Assembly (NCBI RefSeq): GCF_963921235.1
Contig: NC_086097.1
Coordinates: forward strand, 40,612,001 to 40,676,000
Source: Mobula hypostoma
Taxonomy: Eukaryota
Direction of reading: 5' to 3'
DNA: 64,000 bases
Made by a program: the position numbers and the translations under genes. Of this stretch, positions 1-64,000 are shown in pieces. The first letter of the stretch is position 1, and each line of letters starts with the position of its first letter. A model generated the notes under the pieces. That model saw only the letters and a program-made list of their open reading frames with translations, made no database searches and was not told the DNA's origin.

Positions 1-97
1 TCTGTTTATTTTCTGCAGCAGAGAAATACAGGAGTAAAAATCCACCAGCCAAGCATTTTACAGCACGTGATGTGTATTTGTTACCTATTATATGCTT

Positions 98-620
98 TAG
101 TGGCTACTTTATTTGGTACACTTGCTTGTTAAAGTAAATATCTAGTTAGCCAAACATGTGGCAGCAGTTCAATGCATAAAAGCTTGGAGACATGGTCAAG
201 AAGTTCAGTTTAAGTACTAGAATGGGGAAGAAATGTGATTTTAACCATGGAATGATTGCTGGTGCCAGACAGGGTGATTTGTGTATGTCAGAAGCTGCTG
301 ATCTCCTGGGATTTTTTTTCACGCAACAGTCTCCAGAGAATGGTGTGAAAAGTACAAACATCCAGTGAGCAGTAGTTCTGTAGGTGAAAAGTCTTGTTAA
401 TGAGAGAGGTCAATGGAGAATGGCCAGAGTAGTTCTAGCTGACAGGAAGGTGACAGTAACTTAAATAACCATGCATTACAACAGTGGTGTGCAGAAAAGC
501 ATCTCTGAGCACACAACACATTGAACCTTGAAGTGGATGGGCGACAGCAGCAGAAGCCCACAAACATACACTCAGTGGCCACTTTATTTGGTACAGGAGG
601 TGGGTAATAAAGTGGTCATG
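98..620 (+). mobile_element. Tc1-derived non-autonomous DNA transposon with a decayed N-terminal transposase fragment
   Basis: TIR-like tagtggctactttatttggtaca at 98-120. Translation MGKKCD.FNHGMIAGAR...SEAADLLGF and RGQWRMARVVLADRKVTVT*ITMHYNSGVQKSISEHTT..TLKWMG matches the Tc1 HTH region. TIR hairpin at 573-620. Confidence 0.85.
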
Positions 621-890
621 GATAGTAGATAGGGCCCAATGATAAATTCTATTCACTGCGTTAGAGCTGACAATTGGGTGTTACATTTATTAGGCACTGC
701 TTCAAGCTGGCCATTTTGCACCAAGGCTAAAGACATTTTTTTTTTACACTATTGCATTTAGACTACTGGTCTAAGTTTAATCAGATGAATGATTAAAATT
801 TATATATTGTTGGTTTTGTGTTAGTGTCTCACAGAAGATAATATAGTACAGCACACTGCAGGTACTTTGGCCCAAAATGTTGTGCTGACC

Positions 891-2076
891 TGAATCAGAA
901 TCAGGTTTATTATCACCGGCATGTGACATGAAATTTGTTAAGTTAGTAGCAGGAGTTCAATGCAATAAATAATCTAGCAGACAGAGAAAAAAATAATAAT
1001 AAAATAAAACATAATAAATAAATGAGTAAATCAATTATGTGGATTGAATAGATTTTAAAAATGTGCAAAAGCAGAAATACTGTATAGTTTTAAAAAAAAG
1101 TGAGGTAGTGTCCAAAGCTTCAATGTCTATTTCGGAATCGGATGGCGTAAGGGAAGAAACTGTTCCTGAATCGCTGAGTGTGTGCCTTCAGGCTTCTGTA
1201 TCTCCTACCTAATGGTAACAGTGAGAAAAGGGCATGCCCTGGGTGCTGGAGATCCTTAATAATGAACGCTGCCTTTCTGAGACACCGCTCCCTGAAGGTG
1301 TCCTGGGTACTTTGTAGGCTAGTGACCAAGATGGAGCTGACTAGATTTACAACCTTCTACAGCTTCTTTCAGTCCTGTGCAGTAGCCCCTCCATACCAGA
1401 CAGTGATGCAGCCTGTCAGAATGCTCTCCACGGTACAACTATAGAAGTTTTTGAGTGTATTTGTTGACATGCCAAATCTCTTCAAATGCATAATAAAGTG
1501 TAGCTGCTGTCTTGCCGCCTTTATTGATATGTTGGGACCAGGTTAGATCCTCAGAGATCTTGACCCAGGATCTTGAAGCTGCTCACTCTCTCCACTTCTG
1601 ATCCCTCTATGAGGATTGGTATGTGCTCCTTTGTCTTACCCTACCTGAAGTCCACAATCAGCTCTTTCATCTTACTGACGCTGAGTGCCAGGTTGTTGCT
1701 GTGACACCACTCCACTAGTTGGCATATCTCACTCCTGTGTGCCCTCTTGTCACCACCTGAGATTCTACCAACAATGGTTGTATCGTGAGCAAATGTGTAG
1801 ATGGTATTTGAGCTATGCCTAGCCATACAGTCATGGGTATAGGGAGAGTAGAGCAGTGGGCTAAGCACACATTCTTGAGGTGCATCAGTGTTGATCATCA
1901 GTGATGAGGACATGTTATCACCAATCTGCACAGACTGGTCTTCCGGTTAGGAAGTTGAGGATCCAATTTCAGAGGGAGGTACAGAGGCCCAGGTTCTGCA
2001 ACTTCTCGATCAGGATTGTGGGAATGATGGTATTAAATGCTGAGCTATCGTTGATGAACAGCATCCTGAAGTAGGT
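891..2076 (-). mobile_element. Rex1/Babar LINE, 5'-truncated, inserted in a CR1 3' remnant (about 835-890 and 2077-2340)
   Basis: ORFs 1641-1931 ([27 protein letters not shown]) and 1120-1329 (HPGHALFSLLP.GRRYRSL, RFRNSFFP). AATAAA followed by a (GATTCT)n tail at the left end. Confidence 0.9.
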
Positions 2077-3109
2077 CCATGATCAATCTAACCTCTCCCA
2101 CCTACACAGTCCATGACCCTCCATTCTTTTTGCACCCACGTGCTTACTGAAGAGTCTTTTAAATGTTTCCATTGCATCAGCCTCTGCCACTAGACCCGGC
2201 AGGTGTTTACCACTCCGTGTGTATAAACATAAACCTATCTCTGACATCTCCCCATAAAGCTTCCTCCACTCAGCTTAATCAGATGACCTCTGTATTTGGC
2301 TATCGCTGTTCTGGACAAAAGGGGAAACTGGCTACTTGCGGGTGAGTAGTGTATCCGTGATCTGCATTGATCTTGTTATGTCTTGTAAGGGGAACATCAG
2401 TAATTTAACATAATGTTGACCATTGAAATATGAGGCTGGGAGTTGCCGTGTGCAGGACATTGATGTGATTGCATGCAATCTCCAAATGCCATCTCATTCT
2501 TAAACTACTCAACTTGCTTCTGTTTCAATTTCCGCTTGAGTTCATAATGAAGGTCATGATTTCTCCCCAAACGCTTCCATGTCTGCTGGCTGTGGAGGAA
2601 GTGTAGGCCACATGGTGATGATGTCACTAGCTCTATGACTGATGCTGGTCAAATGTCAACTGCATAATGAGAATCACAGCCAGGTTGTTTTCTGGATGGT
2701 TGAAAATCCACCAGCAAATGATGAGTAGCTTGTTCTAATGTGCACAGAATACAGTTTAGACACCAATGTATATTTTTTGTTAAATGGAGTGACTGGGTCC
2801 AATTTCTATGCTAGAACTTTGCCAAATTGAAGTAGAGTCGAGGGCTGGAAGATGCCTTTAGAAATTGTGGGAGGTAAAAATTGTCAGCATGTACCATATG
2901 CTGGTAGTGTGGTGTGAATTGCTGATTTTGACGAAAGTGATTATCTGATCGGACCATTTATATTAACAATCCTGAGTATCTTTACCTATTAGAAGAAAAC
3001 CTTTATAAATTAAGGCAATGATGAAACAGCTGAATTGTAAGCAAGAAACATTATTGTACATTTTGCACTATTACTGAAAAACTGACTTCACTTTTTGGAA
3101 TCTTACTTG

Positions 3110-3820
3110 GCGCAAAGGAACATGGTTGTGGTTAAGGATTGGTTATCTTCGCCAGAGAACATCTCTGCTGTCTCTTGCTGGTGCCCTAGACCCAACCAAC
3201 TTCATTTGCTTCATCAATGACATCCATCCATCGGATGCTTGCCGATTGGATCATGTTAAACACCATTCATGACCTCTCTGATAATGAAGCATTCCACAAC
3301 GAAATGCAGCAATGCCTGGACAATATCCAGGCCTAGACCAATATGTGGTAAATATGTAGCTTGGTCAAGTGCAGCTTCAATAACACTCAAGTTCAGCACA
3401 ATACAGGATATAGCCATCTTTGTAGGCTCCTCGTCCACGACCATTGACTCATTCCACCACCGAGGCACAGTAGCAGTAGTCGGTACCATATGCACGATGC
3501 ACTGCAGCAAATTGCATCAACTCCTTGGATCATACTTTCCAAACCCACAACCTCTACCAACTAGAAGGACAAGGGTAGAAAGGGCTTGGCACATGACCAC
3601 CTGCAAGTGTCCCTCCAGGTCTTGATTTGTAACTATATCACGGTTCCTTCACCGTTACTGTGTCAAAATCCTGGAGCTCTCCCTGAAAGCATTGTGAGTA
3701 TACCCACACCTCAAGGACTGCAGCATTTGAAGAAAGTCACAGACTTCTCAAGGGCATTTATGGAGGAGTAATTAAATTCTGGCTCAGCCCATGAAACCCA
3801 TGATCCTTGAATGAATAAAA
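3110..3820 (+). mobile_element. Old L2/CR1-superclade LINE 3' remnant
   Basis: ORF 3269-3625 contains TIQDIA..IDSFHHRGTVAVVGTICTMHCS..PNPQPLPTRRTR. Related copies lie at about 10880-11450, 35480-35610 and 36420-36930. Confidence 0.65.
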
Positions 3821-4299
3821 ATAATGCTCTGACACCACTTGAGAGCTGTGACCATGATTTTGTTACACATGACGCAATCTTAATTTTAAAAAGTATCCTC
3901 TTACAAGGAGTAGTAAGCTGCATAATTGAAGGATGCATCCTTTCAATTCTCTTTTGACATGCTGAGTGGGGCTAAACTTGTTTTTAAATGGCTGTCTGGA
4001 GTGAGAGAGCATTAATGAATCTCTCGCAGCTTCCACGAGTGTGACATGAGAGCTTTTATTAGACACTGTAGTTGGCGTTCTTCAGTCAGTTTGTTGAAGT
4101 AACTTTCAGTTCAATGCATGCTCACTCTGCACATGTTACACTGCACACTTGAATACATCAGGCAGTTCTTTACCAAAATCCAAATTTGGACTTTAGAACA
4201 AAATTGATGCCTCTTCTGGGGCATTGACTAACATCTCTCCAAATAATTGATGAAAAGAGCGAGTCATTCGACAAGTGCAGATTATAGTTAGGATTTCCA

Positions 4300-4520
4300 C
4301 AAATGGTTTTGTTCCCAATAGGCACGCATTACCGTTAGAGCCCTCCCAAGGTTTCTGTCCTTTGGCCCACCTCCCTCATTGGTCACTAAGGATATCATCA
4401 AAAGGTGCGGATAGTATTTGATTGGATGTGAATGACACCCAGGCTACACCATCTCACCACCTACCCTGATGCCATTTGTACTGTGAGATCATTTAGGAAA
4501 AGGCAATAGATGAGCTGGCA
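4300..4520 (+). mobile_element. Ancient L2-type RT remnant (probably continues at about 8630-9140 and 9545-9780)
   Basis: Decayed [12 protein letters not shown] (cccaaggtttctgtcctttggcc), DII.R.G and DDTQ-like (aatgacacccag) segments. An L2-like 3' segment lies near 9640-9680. Confidence 0.5.
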
Positions 4521-4524
4521 ACAC

Positions 4525-7500
4525 TCGCAAGGATGGAGTACCTGGTAAGGCTCTGAAAACTTGTGCCAACCAACTGGCAGGAATATTCAAGGACATTTTC
4601 AAACTCCCACTGCTACAGGTAGAAGTTCCCACTTCAAAAAGGCAACAATTATACCAGTGCATAAGAAGAATAATGTGAGCTGCCTTAATGGCTATCGCCC
4701 AGTAGCACTCACATCAACAGTGACGAAATGCTTTGAAAGGTTGGTCATGACTAGAATGAACTCCTGCCTCAGCAAGGACCTGGACCCATTGCAATTTGCC
4801 TATCGCCACAGTAGGTCAACAGCAGATGGCTCTTCACAAGCCTTAGATCATCTGAACAATACAAACACCTAGGATGCTGTTCATTATATAGCTCAGCATC
4901 TAACACCATCATTCATACAATTCTGATTGATAAGTTACAGAACCTGGGCCTCTGCACCTCCCTCTGCAATTGGATCCCCAATTTCCTAATCAGAAGAGCA
5001 CAATCTGTGTGGATTGGTGATATTATCGCCTCCTCGCTGACGATCAATACTGGTGCACCTCAAGGATGTGTGCTTAGCCCACTGCCCTGCTCTCTCTATA
5101 CCCATGACTGTGTGGCTAGACATAGCTCTAATACCATCTATGAATTTGCTGATGATACGATTGTTGGTAGAATCTGAGATGGTGACAAGAGGGCGTACAG
5201 GAGCGAGATATGCCAACTAGTGAAATGCTGTTGCAGCAACAACCTGGCACTCAACGTCAGTAAGATGAAAGAGCTGTTTGTGGACTTTAGGAAGGGTAAG
5301 AAGAAGGAACACATACCAATCCTCATAGAGGGATCAGAAGTGGAGAGAGTGAGCAGCTTCAAGTTCCTGGGCATCAAGATCTCTGAGGACTTAATTTGGT
5401 CCCAAGATTTTGATGTAGTTGTTATGAAGACAAGACCGTGTCTATACTTCATTGGGAGTTTGAAGAGATTTGGTATGGCAACAAATACACTCAAATACAT
5501 TACGGGGTCTCTGTGGGTGGAAGTCAGGAATAGGAAGGGGTCAATACCTCTACTGGGTGTTTTTTTATAGACCACCCAATAGTAACAGGGCCATCGAGAA
5601 GCAGATATGGAGACAGATTCTGCAAAGGTGTAATAATAACAGGGTTGTTGTTGTGGGAGATTTTAATTTCCCAAATATTGAGTGGCATCTCCCGAGAGTG
5701 AGGGGTTTAGATGGGGTGGAGTTTGTTCGGTGTGTTCAGGAAGGTTTCTTGACACAATATGTAGATAAGCCTACAAGAAGAGAGGCTGAACTTGATCTGG
5801 TATTGGGAAATGAACCTGGTCAGGTGTCAGGTCTCTCAGTGGGAGAGTATTTTGGAGAAAGTGATCACAATTATATCTCCTTTACCATAACATTGGTGAG
5901 GGATAGGAACAGCAAGTTAGGGAAATGTTTAATTGGAGTAAAGGGAAATATCAAGCAGGAACTTGGAAGCATAAATTGGAAACAGATGTTCTCAGGGAAA
6001 TAGACGGAAGAAATGTGACAAATGTTCAGGGAATATTTGCGTAGGGTTCTGCATAGGTACGTTCCAATGAGACAGGGAAAGGATGATGGGGTACAGGAAC
6101 CATGGTGCACAAAGACTGTTGTAAATCTAGTCAAGAAGAAAAGAGCTTATGAAAAGTTCAAAAAACTAGGTAATGATAGAAGATCTAGAAGATTATAAGG
6201 CTAGCAGGAAGCTTAAGAATGAAATTAGGAGAGCCAGAAGGGGCCATGAGACAGCCTTGGTGGATAGGATTAAGGAAAACTCCAAGGCATTCTACAAGTA
6301 TGTGAAGAGCAAGAGGATAAGACGTGAGAGAATAGGACCAACCAAGTATGACAGTAGAAAAGTGTGTGTGGAACCGAAAATGATAGCAGAGGTACTTAAT
6401 TAGTACTATGCTTCATTATTCACTACGGAGGAGAATCTTAGTGATTTTAGGGATGACCTACAGTGGATTGAAAAGCTTGAGCATATAGACATTAGGAAAG
6501 AGGATGTGCTGGAGATTTTGGAAAGCATCAAGTTGGATAAGTCGCCAGGACCGGACGGGATGTACCCTAGGCTACTGTAGGAAGCGAGGGAGGAGATTGA
6601 TGAGCTTCTGATGATGATCTTTGAATCATTAATGGGGACAGGAGAGGTTCCAGGGGATTGGATGGTTCCGGATGTTGTTCCCTTATTTAAGAAAGGGAGT
6701 AGAGATATTCCAGGAAATTATAGACCACTGAGTCTTACTTCAGTGGTTGGTAAGTTGATGGAGAAGATCCTGGAAGGCAGGATTTATGAATATTTGGAGA
6801 GGCATAATATGATTAGGAATAGTCAGCATGGCTTTGTCAATGGCAGGCCGTGCCTTACGAGCCTGATTGAATTTTTTGAGGATATGACTAAACACGTTGA
6901 TGAAGGCAGAGCCGTAGATGTAGTGTATATGGATTTCAGCAAGACATTTGACAAGGTACCCCATGCAAGGCTTATTGAGAAAGTAAGGAGGCATGGGATC
7001 CAAGGGGACATTGCTTCATGGATCCAGAATTGGCTTGCCCACAGAAAGCAAAGAGTGGTTGTAGATGGGCCGTATTCTGCATGGAGGTCGGTGACCAGTG
7101 GTGTTCCTCAGGGATCTGTTCTGGGACCCCTGCTCTTCGTGATTTTTATAAATGACCTGGATGAGGAAGTGGAGGGAAGGGTTAGTAAATTTGCTGATGA
7201 CACAAGGGTTGGGGGTGTTGTGGATAGTGTGGAGGGCTGTCAGAGGTTACAGCTGGACATTGATAGGATGCAAGACTGGGCTGAGAAGTGGCAGATGGTG
7301 AGTTCAACTTAGAAAAGTGTGAGGTGGTTCATTTTGGTAGGTCAAATATGATGGCAGAATATAGCATTAATGGTAAGACTCTTGGCAGTGTGGAGGATCA
7401 GAAGGATCTTGGGGTCAGAGTCCATAGGACACTTAAAGCTTCTACGTAGGTTGACTCTGGTTAAGAAGGCATACAGTACACTGACCTTCTTCAACCGTGG

Positions 7501-8627
7501 GATTGAGTTTAAGAGCTGAGAGGTAATGTTGCAGCTATATAGGACCCTGGTCAGAACCCACTTGGAGTACTGTGCTCAATTCTGGTCGCCTCACTACAGG
7601 AAGGGTGTGGAAACCATGGAAAGGGTGCAGAGGAGATTTACAAGGATGTTGCCTGGATTAGGGGAGCATGCCTGATGAGAATAGTTGTGTGAACTCGGCC
7701 TTTTCTCCTTGGAGCGACGGAGAATGATTGCTGACCTGATAGAAGTGTATCAGATGATGAGAGGCATTGCTCCTGTGGATAGTCAGAGGCTTTTTCCCAG
7801 GGCTGAAATTGCTAACACGAGAGGGCATAGTTTTAAGGTGCCTGGAAGTAGGTACAGAGGAGATGTCAGGGGTAAGTTTTTTTACACAGAGAATGGTGAG
7901 TGCGTGGAATGGGCTGCTGGCAGTGAAGGTGGAAATAATAGGGTCTTTTAAGAGACTCCTGGATGGGTACATGGAGCTTAGAAAAATGGAGGGTTATGGG
8001 TAAGCCTAGGTAGTTCTAATGTAAGGACATTTTCGGCACAGCTTTGTGGGCTGAAGGGCCTATATTGTACTGTAGGTTTTCTATGTTTCTAAAAACTTGT
8101 ATAGATATACCATGGAGAGCATTCTGACAGACTGCATCACTGTCCGGTATGTGGGGGTGAGGGAGCAACTGCACAGGTCCGAAAGAAGCTACAGAGGGTT
8201 GTAAATTTAGTTGGCTCCATCTTGGGTACTAGCCTTCAAAGTACCCAGGACATCTTCAAAGAGCGGTGTCTCGGAAAGGCAGCGACCTCCAGCACCCAGG
8301 GCATGCCCTTTTCTCACTGTTACCATCAGGTAGGAGGTACAGAAGTCTGCAGGCACACACTCAGTGATTCAGGAACAGCTTCTTCCCCTCTGCCATCCAA
8401 TGCTTAAATGGACATGGAACCTGTGAACACTACCTCACATTTTTTTAGATATATATTGTTTCTGCTTTTTGCACAATTTTTAATCTATTCAATATGCGTA
8501 ATTGATTAACTTATTTATTATTATCATTATTTTTCTCTTCTATATTATGTATTGCATTGAACTGCTGCTGCTAAGTTAACAAATTTCACGACACATGCCG
8601 GTGATATTAAACCTGATTCTGATTCTG
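4525..8627 (+). mobile_element. Rex1/Babar LINE split by a CR1 insertion (Rex arms 4525-5495 and 8091-8627)
   Basis: [23 protein letters not shown] and FADD motifs. The sequence acactc|aaaaact rejoins across the CR1, as in the unsplit copy near 33600. (GATTCT)n tail at 8616-8626. Confidence 0.92.
5496..8090 (+). mobile_element. CR1/L3 LINE, 5'-truncated (part of the APE endonuclease plus RT)
   Basis: YRPPN, VVGDFNFP, LDLVL and SDH endonuclease motifs. ORF 6611-7312 has [31 protein letters not shown] and KFADD. (TTTCTATG)n tail at 8078-8090. Confidence 0.95.
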
Positions 8628-8700
8628 GATTGTCTTACTGTGTCCCCTGGAAAGTCTCTGATGCTTTTGCCTTTGTACAAACACATTGTTTTTCCACACA

Positions 8701-8791
8701 ATGACGAAGGGTCTCGGCCTGAAACGTCGACTGCACCTCTTCCTACAGATGCTGCTTGGCCTGCTGCGTTCATCAGCAACTTTGATGTATG
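8701..8791 (+). mobile_element. Short PLE terminal-repeat insert with hammerhead motif
   Basis: Near-identical to 55153-55246. Perfect 15-bp TSD ttgtttttccacaca (8686-8700 / 8792-8806). Confidence 0.9.
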
Positions 8792-9139
8792 TTGTTTTTC
8801 CACACACCTGATTTTTGCCATCTTTACCTTAGAGCATGATTTACCTTCAAACTCCTTTCTGAGCTGTTTGTTGACTCTGGATGCAATTTCTCCCTTGGTA
8901 TCCCTGATGGCCTGTGATATCCAAGCTCCTGTAGCCCAAGTGCAATCTCATATTAATTCTTGTTACTATCTGTATACTTTGGCTTCTGATCCAGAAAGGA
9001 CTTCAGTTTATAATGTGCATGCATATATTAATATCCTGGATTTTTTCATGTGCTCCTTCAGCCCAAACTGTCTCACATTTGTCTCCTTTAGCACATCAGG
9101 AAAACCAGTTTCTCCCTCTGGAACCCATCTACATTTCTC

Positions 9140-9540
9140 GCTGCCTTGGGAAAACAACCAACATAAGTAGGCCCCTCTCTCACCTGGCACATTCCCTCTT
9201 CTCTCCCCTGCCATCAGGCAGAAGATATGAAAGCTTGAAAGTATGCATCATCAAGCTCAGGGACAGCTTCTTTCCCCATTGTTACAAGTCTGCTGAATGG
9301 GCGTCTTGCAGAATAAGATGCATTCTTGACCTCACAAACTACCTTGTCATGACCCTACACCTTATTGCTTAGTTGCACCACACTCTGTAACTGTAACACT
9401 TTATTCTGCATTCTGTTTTTGGTTCTTCCTTGCACTACCTTAATGCACTGTTGTAATGAATTGATCTGTATGAATGGTATGCAAGAACATTTTTTTACTA
9501 TATCTAGGTACAAATGACAGTAATAAACCAAACATCTCTT
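9140..9540 (+). mobile_element. Rex/Babar-like 3' fragment
   Basis: AHSLFSPLPSGRRYESLK..KLRDSFFP. AATAAA at about 9522. Confidence 0.75.
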
Positions 9541-9867
9541 CACATTTTTAGTCCTGGCCTTGTGTGCATCCCTTGGACTTCAGTGTGGTAGAAGTCATAC
9601 TACTGAATCTCTCTCTGCCTGTGGCTTCCCTTCTTTTAGCCCTTCTTTAAAATTTAATCTTTAGACAAAACTTTTGGTCCCTGTCCCTGATATCTGGCTT
9701 CATTTTTTATCGAATTTCTTCTCTGTGAGCTCCTCCAGGATTATATCAAAGATGTATATAAATGGGGCCTTTGCTGTAAGTATGACCAGGCATGGTAGAT
9801 TGTTCTGTAATATTTGATTTGTCTGCTTGGCACGTTGTCATAGTGAACTGTGTAACTGTTTGGAAAG

Positions 9868-10470
9868 AATTGAATTGAATTGACTTTATTTCTTACATAC
9901 ACGAGGAGTAAAAATCTTTGTGTTACCTCTCTGTCTAAATGTGCAATGTATAATTTATAATAAATAGAACAGTCAATGTACATAGAATACACTCAGATCA
10001 GCGCGAGTTACTCAGTCTGATGGCCTGGTGGAAGAAGCTGTCCCAGAGCCCGTTGGTCCTGGCTTTTATGCTGTGGTACCATTTCCTGGATGGTAGCAGC
10101 TGGAATAGATTGTGGCTGGGGTGACTTGGGTCTCCAATGATCCTACGGGCCCTTTTTTCACACCTGTCTTTGTAAATGTCCTGAATCATGGGAAGTTCAC
10201 AACTCTGGGCTGTCCGCACCACTCTCTGCAGAATCCTGCAACTAAGGGAGGTACAGTTCTCATACCAGGCAGTGATGCAGCCAGTTAGGATGCTCTCAAT
10301 TGTGCCCCTGTAGAAAGTTCTTAGGATTTGGAGGCCCATACCAAACTTCCTCAATTGTCTGAGGTGAAAGGTGCTGTTGTGCCTTTTTCACCGCACAGCT
10401 GGTGTGCACAGACCACGTGAGTCCTCGGTGATGTGGATGCCGAGGAACTTAAAGCTGTTTACCTTCTCAA
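9868..10470 (-). mobile_element. Rex1/Babar LINE 3' fragment
   Basis: ORF 9998-10354 has FYRGTIESILTGCITAWY..DPSHPSHNLFQLLPS. (CAATT)n tail at the left end. Confidence 0.88.
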
Positions 10471-10879
10471 ACCCAGAACTAGCTGAAGCAAACTGCTTTC
10501 TGCTTACTCTTCCAAACTATAGCAATCAGACCAGACAACCCATTAATTCATTTCTTTTGGCTTCCAGAGAGTGGTAAGAGTTGTGCAGTTGATCAGGCAA
10601 TTGGATACTTTGAGGAACATAATTTAATAATGATTGCCTTGTACATTGAACTTTGTTAAACTTAATGAAATCACCTGCGGGATCCCAAAAATAACCCATG
10701 CAGCTTTTGGCACAGAATGTAGGGTACAGGAGTGCAAGCAATATCACCTGAAAGCTGTAAAGAGTTCTAGTGTGTAACGAATGGATGAGATATCTAGACT
10801 GACTAACATTTTTCTTGATATAGATATGGATTTGCTGAAGTACTAACTACATTTTAACGTATCTTTTTAAATTAATTCA

Positions 10880-11450
10880 GTTTTACAAGATTTGGCCCCA
10901 ATGTCTCAGCCAGCATTTATTACTTAAACATTGCTGCACATGTGAAAATGGTGGTGGGCAGCCCTGGTCTGCTGCAGTTCTTCTGCTGAAAGAACCCGGA
11001 CTGTTGGTTGGAGATTTATGCCCTGCATTGAAGGAAGAGTAATATATTTCCAAATTGGGATGGTGTACAACATGAAGGGAAGGTGTCCCCATGCACTTGT
11101 TGTCCTTGCCACTCTGGTGGTAGACGTCGGATGCTGTTGGAGTAGTCTCAGAGAGTAGATTTTGCAACTACTGTACTGCCGGCAGAGGGAATGAATATTT
11201 ATGATGGTGAATGAGTAGCTCTATCAGGTGCCTTGTCTGACAAGGCCAAAGGATTTGTGAGTTTTGTTGGAGCTGCGTTCATCAGACAGCTGGCAAGTGT
11301 TCCATGGCATTCCCCCTGACATGTCTTGCAGATTGTGAAAAGGCTTTGGTGAGTGTGGAGCTGAGTCACTCGCCACAGAGAATTCAGCCTCAGTGGTGCT
11401 CTGCTAGCTGCAGTATTTAAATGGCTGGTCCAGATGAGTCTCTGACATGA
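10880..11450 (-). mobile_element. Old L2/CR1-superclade LINE 3' remnant (same family as 3110-3820)
   Basis: Reverse-complement similarity to 3400-3800, including the aataaatgctggc terminus. Confidence 0.6.
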
Positions 11451-11764
11451 GCTACTGCAATCATTATTGAAGCAGAGTTGATTGCCTGGCTTGGGAGTAA
11501 TGACAAATTTAGGAATATGCCTGACTGAGGTTATAGATGGCGATGGTGTAGCTATCAGAATTTTGGAAAATACTGCTTCGGTGATTTAGATTTCTGCTTG
11601 ATGAGGATCTGTTTTGCGATTCTCATTCAGCCTTGTCCTGGCATTATCTCGTTGCTGAATGCCTTCAGTATACAGGCTGGTGAAGCTAGCTTCAACAGGT
11701 CACTCATATAAATGAAGACTGACACTGCAATTCATTGAATTCCGCATCCTGTGAAACAGTTACT

Positions 11765-12370
11765 GGCAGTAACTTTATTTCCTGGGAGGTCGGAGATTGA
11801 GGGGTGACTTGGTAGAGGTATTTAACATTGTGGCAGACATAGACGGGATGTGAACACTTAGACCTTTTCATAGGACGGGGATGCTAATAGCAAGAGGGCT
11901 TGGGTTTAAGGTCAAAGATGAGAGATTTAAAAGGGACATCAGGGACAGCTTCTTCATGCAAGAAGTTGTATGCATTTGGAATGAGTGTCATATATAGCAT
12001 AGGACTAGCAATTCCATCCCGTCAAATCCCAGAGCTACAGAAACGATAACAGAAGCCCCCAGGACCCCATCCCTGGCAGAGGCTGGATCTTCGAAGAAAG
12101 TCTGCACCTGGGGACAATTTGAAAGACTGTCCGAGGATAAAGGACACTGGGGAGCTACTGTCGGCAGCCCCAGTGGGGGCGATGGGCTTGAGGAAGGGTA
12201 TAGTGGTTGAGATGTTAGTACATTAGCAACATTTAAAAGCCATCTAGATAATTGAGGTTTAGAGGGTGATGAGTCAAATATGGGCAGATGGGATTAGCTG
12301 GATGGGAAATAAAGTTGGTGTCAAGCAGTTGGACCAAATAGCCTGTTTCCATGCTGTATGAGTTTAATAC
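11765..12370 (+). mobile_element. Old CR1 3' fragment interrupted by an RTE fragment
   Basis: RLRGDLVEVF-like (agattgaggggtgacttggtagagg), GHRFK-like and CR1 3'UTR segments. Confidence 0.7.
11995..12195 (+). mobile_element. RTE-clade LINE 3' end fragment
   Basis: Translates TWGQFERLSEDKGHWGATVG, matching the RTE C-terminal W..LERLAQDR..W motif. Confidence 0.6.
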
Positions 12371-12621
12371 TGGCATTTAATATCCACCCCTCCTTGCCAT
12401 GAGGTGAGGAAGCAGTTAAGAATCAACTGCATGGATGAGTCTGCAGTTATATCTAGACCAGAGAGAGTAAGGATAACAGATATCTTTAGCTGAAGGTGTT
12501 TGAGATTCCTATCATGTTGCCATCATATTGTTAGCAGTATTTTTTTAAATTTCTGATTTACTGTAATTGATGAATTGCACTTAAATCTGAACTTCCATTT
12601 CTTGATTCACAATCTAACTCT

Positions 12622-13640
12622 CACAAGCTGTCCTCTTTAATCACTCTGAGCACCGGTGCCCCACAAGGCTGTGTACTCAGCCCCCTGCTGTACTCACTGT
12701 ACACCCATGATTGTATAGCCAAGTTTCCATCGAACTCAATATATAAGTTTGCTGATGACACCTCAATTGTAGGCCATATCTCGGGTAATGATGAGTTTGA
12801 GTACAGAGAAGAAATTAAGAGCCTGGTGGCATGGTGTGAAGACAATAACCTATCCCTCAACGTCAGCAAGACAAAGGAACTGGTTGTTGACTTCAGAAGG
12901 AGTAGTGGATCACACGACCCAATTTACATCGGTGGTGCGCAGGTGGAATAGGTCAGAAGCTTTAAGTTCCTCAGGGTCAATATCACAAATGACCTGACTT
13001 GGTCCAACCAAGCAGAGTCCACTGCCAAGAAGGCCCACCAGTGCCTTTACTTCCTGAGAAAGCTAAAGAAATTTGGCCTGTCTCCTAAAACCCTCACTAA
13101 TTTTTATAGATGCACCGTAGAAAGCATTCTTCTAGGGTACATCACAACCTGGTATGGAAGTTGTCCTGTCCAAGACCGGAAAAAGCTGCAGAAGTTTGTG
13201 AACACAGCCCAGCACATCACACAAACCAATCTTCTGTCCTTGGACGCACTTTACACTGCACGCTGTCGGAGCAGTGCTGCCAGGATAATCAAGGGCATGA
13301 CCCACCCAGCCAACACACTTTTCATCCCTCTTCCCTCTGGGAGAAGGCTCAGGAGCTTGAAGACTCGTCCGGCCAGATTTGGGAAAATCTTCTTTCCAAC
13401 TGTGATAAGACTGCTGAACGGATCCTGACCCGGATCTGGGCCGCACCCTCCAAATATCTGGACATGCCTCAGTTTTTTTGCACAACCTTACTTTCCCTTT
13501 TCTATTTTCTATTTATGATTTATAGTTTAAATTGTTATTATATTTACTATCGATTTGTACTCCAGGGAGTGTGAAGCGCAGAATCAAATATCACTGTGAT
13601 GATTGTATGCTTTAGTATCAATTGTTTGGCGACAATAAAG
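12622..13640 (+). mobile_element. Young Rex1/Babar LINE 3' kilobase, inserted in an old minus-strand SINE-like repeat (about 12375-12621 and 13641-13692)
   Basis: [27 protein letters not shown] and LPSGRRL motifs. AATAAA at about 13634. Candidate 7-bp TSD taactct (12615-12621 / 13641-13647). Confidence 0.9.
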
Positions 13641-14424
13641 TAACTCTTGGACTTGCAGACCAATGACTTAGCTACCATGCCACTGTTCCCCCGGCGAGAG
13701 TACTGTAGCTCATTGCAGGTTGAACATGGGCTTGGTGATGACAATGATAAGAACCAGGTCCCTTTGTCAGGATCTTTTTGAAGCTTTTGTATCATTCTCA
13801 TGAGTTTTAACCTAGTGTAGCTTGGAGATGATTTACTAAACTGCAATGTAAAAGCCACTGGAATTTAGGGACACTTGGAAATACTGAGCTAAATTCATAA
13901 ATCTTCCTTTTATAAGTTATTGATTTAGTTTCTGAAAGCCAAAAATGGGTATAAGTTTTAGTGTTCCATTTTTCATAAGTTGACAGTAATTTGGTTAATC
14001 ACTTTCATAGATAGCACTGAACCACTTTGTGGTTAAATTGGTGATTTTTAATAGACTGTCATGAATAACTGTGATAGCTGAAAACTGTGTTTGTGTTTGG
14101 TGCAATTTATCACAGGTATATACAAGATATTGTGCAATCTGAACTGACTAATTTCCATCTTTGTAGGAAGACTCAGTATTTTCATTGTATAACCTGCAGA
14201 AATGTAACATTTGACCTAATGGACTCAACGATGGTTGTTTTGTTCCATGGGCTGCCTCTTACACCATCAGCACACCTTCCTCTCTCATCATTTCAAGTGT
14301 ATCTAGTCAAATATGATGAGATCTTACAGTAATGCATTCCACATATGGTCGGTCTGGTGGAGGTTTTTTTTACTGAAATATCCAGAAGGGATTGATGAAT
14401 GTTCCATGGTTCTGGGCATAATAG

Positions 14425-14765
14425 AGTAATTAGAGCACTACAGCACAGAAGTAGGCCCTTCTGTCCATCTAGTCCATGCTGAACTGTTATTCTACCAAGT
14501 CCCATTGACCCACACCTGAATGATGGTCCTCCATACCGATCCCTTCCATGTACATATCCAAATTTCTCTCAAATGATGAAGTCAGACCAGCATCCACGAC
14601 TTCTGGTGGCAGCTTGTTCTACACTTGCACTACCCTCTGAGTGGAAAAAATACCCTCTGAGTTTCCTCTTAAATATCTCATCTTTCACTCTTCGCATGAC
14701 CTCTAATCCTAGTGTCAACCAACCTCAGTGGAAAAAGCCTGCTTGCATTTACCCCATCTATACCC
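14425..14765 (-). mobile_element. CR1 3' fragment
   Basis: Similar to the 3' part of 57733-58080 (tacagcacagaa..ggcc, cctcagtggaaaaagcctgcttgcatt). Confidence 0.75.
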
Positions 14766-15304
14766 TTCTTCCTACATTTTGCTACATCTAGCCCTATCAA
14801 ATTCTTTCTTAATTGCATCTGTTAGGTTATGCCACAAAACAACAAATCTCACAGAATAGGTCATGGATAATAAACTTGATTCCAAATCTTTCCTTAAAAT
14901 AATGCCACCACAGTGTTCCCTCGGGGCATCATCTCATTTTGTACATGGTCTCTGGAAATCTACCTCTATTTTCCTTTTGTAATGTAAAATTTGTAACTTG
15001 TCACAGCACTCTGTGTGTGGTTTAATCAGGGAATTATTAAAAGGCATTTTCCCCGCAATTCTACCTCCCAGATGCAAACCTTCAGGTGTAAGCACAGGGT
15101 GAACTTACATGAGTAAATTCTGTTGTTTTTGTTCGCCACTGCTTGTGAGATCCGGCCCACTACATCCGTTTTATCAGTTGAATTGACCTTTTTTTTAAAC
15201 TTTTGCAAAGAACTTGATAAAAGTGATCAAACATAACTGTATAATAAATATTTGCAGCACAGGAGGAGACCATTTGGGTGAACAAAATCAGAGCTGTTTA
15301 GGTT

Positions 15305-15630
15305 ACATAGAAAAGAGAATAATACAGCACAGTACAGGCCCTTCAGCCCATGATGCTGTGCTGACCTATTAGCCTACTCAAAAATTAATCAAACGCTTCT
15401 GTTCCACAGAAACCTCATTTTTTTTCTTTCATCCTTGTGCTTATCTAAGTCTCTTAAGTGTCTCTAACGTATCTGCCTCTACCACCAACACTGGCAGTGC
15501 TTTACAGGAACCTACCACTCCCCACTACCCTCCAATCACCTTAAAACTGTACTCTCTTCTATTGGCAATTATTGCCCTGGGGAAAATATTGCTAGCTGTT
15601 CACTCGATCTATGCCTCTTATTATCTTATG
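15305..15630 (-). mobile_element. CR1 3' fragment (old)
   Basis: tacagcacagtacaggcccttcagccca terminus and attgccctgggg..atgcctct body. Confidence 0.7.
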
Positions 15631-15973
15631 CTGCTACTTCCCAGCACTCTGTTCAAAACACTGCAAGTCATAGCCTTTCAACTCCTCATGCAATGGTCCT
15701 TGCCTCCAATACACTTCCAAGAAGCAATTTCTTTTTAAGTATTCCATCAATTAACTCAACACATCTATGAGTTATTTTCTTTACTGATAAGGGCTGTAAG
15801 ATCCTTCCGCTTCACTCTTTCCAGGCTTTGATAATTTTATAGAACTCAATTAAATACTCCTGCAGTCTCTTTTGATTCTAAAGATCAAGAAACTACTACC
15901 CACCATGACGACATAGTTTCTGTAGTGCAGAGACTGGAACTGCTCAAAGACCACAGTCTGGCCTGCAGAGCAC

Positions 15974-17315
15974 ATTAGATTAGATTAGATTCAACTTTAT
16001 TGTCATTGTGCCGAGTACAGATACAAAGCCAATGAAATGCAGTTAGCAGCTAACCAGAAGTGCGAAGAATAGTGTTATTTGCAATATAACTGCGAATAAA
16101 AAGTAAGTGCTACAGCACACAAATATAAAAGTACTGAGACAGTACAATATGGATGCAATACTGCTTAGCGCTGTGATGTGAGGTTCAGCAGGGTCACAGC
16201 CTCGGGGAAGAAGCTCTTCCTGTGCCTGCTGGTGCGGGAGCGGAGGCTCCTGTAGCACCTACCGAATGGGAGGAGAGTGAAAAGTCCATGGTTAGGGTGA
16301 GATGCATCCTTGATGATGCTTTTCACCCTGCCCAGGCAGCGCTTATGGAAGATGTTCTCAATGGTGGGCAATTGGGTGCTGATAATACACCGGGCTGTTT
16401 TCACCACACACTGGAGTGCTTTGCAGTCCGATACGGGACAATTGCCGTACCACACTGAGATGCAGTTGGTGAATATGCTCTCAATGGTACAGTGGTAAAA
16501 TTCTGTCAGTATCCTGGGACAGCGGTGAGCTTTTTTGATGCTCCACAGGAAATAAAGGCACTGTTGTGCCTTTTTGATCAGGATGGAGGAGTTCAGGGAC
16601 CAGGTGAGATCCTCAGAAATGTGGACACCAAGGAATTTGAAGCTTGATGTACACTCCACTACAGTTCTGCTGATGTAGATGGGGATGTGAGTGTGGCTCC
16701 CAGCATGCCTGAAATTCACAATGATCTCCTTGGTCTTCTGGGTGTTAAGGGCCAGGTTGTTGTCGGCACACCACGTGGCCAGGCGCCGGACGTTGTACCT
16801 GTAGGCCGTCGCGTCATCCTCTCTGATCAGGCCAACCACAGTGCTGTCGTCTGCGAACTTGATTATGAAGTTAGAACTGTGTACAGGAACGCAGTCATAG
16901 GTGAAAAGGGAGTACAGAAGAGGGCTCAGCACACAGCCTTGAGGTACGTCGGTGTTCAGGGTGAGAGTGGAGGAGGAGAGGTTGTCTAACTTAACTGATT
17001 GGGGTCTGTTAGTCAGAAAATCCAGGATCCAATTGCAGAGGGATGAACTGATACCAAGCTGGCGAAGTCTGGCGATCAGCTTGGAGGGGGATCACAGTAT
17101 TGAATGCCGAACTAAAGTCAATGAACAGCATTCTGACGTAAGTGTTGGGGCTGTCCAGGTGGGTCAGGGCAGAGTGAAGTGCCGTGGAGATGGCGTCCTC
17201 TGTTGACCTGTTGGTGCGAAAGGCAAATTGATGGGGGTCCAGGGTAGTGGGCAGACAGGATTTCAGATGTGATAGAACCAATCTCTCAAAGCACTTTGCA
17301 ATGATGGGGGAGGTC
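15974..17315 (-). mobile_element. Young Rex1/Babar LINE, 5'-truncated
   Basis: ORFs 17009-17317 ([25 protein letters not shown]) and 16165-16932 (255 aa, KFADD through to the C-terminus). (TCTAA)n tail at the left end. Confidence 0.93.
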
Positions 17316-18316
17316 ATTCAGGCCCGTTACAACTATTGTGTGCAACTTTAAGACTCAATACTGTTATAATGAGATCTAAAGCAGGATTGAGGGGCAGCAG
17401 CTCCTCTTTCTGGGCATGTTGCAGTTTTTCTGAGTCCATGACAAATTTTGCAACTTTTGAGTAAATTGCTTTCTCTCCCTGTATCATAACCGGCAAGTTC
17501 TGCTGTAGGTTACTACCCCGCCCCCCCCCACCCCCCACAACGGTATCGCTGCTCAGGTTTTCTCTATCAGTTAGTGTAGTCCAACCTGTCATCACTTCCT
17601 ACAGCTCTGTATTTTACAGGTTTCATGCTGCTCGTTCTCTCCTTACTCCCTTCATTCAGTTTATCTACCATCAACAACCGAGTCCCTCCACCACCGGCCA
17701 TCATGATCTTTTTGGATTAGTCTTCCCTCCCCCATCCACTTTCATTGTTTAAACAGACTCTTATCCCCCTCGCCCCAGCATTTGCTGTTTTGTGTTAGTA
17801 TTTTATACAGTTCCTCATTTACGTTTGTACAGATTATACCAGCATCCATCTGCTTTTGCCTCTTTGGATGAAACATATGGTGCAGGTATTCCACGTCCTG
17901 CCTTAACCATAATGTACAGTGTATTTGTCTTATTGCCTTCAGGAACTTGTAATCATTTACCCCGACATCTTGCACTTTCTTCACACTTCCTGCCTTTATT
18001 CACATATTGCCTGCAGGTCCTAGCTCTTTTACAATATCCGAAGGCTTTTTGATTACGATAAAGGTTTCTGCTTTTGACTATGTTTTCTGGATAATGGTTC
18101 CAGATCTCTATTGCTCTTTTGGTGGGAAATTTATTTCTTATGTTCTTCTAATTCTTCTACCAAGGACTTGAAACCCACGCTTCTAGATGATGGACCCCTT
18201 TGCAAAGGGATCTGGTACTTTCCTATTTACACTCGGCCCCTCATTTGATATGCTGTACTTGGAGTCCAAGAGTGCAATGCAGGTCACAACTGTATAGGAC
18301 ATTGATAAGAATGCCT

Positions 18317-19646
18317 AGAAGTCATACAGTCATAGAAAAGTACAGCACAGAAACATGCCCTTCAGCCCATCTAATCCATGCCAAGCTAATAAACTGCCTA
18401 TTCCAATTGACCTGCACAGGGACCATAGCTCTCCATACCCCTACCATCTATGTACCTACCCGAACGTCTTTTAAACATTGAAATTGAGCTTACGTGTACC
18501 ACTTGTGCTAGCAGCTTGTTCCACACTCTCATGACCCTCTGAGTGAAGAAGTTTCCCCTCATGTTCCCATTAAATTTTTCACCTTTCATCCTTAATCCAT
18601 GACTTCTAGTTGTAGTCCCACCCAACCTCAGTGGGAGAAAGTCTGCTTGCAGTTACCCTGTCTATATCCCTCATAATATTGTATGCCTCTATCAAATCTC
18701 CTCTCAATCTTCTACATTCCAAGGAATAAAGTCCTAACCTATTCAATCTTTAGATATAACTCAGGTCTTTCAGACCTGGCAATATCCTTGTAAATTTTCT
18801 CTGTACTCTTTCAGCCATATTTATATCTTTCCTGTAGGTAGGTGACCAAAACTGCACACAATACTCCAAATCAGCTCTCATCAATGTCTTATACAAATTC
18901 AGTATAACATTCCACCTCCTATACGCAATACTTTGATTTATGGATAGCAATGTAGCAAAAGCTTTCTTTGCAACCCTATCAAACTGTGATGACACTTTCA
19001 ATTAATTATAGACCCATATTTCCAGATTCCTTCGTTCTTCCATACACCTCAGTGCCCTGCCATTCACTGTGTAAGACCTACCCTCTTTGGACCTATCGAA
19101 ATACAACACACTTATCAGCATGAAATTCCATCTGCCATTTTTCAGTCCATTTTTCCAGCTGGTCTAGGTCTCACTGCAAGCCATGATAGCCTATCTCACT
19201 GTGCACAACAATCTTGTTGCCATCCACGAGCTTGCTGGTTCAGTTAATCACATTATTATCCGGATCATTGATAAAGATGACAAAACAACAATAGACCCAG
19301 CACCAATCCCTTCAACGCCCCCCTATTCACAGGCCTCTAATCAGAGAGGCAACCATCTACTACCACTCACTGGCTTCTCCCACAAAGTCAATTTACTGCC
19401 TCAATCTGAGTGATGAGTTACTGAGCCTCCTTGTCCAGCCTCCCGTGGGGTACTTTGTCAAAGCCTTCCTAAAATCCATGTAGACAATATCCACTACCTT
19501 GCCTTCATCCATTTCTCTGGTAACTTCCTTAAAACACTCTATAAGACTGGCTGACTATCGCTAAACAATTCATATCTATCCAAATACTTATGTATCAGGT
19601 CCCTTAGAATACCTTCCAATAACTTTCCCACTACTGATTTCAGGCT
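18317..19646 (-). mobile_element. CR1 LINE 3' part inserted in an older plus-strand CR1 remnant (about 18270-18316 and 19647-20190)
   Basis: ORFs 18750-19001 (LEYCVQFWSP..ERVQRKFTR) and 18398-18625 (TRSHGL..FFTQRV). The host LYRTLIR..HLEY reading rejoins across the insert. Confidence 0.88.
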
Positions 19647-19898
19647 CACTTGGAATATTATGTGTAGTTTTGTTTGCTTGAATATAAGAAGTTGAAAGGG
19701 GTGCAGGTAAGATTCATGAGGATGTTAGCAGGATGATACTGGAAGGCTTGAGTTATAAAGAGAATCTAGACAGGCTGGTATTTTTCTCCCCGCAGTGTAG
19801 GAAGCTGAGGGGTGACTAATAGAGATTTATAAGATCATGAGGTCCATATAGAAATGTCTTTTGCTTTTGCGTGGGGGTTGGGGAGTCTCAAACTAGAG

Positions 19899-19979
19899 AA
19901 GGGATTCCCAATCTGGGGTGCATGGACCCCTTGCTCAATGGTACTGGTCCATGGCTTAAAAAGAGGTTGGAAAACTCTG
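19899..19979. mobile_element. 81-bp hAT-type MITE
   Basis: Degenerate 16-bp TIRs (aagggattcccaatct / aggttggaaaactctg). 8-bp TSD aactagag (19891-19898) / aactacag (19980-19987). Partial reverse copy at 29328-29380. Confidence 0.7.
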
Positions 19980-20356
19980 AACTACAGTGTATCAATATAA
20001 GGTGAAAGGTTAAAGAATAAATAAGGATCTGATAGGGGAACTTTTTCATACAATTGGTAAGTATGTGGACAAACTCCCAGAGGAAGTATAGAGCTGGTAC
20101 AGTTAGAACACCTAAAAAACATTGTAGGTGGGCCCCAACAGAAAGTAAAGGTTTAGAGGAAAATGGCTGAAATGTGAGGAAATAGGATTAGATGAAGGAG
20201 AAAACCTGAGGAAATGTCTCACCAAATGAGGGGTGATCATCCTGTGTCCTAACTATCTTGTGGCTCTGTCAAGGAATCACTGAAGGATCTTTGGACATGG
20301 ACTCGAAGGCTTCCCCCTTCTTCCACATCGCCCGATATTTTCTCATTTGCTATATA

Positions 20357-20905
20357 CAGTGGATTCCAGTTAATTGGGGCACGTCGGGACTAGTACATTT
20401 TGGCTCAATTAAGAGGCTGCCCAATAGCTGAAGTTTCATTAAAATATTTAAAAAGGTATAAAAAAGACAAACAGTGACAAATTATTATTTAGAAGAAATA
20501 CAGAACAAATTAGAACACCACTGATGCTACCACAGTACTATAAAACTGTATTAGTTCCTAATAGTTATCAGTAGAGGAATTAATTTGTGTATGCTGCCAT
20601 GTTCTTTTGATTGACTGTAAATGAACAAAATCAGTACAGCCACAAGAGGATCTTGGCTAAAATTTCGACTGTTTACTCATTTCCATAAATGCTGCCTGGA
20701 CTGCTGAGTTCCTCCAGCATGTTGTGTGTGTGTGTTACAAAATTAGTACAGACTTCTCGTACAGAACATGGGCTGTCTTCAAACAATGTTTTTCATGATT
20801 ACATCCTCCAAATTTTCATTTTCATTGTAATATTCAAGATGATTTGTCAATGACCTTTAAATTCTTCATAGTTCCTCACATGTTGAAGTAGTAATCATTG
20901 TAACT
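20357..20905 (-). mobile_element. Tigger/pogo-like DNA transposon end with a decayed transposase C-terminus
   Basis: TA then CAGTGGATTCCAGTTAATTGGG terminus. Minus-strand acidic peptide RNYEEFK..HLEYYNENENLEDVI. Confidence 0.55.
20640..20736 (+). mobile_element. Short PLE terminal-repeat insert (degenerate hammerhead)
   Basis: tcgactg..atgctgcctggactgctgagttcctccagcat body. 15-bp TSD acaaaatcagtacag (20625-20639) / acaaaattagtacag (20737-20751). Confidence 0.8.
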
Positions 20906-20914
20906 GCAAGCCTG

Positions 20915-22510
20915 AATGCTATCTCCTTTTATTCAACAACTTGTTGGTTGAGTAGTAGTAACTGTTCTTGAATCTGGTGGTACGAGTCCTGAGGCTTTTG
21001 TACCTTCTACCTGATGGCAGTAGCAAGAAAAGAGCATGGCCTGGGTGGTGAGGATCTTTAATGATGGATGCTGCTTTTCTATGGCAACACTTCATGTAGA
21101 TATGCTGAATGGTTGGGAAGGTTTTACCCATGTTGTACTGGGCCGAATCCATTACCTTTTGTAGGATTTTCTGCTCAAAGGCATTGGTGTTCCTGTACCA
21201 GCCAGTCAGCACACCTTCCACCACACATCTATAGAAGTTTTTCAAGGTTTTCAATGACATGCTGAACCTCCGCTGATTCCTGAGGAAGTAGAGGTACTGT
21301 CATGCTTTCTTCACAGTAATATTTATACGATGGGTCCAGGACAGGTCCTCTGAGATAGTGACACCCAGGAATATAAAGCTACTGACGTTCTCAACCTCTG
21401 ATCTCCAATGAGTACTGGCTCATGGACCTCTGGTTTCCCTCTCCTGAAGTCCACAATCAGTTCTTTGGTCTTACTGACATTGAGTGAGAGATTATTGTTA
21501 TTACACCACTCAGCCAAGTACTGAATCTCCCTCCTGTATGGTGATTCATCACAACCTTAAATACAGTCCACAACAGTGGTGTCATCAGCAAACTTGCTGA
21601 TAAAGTGAGTAGAGCAGGGGACTACATACACATCCCTGCGGTGCTCCTGTGCTGATGGAGATTGTGGAGGAGATGTTTTTGCCAATCCGAACTGACTGGG
21701 GTCTACAAATAAAGTAGTCCAGGATCCAGTTGCGCAAGAGGGTATTGAGGCCCAGGTCTTGGAGTTTCCTGATTAGTTTTGCTCAGCTGTATTCAATAAA
21801 GAGCATCCTTATGTATGCATCTTTGCTGCCCAGATGTTCCAGGGTTGCGTGAAGAGCTAATGAGCTGGCACCTGCTGTAGACCTGTTGCTTCGTAGACAA
21901 ATTAGAGTGGATCCAAGTTGCTATTGAGACAGTAGCTGATACATTTCAACACCAGCCTCTCAAAACACTTAATCACTGTGGATGTAAGTCCGACTGGGTG
22001 GTAATTGCTTCGACAGGTTATCATGCTCCTCTTGGGCACAGGTATGATTGAAGCCTGCTTGAAGCAGGTGGGTACCGCACACACTGTCGGAGTGAGAAGC
22101 TGAAGATATCTGTCAATACAACAGCCAGCTGGTTGGCACAAGTCTTCAGTACTTAGCCAGGTATTCCATCCGGATAGGATGCTTTCCTTGGATTCACCCT
22201 CTCTAAGGCAGCCTGCATGACATCTTCAGATACTGAGACCAAAGGATCATCAGGAGAACTGCGGGTGTGTGATGGTTCCTCCCCTGTTCTGGTGGTCAAA
22301 GCGAGCTTAGGAGGCATTGAACTCATCTGGAAGCTAAGCGTTGCTGTCCTGTATGTTGCAAAATTTAACTTGCATGGACATCTGATCCCAGGACCCCCTG
22401 ACCTGGGACAGTCCAACATCCATGGATGTCCTTCATCACTTGTCCACATTGCTGGTCTTCGGCTTTGGAGCAGAGTAGCAATGTCCATATCGCTGGTCTT
22501 CAATCCTAGA
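20915..22510 (-). mobile_element. Rex1/Babar LINE, decayed
   Basis: ORFs with VNPRKASYPDGIPG, VPTCFKQASIIPVPK, LNVSKTKELIVDFR and HPGHALFLLLPSGRRY. Confidence 0.9.
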
Positions 22511-25051
22511 CTGTCTGCAGATGGCCCTCAGATGTGGTGAATGCTTTATCCTTCAGCACTTGTACTCTGTGCCCCACCGTGATTAAGGGTGGAAATATTC
22601 ATCAAGCTATCTTCTGCTTTTAGCTTTCTGATTGTCCAGGACCATTCATAACTAAATATGATGGCACTGCAGAGCTTTGCCCATTACATGCTAATATTAC
22701 AGCCTCACCAGTTTGGCACGCCAATTTTAGATATACTGGGTACTCTGAGCATACCTTTGTGCACTCGTTGAATTAGTGTTGATGGTGGGGTGTCCAGGGG
22801 TTACAAATTGTTGTTTGTTTCTGATGTTGAAGGTTCACAACACCACTAAACATTTTGTTGGGATCGAGCTTAAGCTGGCATAAGGATATTGTTTACAAAC
22901 TTCCCTTGTCCATTGTAAACCCCCCAATAAAAGACAGAGTTTTCAAATTAACCCTTTGCTACTTTTGATCCAACTATTGCAGCATGGTCCAAAAGTTGAG
23001 CGCATTGTGACACAATTGGCTCTCAGCTCAATTACTATGGGGATAGACACCAGAAGGGTAATCCTCAGGAAAACCTGGGTGAGTAAATAATTCAAGTTAA
23101 ATACAAAGCTTTTGAACTGTTTATTAGTCATCAATATTAATGAATTCAATTAGCCTCCACAAAGAGACATCCACTATTCTAGATTGCAACAATATCACTT
23201 GACTTGTTCACCTCTCCTATGTGAGCCCTTGCTGTAACAGTGCTGTGTAAATCTTCAGTGAATTAACTTGTGACCACACATAAGGCTTCACTGGAGGTCA
23301 GGAGGTTTATGCCAGAAATTTTGGCGCGCTCTATCTGTCAGGCTTCTTAAAGACCCAGTTGTGGAAAGAGAATATTTAATCACTTGTAATAAATAAGCCC
23401 CCTGAAACCAATTTTTAATGTAATAAAGTTTTCTCTCAATGCTCTGGGTAAAGTCCTGAAGCTACTTAATGAAGTCATAAGCGTTGGCGTGCAGGATCAA
23501 TTTTATCAGTTCCGATTTTAACCATAGGGTTTTATGTGAAAGTGCTGTTCTCCCCTGTTGCCAGAACGTAGTTCAGTAAAGATCTTGCTGAATACTGATG
23601 GCTCTTATTTAATGTCTAAATGGTGACTATTCACTAATCAGTCTGGATGGATAGTATCATACTGCAAAGATCTAATCTTGGAGTTTGAATTGGATTAAGG
23701 CCTTGCCAGACTTCCGCAAGTGCGGCAGTTTACAGGAGAAGTCACGGGAGAACAACCGGGACGAAGAAGCCTTGCTGCCTTTTATTTAAGTTTGCTGAGA
23801 CAAATTGTAGTATTATATTAATGCTGAGATCAATTAATTTAGACTAAAATGGAAATTCAACCTGTGACTACTGTGATTATTACGTAATCAGTATGACGTC
23901 TGGAAGTGATTTTTTTAAAAAAAACGAATTAAGCCAGTCATGGGAAGATAAGAGCAGGTGCCAGCCGTTGAACATTTCACATTGCTGCTGCCTGACTCTT
24001 CTGAATTGCCTGAGGGTTTTGCTCCTAAACCATAATTACACTCTGTTCTTCATGTGCTGTTCTCTGGCCATTTTTGATGGTGTTACTTCATGAAAACTTG
24101 GGTATAATGGGTAGGCAGAATCTTTTTTTAAATTGATTGTTTTTCATTAATCTACGCTCTTTTCCTTGCTTTTGGCTTCCCTCTGCTCTGATTGGTTTAT
24201 CTGATTTTGTAACTTTGAGATTCCCTTTTATGCCAATCTCTTCCTCTGGTGGTCATAAATCGACAGTGACTGCAAAGTAATTTAATAATCACTACCTTCA
24301 TGTAATCAGTGATTCTGAATGAATAATGGTTGTAGCTGGCTCATTTGTACTTGAGAACCCAACAATCTCATATTTTATGAAAACTATTTTCAAATGGTGA
24401 TTACATGAGCAACTTAGGACAATTTAAAAAGTGAATGAAATTAATGTAATAGTCACGGTGTATCCTTTTATCTAATAATGTGGATTTGGGATGACTTGCA
24501 ATGCAGTATGTCTTTGCTTGAATGCAATGGAAAATTAAATCCCCTCTTTAGTTACTGATTTGCTTTGGTTTTGTTCAAATAGAAGGTTAAAAATTTCTCA
24601 ATAACTTCAACTAATCAAGCTTTATAGCTGATGCAATTTTGAGCATCTTTTCCTCCTGCCAGTCCCAGTGTGTTTGATTGTATTTGGAGGATTGCCCATT
24701 CCAATTCAGAATTACTGGTTTTGATTTTGGGTGCTACATTCATTCCAATTATGCATGAACTAGTAAGATTGATCAGCAAAGGACAGAAGGACTGGGAAGC
24801 TACTATGTTATGAAATATTTGAAATACAATTTTACTATTATTAACCAAGTGCATAGGAAATGGACGCAGACATAATTGCTGCCGTGGTGTTCAATGTTGA
24901 TCTAGAACACCATGAGCATTTTCTACCAGATTCCCATTTCCTTTTGGATCCTCAGTGTCCTATTGTTTTCTTTTTCTGAGTAAATATATCTCAAAGTTGG
25001 GCATCTTCAACCGTATGGGATAGAAAGTTCCAATGGCTTTCAATTTTCTGT

Positions 25052-25285
25052 GTTGCGTAGTTGTTAGCATAATGTTTTACAGCACTTGGGGCTCAATTCC
25101 CACTGTTGTCTCTCCATGACCATGTGGGTTTCCTTCGGATCCCTCCACATTTCAGAGACGTATAGGCCGGGGTTAGTAAATTGTGGGAGTGCTATGTTGG
25201 TGCTAGAAGCATGGCAACACTTGCGGGCTCTCCCCAGCACAGCTCTGACTGTTGTTGGTTGTTGCTGCATGTAACTAAAGCTAAT
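25052..25285 (+). mobile_element. Degenerate tRNA-derived V-domain-type SINE
   Basis: A-box-like gcgtagttgttagc and B-box-like ggctcaattccc, V-domain-like tctccatgaccatgtgggtttcct, and a taaagctaat terminus. Confidence 0.6.
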
Positions 25286-25477
25286 TTCATTATTATAACT
25301 TTCTGATCACCTTATTTGGCCACTGTGCCTTCTGAGTTTGTTCCTGGCTCAAGACTCCAGCAGATAAAAATAGGGCTGTAACTGAAAAGCTGCCAGCCTC
25401 TCGCTAAAACACTTCTTTCTTTTCTAAAGTCTTGAAAACAAAAGCCAATTTTACTATAATATATAGTATAGTATTAT

Positions 25478-26220
25478 AGAATATAGTATTACTGGTAAGA
25501 CTATTGGCAGTGTGGAGGATCAGAGCGATCTTGGGGTCCAAGTCCATAGGACGCTCAAAGCAGCTGCGCAGGTTGACTCTGTGGTTAAGACGGCATACGG
25601 TGTATTGGCCTTCATCAATCGTGGAATTGAATTTAGGAGCCGAGTGGTAATGTTGCAGCTATATAGGACCCTGGTCAGACCCCACTTGGAGTACTGTGCT
25701 CAGTTCTGGTCGCCTCGCTACAGGAAGGATGTGGAAACCATAGAAAGGGTGCAGAGGAGATTTACAAGGATGTTGCCTGGACTGGGGAGCATGCCTTATG
25801 AAAACAGGTTGAGTGAACTCGGCCTTTTCTCTTTGGAGTGATGGAGGATGTGAGGCAAACTGACAGAGGTGTATAAGATGATGAGAGGCATTGATCATGT
25901 GGATAGTCAAAGGCCTTTTCCCAGGGCTGAAATGGCTGCCACAGGAGGGCACAGGTTTAAGGTGCTTAGGAGTAGGTACAGAGGAGATGTCAGGGGTAAG
26001 TTTTTTATGCAGAGAGTGGTGAGTGCATGGAATGGGCTGCCGGCAACGGTGGTGGAGATGGATACGATAAGGTCTTTTTAGAAACTTTTGGATAGGTACG
26101 TGGAGCTTAGAAAAATAGAGGGCTATGGGTAACCCTAGTAATTTCTAAGGTAGGGACATGTTCGGCACAGCATTGTGGGCTGAAGGGCCTGTATTGTGCT
26201 GGAGGTTTTCTATGTTTCTA
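25478..26220 (+). mobile_element. CR1 3' fragment (same subfamily as 5496-8090)
   Basis: ORF 25512-25841 has LVRPHLEYCAQFWSP..ERVQRRFTRM. (TTTCTATG)n tail at the right end. Confidence 0.93.
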
Positions 26221-27217
26221 CTTCTTCTCTTCATATATGTAGGAATATCCACTTATTTCAGAAATTAGTCTGAGTTGGGATTCACTGATAAACAGCAGAT
26301 TAAACTTTCTATAGGATTGTTGGTGATGTTTTGTTCGACATGGGAAAACATCCTGTCCTGCTTCAGATGAGCATTATTGAGGATCATAGTAGGTCACATT
26401 GGATATGATTGAAAACATAGAGTGGGGAAAACATTGATTTCTGAGGTTCATTATTCCAGAGAAGATTAGAATGATTTGAAAAGAAAAGATTTTGTTGCTT
26501 AATCTGGTGCTAAGTAGATCAACAATCAACATGAGTGATGGGAGCTGATTACAACAGCAGTGGCATTTTCTCTGTGCAGAAGTCCATGCACTTAGCACAG
26601 GATCCTGAGATACAGCTGATTTGTGAAAGAAATCGATCCATAGAAAAGTAAAAAGAATTTTTCCAGCAATTTCTTGGTTGAACAGAATCACAGGAGTGTG
26701 CAAGTGCAGGTATTGTTCCTTTGGTTCTGCTAGTCTCATCCCTGAAACACTTGTGATTGAAAATAAACCTAAGAACTGAAGATAAATACACTTCCTCTGT
26801 ATTTTAGTATAAAGACAAAGAATTGAGAATATCACATGGAGACATGAGTCTGAAGATGCTGGGATTTTGGCAACACTCAAGATGATTGAGGAACTCAGTC
26901 AGTCAGGGATGTGATGCCTGATTATTCAGTTACTCCAGCATCTTGCTGTTGTCCCACAAATACAACATCTATATTGGGATCTTTTCCAGAATAAATTAAT
27001 AGATGCATACTTGCCCTGCCCACTAGAGGGGGCAGATATAAATGCTTAAAGAAAGGACACATCACTTAGCAACATACATGCAAAGCTGCTATTCTTTTTG
27101 CTGTGTACGAAATGAAAGAGAAGTATGTAGTGTGTACAAAAAATGAACAACTACCTGACCTCTACCCTACAAAGTGGTAACAAAAATAATGCATTTAAGT
27201 ATCATTCAAACATTAGT

Positions 27218-27680
27218 TTAAAAGTTCAAAGTAAATTTATTATCAAAGTGTATGTGTGTGTGTATGTATATGTATATACACGCATATATACATACACACA
27301 CACATCCATATATATATGTCTCCATATACAACCCTGAGATTCATTTTCTTGCGGGCATACTCAATAAATCCAATAGCCATAACAGAAGCAATGAAAGACC
27401 ATTAACAGCAGGGCGGACAACCAATGTGCAAAAGACAACAAACTGCAAATACAAAAAGAAAGAAAAGAAGGAATAATAATAAATAAATAAGCAATAAATA
27501 TCGAGAACATGAGAAGAAGAGCCCTTGAAAGTGAACCCTTAGGCTGTGGGAACAGATTAGTGATGGGTCAATTGAAATTGAGTGAAGTTATCTCCTCTGG
27601 TTCAGGAGCTGGAGGGTTGAGGGGTAATAACTTTTCCAGAAACTGGTGGTTTGAGTCCTGAGGCTCCTTGTACCTTCAAT
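27218..27680 (-). mobile_element. Rex/Babar-like 3' UTR fragment containing a TA/TG microsatellite
   Basis: aaagttcaaagtaaatttattatcaaag terminus shared with 63253. Body similar to 63253-63790. Confidence 0.75.
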
Positions 27681-27919
27681 GTGCAAAATATCCTAAATTC
27701 TGTCCAATAATTTGAATTGTCAAGGTAATAGGAGTCCTTGAATAACTAAAGCATGGTGATAATTTGTAGCAGACTTGTGAGGGTTGTTGTGAAATATTCT
27801 GTACGGATTATATCTTCTTTGTGGCATTTTTCTGATTATTGACATCTAGAAAGACATTTGAAGGGAATAGCATAAATAATGTCTGGGGTAAGAGGAACAA
27901 CCAGGAACAACTAACCAAC

Positions 27920-27922
27920 TGT

Positions 27923-27965
<43 letters not shown>
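27920..27965. repeat. (TG)n microsatellite
   Basis: Directly visible, with one interruption. Confidence 0.98.
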
Positions 27966-27967
<2 letters not shown>

Positions 27968-28894
27968 AGAAAATGGGTGTTCATTCCATGGAACTAAATT
28001 TCATAAGCCAAGTTCAATGTAAATTAAGTGCATACAACAGAAGCAGAATATCTAATCTAATGATTCTAAAAAGTTGTGTTTTTGGGAATTAATGCAGCAA
28101 AAGAGTATTTTGGGACTTCCTCATCTGAGAAAATTCAGAATTGCATATTTCATGTTTTATTAATATTGTTAATTATGTTGACATTCCTTGCCCTGTAGAG
28201 CCTTTTAGCTGAACCCAGCATTGAACAGCCTGCATAGCTTGAATTGTGTTACTGAGTTTCTTCTCTTCGAGCTGAAAGATGGATTAATTCTGGTACGATG
28301 TTTTCATGGTGCTGAGAAGCTCCATTTTCTGTCCAGAGGTGGCTATTCATCTTTTCATTCTACATCTGATCCTTCTCACTCAATACCTACAAATGTTGGT
28401 CTGAGTCACTAGCTAGAAGGTGGGAGTGGGATTCTTGACTAATTTGTTTTAATTGTTTCTCTCTAGAGTAGTACAAGAAAACATGAATACCATCTGAGTC
28501 ACAGAATTTTTACATACACCGCCAAACAGCACTTTGACTGATGCTCCTTGAATAGGCTGCAGGGATTCATAAGATTTTCAAGGACATTTAAAAAAAACAA
28601 CTTATAATCATTTATAACAAGGATTTTTCCCCAGTACAAACTTGAATAAAGAATTTTAGAAGATAATAATGTGAGGTCTTGATACATATGTTACTGACAA
28701 TAGATAATGAAACAAGGCCACAACAATAAAATCCTTCCTATACTTAATGTTATTGGTTTAGAGTGGACATGTAACACATTAATTCTTTTTATGTAATACA
28801 TATATTAATGTATGATTCAAAAATCTGCACCATTCAGTACACAGAAGAAAGAAGGCATGGTTATATTTAATGAATATAACCTGAACTGACTGAA

Positions 28895-29160
28895 TACAGT
28901 AGAGTACAGGAATGGGCCCGTCAGCCCACAATGCCTATGCTGACCATGATGCCAATGCAAAAACTAATACCATCTGCTAGCAGGTGGTCTGTATCTGTCC
29001 ATTTGCTGCCTGTTCATGTGTCTAAATGCCTCTTTACTGTTGCTGTTCTATGTGCTTCTAGCACAAGGACTGGCAGTGTGTTCCCAGATACCTGGCACTC
29101 TTAAAAGACTTGCCTTGTGAATTTCCTTTTGAGCTTCACCCTCCCCCCCCCCCCCGACCT
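28895..29160 (-). mobile_element. CR1 3' remnant
   Basis: tacaggaatgggcccgtcagcccacaatg terminus and decayed CR1 3' body. Confidence 0.6.
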
Positions 29161-29859
29161 GTAATGTTGTTAAAGACTGATTAGTAAATTAATGGCCCAG
29201 AATGGGCAGTCTGTAAAACCTTGATAAGAGCCTCCTTTTGTCTGTGCTTGTATAGTTAAACCATACAAGCAAATGCTGAGATCAGTGACTTTCTGTTCCT
29301 TCTCTCGGTTCTATTTACTCTGTAACACAGGGGTTCCCAATCTTTTATGCTGTGGATCAATGCCAGTAAGCAAGGATTCGGGTTTCAAAAAAAAACCATT
29401 GGAAGTATTGAGACTTGTTAAATGAGATTTAAAAGTTTTAACATAATGGGCTAACATGTAATCGCTTTTAAACTTATCTGGCTCATAAAAAGAAACTAAT
29501 TACACTGTTATAGATCATTGTTTCCTTCAGAATAACGCTCACAAATTCTGCAATTTTATTTATTTAGTTCTAGAAAGTTATTTATTATATCTTGAGTTCT
29601 AACCTTGATTAGAATATGTGTACATTTCAAAAAACAACCTGGTGCTCTTCACTTCCTGATTTATGGTGAAAATTCTTCCTTCTGATTATTCTTTCAACCA
29701 CTTGGTCAGTGTCTTGTATTCCCAGGCAGTGCATTATGTTAGGCAGCATGCCATGTTGGAATGGATATCTTTGTCATCATTTGCTAATATCTTTTTCTGT
29801 TAGTTGTCCTTTTGCTGGTAACATTGCTGAATTACCTCCTAGAAGAATAATGGACAGGA

Positions 29860-30560
29860 GATCAAAGTAAAAAGGAAATTTATTATCAAAATACATATAT
29901 TCTTGCTTTTGAGCAACGTTTAATCAACAGTTTGTGGATTGGGCTCTGTAGTTCATGTTATGATGTGCTTCTGGCCACTTTTTTTATTGCTATTTTGAAG
30001 CGACCAATGAGCCGAACTACGGAATATGCCGGAACTCTTTTGGTTTTGTTTTTATATTCTGTGTTTTTCACTCTTTTCTGTTGCCATTTGCACAATTTGT
30101 TTTGTTTTGCGAGTGGTAAGGGGGAAGTTTGACGATTTTCTTTGAATGGGTTACGTAGTTATTTTTGTTTCATGGCTGTCTGTGGGAACATGAATCTCAG
30201 GGTTGTATATTACATCCATTGATAATAAATGTCATTTGAAACTTTGTATTTACTGTGAATCTCAGGTAGTATATCAAAGAAACACACTGGAATCGATGAA
30301 AACCTACAAAGACAGACAAACAACTAATGGGCAAATGATGACAAATTGTGCAAATGCAAAAATAACAAAATAAGAAATAAATAGTATTAATAACATGAGT
30401 TATAAAGTCTTTGAAAGTGAATCCACAAGTTATGAAATCAGTTCTGTGTTGGGGTGAACTTATCCACTCTGATTCAGGAGCTAGATGGTTGAGGGCTAAT
30501 AACTGGTGGTGTGGGACCTAAGGCTCTTGTACTTCCTTCCCTTGTGGCTAGGTGGAAGAA
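29860..30560. mobile_element. Minus-strand Rex-like 3' fragment (29860-29905 and 30250-30560) interrupted by a plus-strand retroposon 3' end (29905-30245)
   Basis: Outer parts resemble 27218-27680. The inner part resembles the 43130-43320 terminus (atggctgtctgtggg..aatctcagggttgta..ataataaa). Confidence 0.6.
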
Positions 30561-32343
30561 TTGAATTGTACCTATTGCGTTAAGTCACATCTTGTCACAT
30601 ATTCACTGTTAAAACTAAGTTTCCTTTTAAAAAGGAGTTTGACTAGTACGTTACCATAAGACCATAAGATATAGGAGTGGATTAAGCTCACTTGGCCCAT
30701 CTCTGGCTCATCCAATTTTCTTTTCAGCACCAATCTCCTACCTCTTCTCTGTACCCCTTCACGCCCTCACAAATCAAGTATCTATCAATCTTTGCCTTAA
30801 ATGTATATAAAGACTTGACCTCCACAACTGCCTGTGGCAAAGAATTCCACAGATTCACCACTGTCTGGCCAAAGAAATTCCTCCTCATCACTGTTCTAAA
30901 AGGATGCCCTTTTATTCTGAGGCTGTGTCCTCTGATCTTAGACTCTCCCACCATAGGAAACTTTCTCTCCACATCCACTCTATCAAGGCTTTTCACCATT
31001 TGATAGGTTTCAGTGAGGTCACCCCTCATTCTTCTGATTTCTGATGAATATAGGCCCAGAGCCATCAAACTCTCTTCCTATGATAAGCTATTCAATCCTG
31101 GAATCATTTGCATGAACCTCCTTTGAACCCTGTCCAGTTTCAGCACATCCTTTCTAAGATAAGGGGCCCAAACCTGCTCACAATACTCCAAGTGAGGCCT
31201 CACCAGTGCTTTATAATATTTCCACATTATACCCTTGCTTTTATATTCTAGTCCTTTTGAAATTAATGTTAACATTGCATTTCCCTTCCTCACCATAGAC
31301 TCAACCAGAAAATTAACCTTTAGGGAATCCTGCACAAGGACTCCAAAGTTCCTTTGCACATCAGTTTGTTTGTATTTTTCTCCATTTAGAAAATAGTCAT
31401 CCCTTTCATTTCTTCTACAAAAGCGTATGACCATACACTTTCTGAAATTGTATTCTATTTGCTATTTCTTTACCCATTCTCCTAATCTGTCTGTCTCTCT
31501 ATAACCTCTCTACTTCCTCAGAACTACCTGCCCCTCTACCTATCTTCATATCATCTGCAAGCTTTGCAACAAAGCCATCAATTGCATAATCCAAATCATT
31601 GATATATATTGTAAAAAGAATTGGTCTCAACACAGACACCTGTGGAACATTACTAGTCACTGGCAGCCAACCAGAAAAGGCTCCCTTCATTCTCATTTTT
31701 TGCCACCTGCCAATCAGCCACTGCTAGTATCTTTCCCGTAATACCATGGGGTTGTAGCTTATTAAGTAGCCTCGTGTGGCACCTTGTCAAAGGCCTTCTG
31801 AAAATCCAAGTACACAACATCAAGCAATTCTCCTTTGTCTACCATGCTTGTTATTTCTTCAAAGATTTCAACAGATTTGTCAGGCAAGATTTTCCTTGAG
31901 AAAACCATACTGACTATGGCCTATTTTATCATATGCCTCCAAGAAACCTGAGACTTCATCCTTAATAATTGCCTCCAACACCTTCCCAACCACTTGGGTC
32001 AGACTAATTGGTCTATAGTTTCCTCCTTCTGCCTCTCTCCCTTCTTGAAGAGTAGAGTGACATTTGCAATGTTTTAGTCTTCCGAAACTATTCCAGAATC
32101 TCGCGATTCTAGAAGGATCATTACTAATGCCTGCACAATCTCTTCAGCCACCTCTTTCAGAATTCTTGGGTGTACACCATCTGGTCCAGGGGACTTATCT
32201 ACCTTCAGAGCTTTCAGTTTCCTGTGAACATTCTCTCTATTTATGGTAACTTCACACACTTCATGACCCCTGACACCTGGAACTTCCACCATACTGCTAG
32301 TGTCTTCCACAGTGAAGATTAATGCAAAATACTTATTCAGTTC

Positions 32344-32483
32344 CAAACAAGAGAAAATTTGCAGATGCTGGAAATCCAAGCAACACACACAAATCAAAAT
32401 GCTGAAAGAACCAAGCAGGCCAGGCAGCATCTGTGGAAAAGAGTACTGTCGACATTTTGGGCTTAGACCCTTCATCAGTACGA
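32344..32483 (-). mobile_element. Short PLE terminal-repeat insert (mutated hammerhead)
   Basis: Reverse complement reads ctgatga agggtctaagccc aaaatgtc gacag. 11-bp TSD ttattcagttc (32333-32343) / ttattcaattc (32484-32494). Confidence 0.88.
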
Positions 32484-33021
32484 TTATTCAATTCAGCTGC
32501 CATTTCGTTATTCCCCATTATGACCTCTCCAGCATTGTTTTCCAGCAGTCCGATATCCACTCTCACCTCCCTGTTACATTTTATGTATCTGAAGTACCTT
32601 TTGGTAACCTCTTTAATATTATTGGCTAGCTTACTTTTCTATTCTGTCTTTACCTTCTTAATGACGTTTTTAGTTGCCTTCTGTTGGTTTCTAAAAGCTT
32701 TCAAATCCTCTAACTTCCCACTCATTTTTGCTCTATTATATGCTCTCTCTTTGGTTCTATGTTGTCTTTGATTTCTCTTGTTAGCAGTGGCTGTCTCATC
32801 TTTCCTTTAGAATACTTCTTCCACTTTGGGATATATATGTCCTATGGCTTCCGAATTGCTTACAGAAATTCCAGCCTTTGCTGCTCTGCCATCATTCCAG
32901 CCAGTGTTCTTTTCCAATGCTAACTCCTCTCATGCCTCTGTAATTCCTTTTACTCCAGTGTAGGACTGATACATCTGACTTTAGCTTCTCCTCCTCACAT
33001 TTCAGGGTGAATTTGATCATA

Positions 33022-34137
33022 CTTTCAACCTCTCACTGCTACATGTGGAAGTTCCCATTTGCTTCAAAAAGGCAACAATTATACCAGTGCCTAAGAAGAA
33101 TAATGTGAGCTGCCTTAATGACTGTCGCCCAGTAGCATCGACAGTGATGAAATACTTGGAGAGGTTGGTCATGACTAGACTGAACTCCTGCCTCAGCAAG
33201 GACCTGGACGCATTGCAATTTGCCTATTGCCACAATAGGTCAACGGCAGATGCAATCTCAATGGCTCTTCATATGGCCTTAGACCATCTGGACAATACAA
33301 ACATCTATGTCAGGATGCCGTTCATCAATTATAGCTCAGCATTTAACACCATCATTCCCATAATCCTGATTGAGAAGTTACAGAACCTGGGCATCTGTAC
33401 CTCCCTCTGCAATTGGATCCTTGACTTCATAACTGGAAGACCATAATCTGTGCGGATTGGTAAAAATATCTCATCCTTAATCAGAAATGGAGAGAGTAAG
33501 CAGTTTCAAGTTCCTGGTCCCAACATATTGATGCAGTTATAAAGAAGGCAAGACAGCTACTATACTTCATTAGGAATCTGAAGAGATTTGGTATGTCAAC
33601 AAATACACTCAAAAATTTCTACAGATGTACTGTGGAGAGTATTCTGACAGGCTATCACTGTCTGGTATAATGGGGTGGAGGGGGACCTACTGCACAGGAC
33701 CAAAAGAAGCTGCAGAGGATTGTAAACTTAGTCAGCTCCATCTTGTGTACTAGCCTACAAAGTACTCAGGACATCTTCAGGGAGTGGTGTCTCAGAAAGG
33801 CAGTGTCCATTATTAAGGACCTCCAGCACCCAGGGCATGCCCTTTCCTCACTGTTACCATCAGGTAGGAGGTACAGAAACCTGAAGGCACACACTCAGTG
33901 ATTCAGGAACAGCTTCTTCCACTCTGCCATCTGATTCCTAAATGGACATTGAACCCGTGAAGGCAACCTCACTTTTATAATATATTATTTTTGTTTTTGC
34001 ATGATTTTTAATCTATTCAATGTATGTATACTGTAATTGATTTACTTATTATTTTTCTTCTATATTATGTATTCATTGAATTGCTGCTGCGAAGTTAAAT
34101 TTCATGACACATGCCGGTGACAATAAATCTGATTCTT
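33022..34137 (+). mobile_element. Rex1/Babar LINE with an internal deletion at about 33478
   Basis: ORF 33045-33446 has [35 protein letters not shown] then gattct tail at 34122-34137. Confidence 0.92.
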
Positions 34138-36934
34138 ATATTATGATCACTTGTCCCATTACGTGTAAAGATGCTGGTGGGGCTGGTGGTATGGTGAAGG
34201 GATATAGTTTTCATATCTTAAGATGCTAAAATCGTTTATATCTGTGCAAATCCCGTTAGATGTGATGATACTGCACGACATAATTTTCAATAATGGACAC
34301 TTTTGTTTGTTTCAGTTATTCGCATCAGCAGTGCCATCATGTACAAAGAACTCCTTCGGTTGCACTTTTGTCTCAACATTAAAGCAGTGATTCCAGTATC
34401 AAATTAATCATTACTTCATAATGCTCCGAAGCTGTCATCTGATGAATATTTGTGTCCCTCAGCTCCATGGCAATCCGCTGCCCGCTGTGTGCTGTCAACA
34501 GCAAATTATATCAAAAATTATGTTGGCACATTTGCAACCTGCCACCAAGCAGGGGATTTGTAGAAAATCACTTTAACTTTAAAAAAAAAATGTTAGGGTG
34601 ACTCTTTCTGCAGCAACTGAGCCACTTAATCATCAACATCACTGATGCAGATACCGGCTGACCTTCTCTCATGCTTTACTGTTGACTAATGCATCAAAGG
34701 CACATTTCTTTAACTTTGCCTCAATTTTTCAAGAGGTATTTACCAGAAGAGTTAACACATAACCTAACCTTTGGCATCCACATTAAATCATGCCCATTAT
34801 TAGATTTAAGACAATTGTGACCTGCAGCTTGAAATACATTGTGAAACTACCTAGCAACAAGTTATTTTAGAGCTCACCTTGTGCAATAAGACAAAAATAG
34901 CAAGAAAATGGATTTGCAATGGATCCTTTGCGTGAGGGGATCAATGTATAATTGAATTTTGTTTTCTACTTGAGAGGATATATTTGGATCACAAGCCAAA
35001 GTGCTGGACTTGCATTGAACCATTTATGCATGAGAACCAAAGTGGACAAGGCAACCAGGGGAAAGCGGACTAAAATGTTCAGCAGTAGATGAGTTGCAGG
35101 CATTGAAAGAGATGAAATAATAGGAAACTTAGAGACAAGGTGGTCTTAACCTTATGTAGTCAAGCAGATCTGAGATACATTATTAAGGATATTGTTAAAG
35201 GGCACTTTGGGGAAATCTGTTGGCACAGTAAACATCTTTCATGAAACAGCAAGTCTGAATGGCATATCAGTGTTTTTTATTTGTTGGTTACTTAGGTAAG
35301 GAGGAATAGTTGGAATAGTACACCTGGGTTTTCAACAAAACTTTTGATAAGGTACCAAATTCATTACTATCAATAATAATGTTGGTCAACTTAGGAAGTA
35401 ATTTTCCACTTGATACCTTATCCTTTCTTACATATTGTAGTTCTTCTATTACCAATGGGTCTATGTCCTGGAACTTTTAAAGTTCTGTGGGAATACTTTC
35501 ATTCGAAGAACTATGCCAGTTGAAGGTGATGGCATAGCACCACTTTCTGAAGGTCAAATGGGGAAGGACAATAAAAAGTGGCTTTGAAGTGAAACTCTGA
35601 TCTCAAAAAAAAAAGAAAATAGGAAGATTTTGCAGTGGTCGTATTTGGTTCAGTACAATGTACACGTGAACTGCCTTGAGATTTACCTCCGAATCAAAAT
35701 CAGATTCTGATTCTCTGAACTGCCTTGAGGGGTACCTATATATATATATATTTCACTCGAGTCCCTCATATTGAAGAGAATGTTTTTTTTCTTTCAACTA
35801 TAGCTTATGTAACCAAGCTTTGAGGAAATATTTTAAGCGGTAGTTGTGCTTTTTGTGGCATTGACTATATTGTAGACTCTTTTGAGGGCTTTGAAAAATG
35901 AACCTGATGGTATCCGAATGACAGAGGTAAATGTCTTCATAATTTCAGCCTCAGGCATTTCTGCATCAGAAAGCATAAAGGTTCTGTAATTTATTCTTGT
36001 TTTTTTGTTTTTTCCATGCCAAAAAGAATGCAGAAGTAATCCCTGCACAAATGAAGGTTTCAATAAATCAAGAAATGTGCGTGAAAAGTACAGTACTTTA
36101 ATGGAATTGCAATTGAATAATCCAGTTTTCACTTTGCAGTGCTAAGCTTCATGGAATGCAAAAAGAGAAAAAGAAAGAAGCATAGCCACGTTACCGTTGT
36201 TCCTATTTTGAAATAATTAATTGATAATATGAGAATTCCCATTTCAGGTTAGTTGTGTTCAGGTGTTTGGGAATTATCTAGCTTGTATAATCAAAAACAA
36301 TACCCAGCTGATCAGCCTGATTTGCTTGTACTATTACTAATATTCCAGTATGAGCTTGGCAATGTGAATTGTATATGCAACAAAAAAGAATCACAGGTAT
36401 GTATACCGTGTCATGGAAATCTGGTCAAAAACTGGATATCCTGCCGTGACATACCTCCAAGACCTTTCCACCAACTGCGGGGTACTTGTCAGGACTGTGA
36501 TGAAATGCCTGCATGAATGCAGCTACACCAAGTCTCAAGCAGCTCAGATTCACCCCAGACTTGGCGGACTGGCAGCCTATTGTCCACCCTGAACATTCAT
36601 CTGCTTCATTACTGGTGCACAGTAACCACATTGTGTACCATTACAAAGTATAGCATAACTACTTACCTACTCTACTACAACAACAACAACACTTCCCATT
36701 CTTAGTCCTCCTCCATTATATAGGGACAGGTCTTCAGATGCACGAGCAATTTGTTGTCTGATCGGGGAAGCAAATTTGTCTTCCTTCGTTGACTCTGGAT
36801 CATGAAGCACCCGCCCCTACAACATTGTGGAAGTCTCTTCACTCTGGGTCTATGTCCTGAAGCACACTCTCCAACAATATTGTGAAAGTCCCTTCACCTG
36901 AAAGGCTGAGGTGATTTTTTCCCATTTTGGGGGC

Positions 36935-37164
36935 TGTGGTAAACCATGTATAGATGTTGTAACTCGGTTACCTGTCTGGACACACACCTCTGCTGACTGC
37001 CCCTGTGGCTCCTCCCACAGAGTCCTGTATAAAGGTGTTCGCCTTGTCCCTCCCCCTCAGTCCGGGGGCAGACACTCACTGTGGAGGTTGTATTGTACAG
37101 TGAATAAAAGCCTTTCAGTATTTTACCAAACCTCAGTCTTTTGGAGTAATTGAAGGTGCTTCGA
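36935..37164 (+). mobile_element. Solo LTR (230 bp) inserted in an L2-like 3' end
   Basis: TG start, 4-bp TSD gggc (36931-36934 / 37165-37168), TATAAA at 37028-37033 and AATAAA at 37103-37108. Confidence 0.75.
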
Positions 37165-38773
37165 GGGCAATAGGTGCTTGCTTTTCCAGCACAGCACAGA
37201 TCCTGAAAAATAGTAAATGATCAGCTTGAAACTTGATTAATGCCAATGCAAGCAGTTTTGCAAAGCATTAAATTTATTTCAAATGCCAATTCAAAGATAG
37301 AAACTTAATTTGTTAGACTGGAATCATGTGATGGGATTTTTATTAAACTGGCTGCAATTTCTCCCAACAATGATGTTGTTTGGTGGAAAAATAAATTGAG
37401 GTTTTTGTATTTTCTGAATTATTTTCCTTCGAAACTGGAGATCAAAAAATCTGGTCTATTGATTTCTTCAGTATGGATGCTGATTTTGATTTTTCTCTTT
37501 TGCACCATTACAGATTATTGCATTGTTATTAACGATTTGCTGGTCTTTAGTATCTGTGTTGTTTAATTCACAGATGTTCCATTCAAGCCAGAATCCTGGC
37601 TCAGTTACTTTTAAGGTCCATGGTTCTACTTCTCATCTTGGCTTTGTACATCAGTTATAGCAGATTAAAAGGATTATTGCCAACCCTGTTTCTTCTTTAA
37701 TGGGTGTATTTCCATTTCTGGGAATGCTTCATTCTCCTTCACTTCCAATGCTTGTACTCCTGTACTTATTTGTTTCTATAATGTTTCTTTTCTTTGATGT
37801 CGAACATATTTTTGTACCTTACTACAACCCAAGTAAAGAATGTCCTGACTGAGCAAAAAATGAGGTCATTGATAAAGGTGTTGGCTAGAATGTTGATTTA
37901 GATGTGTAAGCCATGGCATTTGGGAAGGTGAATAATAGCTGGGTGATCCGTTGAGCCTATACCCACTCTGCATCTAAAATGGGTCTGCGCAATAGATATG
38001 CCATCCTCCTCAGCACTCCCATTTTTGAACAATGTTCAGGGAATTGAACAGCCTTAATCCCAGGAATGATCGTCAACAGACCTTGAAAGTAGTTGAGCCA
38101 GATTTTAGCTTGAATGGAGGATATATGGATGAAGCAACACAATGTGATCTTTTCAGCTAAGTTCTAGACTGCAACCCTGTATGATAAATTGCAACTAATG
38201 TGTGTATCCTTCCAACATGCCCCAATCACCTGATCTGCTGACCCTGACCACTGCCTGCATCTCTATTTTCCACCTTCCTTATCTCTACATTATTTCTCCA
38301 CTCTATCATTTCAAGCCCTGACTTTCTGCATGGTTTCAAAGCTCTCTCTTCCTCCAGCATCACCTTCCCTTTAACCCTATCTCTGCCATTCTCCCCACAG
38401 CTTCATTAGTCCTGTAACTGCCCACCATCCTCTGCCCAATGTTGAAAGATGCCCGTTTAGGGTGGGCTAAATATTCTAGGCCAGGGTACTAGGAGAAGGA
38501 TGTGAAATTGGTCATAGTCCTAACGCCTTGCAATCAGTGCAAGATATCCATATTTGCTAAGATGAAGCTGGATGGGAGTGAGACTCTATTTGAGGCAAAA
38601 TCCCAATGAATATCCTTTGTACCCTTTCCAGTACAATCACCAACTTCCAATAGTGTGCTAGCCAGAACTTCGCACAATATTCCAGCTGTAGCCACTCTGA
38701 TATTTTTTGATTACAATGTAATTTATTTGCTCTTGCATTTTATATCCTGCCTAATGAAGGCAAGTACTGTAAC

Positions 38774-40284
38774 TGTTATGTATTTAATATTTTGGTAATA
38801 TTTGAGTAATATTGTAAGTATTTTTGTTTACTTAAATAATTATGGGTTATATGTAAAAGTACATAAATGGCATATACTGTGTATAAGTATGGTGTCTAAG
38901 ACCTTTGCAGAGTACTGTACTAATTTTATGTATTGCACTGTACTACTGCTGCAGAAAAAAAAACAAAATGTTGGCTTGAAGCTTTTTCTGGTAGCCTGGG
39001 ATAGATTGCAGGTAGAGCAGCTTGCCATCCACTGTGTGGGATGCCAGCACGTCCAGAAGATGCCAACAGCAGCGCCTCTCCATCCCTGGGAGATGGCCTG
39101 CAATGCCCTGGCAGAGGATTCAAATAGATTTTGCTGGACAATGCAAGGGCACAAATTTCTCAGTAGTAGTGGATGCAGCTGGAAAGTGGCCAGAAGAGTT
39201 CCCAATAGCCTCCACTGCAGTCTCTCACATTGCTGGTGTTCCAGAATACTTGGTCAGTGGCAGTGCACTATAGTTTGTTATCCATTTTCAGTCATTCCTG
39301 AAAATGAATGGAATAATACATATTACATCTTGCATTGTACCATCCTGCTACAAATAGCTTGGCAGAAAGGTTTGCCCAGAGTATAAAGAATGCACTGTGA
39401 GCAATGTTAACACACTACACTGACACAGAATCAGAAGCTCGCCAGTTACCTCCTTGCCTATTGTAGTGTAGCAGACTCCACAACCAACATTATATTCACT
39501 CTTGGATTGCCTCAAACTCAATTTCAGAATGAGAAGGAGTATGCATGACAAACTGAAGGCTCCTCAAACAAGGAGTTTCAATGTTTCACTTCCTTGACAA
39601 GAAGTCCTGATGAAGAACTACAGAGGTGATCAAAAGTGGGTATTTGGAAAGATGAAGGACAGAACTAGACCATTCTCCTGCACAGTGGAGGCTGCATCTG
39701 ATATCGTCTAGGGATTACACTTCGATCAGTTGAGGAAGCAGAGACAATCGTTAGAGAAGAAAGGTGGACAGGATTGTCAGAACCACTTCCTGTAGTCCCA
39801 GTATCAACTCCTACAACCACCGTGGAGGAGGCCCCAGAACCTGAGGTTGTTTCACAGTCACAAGAATCTTCTGCCAAGTAGAGTGATGCCCCTTGTCAAG
39901 AACGATATCATCCCACAAGAGTAAGAAGTCCTCCACAGTGATTAAATCTTTAGACCTGAATGAGACAATTTAAAATTTACTATGCTGTGGATGTGTGTAT
40001 TAGATGGTATACAATGTATATATTTGAAATACATTCTATATTGAGTTGCAATTTATAGCTAAGCAGGGAGGAGTGTTGTGCATTTAATATTTCAGTAATA
40101 TTTAAACATTTTTAATTTAAATAATTCATTCCATTTATATGTAAAAGTACGTAAATGGCATATGTCATCAAGCCACCACGTCATATATACACGCCTCGTT
40201 TAAAGTAAAAACAAAAGCAAAACATGTTCGCTTGAGATCCCATCTTTTTCTTGTAATTATTTTGTGGAGTTACACAACTTAACA
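38774..40284 (+). mobile_element. Internally deleted Gypsy LTR retrotransposon with an integrase remnant
   Basis: Partial 5' LTR (38774-38875) similar to the 3' LTR (40074-40284, TGTT..AACA). PPT aagcagggaggag at 40061-40073. Integrase motifs CVGCQ..PLHPWE, PWQRIQIDFAG and VVVDA..KWPE. TSD gtaac / gtagc. Confidence 0.88.
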
Positions 40285-41353
40285 GTAGCTACCTTGCATG
40301 CTTGTACTTCAGGGATTCTTGGGCACATACACAGAGGTCCTTCTATTTTTCAGTACTTCCTAGAATCCTAACATTCATTGTTTATGTCCTAGCCATATTA
40401 GTCCTCCTAAACTGCAAAACTCCTCACTTTTTTTTTTCAGATTAAAATACAGCAGCCATTTCCTTGCTATATTACCAAATCTTAAATATTATTCTCTGGC
40501 TAAAGACTGCACTCCTCACTATTAAAACATTCAACAATTTCGATGCCATCTGTAAACATAGTAAACATGCTACTACATCACCAATGCATATAACCAGTAG
40601 TAATACTACCAGCACCATTCTGTGAAACATCACTGGAAACAGAACTCTATCTACAAAATCAACTATTACCACCACTATTCCAACTGTAAGGAATCGATAC
40701 TTCCTTCCCTTCAACACTTCCTGCTTCCTATCACCTAATCAATCTGATTCCCATGCCATACCTTGTCAAAAGCCTTACAATGGTTTGGTGTGTTCCTGCC
40801 CGTATTCCATTTATTCTCAGAATGAACCCTGCCATTGTTATCATGTCTTAACTCTGAAGTGTTCAATCAATTTATCTTCCGAAAATTTTAATGAAATGCT
40901 TGTATGAAAAATGGAAATATTTGGGCCAGATCACAAGGGATGGTATTTTCACAGCTTTGGTTTACAGTATCATACAAACATCTGAAATAATTTCCTGTAG
41001 AAGTTAATTGCTCAGATTTATTGAAGAAATAATTGATAGCAAGTAGACTGAAGATTTTTTTGGATGGTCCAGTTTGTATAACAACTAATGTATTGTCCTT
41101 TCTTCCCAACTTTGGTATTAATCAGCAACTACTCATCTTTCTGCCTGTCCTCAGATCACTCTGATTTTGTACCGAAATGTGATTGAATATTAGCTACCGG
41201 AACTTTGCAGAATGTCTACGTTAACCAGTGACTTTCCTCCTCTTGAAATTAAGTTTGTGAAGGGAAGTTTGAATGGAGAATCATCTCAGCTCAACTGATA
41301 GATTGAGTATGGTGATAGGAAACAACTGAAAATTTAAAAAGGTGATGTCTGCA

Positions 41354-41490
41354 CCTCAAGATGGAGGGTATTGGTCCAAAACATAACTGCTTATTTCTCT
41401 CCATAGATGTTTCCTGACCTGCTGAGTTCCTTAAGCATTTTTGTGTGTGTTTCTCTGGATTTCCAGCATCTGCAGAATCTCTTGCATTTA
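41354..41490 (+). mobile_element. Short PLE terminal-repeat insert (degenerate)
   Basis: ccatagatgtttcctgacctgctgagttcc..ttccagcatctgcag body. 11-bp TSD tgatgtctgca (41343-41353) / tgatatctaca (41491-41501). Confidence 0.78.
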
Positions 41491-42560
41491 TGATATCTAC
41501 ATATGTTATCTTGATTTCAGCTGATTAATGGTTAAGCCATTTCAATAGGAAAGGTTAATCTGTTTATTGATTTTCAATGAGCCAAAGGGAGAACATCTGT
41601 TGCAGGTTCCTGCTGTCACTTGGAAGTATATCGTACCCAAAGATAAAGCTCAGTTTAGATTTCATTTACCAAGGAATGATTTAATATTGCTCAGTAACTC
41701 AATTCACCATAACATAATGCATTTAAAACTTTTATTAAGCTTCATCTCATAAAAGTTTGTTCAGTGCACGTTCAATGAGATTGAACAAGATATCAGGAAA
41801 CGAATGACTAGTTCAATATGTGAGTATTATAGTTGTAACTTCATCTTGTGTAGATCTGCAATGCATTACTCAACATTCTCTTCCTGTCTCCCTGCACAGA
41901 AACCCAGATAGTTATTGTCACAAATATTAGAAGTAAAACAACACATTATGCTGGAAAAATAAATGACATTTACAACATGTGTGTTTGGAAAAAAGATATT
42001 AAACTCACTTGTGGGATATTAATGGCAATCAGCTTGGAGTAACAATTAGGTGAGATCATTTAACTTCCTGAAGTCATCAACATGAGGAAATTCTAAAGCC
42101 CATCATAATTAAGAGATGGAGGGTGAAAGGGGAGGGGTTGCCAAAAAGGACCAAAAACAGAAGCTGATTTGTGGAAAAGACCAGAGATGAGGTGCTGGGT
42201 CTTGAACAATTCCATTTTGAAACGGCAGGAAAGATTGAAGTATCGAGGTGAAAGCAATGGCTCCCAATAGAGATGGCCTGCAGCCGGATCAGCATGTTTG
42301 GCCCCAGATCGGTGACGTTAGGACCTGGGTTGGCGGTCACTCATTATGGAAGGACTGAGTTCATGTGGTCGCTCTCCTTGTATGCAGATGAAAAGATGTT
42401 TCTGATATTCTGAGATTTATATAATTATTAGACTATATTTATTTATGTTTCCTTCAGTTGTTTGGTGTTATCTTTCTTCTGGCCTATTAGTGGGTGGGTG
42501 ATCTGTTAATTTTTTGTGTGTTGGGGGATGATTGGGGATTTGCTGCTACTGTCGCTGGTC

Positions 42561-43130
42561 TTTCTGCGAGTGAGGGGGTCAGGGACTGTTATTGTCACTT
42601 TTTTTCTGCGACTGAGGGGGTCGGGGACTGTTATTGTGGCTGTATTTTTTTCTGCGAGTGAGGGGGTCGGGGACTGTTATTGTGGCTGTATTTTTTTCTG
42701 CAAGTGAGGGGGTGAGGAACTGTTATTGTCGCTGTATTTTTTTCTGCGAGTGAGGGAGTCGGGGACTGTTATTGTCGCTGTATTTTTTTCTGCGAGTGAG
42801 GGGGGTGATGGACTGTTATTGTCACTTTTTTTCTGCGAGTGAGGGGGTCGGGGGCTGTTGTGGCTGTATTTTTTTCTGCGAGTGAGGGGGTCGGGGGCTG
42901 TGGCTGTATTTTTTTCTGCGAGTGAGGGGGTCGGGGGGCTGTTGTGGCTGTATTTTTTTCTGCGAGTGAGGGGGTCGGGGGCTGTTGTTGTGGCTGTATT
43001 TTTTTCTGCGAGTGAGGGGGTCGGGGGCTGTTGTTGTGGCTGTATTTTTTTCTGCGAGTGAGGGGGTCGGGGGCTGTTGTGGCTGTATTTTTTTCTGCGA
43101 GTGAGGGGGTCGGGGGCTGTTGTTGTTGCT
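42561..43130. repeat. G-rich minisatellite, 13 units of about 40-46 bp, inside a retroposon 3' region (about 42250-43320)
   Basis: Unit ttttttctgcgagtgagggggtcgggg(a/g)ctgtt(a)ttgtggctgta, counted by eye. Confidence 0.95.
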
Positions 43131-44341
43131 TTTTGCTGCAGAGGAAGTTGGTATTTCAGGGTCTGTGTGTATTGTTTCTTCTCTTTTTCATGCCGGGGGT
43201 GGGGAATTGATGTATTTTCTTTTATCAACACCCATGGTCTTTCTGTATTTAATGGCTGTATGGGGTAGACAAATATCAGAGTTGTCTTGTACATGCATAC
43301 TTTGACAATAAAATAAACCTTTTTCTTGGAACCTTTTTGAATGTAATAACTGTGTGAATGTCTGGAAATATCATTTTTTCAGTTCATCAGTGAACTCATC
43401 TGGTATGTCCATTGCTCAGGATGAAACAAAATCATGCCAGCCAGGAAATTTAATTCCTTGTCTGACTGATTAAGACTGTGGACACATAGAAAGGTTATAA
43501 TGCTATAAACCTCCCGTGCTTTTGGACTGGGGATGAAATTCAAGATTTACTGCTTGTGATTACACTCTAAGCAGCTTATGGAAAGTATGTGTGTACATGC
43601 ACAGATATTATGTGATTCATTTCAAGAGTGCAGTATCTCAATGTCTGAGGTCACATGTCAAGAATGCATAGAATGCCAGACTGCAGTTAAGGTGCTAGAG
43701 AGCAGCTACTACATGTAAGCTAGTACCTATGGGAGAGGAGTGGAAGATGATTCATAGGTATAGAAGGAAATGATGCCAAGGCAAAACTTGAGAATAGGAA
43801 TTAAGTTCTTATTTATTCTTGCTTTCTACTAAGTTAAAGCACATTTAAATATTATCTACTGCAATTCCCTGGGCTCTTTTGACAGGAATATGTCTAACAT
43901 TTGCAGATGAAGAGAAGTATTTATAATGAAATTGCCAAATCAAAATTAAATTTTTAGGTAATCTTTGCCACGATGACATTTTGTGAATCTTGTCCTTGAG
44001 CAGTGTTATCTTCAGAGTATTTCATATATTTTTTCGGTCCACTCGAACCTCCTGGCTTCAAGTGTGAATCTAGCATTTTCTGGTAATGAACTTGACTGAA
44101 ACATGGATGAGTTATGTCAATTTTTTTTTGTTGCAGCTGACTATCTTGCCCTGTGGGGTTGGAACTGATAGTATGTATCATCTTCCTGTAAAATTGGCAC
44201 TGCATATATTAAAAAATAGCAAATACATCTTTTGCTCCATCCCTTCGCTCCAACCTTTTTATACTAGCTGTCTGTCTTCTCTATCTTTCCATCTGGATGA
44301 ATGGCCTTGACCCAAAGTGTTGACTGTTCATTTCCCTCCAT

Positions 44342-45684
44342 GAATCAGAATCAGGTTTTTTATCACATGTGATAGCATGTGATGTGAAATTTGTTAACTT
44401 GGCAGCAGCAGTTCAATGCAATATATAATAAAGAAGAAAAAACCAAAATAAAATAATAGTAATAAATAAGTTAATCAATTACAGTATATGTACATTGAAT
44501 AGATTAAAAATTGTGCAAAAAAACCAGAAATAATATATATTTAAAAAGTGGGGTAGTGTCCAAGGGTTCAATGTCCATCTAGCAATCGGATGGCAGAGGG
44601 GAAGAAGCTGTTCCTGAATCGCTGAGTGTGTGCCTTCAGGCTTCTGTACCTGCAACCTGATGGTAACAGTGAAAAAAGGGCATGCCCTGGGTGGACGCTG
44701 CCTTTCTGAGACATGGATATTTTGGATATCCTGGGTACTTTTAGACTGGTACCCAATATGGAGCTGACAAAATTTACAACCATCTGCAGCTTCTTTCGGT
44801 CCCATGCAGTAGGCCCCCCCCCCCCCCACTGTACCAGACAGTGATGCAGCCTGAAAGAATGCTCTCCAGGTTACATCTATAGAAGTTTTTGAGTGTATTT
44901 GTTGACATACCAGATCTCTTCAAACTCCTAATGAAGTGTAGCCATTCTCTTGCCTTCTTTATAACTGCATCGATATGTTGGGAGCAGGTTAGATCCTCAG
45001 AGATCTTGACACCCAGGAAGTTGAAACTGCTCACTCTCTCCACTTCTGATTCCTTTATAAGGAATGGTATGTGTTCCTTCATCTCATCCTTCCTGTAACA
45101 TCATCAAATTTATAGATGGTATTTGAGCTATGCCTAGCCACACATTCATGTGTATATAGAGAGTAGAGCAGTGGGTTAAGTACACACCCCCAAGGTGCGC
45201 CATTGTTGATCGTCAGCGAGGAGGATATGTTATCACCAATCCGCACAGATTGTGGTCTCCCGGTTAGGAAGACAAGGATCCAATTGCAGAGGGAGGTACA
45301 GAGGCCCAGGTTCTGCAACTTCTCAATCAGGATTGTAGGAATGATGGTATTAAATGCTGAGCTATAGTCAATGAACAGCATCCTGACGTAGGTGTACGTG
45401 TTGTCCAGGTGGTGTAAAGCCGTGTGAAGAGTCATTGAGATTACATCTGCCATTGACCTATTGTGGCAATAAGCAAATTGCAATGGGTCCAGGTCCAGGT
45501 CCTTGGTGAGGCAGGAGTTCAGTCTAGCCATGACCAACCTCTCAAACCACTTCATCACTGTCGATGTGAGTCATACCGGGCGATGGTCATTCAGGCAGCT
45601 CACATTATTCTTCTTAGGCACTAGTATAATTGTTGTCTTTTTGAAGCAAGCAGGAACTTCCATTTGTAGCAGTGACAGGTTGAA
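44342..45684 (-). mobile_element. Rex1/Babar LINE inserted in a PLE terminal repeat (about 44290-44341 and 45685-45765)
   Basis: ORFs 45079-45558, 44774-45082 and 44568-44783 carry Rex RT motifs. (GATTCT)n tail at the left end. The PLE ccat|gatgctccctgacc rejoins across the insert. Confidence 0.92.
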
Positions 45685-45904
45685 GATGCTCCCTGACCTA
45701 ATGAGTTCCTCCAGATTTTTGTGTGTTTCTCCAGATTTCCAGATTTCCAGCATTTACAGTCTCTGATGCCTCTAATACATTACCTTCATTGGTTTCTTTT
45801 TGCTTTTTGTTTGAAAGAATGTGGGAAGGATGCAGATATTTTAAAGATGAATTATGGTTCACCATGTTTTAAAAAAAAGATTTGGAAATGATTGAGAATA
45901 TTAA

Positions 45905-46085
45905 AAACGCAAACATGAGGAATTCTGCAGATGCTGGAAATTCAAGTAACACACATCAAAGTTGCTGGTGAACGCAGCAGGCCAGGCAGCATCTCTAGGA
46001 AGGGGTACAGTCGACGTTTTGGGCCGAGACCCTTCGTCAGGACTAACTGGAAGAAGAGCTAGTAAGAGATTTGAAAGGGGGAGGG
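45905..46085 (-). mobile_element. Short PLE terminal-repeat insert with hammerhead motif (46008-46045, G12 changed to A)
   Basis: Reverse complement reads tagtc ctgacga agggtctcggccc aaaac gtc gactg. Perfect 11-bp TSD gagaatattaa (45894-45904 / 46086-46096). Confidence 0.92.
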
Positions 46086-46822
46086 GAGAATATTAATTTG
46101 CTTTCACTCTTTAAACAATTACAATTAATATTTGATTTGCAGATTTTAATAGTTAAAATATTAGTGTTGTGGAATGATTGTATTTTCTTTCTGTCAGGTA
46201 AATACCTCAGTAATTTTACATGGTGCATGGTGTGAGACCAAATAAATTATTATTCTTCCTTGCTTAGACACACTGTTGACTATTGTAAGACTTGGAAACA
46301 TTTTATATTATGCAACTAAAATAGAACTGCTCTCTTAAAACAGATGGATGTTTTCAGAGTCAATACGATGGTTGAACTCTTCAGCATTGTCACCCAAAGC
46401 AGAATTATTTCATGTTGCTATACATTAAATGTCCTTTATAATATTACACTTACAAAGATAGCTTTGTTTTGTTAATATAGTCATTACATGTTAAGAACCT
46501 GGTAGTGGACCACCTGATCTTTTAAACTTGCATTCATGAAGATTTGCTACCTCAAAGCTATTTTTCTGCACTATCTCCATACTGATAGGTTCCTTTAAAT
46601 ATCCATGATTCTGTGCTTTGTGCTGTGTGTGACTATTAGTACTGTGTTTTGCTCCTTGACCCCTGAGTAGTGCTGTCTCATTTGGCTGTCTTCATGAATA
46701 TTCATATATGGGTGAATGACAATTAAAGTTGAATTTAATTGAATTGAAGTGTCACATCTTTTATTCCTAAAGTCTGACTCTTGGTTCTAGACCACGTTTG
46801 CTTGCCCTTCCTAAGTGGCCTC

Positions 46823-47330
46823 TACACTCAGTGGCATCTGTATACATCGGTGTACATCTGTATGCCTGAGTGTCAATGCAAATATCTAATCAGCCAATCA
46901 TGTGGCAGCAACTCGGTGCATAAATCATGCAGACAAAGTCAGTTGTTGTTAAGACCGAACATCACAGTGGGGACGAAATGTGATCTAAGTAACTTTGACC
47001 ATGGAATGATTGTTAGTGCCAGACCAGTTTTGAGTATCTAAGAAATTGGTGATCTCCTGGGATTTTCATTCAGAACAGTTTCTGGAGCTTACAGAGAGTG
47101 GAGTGAAAAAACAAAAAGAAAATCTAGTGAGTGGAAGTTCTGTGGGTGAAAATGCCTTGTTAATGAGAGAGGTCAAAGGAGAATGGCCAGGAAAGCAATC
47201 ATATCTCAAGTAAACACACATTATAACAGTGGTGTGCGGAAGAGCATCTCTGAACACACAAAGTGTTGAGCTTTGAAGTGGATGGGTTACAACAATGCAT
47301 ACATACACCCTGTGGCCACTTTATTAGGTA
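46823..47330 (+). mobile_element. Second copy of the Tc1-derived non-autonomous element
   Basis: Collinear with 98-596: DLSNFDHGMIVSAR, LVNERGQRRMAR, YNSGVRKSISEHT..LKWMG, then the TIR gtggccactttattaggta. Confidence 0.85.
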
Positions 47331-48749
47331 ACATTTTAATATTTTTTTCTACTTTCGACCCTGTTGTTGCTTGCTTTTTCTCTTGCCAATTTATTTTGCT
47401 TGTAGCTTTTTTTTTTAAACTACCACACACTGCTTTGTTACTCTCCTTCCAGAATTCTCTTTGTAATTTCCTTCACCTGAAACTTAATATAATGTAAAAG
47501 AAAAGCTTGTGACACATATTAGGTTAGATGTTGCACTGCTGTGGTATGGTTGTAGGTTTTGGTAACCGCTTTGTGGCAATGCCCATTATCTCAATACTAG
47601 AATTCGGGTAGGAATCCAATTAAAACTTGGCCCAAGGCTATTATAAAGAAGTATTTTTGTTTTCAGGGGCCAACAATATTTAGTTTTAACTTCTCATTAT
47701 AGCGATCTGCTTTCAGCTTTATATGAACAACACTGAATGCTATATGTACAGCAGATATGAGCCCTAATTTAACACAACTACTGCTCCATATAGCTGTTAG
47801 AACACTACATTGATTAATAAGGGGATGCTTTCCACTTCCCCCAACACACCAACACTGTTTGTCATTTCAGTGATTAGTTTTGGATCAGCAGTTTTCAATG
47901 GTTGGATGTTCATGCGTGGCAATAGAATGGACTCCATCTCAGCCCTGTGCTATTTTAGAGTTCATTTACTTCCTTTTCGTTATCTACTTTCTCTTATCAG
48001 ACCATTTTCATTTTCTTTCAATTCTTAAGGCTTTCAGAAGAAATGATTGAAGCTATTTGAATTCTCTGACTTGCTGTTGAGAGCTTTAGATTTAACTCTT
48101 TCTCTTTTAATCTGGGTAGGATTTTGGACCGGTGACTGGGAGATATAATTTGCAGCACAAATATGGCTCATTCCAACTAAATAGCATGACTTGGTGTTTA
48201 TCTTCTTCATGTGCTTCTCTCACTATTTCTTTAGACTCTGTCAACAAGCATCATGCATGTTACTCATTTCAACAACTTGCGAAAGCAAGTTTTTAAAGTT
48301 CTGACCATTGTCTTACAAAGTAAATTTTTTCCTGAATTCTCTGCTGCATTTATTAGTGACCATTGCAAACGTGGGGTTGATAATTTTGAGTTGCAATCTT
48401 TTCAAGTTCAAGTCTAATTTTCACTCAACCATATGCATGTATAGAGCTAAACGGAAGAGCATCTCTTTGAAGCCAAAGTGCAAAACAGTCACACATGACA
48501 CGTATTGTTACAATAGCACACACAGTCACAAAATAACATTAGCTGAAGTTGCTGTGTGGCATTGCCTGAAGATGGGATGTTTGTGTACCAGAAGCTTTGA
48601 ATTAGACTTCAAAGCAAGTGCCAATGTTTGGGTCTGCCTTGGCTGTGGAACATAGAGTTGATTGAGAAGCTTTGATCTCCAATGATTTCTGTAGCCATGA
48701 TTAGTTGGCATAGTTATCAATCTTTAAATGTATAAACATGAGAGGCCAT

Positions 48750-49275
48750 TTAGTTTATTGGTCTGTGGTCGCCACCAATGTCACAATGAGGCCATCTCAT
48801 GTTAGAGGAATAACACTTCATATTCTGCCTGGGTAGTCTCCAACTAGTTGGCGTGAACATCACTTTCTCTAATTTTGTTAATTTCTTCCCTCTCCCCTTT
48901 TCTCTTTGTCCCTTCCCCATTATAGTTCCTGTCTTACCCCTTCTTCTCATCTGCCCATCACCTCCCTCTGGTGTTCATCCTCCTTCCCTTTCTCCCATGT
49001 TCAACTCTCCTGTCCTATAGCTCTTTGCTTCTTTCACCTATCTTCTCCCTTCATCCCCCCTCACCCCACCTACCCATCTTCCCCCTCACCTGTCTTCACC
49101 TATCGCTTGCCAGCTTGTACTTCTTCCCCTCACCCCACCTTCTTCCCCCTTCCCAGTCCTGATGAAGGGCTGAAACATCAACTGTTTCTTCCTCTCCATA
49201 GATGTTACCTGGCCTGCTGAGTTTTCCAGCTCTGGGTTGTTCTGGGTTTACAGCATCTGCAGGATCTCTTATGTC
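48750..49275 (+). mobile_element. Older PLE 3' fragment (GIY-YIG C-terminus, 3'UTR, terminal repeat)
   Basis: LEE*HFIFCLGSLQLVGVNITFSN matches the end of ORF 54287-54856. Hammerhead relic cagtcctgatgaagggctgaaacatcaactg at 49154-49184. Confidence 0.82.
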
Positions 49276-49654
49276 ATTTAATTTGTTAGTTTCAACCCAT
49301 TCAGTTAACGATTGGTGTGATAGCTACATATTCTCAATGGGAAGTTCTGCACACCAGTGAGATTATAAATCATGGTTAGCAAAAATAAGATTAGTTGATC
49401 TTTGTTCAGTGATGCTTGTTCTTCAGGAAGTCATTTTGATATGGAGTATCTACATAGCAACTTATTTAGCTAGATTAATCTTCTCAAAACATTGGGTCCC
49501 AGCATTGACCTGGAATAGCACTATTCACGGATCTTCCTGTTGACCCGTTCAGAAATAGATCACATGATCTGGAAGGCTGTTTCATGGGCTTCCCATGGAA
49601 ATCCCACAAGCGATACATTGTTGGATGTCACAGTGAATATTGGGCTTCCTTATA

Positions 49655-49930
49655 TAAGACCATAGCATATAGGAGCAGAATTGGGCCATTTGGCCCATCA
49701 AGTCAGCTCTGCCATTTCATCATGGCTGATGCATTTCCCTGTCAGCCCCAACCTCCTGTTTTCTCCCATATCCATTCATGCCCCGACCAATCAAGAATCT
49801 ATCAAACTCTGCCTTAAAAATACCCAATGACTTGGTCTCCACAGCCACCTATGGCAATTGATTCCACAAATTCACCACTCTCTAGCTAAAAAAATTCCTT
49901 CTCATTTCCATTCTAAATGGACATCCCAAT
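49655..49930 (-). mobile_element. CR1 3' fragment
   Basis: Similar to 30655-30910. Confidence 0.75.
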
Positions 49931-52900
49931 GTTAATTGATAGACAGGAAGAGATAGATGTACAGAATGAGAATAGCAATTACTGTACTATAACCCTGATT
50001 TTCCTTCATGATAAACTTTTCATAGAAATTGAATCACATTGGACTGGAAAGTGGCATTACACGATTTAACTTCTGGGCAACTTTTTGAATAAATTACTTT
50101 GCTCTCAAGTTCACTGGTTGCTGTGTGTCACCTCCGACCTCTTGACTGACTGAATTGTGGACAGAAGGTACTCTGCTTGCATTAGAACATGTCCACTTAA
50201 TAGGTTATCAGTTGAGTAACCAGGCAGCATATTTGAGAGAGGCCTCCACATTCACTCTGTGGTGCTGAAGCACCTGATCTCATCTGGACTAATGGTGCCA
50301 ATATTGCTATTAGGATCAGCACCTCTTGAATTAATTACCATGGAGTACAAGCTGAAATTGGGTTTGGGCTCTGATAAGTAATTGACATACATTATTGAAG
50401 CTATTATATTGATGGCCTTTTGGACAAAAGTGCCCCAATTGCTTTAAAGTTACCCACAATTTTGTGTGATATTGTGCATCGGTAACAAATGGCAAAGCTG
50501 CTGTCCTCAAATGTTTAAGAAGTGTTTGCTTAATCTGCAGTTTGAAATACAATTGAGAATGGCTGTTTATTATAATTATCCTTTGTAGCAGTGGCTGTCA
50601 GCATGGTGGTAAGTTAATGAAACCATTACCTCATTATATTCTTTAAATTTGAATTCCTTAATCTTGGTAAACCCTAATTCACTACTCTTTATAAACCACT
50701 ATGTGCAAGTATGGTAAATTTTGACAGTTTTGGATGTCTTCAGCGTTTTGCATGTAGTATTGAGTAAATTGCTAAAAATTAGAAACAGAAGGTATTCTAT
50801 GTAATAGGTTCTTGGTTTCATTACTATGAACACAGTACAGGTGGCAAATGAGGATTGATCAGGAGAGGTCTCTGATGGTGTGCTCTTTAATTGAGAGTGA
50901 TGTAATGGAAACTTGATGAAATAAAATGTGCCCCAAACACACAAGGAAGGTGTGTAATGAAAGGAAAGGATTTTAACTCATCCACCTGAACTGGTTCAGA
51001 AAGGAAAATGTGCACAGATATTCTTCATAGAGATTCAGATTTCAAACAGAACCATCTCTTCATTTTATCATCAGCCAAATCTCTTGATTTTATTTAAAGT
51101 ATAATAAAGAAACGAGAGTTTGACTGAAACCATGGTACATGAGTACCATTGTTATTCGTGGCAATAAATGACTGCTGAAGAGAAAATGCAGCAGGATCCA
51201 GAAATGACTGTAAATATTTATTTGAATGCTTGACTAAGAAACATGATCAAATTGTGATTTTTTTTTTAAAAAGTCAGAATATAAGAAAAAAGGTGCTGAT
51301 TGCTTGCTGGAAGGCCATTTTACAGCATCGTCCATATCTTCTTATTCCCTAAATATTTCAATCTATTGATCTCTTTTTCTAATGAACATGTTGAGCCTCT
51401 ACAGCCCTCAAGGTGGAAATTTCAAAGATACACTATCATCTGAGTCAAAGTGTTTCTTTATCCAATCCTAAATAGTCTATTACTTTATCTGAGACTTGAC
51501 CCTGCTTCTAGACTTAAGGTAGGAGATACATCCCCCATGCATCCAGCCTGTAAGATGTCACAGAAATCTACAGGAATGTATATGTAGGCAGATTATGAAC
51601 AGAGTAGTTGTAGCCGCTGACTTTAATTTCCCAATAATGACTAGGATCCTTGTCTTCCAGACCAACATACAGAAATCAACAAAGATAGGGAGCAAGATCC
51701 CTGCCACGATTATTCTAAACACTAGTGCTTCACATGACGGAGCCCTCAGCTCAATACTCTATGTGTGACAATACTGTAATAAACTAATTCTAATTCTAGA
51801 ACTCCCTAGCATCAAAGACGTGGATGGGGTAGAAATTGTCATATTCGTCTCTGGGGATCTGACCAAGGAATTGACTATACTAGACCTTTTATGGGGAAAT
51901 AAGCTTGATGTCTCAGTGGGAGAGCATTTTGGGAGCCGTGATAATAACTCCTTAAGTTTTCACATAATTATGGAAAAGGATAAGACTCGCCTCCAGCTGG
52001 GGGTAAGGAAGGGTGGAAGCATTGAGTGCACAATTAAATAAAGGCCAGTTACTAGAGTATTAGGCAGGAACTGTGGAGAATAAACTGGGAGCAGCTGCTA
52101 CTGGGTAAATCACTGTCTGATTTGGTTAAAGGCTCATTGGTCAGAATTTTGTGTTGTTTCATGTAGCACTAGGGTCCTGCAGGAACATTGTTTCGTTTTT
52201 ACTGTGTACTGTACCAGCAGCTTATGGTCGAAATGACAATAGGCTTGACTTGAGTTGAATTAAGTACTAACTTATTCCTGTGAGGGATCAAAGATGATAA
52301 TGGCAAGGTTTCGTTAAACTGGATGACATGGGGTTGCAGGTTTAAATAAAAAGAAAGGTTTAGGAAGTTAAAGTTGGACAAGCCCTTTCTGAAATGTAAA
52401 GGAAGCAGGAGGGCTAAAAGAGACTATAAAATGTCTTTGGTGAGTCAGGTTAGAGAGAACTCCAAGGTAAATTAAAAATGAGGGTAATCAGGAGATCAGT
52501 CTGGAGGGTAAAGGAGGGAACTTGTACCTGGGCAGCACACACACAAAATGCTGGAGAAACTCAGCACATCATAGAAACATAGAAAACCTACAGCACAATA
52601 CAGGCCCCTCGGCCCACAAAGTTGTGCCGAACATGTCCCTACCTTAGAAATTACTGGGGTTACTCATAGCCCTTTATTTTTCTAAGCTCCATGTACATAT
52701 CCAAAAGTCTCTTAAAAGAATTTTATTCTAAACTTTATAGTTCTGATCTTCGTAAAGATAGTACTGTAATGGATAATTTTTTAGACCAAATAAATATCCC
52801 TACGCTTGCTGTTGATACCCGAAAACAGTTGGACCAATGTATTTCTCACGTAGAAATTGCCGAGGCTGTACGTTCACTGCATTCAGGGAAAGCTCCAGGT

Positions 52901-54330
52901 CCTGACGGATTTTCTGGAGAATTTTATAAGGCTTTTTCTTCTTTGCTTATACCTCATTTATGTTCAGTTTTTCCAGATTCTTTTAAGTCAGGTAGGTTGC
53001 CACAATCTTTTACCGAAGCTTCTATTTCGCTTATCCTCTTTTAAAAAAAAATAGAATCCAACTGAATGTTCTTCATATAGACCAATTTCCTTACCTAATG
53101 TTGATGCTAAAATTCTATCTAAAATTCTGGCCCGTAGGATGGAAAATATCTTATCATCTATCATTTCTGACGATCAGACTGGTTTTATTAAAAATCGATA
53201 TTCTCATTTTAATATTCGTGGATTATTAAATGTTATTTGTTCTCCTTCTAAGGAGATATTGGAGTGTGTGATATCCTTAGATGCTGAGAAGGCTTTTGAT
53301 TGGGTTGAATGTCATTATTTATATAAAATCTTAGAAAAATTTAATTTTGGGTCCAACTTTATTCAATGGATTAAATTACTGTAATTATCTCCTTTTGCTT
53401 GGGTTCTTACTAATTCTCAGAATTAAGTTTAAATCATTTAAACTTAAACATGGAACCAGACAAGGTTGCCCTTTGAGTCCTTTGCTTTTTGACCTGGCTT
53501 TAGAACCTTTAGCTGTTGCTTTTTGAGAATCTAACGATATCACTGGTATTTTACAGAAGTTTCACTTTATGCGGATGATTTATTGCTTTGCGTTTCTAAT
53601 GTCGAAACTTCGTTACCTTCTGTGCTTTCTTTACTCTCTTTTAGTCAGTTTTCTGGATATAAACTGAACCTACACAAGAGTGAACGTTTTCCTTTGAATA
53701 ATTTGCCAGTAAATGCTATTAACCTTTCTTTTAAAATTGTCAGAAACCAATTCACTTATTTGGGGGAAACAATTACTAAGAATTATAAATACCTATTTAA
53801 AGAAAATTTTCTTACTTTATTAAATTATATAAAAAGAACATTATCAAATTGGTCCCCCTTTCATATGGAAAAATGAATGTCCTCAATTGAATAATGTCCA
53901 TCTCCAAAAAGTTAAAAAGAATGGAGGTTTAGCTTTACCAAATTTTAGGTTTTATTACTGGGCAGCTAATACACGGAATCTCACGTTTGGTTATACTATA
54001 TTAATCATGAGGATTGTCCCAGGTGGGTTTCTTTAGAAGTTAACTCGGTTAATAAAGTTTCTATTATTTCTCTCTAGGGATCTTCACTTCCTTTATCCTT
54101 AAGTAAGATAACTGAAAATGTGGTAGTCAAACATACTTTGTGAATTTGGATACAATTTAGAAAACTCTTTGGTTTATTGCGATTCTCCCTTTCTAGTCCC
54201 ATTTTTAAAATTATTTTTTAAGCCTTCTATGACTGATGTTTTTAAACAATGGGAAAGATTAGGCATTACATGTTTCTGGGATCTGTTTGTTGGATGAAGT
54301 CTTTCCTCGTTCAAACAATTGTCAACTAAA

Positions 54331-55247
54331 CCCACCACTAAGCACATCTTCCCCCCCCCCTGCATTCCGCAGGGATCGCTCCCTACACAACTCCCTTGTC
54401 CATTCGTCCCCCCCATCCCTCCCCACTGATCTCCCTCCTGGCACTTATCCGTGTAAGCGGAACAAGTGCTACACATGCCCTTACACTTCCTCCCTTACCA
54501 CCATTCAGGGCCCCAAACAGTCCTTCCAGGTGAGGCATCACTTCACCTGTGAGTCGACTGGGGTGATATACTGCGTCCGGTGCTCCCGATGTGGCCTTTT
54601 ATATATTGGTGAGACCCAACACAGACTGGGAGACCGCTTTGCTGAACATCTACGCTCTGTCCGCCAGAGAAAGCAGGATCTCCCAGTGGCCACACATTTT
54701 AATTCCACATCCCATTCCCATTCTGACATGTCTATCCACGGCCTCCTCTACTGTAAAGATGAAGCCACACTCAGGTTGGAGGAACAACATCTTATATTCC
54801 GTCTGGGTAGCCTCCAACCTGATGGCATGAACATTGACTTCTCTAACTTCCGCTAGGCCCCACCTCCCCCTCGTACCCCAGCTGTTACTCATTTTTATGC
54901 ACACATTCTTTCTCTCACTCTCCTTTTTCTCCCTCTGTCCCTCTGAATATACCTCTTGCCCATCCTCTGGGTCACCCCCCCCGTCTTTCTTCCCGGACCT
55001 CCTGTCCCATGATCCTCTCGTATCCCCTTTTGCCTATCACCTGTCCAGTTCTTGGCTCCATCCCTCCCCCTCCTGTCTTCTCCTATCATTTTGCATCTCC
55101 CCCTCCCCCTCCAGCTTTCAAATCCCTTACTCACTCTTCCTTCAGTTAGTCCTGACGAAGGGTCTCGGCCTGAAACGTCGACTGTACCTCTTCCTATAGA
55201 TGCTGCCTGGCCTGCTGCGTTCACCAGCAACTTTGATGTGTGTTGTT
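54331..55247 (+). mobile_element. Young 5'-truncated Penelope-like element (Neptune-type) with an open GIY-YIG endonuclease frame ending at 54856
   Basis: PCKRNKCYTC zinc-finger linker, GVIYC..CxxC..YIGET..R..EH, and PDGMN terminus. Pyrimidine-rich UTR and terminal repeat. 14-bp TSD aattgtcaactaaa (54317-54330) / aattgtcaagtaaa (55248-55261). Confidence 0.95.
55147..55184 (+). ncRNA. Minimal type-I hammerhead ribozyme motif
   Basis: Stem I TAGTC/GACTG, core CTGACGA (55152-55158), stem II hairpin (55159-55171), GAAAC (55172-55176) and GTC cleavage triplet (55177-55179). Stem III is reduced to the palindrome ACGT. Confidence 0.85.
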
Positions 55248-56490
55248 AATTGTCAAGTAAATATAGTTTACCAAAAACCCATTTTTTTCGGTACTTACAA
55301 ATTAGAGATTTTCTGCGATCTCAATTATATACATTTCCTAATAGTCCTGATAAGAATGTATTAGATGAGATTCTTAATATGAAATCATTTTATAATGGTT
55401 CAATATCCAATATTTATGATATATTGTTGAGAATGAGAAATAATTCTTTAGACAAAATCAAAAATCTTTGGGAACAAGATTTACAGACCTCAATCTCTGA
55501 AGAAACTTGGAATGAGATTTTTAAATTGGTTAATACTTCATTGTTATGTGCTCTTCATTCCCTCCTACAATTTAAAGTGGTTCATAGGGCTTATATGACC
55601 ATAAGTTATCTGGTTTTTATAGGGATATATCTCCCTACTGTGATAGGTGTAACAATGGAGAAGCTTCATTTATTCATATGTTTTGGACATGCCCAAGTCT
55701 TCGAAAATATTGGAAGGAAGTATTCCAAACTTTTTCTGTTCTCTTTAAAGTAAATTTTAAGCCTAATCCTTTGACTGCCCTATTTGGTATTGTTGGAACG
55801 GAACATATCATTTTGAAGACATCTGATCTGCACCTTCTGGGTTTTATCTCTCTTATGGCTAGGAGAGCGCTTTTGTTTAAATGGAAGGATGCTGTCCTGC
55901 CTAATCATGCTGTGTGGTTATGGGATGTTATGGCATGCCTAAATTTAGAAAAGATTGGTTGTTCAATTTCTGAATCTAACCAAGATTTTCAAAATTTGTT
56001 GGGGTTGTTTTAAAATTATTTTCATGATCTTTGACTTCTTGTTAAAGTACAGAAGTTGGTTAATAGCATATTATATTATCTGATAAGTTTTTTCTTCTTT
56101 TTTCCCCAAACAGCTTTGACTTTGATAGTGGGTGTAGATCTCTTTTTTAAATAAAATTGTTTATATTCTAATACATGAATTAATCTAATCTATATGAATA
56201 TAGAGTAAGGAGTTTGTTAATGTGATTCAATATACTGTATCTGGTATTATATTTTTTCTTTTGTTTTAATTCTGTATTCTCTTGGATTCTGTATTCTTCC
56301 ATATAGAAATCAATAAAAAAAAATTGGAAAAGAAAAAATAAAGATCCTATTTTATCCACCTCCACCATTGTTGCTGGCAGCCCAGTCAATCCACTCACCA
56401 CTCTCTGTGTAAATAAATAAATAAACATTGAAAAACTTACCCCTGACATCTACTCTGTACCTACTCCCAAGCACCTTAAACCTGTGCCCT

Positions 56491-57329
56491 TTTCGGATGA
56501 CTCTGCCATAGTTGGATGCATCAGCAAGGGAGATGAGGCTGAGTACAGGGCTACAGTAGGAAACTTTGTCACATGGTGTGAGCAGAATTATCTGCAGCTT
56601 AATGTGAAAAAGACTAAGGAGCTGGTGCTAGACCTGAGGAGAGCTAAGGTACCGGTGACCCCTGTTTCCATCCAGGAGGTCAGTGTGGACATGGTGGAGG
56701 ATTACAAATACCTGGGGATACGAATTGACAATAAACTGGACTGGTCAAAGAACACTGAGGCTGTCTACAAGAAGGGTCAGAGCCGTCTCTATTTCCTGAG
56801 GAGACTGAGGTCCTTTAACATCTGCTGGACGACGCTGAGGATATTCTACGAGTCTGTGGTGGCCAGTGCTATTATGTTTGCTGATGTGTGCTGGGGCAGC
56901 AGGCTGAGGGTAGCAGACACCAACAGGATCAACAAACTCATTCGTAAGCCCAGTGATGTTGTGGGGATGGAACTGGACTCTCTCACGGTGGTGTCTGAAA
57001 AGAGAATGCTGTCCAAGTTGCATGCCATCTACATAATGTACTGGTTGGGCACAGGAGTACATTCAGCCAGAAACTCATTCCACCAAGATGCAACACGGAG
57101 CGTCATAGGAAGTCATTCCTGCCAGTGGCCATTAAACTTTAGAACTCATCCCTTGGAGGGTCAGACACCCTGAGCCAATACACTGGTCCTGGACTTATTT
57201 CATAATTTACTGGCATAATTTACATATTACTATTTAACTATTTATGGTTCTATTACTATTTATTATTTATGGTGCAACTGTAACGAAAACCAATTTCCCC
57301 CGGGATCAATAAAGTATGACTATGACTAT
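56491..57329 (+). mobile_element. Rex1/Babar LINE 3' fragment (distinct subfamily)
   Basis: ORF 56484-57173 has FSDDSAIVG, LNVKKTKELVLD, YKYLG and RLYFLRRLRSF. AATAAA then a (TGACTA)n tail. Confidence 0.92.
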
Positions 57330-57450
57330 TTGTGGCAATCATTTCAGCCCTGGGAAAAAGCCTCTGACTAATCACACGATCAATGCCTCTCATCATCTTA
57401 TACACCCCTATCAGGTCACCTCTCATCCTCTGCCGTTCCAAGGAGAAAAG

Positions 57451-57694
57451 AAAAGTACTTCAAGTAACGCCTATGGACATGAGTGAACAGTTGATGTTTC
57501 GGGGCAAAACCCTTCATCAGGGGATGATGAAGCTACATCCTTCTTTCATTCGATTCCTGATAAAGGGTCTTGCCGTGAAAGGTTGACTGCCTATTCTTTT
57601 CCATAGATGTTGCCTGAACTGCTGAGTTCCTCTAGCATTTTGTGCGTGTTATCTCTAGATTTCCAACATTTGCAAAGTCTACTGGATTTCTAAT
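57451..57694. mobile_element. Inverted pair of PLE terminal repeats (the minus arm continues at 52533-52568)
   Basis: Minus-strand hammerhead relic at 57488-57524 and plus-strand relic at 57553-57589. Candidate TSD ttgtacctgg (52522-52531) / ttatgcctgg (57695-57704). Confidence 0.78.
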
Positions 57695-57732
57695 TTATGC
57701 CTGGAGCCAGAGGAATTAAGTAAGGTTCTAAA

Positions 57733-59905
57733 TAGAAACCATAGAAAAACTACAGCACAAAAACAGGCCTTTTGGCTCTTCTTGGCTGTGCCGAACCATT
57801 TTTTGCCTAGTCCCACTGATCTGCACACAGACCATATCCCTCCATACACCTCCCATCCATGTATCTGTCCAATTTATTCTTAAATGTTAAAAAAGAACCC
57901 GCATTTACCACCTTGTCTGGCAGCTCATTCCACACTCCCACCACTCTCTGTGTGAAGAAGCCCCCCCCCCAATGTTCCCTTTAAACTTTTCCCCCCTCAC
58001 CCTTAACCCAAGTCTGCTGGTTTTTTTCTCCCCTTGCCTCAGTGGAAAAAGCCTGCTTGCATTCACTCTATCTATACCCATCATAATTTTATATACCTTT
58101 ATCAAATCTCCCCTCATTCTTCTACGCTCCAGGGAATAAAGTCCTAACCTATTCAACCTTTCTCTGTAACTGAGTTTCTCAAGTCCCGGCAACATCCTTG
58201 TAAACCTCCTCTGCACTCTTTCAACCTTATCAATATCCTTCCTGTAATTTGGTGACCAAAGCTGAACACAATACTTGAGATTCAGCCTCACCAATGCCTT
58301 ATACAACCTCAGCATAACATTCCAGCTTTTATACTCAATAATTTGATTAATAAAGGCCAATGTATCAAAAGCTCTCTTTACGACCCTATCTACCTGTGAT
58401 GCCACTTTTAGGGAATTTTGTATCTGTATTCCCAGATCCCTCTGTTCCACTGCACTCCTCAGTGCCTTAACATTTACCCTGTATGTTCTACCTTGGTTTG
58501 TCCTTCCAACGTGCAATACCTCACACTTGTCTGTATTAAACTCCATCTGCCATTTCTCAGCCCATTTTTCCGGCTGGTCCAAATCCCTCTGCAAGTTTTG
58601 AAAACCTTCCTCACTGTCCACTACACCTCCAATCTTTGTATCATCAGCAAATTTGCTGATCCAATTTACCACATTATCATCCAGATCATTGATATAGATG
58701 ACAAATGGACCCAGCACTGATCCCTGTGGCACACCACTAGTCACAGGCCTCCACTCGGAGAAGCAATCCTCTACTACCACTCTTTGGCTTCTTCCATTGA
58801 GCCAATGTCTAATCCAATTTGCCACCTCTCCATGTATACCTAGCGACTGAATTTTCCTAACTAACCTTCCATGTGGGACCTTGTCAAAGGCCTTACTGAA
58901 GCCCATGGAGACAACATCCACTGCCTTCCCTTCATCCACTTTCCTGGTTATCTCCTCGAAAAATTCCAGTAGATTGGTCAAATCTGACCTACCACGCACA
59001 AAGCCATGTTGGCTCTCCCTAATAAGTCCCTGTCTATCCAAGTGCTTGTGGATTCTGTCTCTTAGTACTCTCTCCAATAACGTACCCACTATTGACGTCA
59101 AACTTACCGGCCTATAATTTCCTGGATTACTTTTCGATCCTTTTTTAAACAACAGAACAACATGATCCATTCTCCAATCCTCAAGCACCTCACCCATAGA
59201 CACCGACATTTTAACTATATCTGCCAGGGCCCCTGCAATTTCAACACTAGTCTCCTTCAAGGTCCGAGGGAATACCCTGTCAGGTCCTGGGGATTTATCC
59301 AATTTAATTTGCCTCGATAGCAAGCACCTCCTCCTTTTCAATCTGTATAGTTTCCATGATCTCACTACTTGTTTCCCTTAATTCTATCGACTTCATGCCA
59401 GTTTCCTTAGTAAATACAGATGCAAAAAACCCATTTAAGATCTCCCCCATTTCTTTTGGTTCTGCGCTTAGCTGACCACTCTGATCTTCAAGAGGACCAA
59501 TTTTATCCCTTACAATCCTTTTACTCTTAATATACCTGTAGAAGCTCTTTGGATTATCCTTCACTTTGACTGCCAAGGCAACCTCATGTCTTCTTTTAGC
59601 CCTCCTGATTTCCTTCTTAAGTATTTTCTTGCACTTTTTATACTCCTCGAGCACCTTATTTATTCCCTGTTTCCTATACATGTCATACAACTCTCTCTTC
59701 TTCTTTATCAGAGTTGCAATATCCCTTGAGAACCAAGGTTCCTTATTCCTATTCACTTTGCCTTTAATCCTGACAGGAACATACAAGCTCTGCACTCTCA
59801 AAATTTCTCCTTTGAAGGCTTCCCACTTACCGATCACATCCTTGCCAGAGAACAACCTGTCCCAATCCACGCTTTTTAGATCCTTTCTCATTTCTTCAAA
59901 TTTGT
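57733..59905 (-). mobile_element. CR1 LINE, 5'-truncated, with an uninterrupted RT frame
   Basis: ORF 57905-59365 (486 aa: [41 protein letters not shown]) overlaps ORF 59304-59909 across one frameshift. (TTTCTATGG)-type tail at the left end. Confidence 0.96.
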
Positions 59906-62536
59906 TCAAATAATCACATCACCTTGCTATTCACCAAAAAGGACAGGGAGAATCGTAGATCAGGGTGCAAATGCCATTATTGTAGGGCATGCTGCTATCA
60001 TGAATCAGATGATGTTGGGCCATTTGTAAGCATTAAGCTGCATAAGTCCCCAAGGCCTGGTGGAATCTATTTCAGGTTATTGATTAAGACTGGGGCTTTA
60101 AAAGAGAATTCGGTACCATCTTTGGTGTCGAGTGAGGTCCATCAAGGCTTGCAACTTAGCTAATTTTTCCCTTCTGTTTACGGGCATTAGAGATAAACCA
60201 GAAATTTACAGGCTAGTGGTAGAGAAGATCTGTAGAGATCAGCTCTACTTGCATCTGGAAGTAACATGGGGATATGGAGTATGGCTTTGCATGTGGTGAT
60301 GGTCATGACACACACACTTGACTGAGATTTAGAGGAGGTGCTGAAACTGATAGGGTAGTGAATGCTGTAAGGCCTTCAACAAAGTTTCTCGTGGTCGGCT
60401 GGTCAACAAGGTGTAGGCACGTGGGAGCCTCCAAGACTAGATAAATTGGGTTTTAAATTTGTTTGGTCGTAGAGGATCGAAGGTGGTGCTGGATTGGTAT
60501 TATTCTGACCAGAGGTTTGTGGCTGCTGGAGTTCCGCAAGGATCAGTGCTGGAAGCTCTGTATATTTGGATAAAAATGTAGGTGTGTTGAACTATAAGCT
60601 TGCAGATGACTCAAAAATTGGCAGAGTTGTAGATGGTAAGGAGGTTGTCAAAGGATTTAGCAGGATTTAGAGGTGAGATGCTGCACCTTGGGAAGCTAAA
60701 TATAGGAGGGAATTGCATGGTAAATGGAAGGAACTGTGGGAGTATTGATGCAGAGTGGGATCTTGAGGTGCGAGTATATAACTCCCTCAAAGTGACAACA
60801 CGAGTGGATCGACATGCTTGCCTTCATCATTCGGGGTGTTGAGTATATTAGGTTAGCTATCCCTTTTGTCTAAGCCACTTACCATTAGCCTTTTCTTGCC
60901 ACAGTTCTGTTTGCTCCCACTCAAGGAGTCTGCCTCAATCCCAGACTCTGAATTTACCTATGCACCTTGTACTACCGAAGCCCACCGTAAGGGGATAATG
61001 ACCATAAGGATCATTGCTGCTGTTGTGCAGCCAGCTACTTTTGGGTCTCGTGTGTATTTCCAGTCACCTGTATGTTGTAAGGTGCTGAGCTCAGATCCAA
61101 CCTCAAGGTTATCAAAGTGTATTTTGACCAAGTGAATCAAGGGCATTGGTAAGATAGAGCAAAATATTTTATCATTTAAAAAATCATGCCTAGACCACAC
61201 TTTAGAATCCCAGCTGCTAGTCAGCATGATTATTGGTACTCTTCCCATTCCATGTGCAAGAATAGTAGAAATGCAAATAACTGGCCTTGATTGTACTGTC
61301 TGTTTACAACTTTACTTGTCTAGCACACTTCCCCTTATAACTGTGACCTGGGACTAAGCCATCTCCTGGTGGCTAAGTAGTGGGGAGACCTGAGGAGTAG
61401 ATGAACCACTGTCTGTATTGATGGATTGGTACTTATAAACCAAATGTTATCGATGCCTTTGGAAGGAAAACAAAAACAGAGCTGGATAAATAATTTATGG
61501 GAAGCAATGTGTTCTCAGCAGTTAGCAGTAAATGAAAGCTGTTTATTCTGCCTGCTAGTTAAAATTGTAGTGGCATAAGGATTTCCCATGGTGTTGATCT
61601 AGGACTCAGCCATTGAGTTTGCTGAGAATGGAACTCATTTGCTGGTCTCCACCTGCACCGCTTCCCTTTAAAATCGTGTGAAGGTGCTAAAGGCTTTGGA
61701 TGTGGTATTGTTTTGTGAGGGGAGAAAAACTGACTCCATTTCTGACCACAGCGAAAAGTTACTGTGAAAAGATTGATGTGAATGCTAATAATATCTGTGA
61801 AAGTCTGGCTTTCACAATTATAGCAGAAATAAATTAAACATAAAGAATCCAGTAGCAAGAACCTTCTTGTGAGTATCCTTATTGTTTTCATGAACTGGAA
61901 TGTCACTGGTGTCATGACCAATGGTAGTAGAGTACAAATCAGAATTCTGTGCTGGGCTTCTCCACATCCAGTTTGCTTTGTTCCAGAGGCACCGAATCAT
62001 GAGGATAATCCTGCTTAGACTGAGAATGCCCTTAGGATACGTGTGAGGTCTCTATTCCGAGTGACTTCAATAACTTCATCTGGATAGCAGGGCTGGTGTT
62101 TGGAATGCAATGTGCTTCTGCCTTTTTTATAGGAACTGGCTGGTAAACATCACAATCCATCCATTTCTAATAAGAACGGATGGTTCTGTAGTTCGGTGGT
62201 AAGATCAGTGCTGTACTGCACACCTGTGGAATGTGTGATTGCCTTTAATAGAGTACACCATGGACCTTGCATCAACTTGGGGTGAGGGAAGCTTTTGGGT
62301 TCATGTCTTTCTTATTGTTTTTGTAGTCCCCTAGCAATCTTTTCTCAGTTAACCTGCAGCATGAGTTGAGCATTCTCATTTCATTGGTTTTGATGCTAAT
62401 ATGTCGACATTCGTGATTATTTTTAAGCACAGTGTAATTATTATTTTGGAAATGGAGGCAATTATTTGGAAGTGGCATTGAAATTTTCAGGATCTTAGGG
62501 GGTAAACATCATGAGTTTTTGGAGCTGCATCTTCTC

Positions 62537-63154
62537 AGATTATTAGATTGAAGACACTCAATCCTTGTTTATTGTCATTTAGAAATGCATGCATTAAAAA
62601 TGATACAATGTTCCTCCAGAATGATATCATAAGAAACACAGGACAAACCAAGACTAAAACTGACAAAACCACATATTTATACCATATAGTTACAACAGTG
62701 CAAAGCAATATCGTAATTTGATAAAGAGCAGACCATGGGCACGGTAAAAAAAAAGTCTCAAAGTCCCTATAGCCTCATCATCTCACGCAGGCGGCAGAAG
62801 GGAGAAACTCTCCCTGCCATGAACTTCCAAGCGCAGCAAACTTGCCGATGCAGCACCATTGGAAGCACCTGACCGCAGCAGACTCTGAGTCCGTTTGAAA
62901 ACTTCAAGCTTCCGACCAGCCCTCCAACACAGCCTCTTCGAGCAGCATCCTCTGCCGAGCGCTTCGACCTCCGGAGATTCTGGATCACACGGTAGCAGCA
63001 GCAGCAAAGCAGGCATTTCAGAAGTTTCACCAGATGTTCCTCCTTGCTCTCACGTCCGTCTCCATCAAATCAGGATTGTGCACAGCACCCTACTTGACAA
63101 ATAACAGATATCACCACCGGATTGGCCGCTGCGAGCTGCGTCGCGCCTCCATCT
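62537..63154 (-). mobile_element. Non-coding, CpG-rich, LINE-derived non-autonomous retroposon
   Basis: The minus strand starts agatggaggcgcgacg and ends gacaataaac plus a short tail. Candidate 7-bp TSD tcttctc (62530-62536 / 63155-63161). Confidence 0.6.
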
Positions 63155-63252
63155 TCTTCTCCCTCGGAAAATGATCCCTTCTGACATGGTTAAATTGATC
63201 ACCCTCTAGTCTTTGTTCAGCAAGTGTCCAAGCATCCTTAAGGAGCCATCAA

Positions 63253-64000
63253 TTTAAAGTTCAAAGTAAATTTTATTATCAAAGCACATAAATGTCACCA
63301 TTTACAATCCTGAGATTCTTCATTTTGTGAGCATTCTCAGCAAGTCTATAGAATACTAATTGTAACAGGATCAAAGACTGACCGTCCAACTAGGGCACGC
63401 AGCTTGAGTACAGAAGGCAACAAACTGCGCAAATGCAAGTATAAATAAATAGCAATAGATATCGAGAACATGAGATCAAGGGTCCTTGAAAATGGGTCCA
63501 CTGGTTGTGGAATATTTCAATGATGGCACAAACGATGTTGAGTAAAATAACACACACAAAATGCTGGTGGAACGCGGCAGGCCAGGCAGCGTCCTATCGG
63601 AAGGGTTACAGTCGATGTTTCAGGCTGAGACCCTTCGTCAGTACTAACTGAAAGAAGAGATGGTAAGAGATTTGGGAGGGGGAGGGGGAGATCTGAAATG
63701 ACATTGTTCAAGAGCCTGATGGTTGAGGGGTAGTACCTGCTCTTGAACCTGGGTGTATGAATCCTGAGACTCTTGTACCTTCTACCTATGATAACAATGA
63801 GAAAAGAGCAAGACTTGGGTGGTGGGGATCCTGAAGATGGACACTGCCCTCCCACGGCACTACTTCATGTAGATGTGCTCAATAGTTGGGAGGGCTTTAC
63901 CTGTGTTGTAAGGGCCGTATCCACTACTTTTTGTAGGACTTTCTGTCCAAGGGCATTGGTGTTTCTATTCCAGACTGTGATATAGCCAGTCAATATACTC
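63253..64000 (-). mobile_element. Rex/Babar LINE 3' part running off the window edge, with a PLE insert at about 63548-63700
   Basis: GRRYKSLRIHTPRFKSRYYPSTIRLLN. The PLE insert carries the hammerhead relic tagtactgacgaagggtctcagcctgaaacatcgactg on the minus strand at 63609-63646. Confidence 0.85.

Follow-up and report, generated by a model that had tools for sequence, protein, structure and literature searches.

The window, that is, the whole stretch of DNA analysed, comprises 64,000 nucleotides of Mobula hypostoma (contig NC_086097.1, positions 40,612,001 to 40,676,000 of the forward strand). It is repeat-rich animal DNA with many LINE fragments and a GC content of 35-48% in 2-kb bins. Two long copies of the 3' end of a Penelope-like element (PLE), and the hammerhead motif carried by the first of them, lie at the following positions:

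54331 to 55247, plus strand: 5'-truncated PLE of 917 bp, with the linker and GIY-YIG end, the 3' UTR and a complete minimal hammerhead
55147 to 55184, plus strand: complete minimal type I hammerhead motif, stem I pairing 55147-55151 with 55180-55184, core from 55152
48796 to 49280, plus strand: older long PLE end, with the last codons of the GIY-YIG ORF, a pyrimidine-rich 3' UTR, the hammerhead and the tail

The 917-bp copy is flanked by a target-site duplication (TSD) matching at 13 of 14 positions (54317-54330 and 55248-55261); its ORF stops at 54854-54856, and its 3' UTR is pyrimidine-rich and about 290 nt long. Its host is a decayed L1-like element at 52700-56300 (RVT_1, E 7.6e-17). The end of the ORF matches GIY-YIG at E 1.4e-4, with 22.5 bits against a cut-off of 22.6, and the translation of 54263-54856 includes a CX4CxxC linker. 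A CX2-5CxxC linker before GIY-YIG is a mark of the Neptune and Nematis clades (PMC8557442). By its linker and GIY-YIG, as translated, the parent is a predicted EN+ PLE of Neptune/Nematis type. There are 15 longer homologues of this ORF end; a protein labelled Mobula hypostoma is 93% identical, and several long matches labelled Hypanus sabinus are 75-83% identical. Of two relatives scanned for RVT_1, one (P0006) has a hit that falls short of the cut-off (E 9e-5) and the other (P0001) has no hit. The window copy ends before the RT, and the window holds no RT domain of the PLE family. The older long copy has a 7-nt deletion in the hammerhead, and its ORF end is found by tblastn at E 8.5e-6. A 12-bp repeat with one mismatch (48874-48885 and 49282-49293) has its left copy at the end of the PLE ORF; the copy at 49105 may represent a second insertion, into another copy where its ORF meets the pLTR, unless the repeat is due to chance.

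The motif at 55147-55184 has an extra unpaired A, a 3-bp stem II, GAAA, a palindromic ACGT and a predicted cleavage site after 55179. We number positions from C3 of the CUGANGA box (55152 in this reference copy), which puts cleavage at +27 and the first 3' end at +93. The motif resembles the minimal type I hammerheads of metazoan PLEs (PMC4209133) in its core boxes, in the unpaired base after A9, in a helix I of 4-5 bp, in a palindromic helix III, and in occurring mostly as a lone motif in truncated copies. It differs in helix II, which here has only 3 bp with a 6-nt loop, whereas the Schistosoma motif has 7-8 bp. The full pattern (CUGANGA, GAAA, UH and helix I) is matched by 3 of 11 copies, with 3-4 helix I pairs. 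Across the 11 copies 69% of the helix cells are paired, against 24-41% when the helices are slid, and helix II reaches 91%; there is no two-sided change and no excess over shuffles. The folds of the hammerhead region are no stabler than shuffled sequences either (z from -1.30 to +1.14 in seven folds), and Rfam at its gathering score reports no hammerhead in the window. A scan with the family pattern gave one chance match in viral contigs, none in prokaryote genomes and, in metagenomes, first none and then 114 chance matches; none of these spans the element.

With a family profile derived from nine of the window's copies, 14 pieces reach E < 0.001 in the window and none does in the reversed window, which served as control. 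Four short copies start at the hammerhead core:

8686 to 8700, plus strand: left TSD of the 8701 insert, 15 bp, exact
8701 to 8791, plus strand: tiny PLE end, an extra A and then +1 of the core to the first RT start
8792 to 8806, plus strand: right TSD of the 8701 insert, its first three bases also matching the 3' end of the element
20640 to 20736, plus strand: old tiny PLE end, start about +4, no tail extension
32344 to 32483, minus strand: tiny PLE end with tail extension, start -5, TSD 10/11
41354 to 41490, plus strand: old tiny PLE end with tail extension, start about 0, TSD 9/11

The 8701 insert has 91 bases between TSDs that agree at 15 of 15 positions, and it is without C3 and without the 5' strand of stem I; 8702-8796 is 95% identical to 55153-55247 of the 917-bp copy. 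The start of the 20640 insert is uncertain by a few nucleotides (microhomology with the target), and its TSD matches at 14 of 15 positions (20625-20639 and 20737-20751). The insert at 32344-32483 interrupts a CR1-like LINE whose frame is continuous across the insertion site. A chance match has a probability of about 2% for the 9/11 TSD of the 41354 insert, against 0.2% for 10/11. Five of the TSDs are 67-82% AT, compared with 59% for the window, and the sixth, a weak one, is 55% AT. None of the tiny inserts has tail sequence 5' of the core. The CTGANGA box is kept in one of the four (the copy at 32483) and the full motif in none, so that the name of hammerhead inserts, under which the original prediction had presented them, is too strong, and most of the tiny copies are probably dead as ribozymes. 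In being incomplete, these motifs differ from the minimal type I hammerheads of PMC4209133. On the minus strand of 32074-32487, in the 32483 copy, a frame covering the entire insert begins with an ATG inside the core, a codon that reads ACG in the young subfamily; the ORF of the anole element likewise starts at stem II.

The other copies in the window are as follows:

44230 to 44341, plus strand: 5' half of an old PLE end that is split by a LINE, probably reaching some 60 nt 5' of the core, its 5' limit being uncertain
45684 to 45766, plus strand: 3' half (tail) of the same copy, beyond the LINE
45905 to 46085, minus strand: young PLE end with tail extension, start about -47, TSD 11/11
63548 to 63700, minus strand: PLE end without tail extension and without TSD, start about -62
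57459 to 57693, both strands: head-to-head PLE ends, minus arm 57459-57522 (-1 to -12), plus arm 57533-57693 (about -22)
26846 to 26970, both strands: head-to-head old tail-only pieces, starting near +45 to +48, 3' of the cleavage site
52532 to 52566, minus strand: tail fragment, its 5' part removed by the end of a LINE

The original prediction had named seven of these inserts, four of which (8701, 20640, 32344 and 41354) do begin near CTGANGA, as it said. The fifth, at 44290, has neither CTGANGA nor a detectable TSD; its core is preceded by about 60 nt rich in pyrimidines and weakly similar to the PLE 3' UTR, and the copy is not clearly a member of the core-starting cluster. Of the two that had been placed 40-55 nt further upstream, the one at 45905-46085 starts at about -47, and the one at 63548-63700, in a host LINE with a 5-nt gap, begins at around -62 and lacks a TSD. 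TSDs of 11-15 bp, which had been claimed for five inserts, are confirmed in 8701, 20640, 32344, 41354 and 45905, and all the named inserts span the predicted cleavage site. The named inserts are real, and the list was incomplete: it left out the 917-bp copy, the long copy ending at 49280, the 57459-57693 pair, the tail-only pair and the fragment at 52532-52566. At the head-to-head junction (57459-57560) a short palindrome at 57512-57532 repeats part of the core on both strands, and it may record a fold-back of the cDNA. In the tail-only pair, the minus arm has E 2.5e-5 and the plus arm is weak (E 2.5). The window also has a tandem array at 42561-43147 (12.8 copies of a 46-bp unit, 88% matches), which is unrelated to the hammerhead repeat.

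The copies have two alternative 3' ends, one at +93 and one about 40-45 nt further 3'. The tail extension is present in three of the seven named copies and in the 45684 half; none is seen in 8701, 20640 and 63548, and the 44290 copy is split. In contigs from two sequencing runs, X1 and X5, loose ends at 55244-55245 number 655 and 569, and their consensus begins with the tail extension. The variable 3' end is the optional PLE tail. As for kinship, 8701 shares 95% identity with the 917-bp copy and 91% with the 46085 copy; with the remaining three tiny inserts the figure is 62-71%. A tree of 10 copies, some 100 columns long and weakly supported where the old copies are concerned (28-66), rejects forced monophyly of the four tiny inserts (delta lnL 35.8, AU p = 8e-8), so the tiny inserts arose more than once, from subfamilies of different age. 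The discrete non-autonomous unit that had been suggested fails on the same test, with short copies interleaving with long ones in the window tree, an outcome that the original prediction had itself counted among those refuting it.

We conclude that the inserts are very probably 5'-truncated copies of the terminal repeat (pLTR) of endonuclease-bearing ray PLEs, belonging to at least two subfamilies of different age. For each insert, longer copies bearing the end of the GIY-YIG gene have a homologous 3' end, and the earlier proposal that the PLE RT/GIY-YIG machinery made them holds. The mechanistic steps are borrowed from PAc, a Poseidon-type element of a lizard, Anolis carolinensis, whose protein nicks AT-rich DNA and whose RT starts inside uncleaved RNA at either of the sites that bound the tail (PMC11167929). 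In the ray, the RT would start 3' of the cleavage site, at a distance of 66 or about 110 nt, copy through the motif and end early, and second-strand synthesis would leave the TSD. The hammerhead would be found in every copy because the motif adjoins the priming site. Like PAc, the inserts have a tail, delimited by two 3' ends, immediately 3' of the hammerhead, lie in AT-rich targets and include copies that span the cleavage site; PAc belongs to a different PLE clade. They share with the described insertions of EN+ Neptune and Nematis PLEs (PMC8557442) a C-terminal GIY-YIG, a CX4CxxC linker, a hammerhead in the terminal repeat, heavy 5' truncation, an optional extension and inverted 5'-truncated arms, the extension being about 40-45 nt here and 30-40 nt in those PLEs. 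Truncation alone, however, does not predict a cluster of 5' ends, and tailed and untailed copies share a 5' endpoint although their lengths differ by about 45 nt.

On the side of the core the 5' ends are at +1, about +4, -5, about 0 and -1 to -12 (the inverted arm, entered as -6); the remaining ones are at about -22, -47, -62, about -65, about -385, -821, and about +45 and +48. The 52532-52566 fragment is excluded from this set, as a LINE cuts its 5' side. A single 11-nt interval holds 5 of the 13 ends, 4 of 9 when the inversion arms are removed, and 3 of the 5 that are strictly anchored by a TSD. The scan-statistic p, computed for 36 ways of combining copy set, detection limit and length model, ranges from 0.004 to 0.36, and from 0.004 to 0.11 at detection limits of +55 and +40, which match the pieces of 35-60 nt that the profile found. 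That four of the nine non-inverted copies start at -5 to +4 has p of about 0.01-0.25 depending on the model; the other five read through past the edge of the core. The cluster in the window is suggestive, not proven.

We also aligned contigs of four runs to 54860-55249 at 90% likeness, with 121,979 and 61,336 contig records in DNA-like runs of two organisms and 3,824 and 4,237 in RNA-like runs. At 55148 (-4), loose ends occur in 125 of 1,931 partly aligned contigs of X1, 128 of 1,734 of X5 and 26 of 197 of X11; these figures are among the rows listed (24 of 905), and some loose ends are uncounted. Of the six rows listed for each DNA run (X1 and X5), -4 alone is a 5' loose-end place exceeding 25 contigs; among the rows listed for X18, none is at -4. 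The loose letters at -4 have median lengths of 135 and 192, low agreement (0.35 and 0.36) and A-rich far letters. Simulations, which assume a way in which agreement is computed, fit at most 5-10 nt more of the PLE followed by genomic flank, and long upstream arms (0.44-0.51) do not fit. Position -4 is also where the second subfamily stops matching the reference. The simulations make most loose letters genomic flank, which tells against a pile that is purely a subfamily boundary; contig fragmentation still selects such junctions. A smooth distribution of endpoints could give a pile of equal size, and ordinary ends anywhere between about -4 and -25 may add up in the pile, because contigs reach -4 only from nearby junctions. 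Less exposed to this fragmentation bias are the go-back joints of the hammerhead region with 1-5 letters between, of which five of seven fall at -5 to +8 among the joints listed (12 of 101), at -4, -4, -5, 0 and +8, the others being at -15 and +47. The contig analysis lists no place where many molecules begin or end. Relative to the core plateau, depth is 0.47 (X1) and 0.35 (X5) in the bin at -80, and 0.30 and 0.31 in the bin near -220; contig depth is not a copy number, private differences of the reference at 55114-55140 lower the bins just before the core, and we did not use depth as evidence. In two RNA-like runs the depth of 55211-55223 over 55172-55184 is 2.3 and 1.8, and it is flat in the DNA-like runs (0.96 and 0.95); such depth shows neither the start of an RNA nor its level, and one abundant transcript could cause the RNA-like rise 3' of the cleavage site.

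In our judgement it is evenly balanced whether 5' ends are truly in excess at -5 to +8. The absence of any hotspot, to which we give a little less than even chances, would mean that a cluster is mimicked by three things together: a steep surplus of short copies, a floor of detection for those that begin 3' of the core, and the picking of copies by their hammerhead. A short-copy model gives p of 0.04-0.11 at limits +55 and +40, and 0.20-0.36 at +10; the 44290 copy drops out, copies at -22, -47, -62, about -65 and +45 to +48 fill the surroundings, and the clustered ends spread over 10 nt with no listed place of many molecule starts or ends. Set against this are the endpoint shared by tailed and untailed copies, the direct go-back joints (five of seven at -5 to +8, among those listed) and the single-exponential models, with p of 0.004-0.028. 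In a literature search that covered mostly papers open without subscription, we found none on a 5'-end peak at a PLE hammerhead or on this ray PLE family.

If the excess is real, the likeliest cause is that the RT primes in an upstream pLTR and runs off where the PLE RNA has its 5' end, near -4. YYANWYY is the initiator consensus, and (Y)nAG the splice acceptor consensus. The RNA would start at an initiator-like site at -4 in the upstream pLTR, and internal priming at the tail of that pLTR would end in run-off after 90-140 nt, with strong-stop-like inserts in every subfamily as the product; those that keep -4 might be transcribed again and behave as SINE-like units. This cause, possible yet on the unlikely side when taken over all outcomes, is compatible with the explanation by truncated PLEs. 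It agrees with the -4 pile in X1, X5 and X11, with loose letters unlike long upstream arms and with the go-back joints listed at -5 to +8 (five of seven), and YYANWYY with its A at -4 is present in both subfamilies. Published in vitro work has priming internal on RNA that spans the pLTR-ORF junction, with product length tracking the template's 5' end, and the promoter of Penelope, internal to its pLTR (PMC2377424), also counts for run-off. On the other hand, -4 doubles as the match boundary of the second subfamily, the pile may be a sum over about -4 to -25, and X18 has no -4 row among those listed. YYANWYY is moreover common (12.5 per kb, 7 in the 390 nt aligned) and serves here as stem I as well, and the D. 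virilis start is further upstream, separated from helix I by 46 nt plus a 75-nt intron (PMC2377424, PMC4209133). A bolder proposal, which we regard as improbable though worth stating, is that the cluster is a fossil map of the PLE RNA start: run-off at -4 would give strong-stop-like mini-inserts in every subfamily, and copies that keep -4, with the start and the RT landing sites, would spread as SINE-like units of 90-140 nt, seeding pLTRs and retrozymes without ribozyme cleavage.

Unlikely, too, is an RT stop just 5' of the ribozyme, caused by the C/U tract, by a hairpin at 55142-55155, by pairing of the tract with GAAGGG (stem II) or by a protein bound to a splice-acceptor-like (Y)nAG site at -2. 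The endpoint data fit such a stop as they fit run-off, the hairpin appears in two folds of the reference copy, and a pyrimidine tract with AG lies immediately before the core in both subfamilies (55125-55151 and 49125-49157); the intron of D. virilis Penelope ends at the 5' end of helix I (PMC4209133). Against it, the folds are no stabler than shuffles, five of the nine non-inverted copies read through, and none of the skip joints listed (15 of 52) has GT..AG ends at -2. Stalling at the folded ribozyme, which the original prediction had offered as one cause, does not survive: the RT moves along the RNA from 3' to 5', and the fold would block it at +28 to +41, so the ends at -5 to +5 are on the wrong side, with the motif already copied, and those folds are no stabler than shuffles.

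Turning to the template, the earlier argument that it was not cleaved at GUC stands, and the circular or multimeric RNA offered as one form of it finds no support, there being no tandem in the window and head-to-tail joints amounting to about 1% of 3' ends in the DNA contigs. The cleavage site is spanned by every copy longer than about 66 nt, the 917-bp copy included, so spanning it is not special to the tiny inserts. Uncleaved RNA is the dominant PLE substrate in vitro, and hammerhead mutants insert normally (PMC11167929); for a single minimal hammerhead no cleavage was seen, and most of these motifs stand alone in truncated PLEs (PMC4209133). The template to assume by default is therefore linear and uncleaved. 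A single hammerhead is not enough for a circle, which takes two in tandem, and the missing joint at the cleavage site is no test of circles because religation is seamless. Splicing of the template finds no support, no TSD-flanked insert carrying a foreign 5' exon.

A discrete retrozyme-like unit, with the PLE protein copying a religated circular or multimeric RNA, is thus highly improbable. PLE-derived tandem retrozymes are reported in one chondrichthyan (bioRxiv 10.64898/2026.07.22.740005), a circular template has been proposed for PLE tandems (PMC4209133), and head-to-tail joints do occur in the DNA contigs: 55245 to 55157 (5 in X1, 3 in X5), 55245 to 55132 (1 and 2) and 55238 to 55152 (X1). 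These joints are about 1% of plain 3' ends among the joints listed (15 of 52), however, and both 55245 joints have no contigs in the two RNA-like runs. The commonest, 55245 to 55157, lacks C3-G5, so a unit made from it cannot cleave. The window has no tandem hammerhead unit, and the tiny inserts are polyphyletic, with the full motif in none of four. The head-to-tail units of 114 nt (55245 to 55132) and 89 nt (55245 to 55157) are rare and occur in both organisms. The 114-nt unit (three contigs) would keep the full motif, and there may be a small number of retrozyme-like dimers, which did not give rise to the tiny inserts. Tandem hammerheads are the criterion for retrozymes (bioRxiv 10.64898/2026.07.22.740005; PMC7761336). 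In the same two sources, the non-LTR retrozymes of metazoans are, like the inserts, non-coding, with type I hammerheads, kin to PLE pLTRs and dependent on PLE proteins; they are tandem, with at least two complete hammerheads and circular RNA, whereas the inserts are single, incomplete and polyphyletic. Being neither tandem nor a separate family, the inserts are not non-LTR retrozymes.

As it stands, the finding is ordinary, one more set of truncated PLE ends. If a sharp peak at -5 to +8 holds genome-wide, it would show where the RT of PLEs ends in vivo, and possibly where PLE RNA starts. A true peak would also bear on the origin of pLTRs and retrozymes, and on the role of the hammerhead in PLEs.
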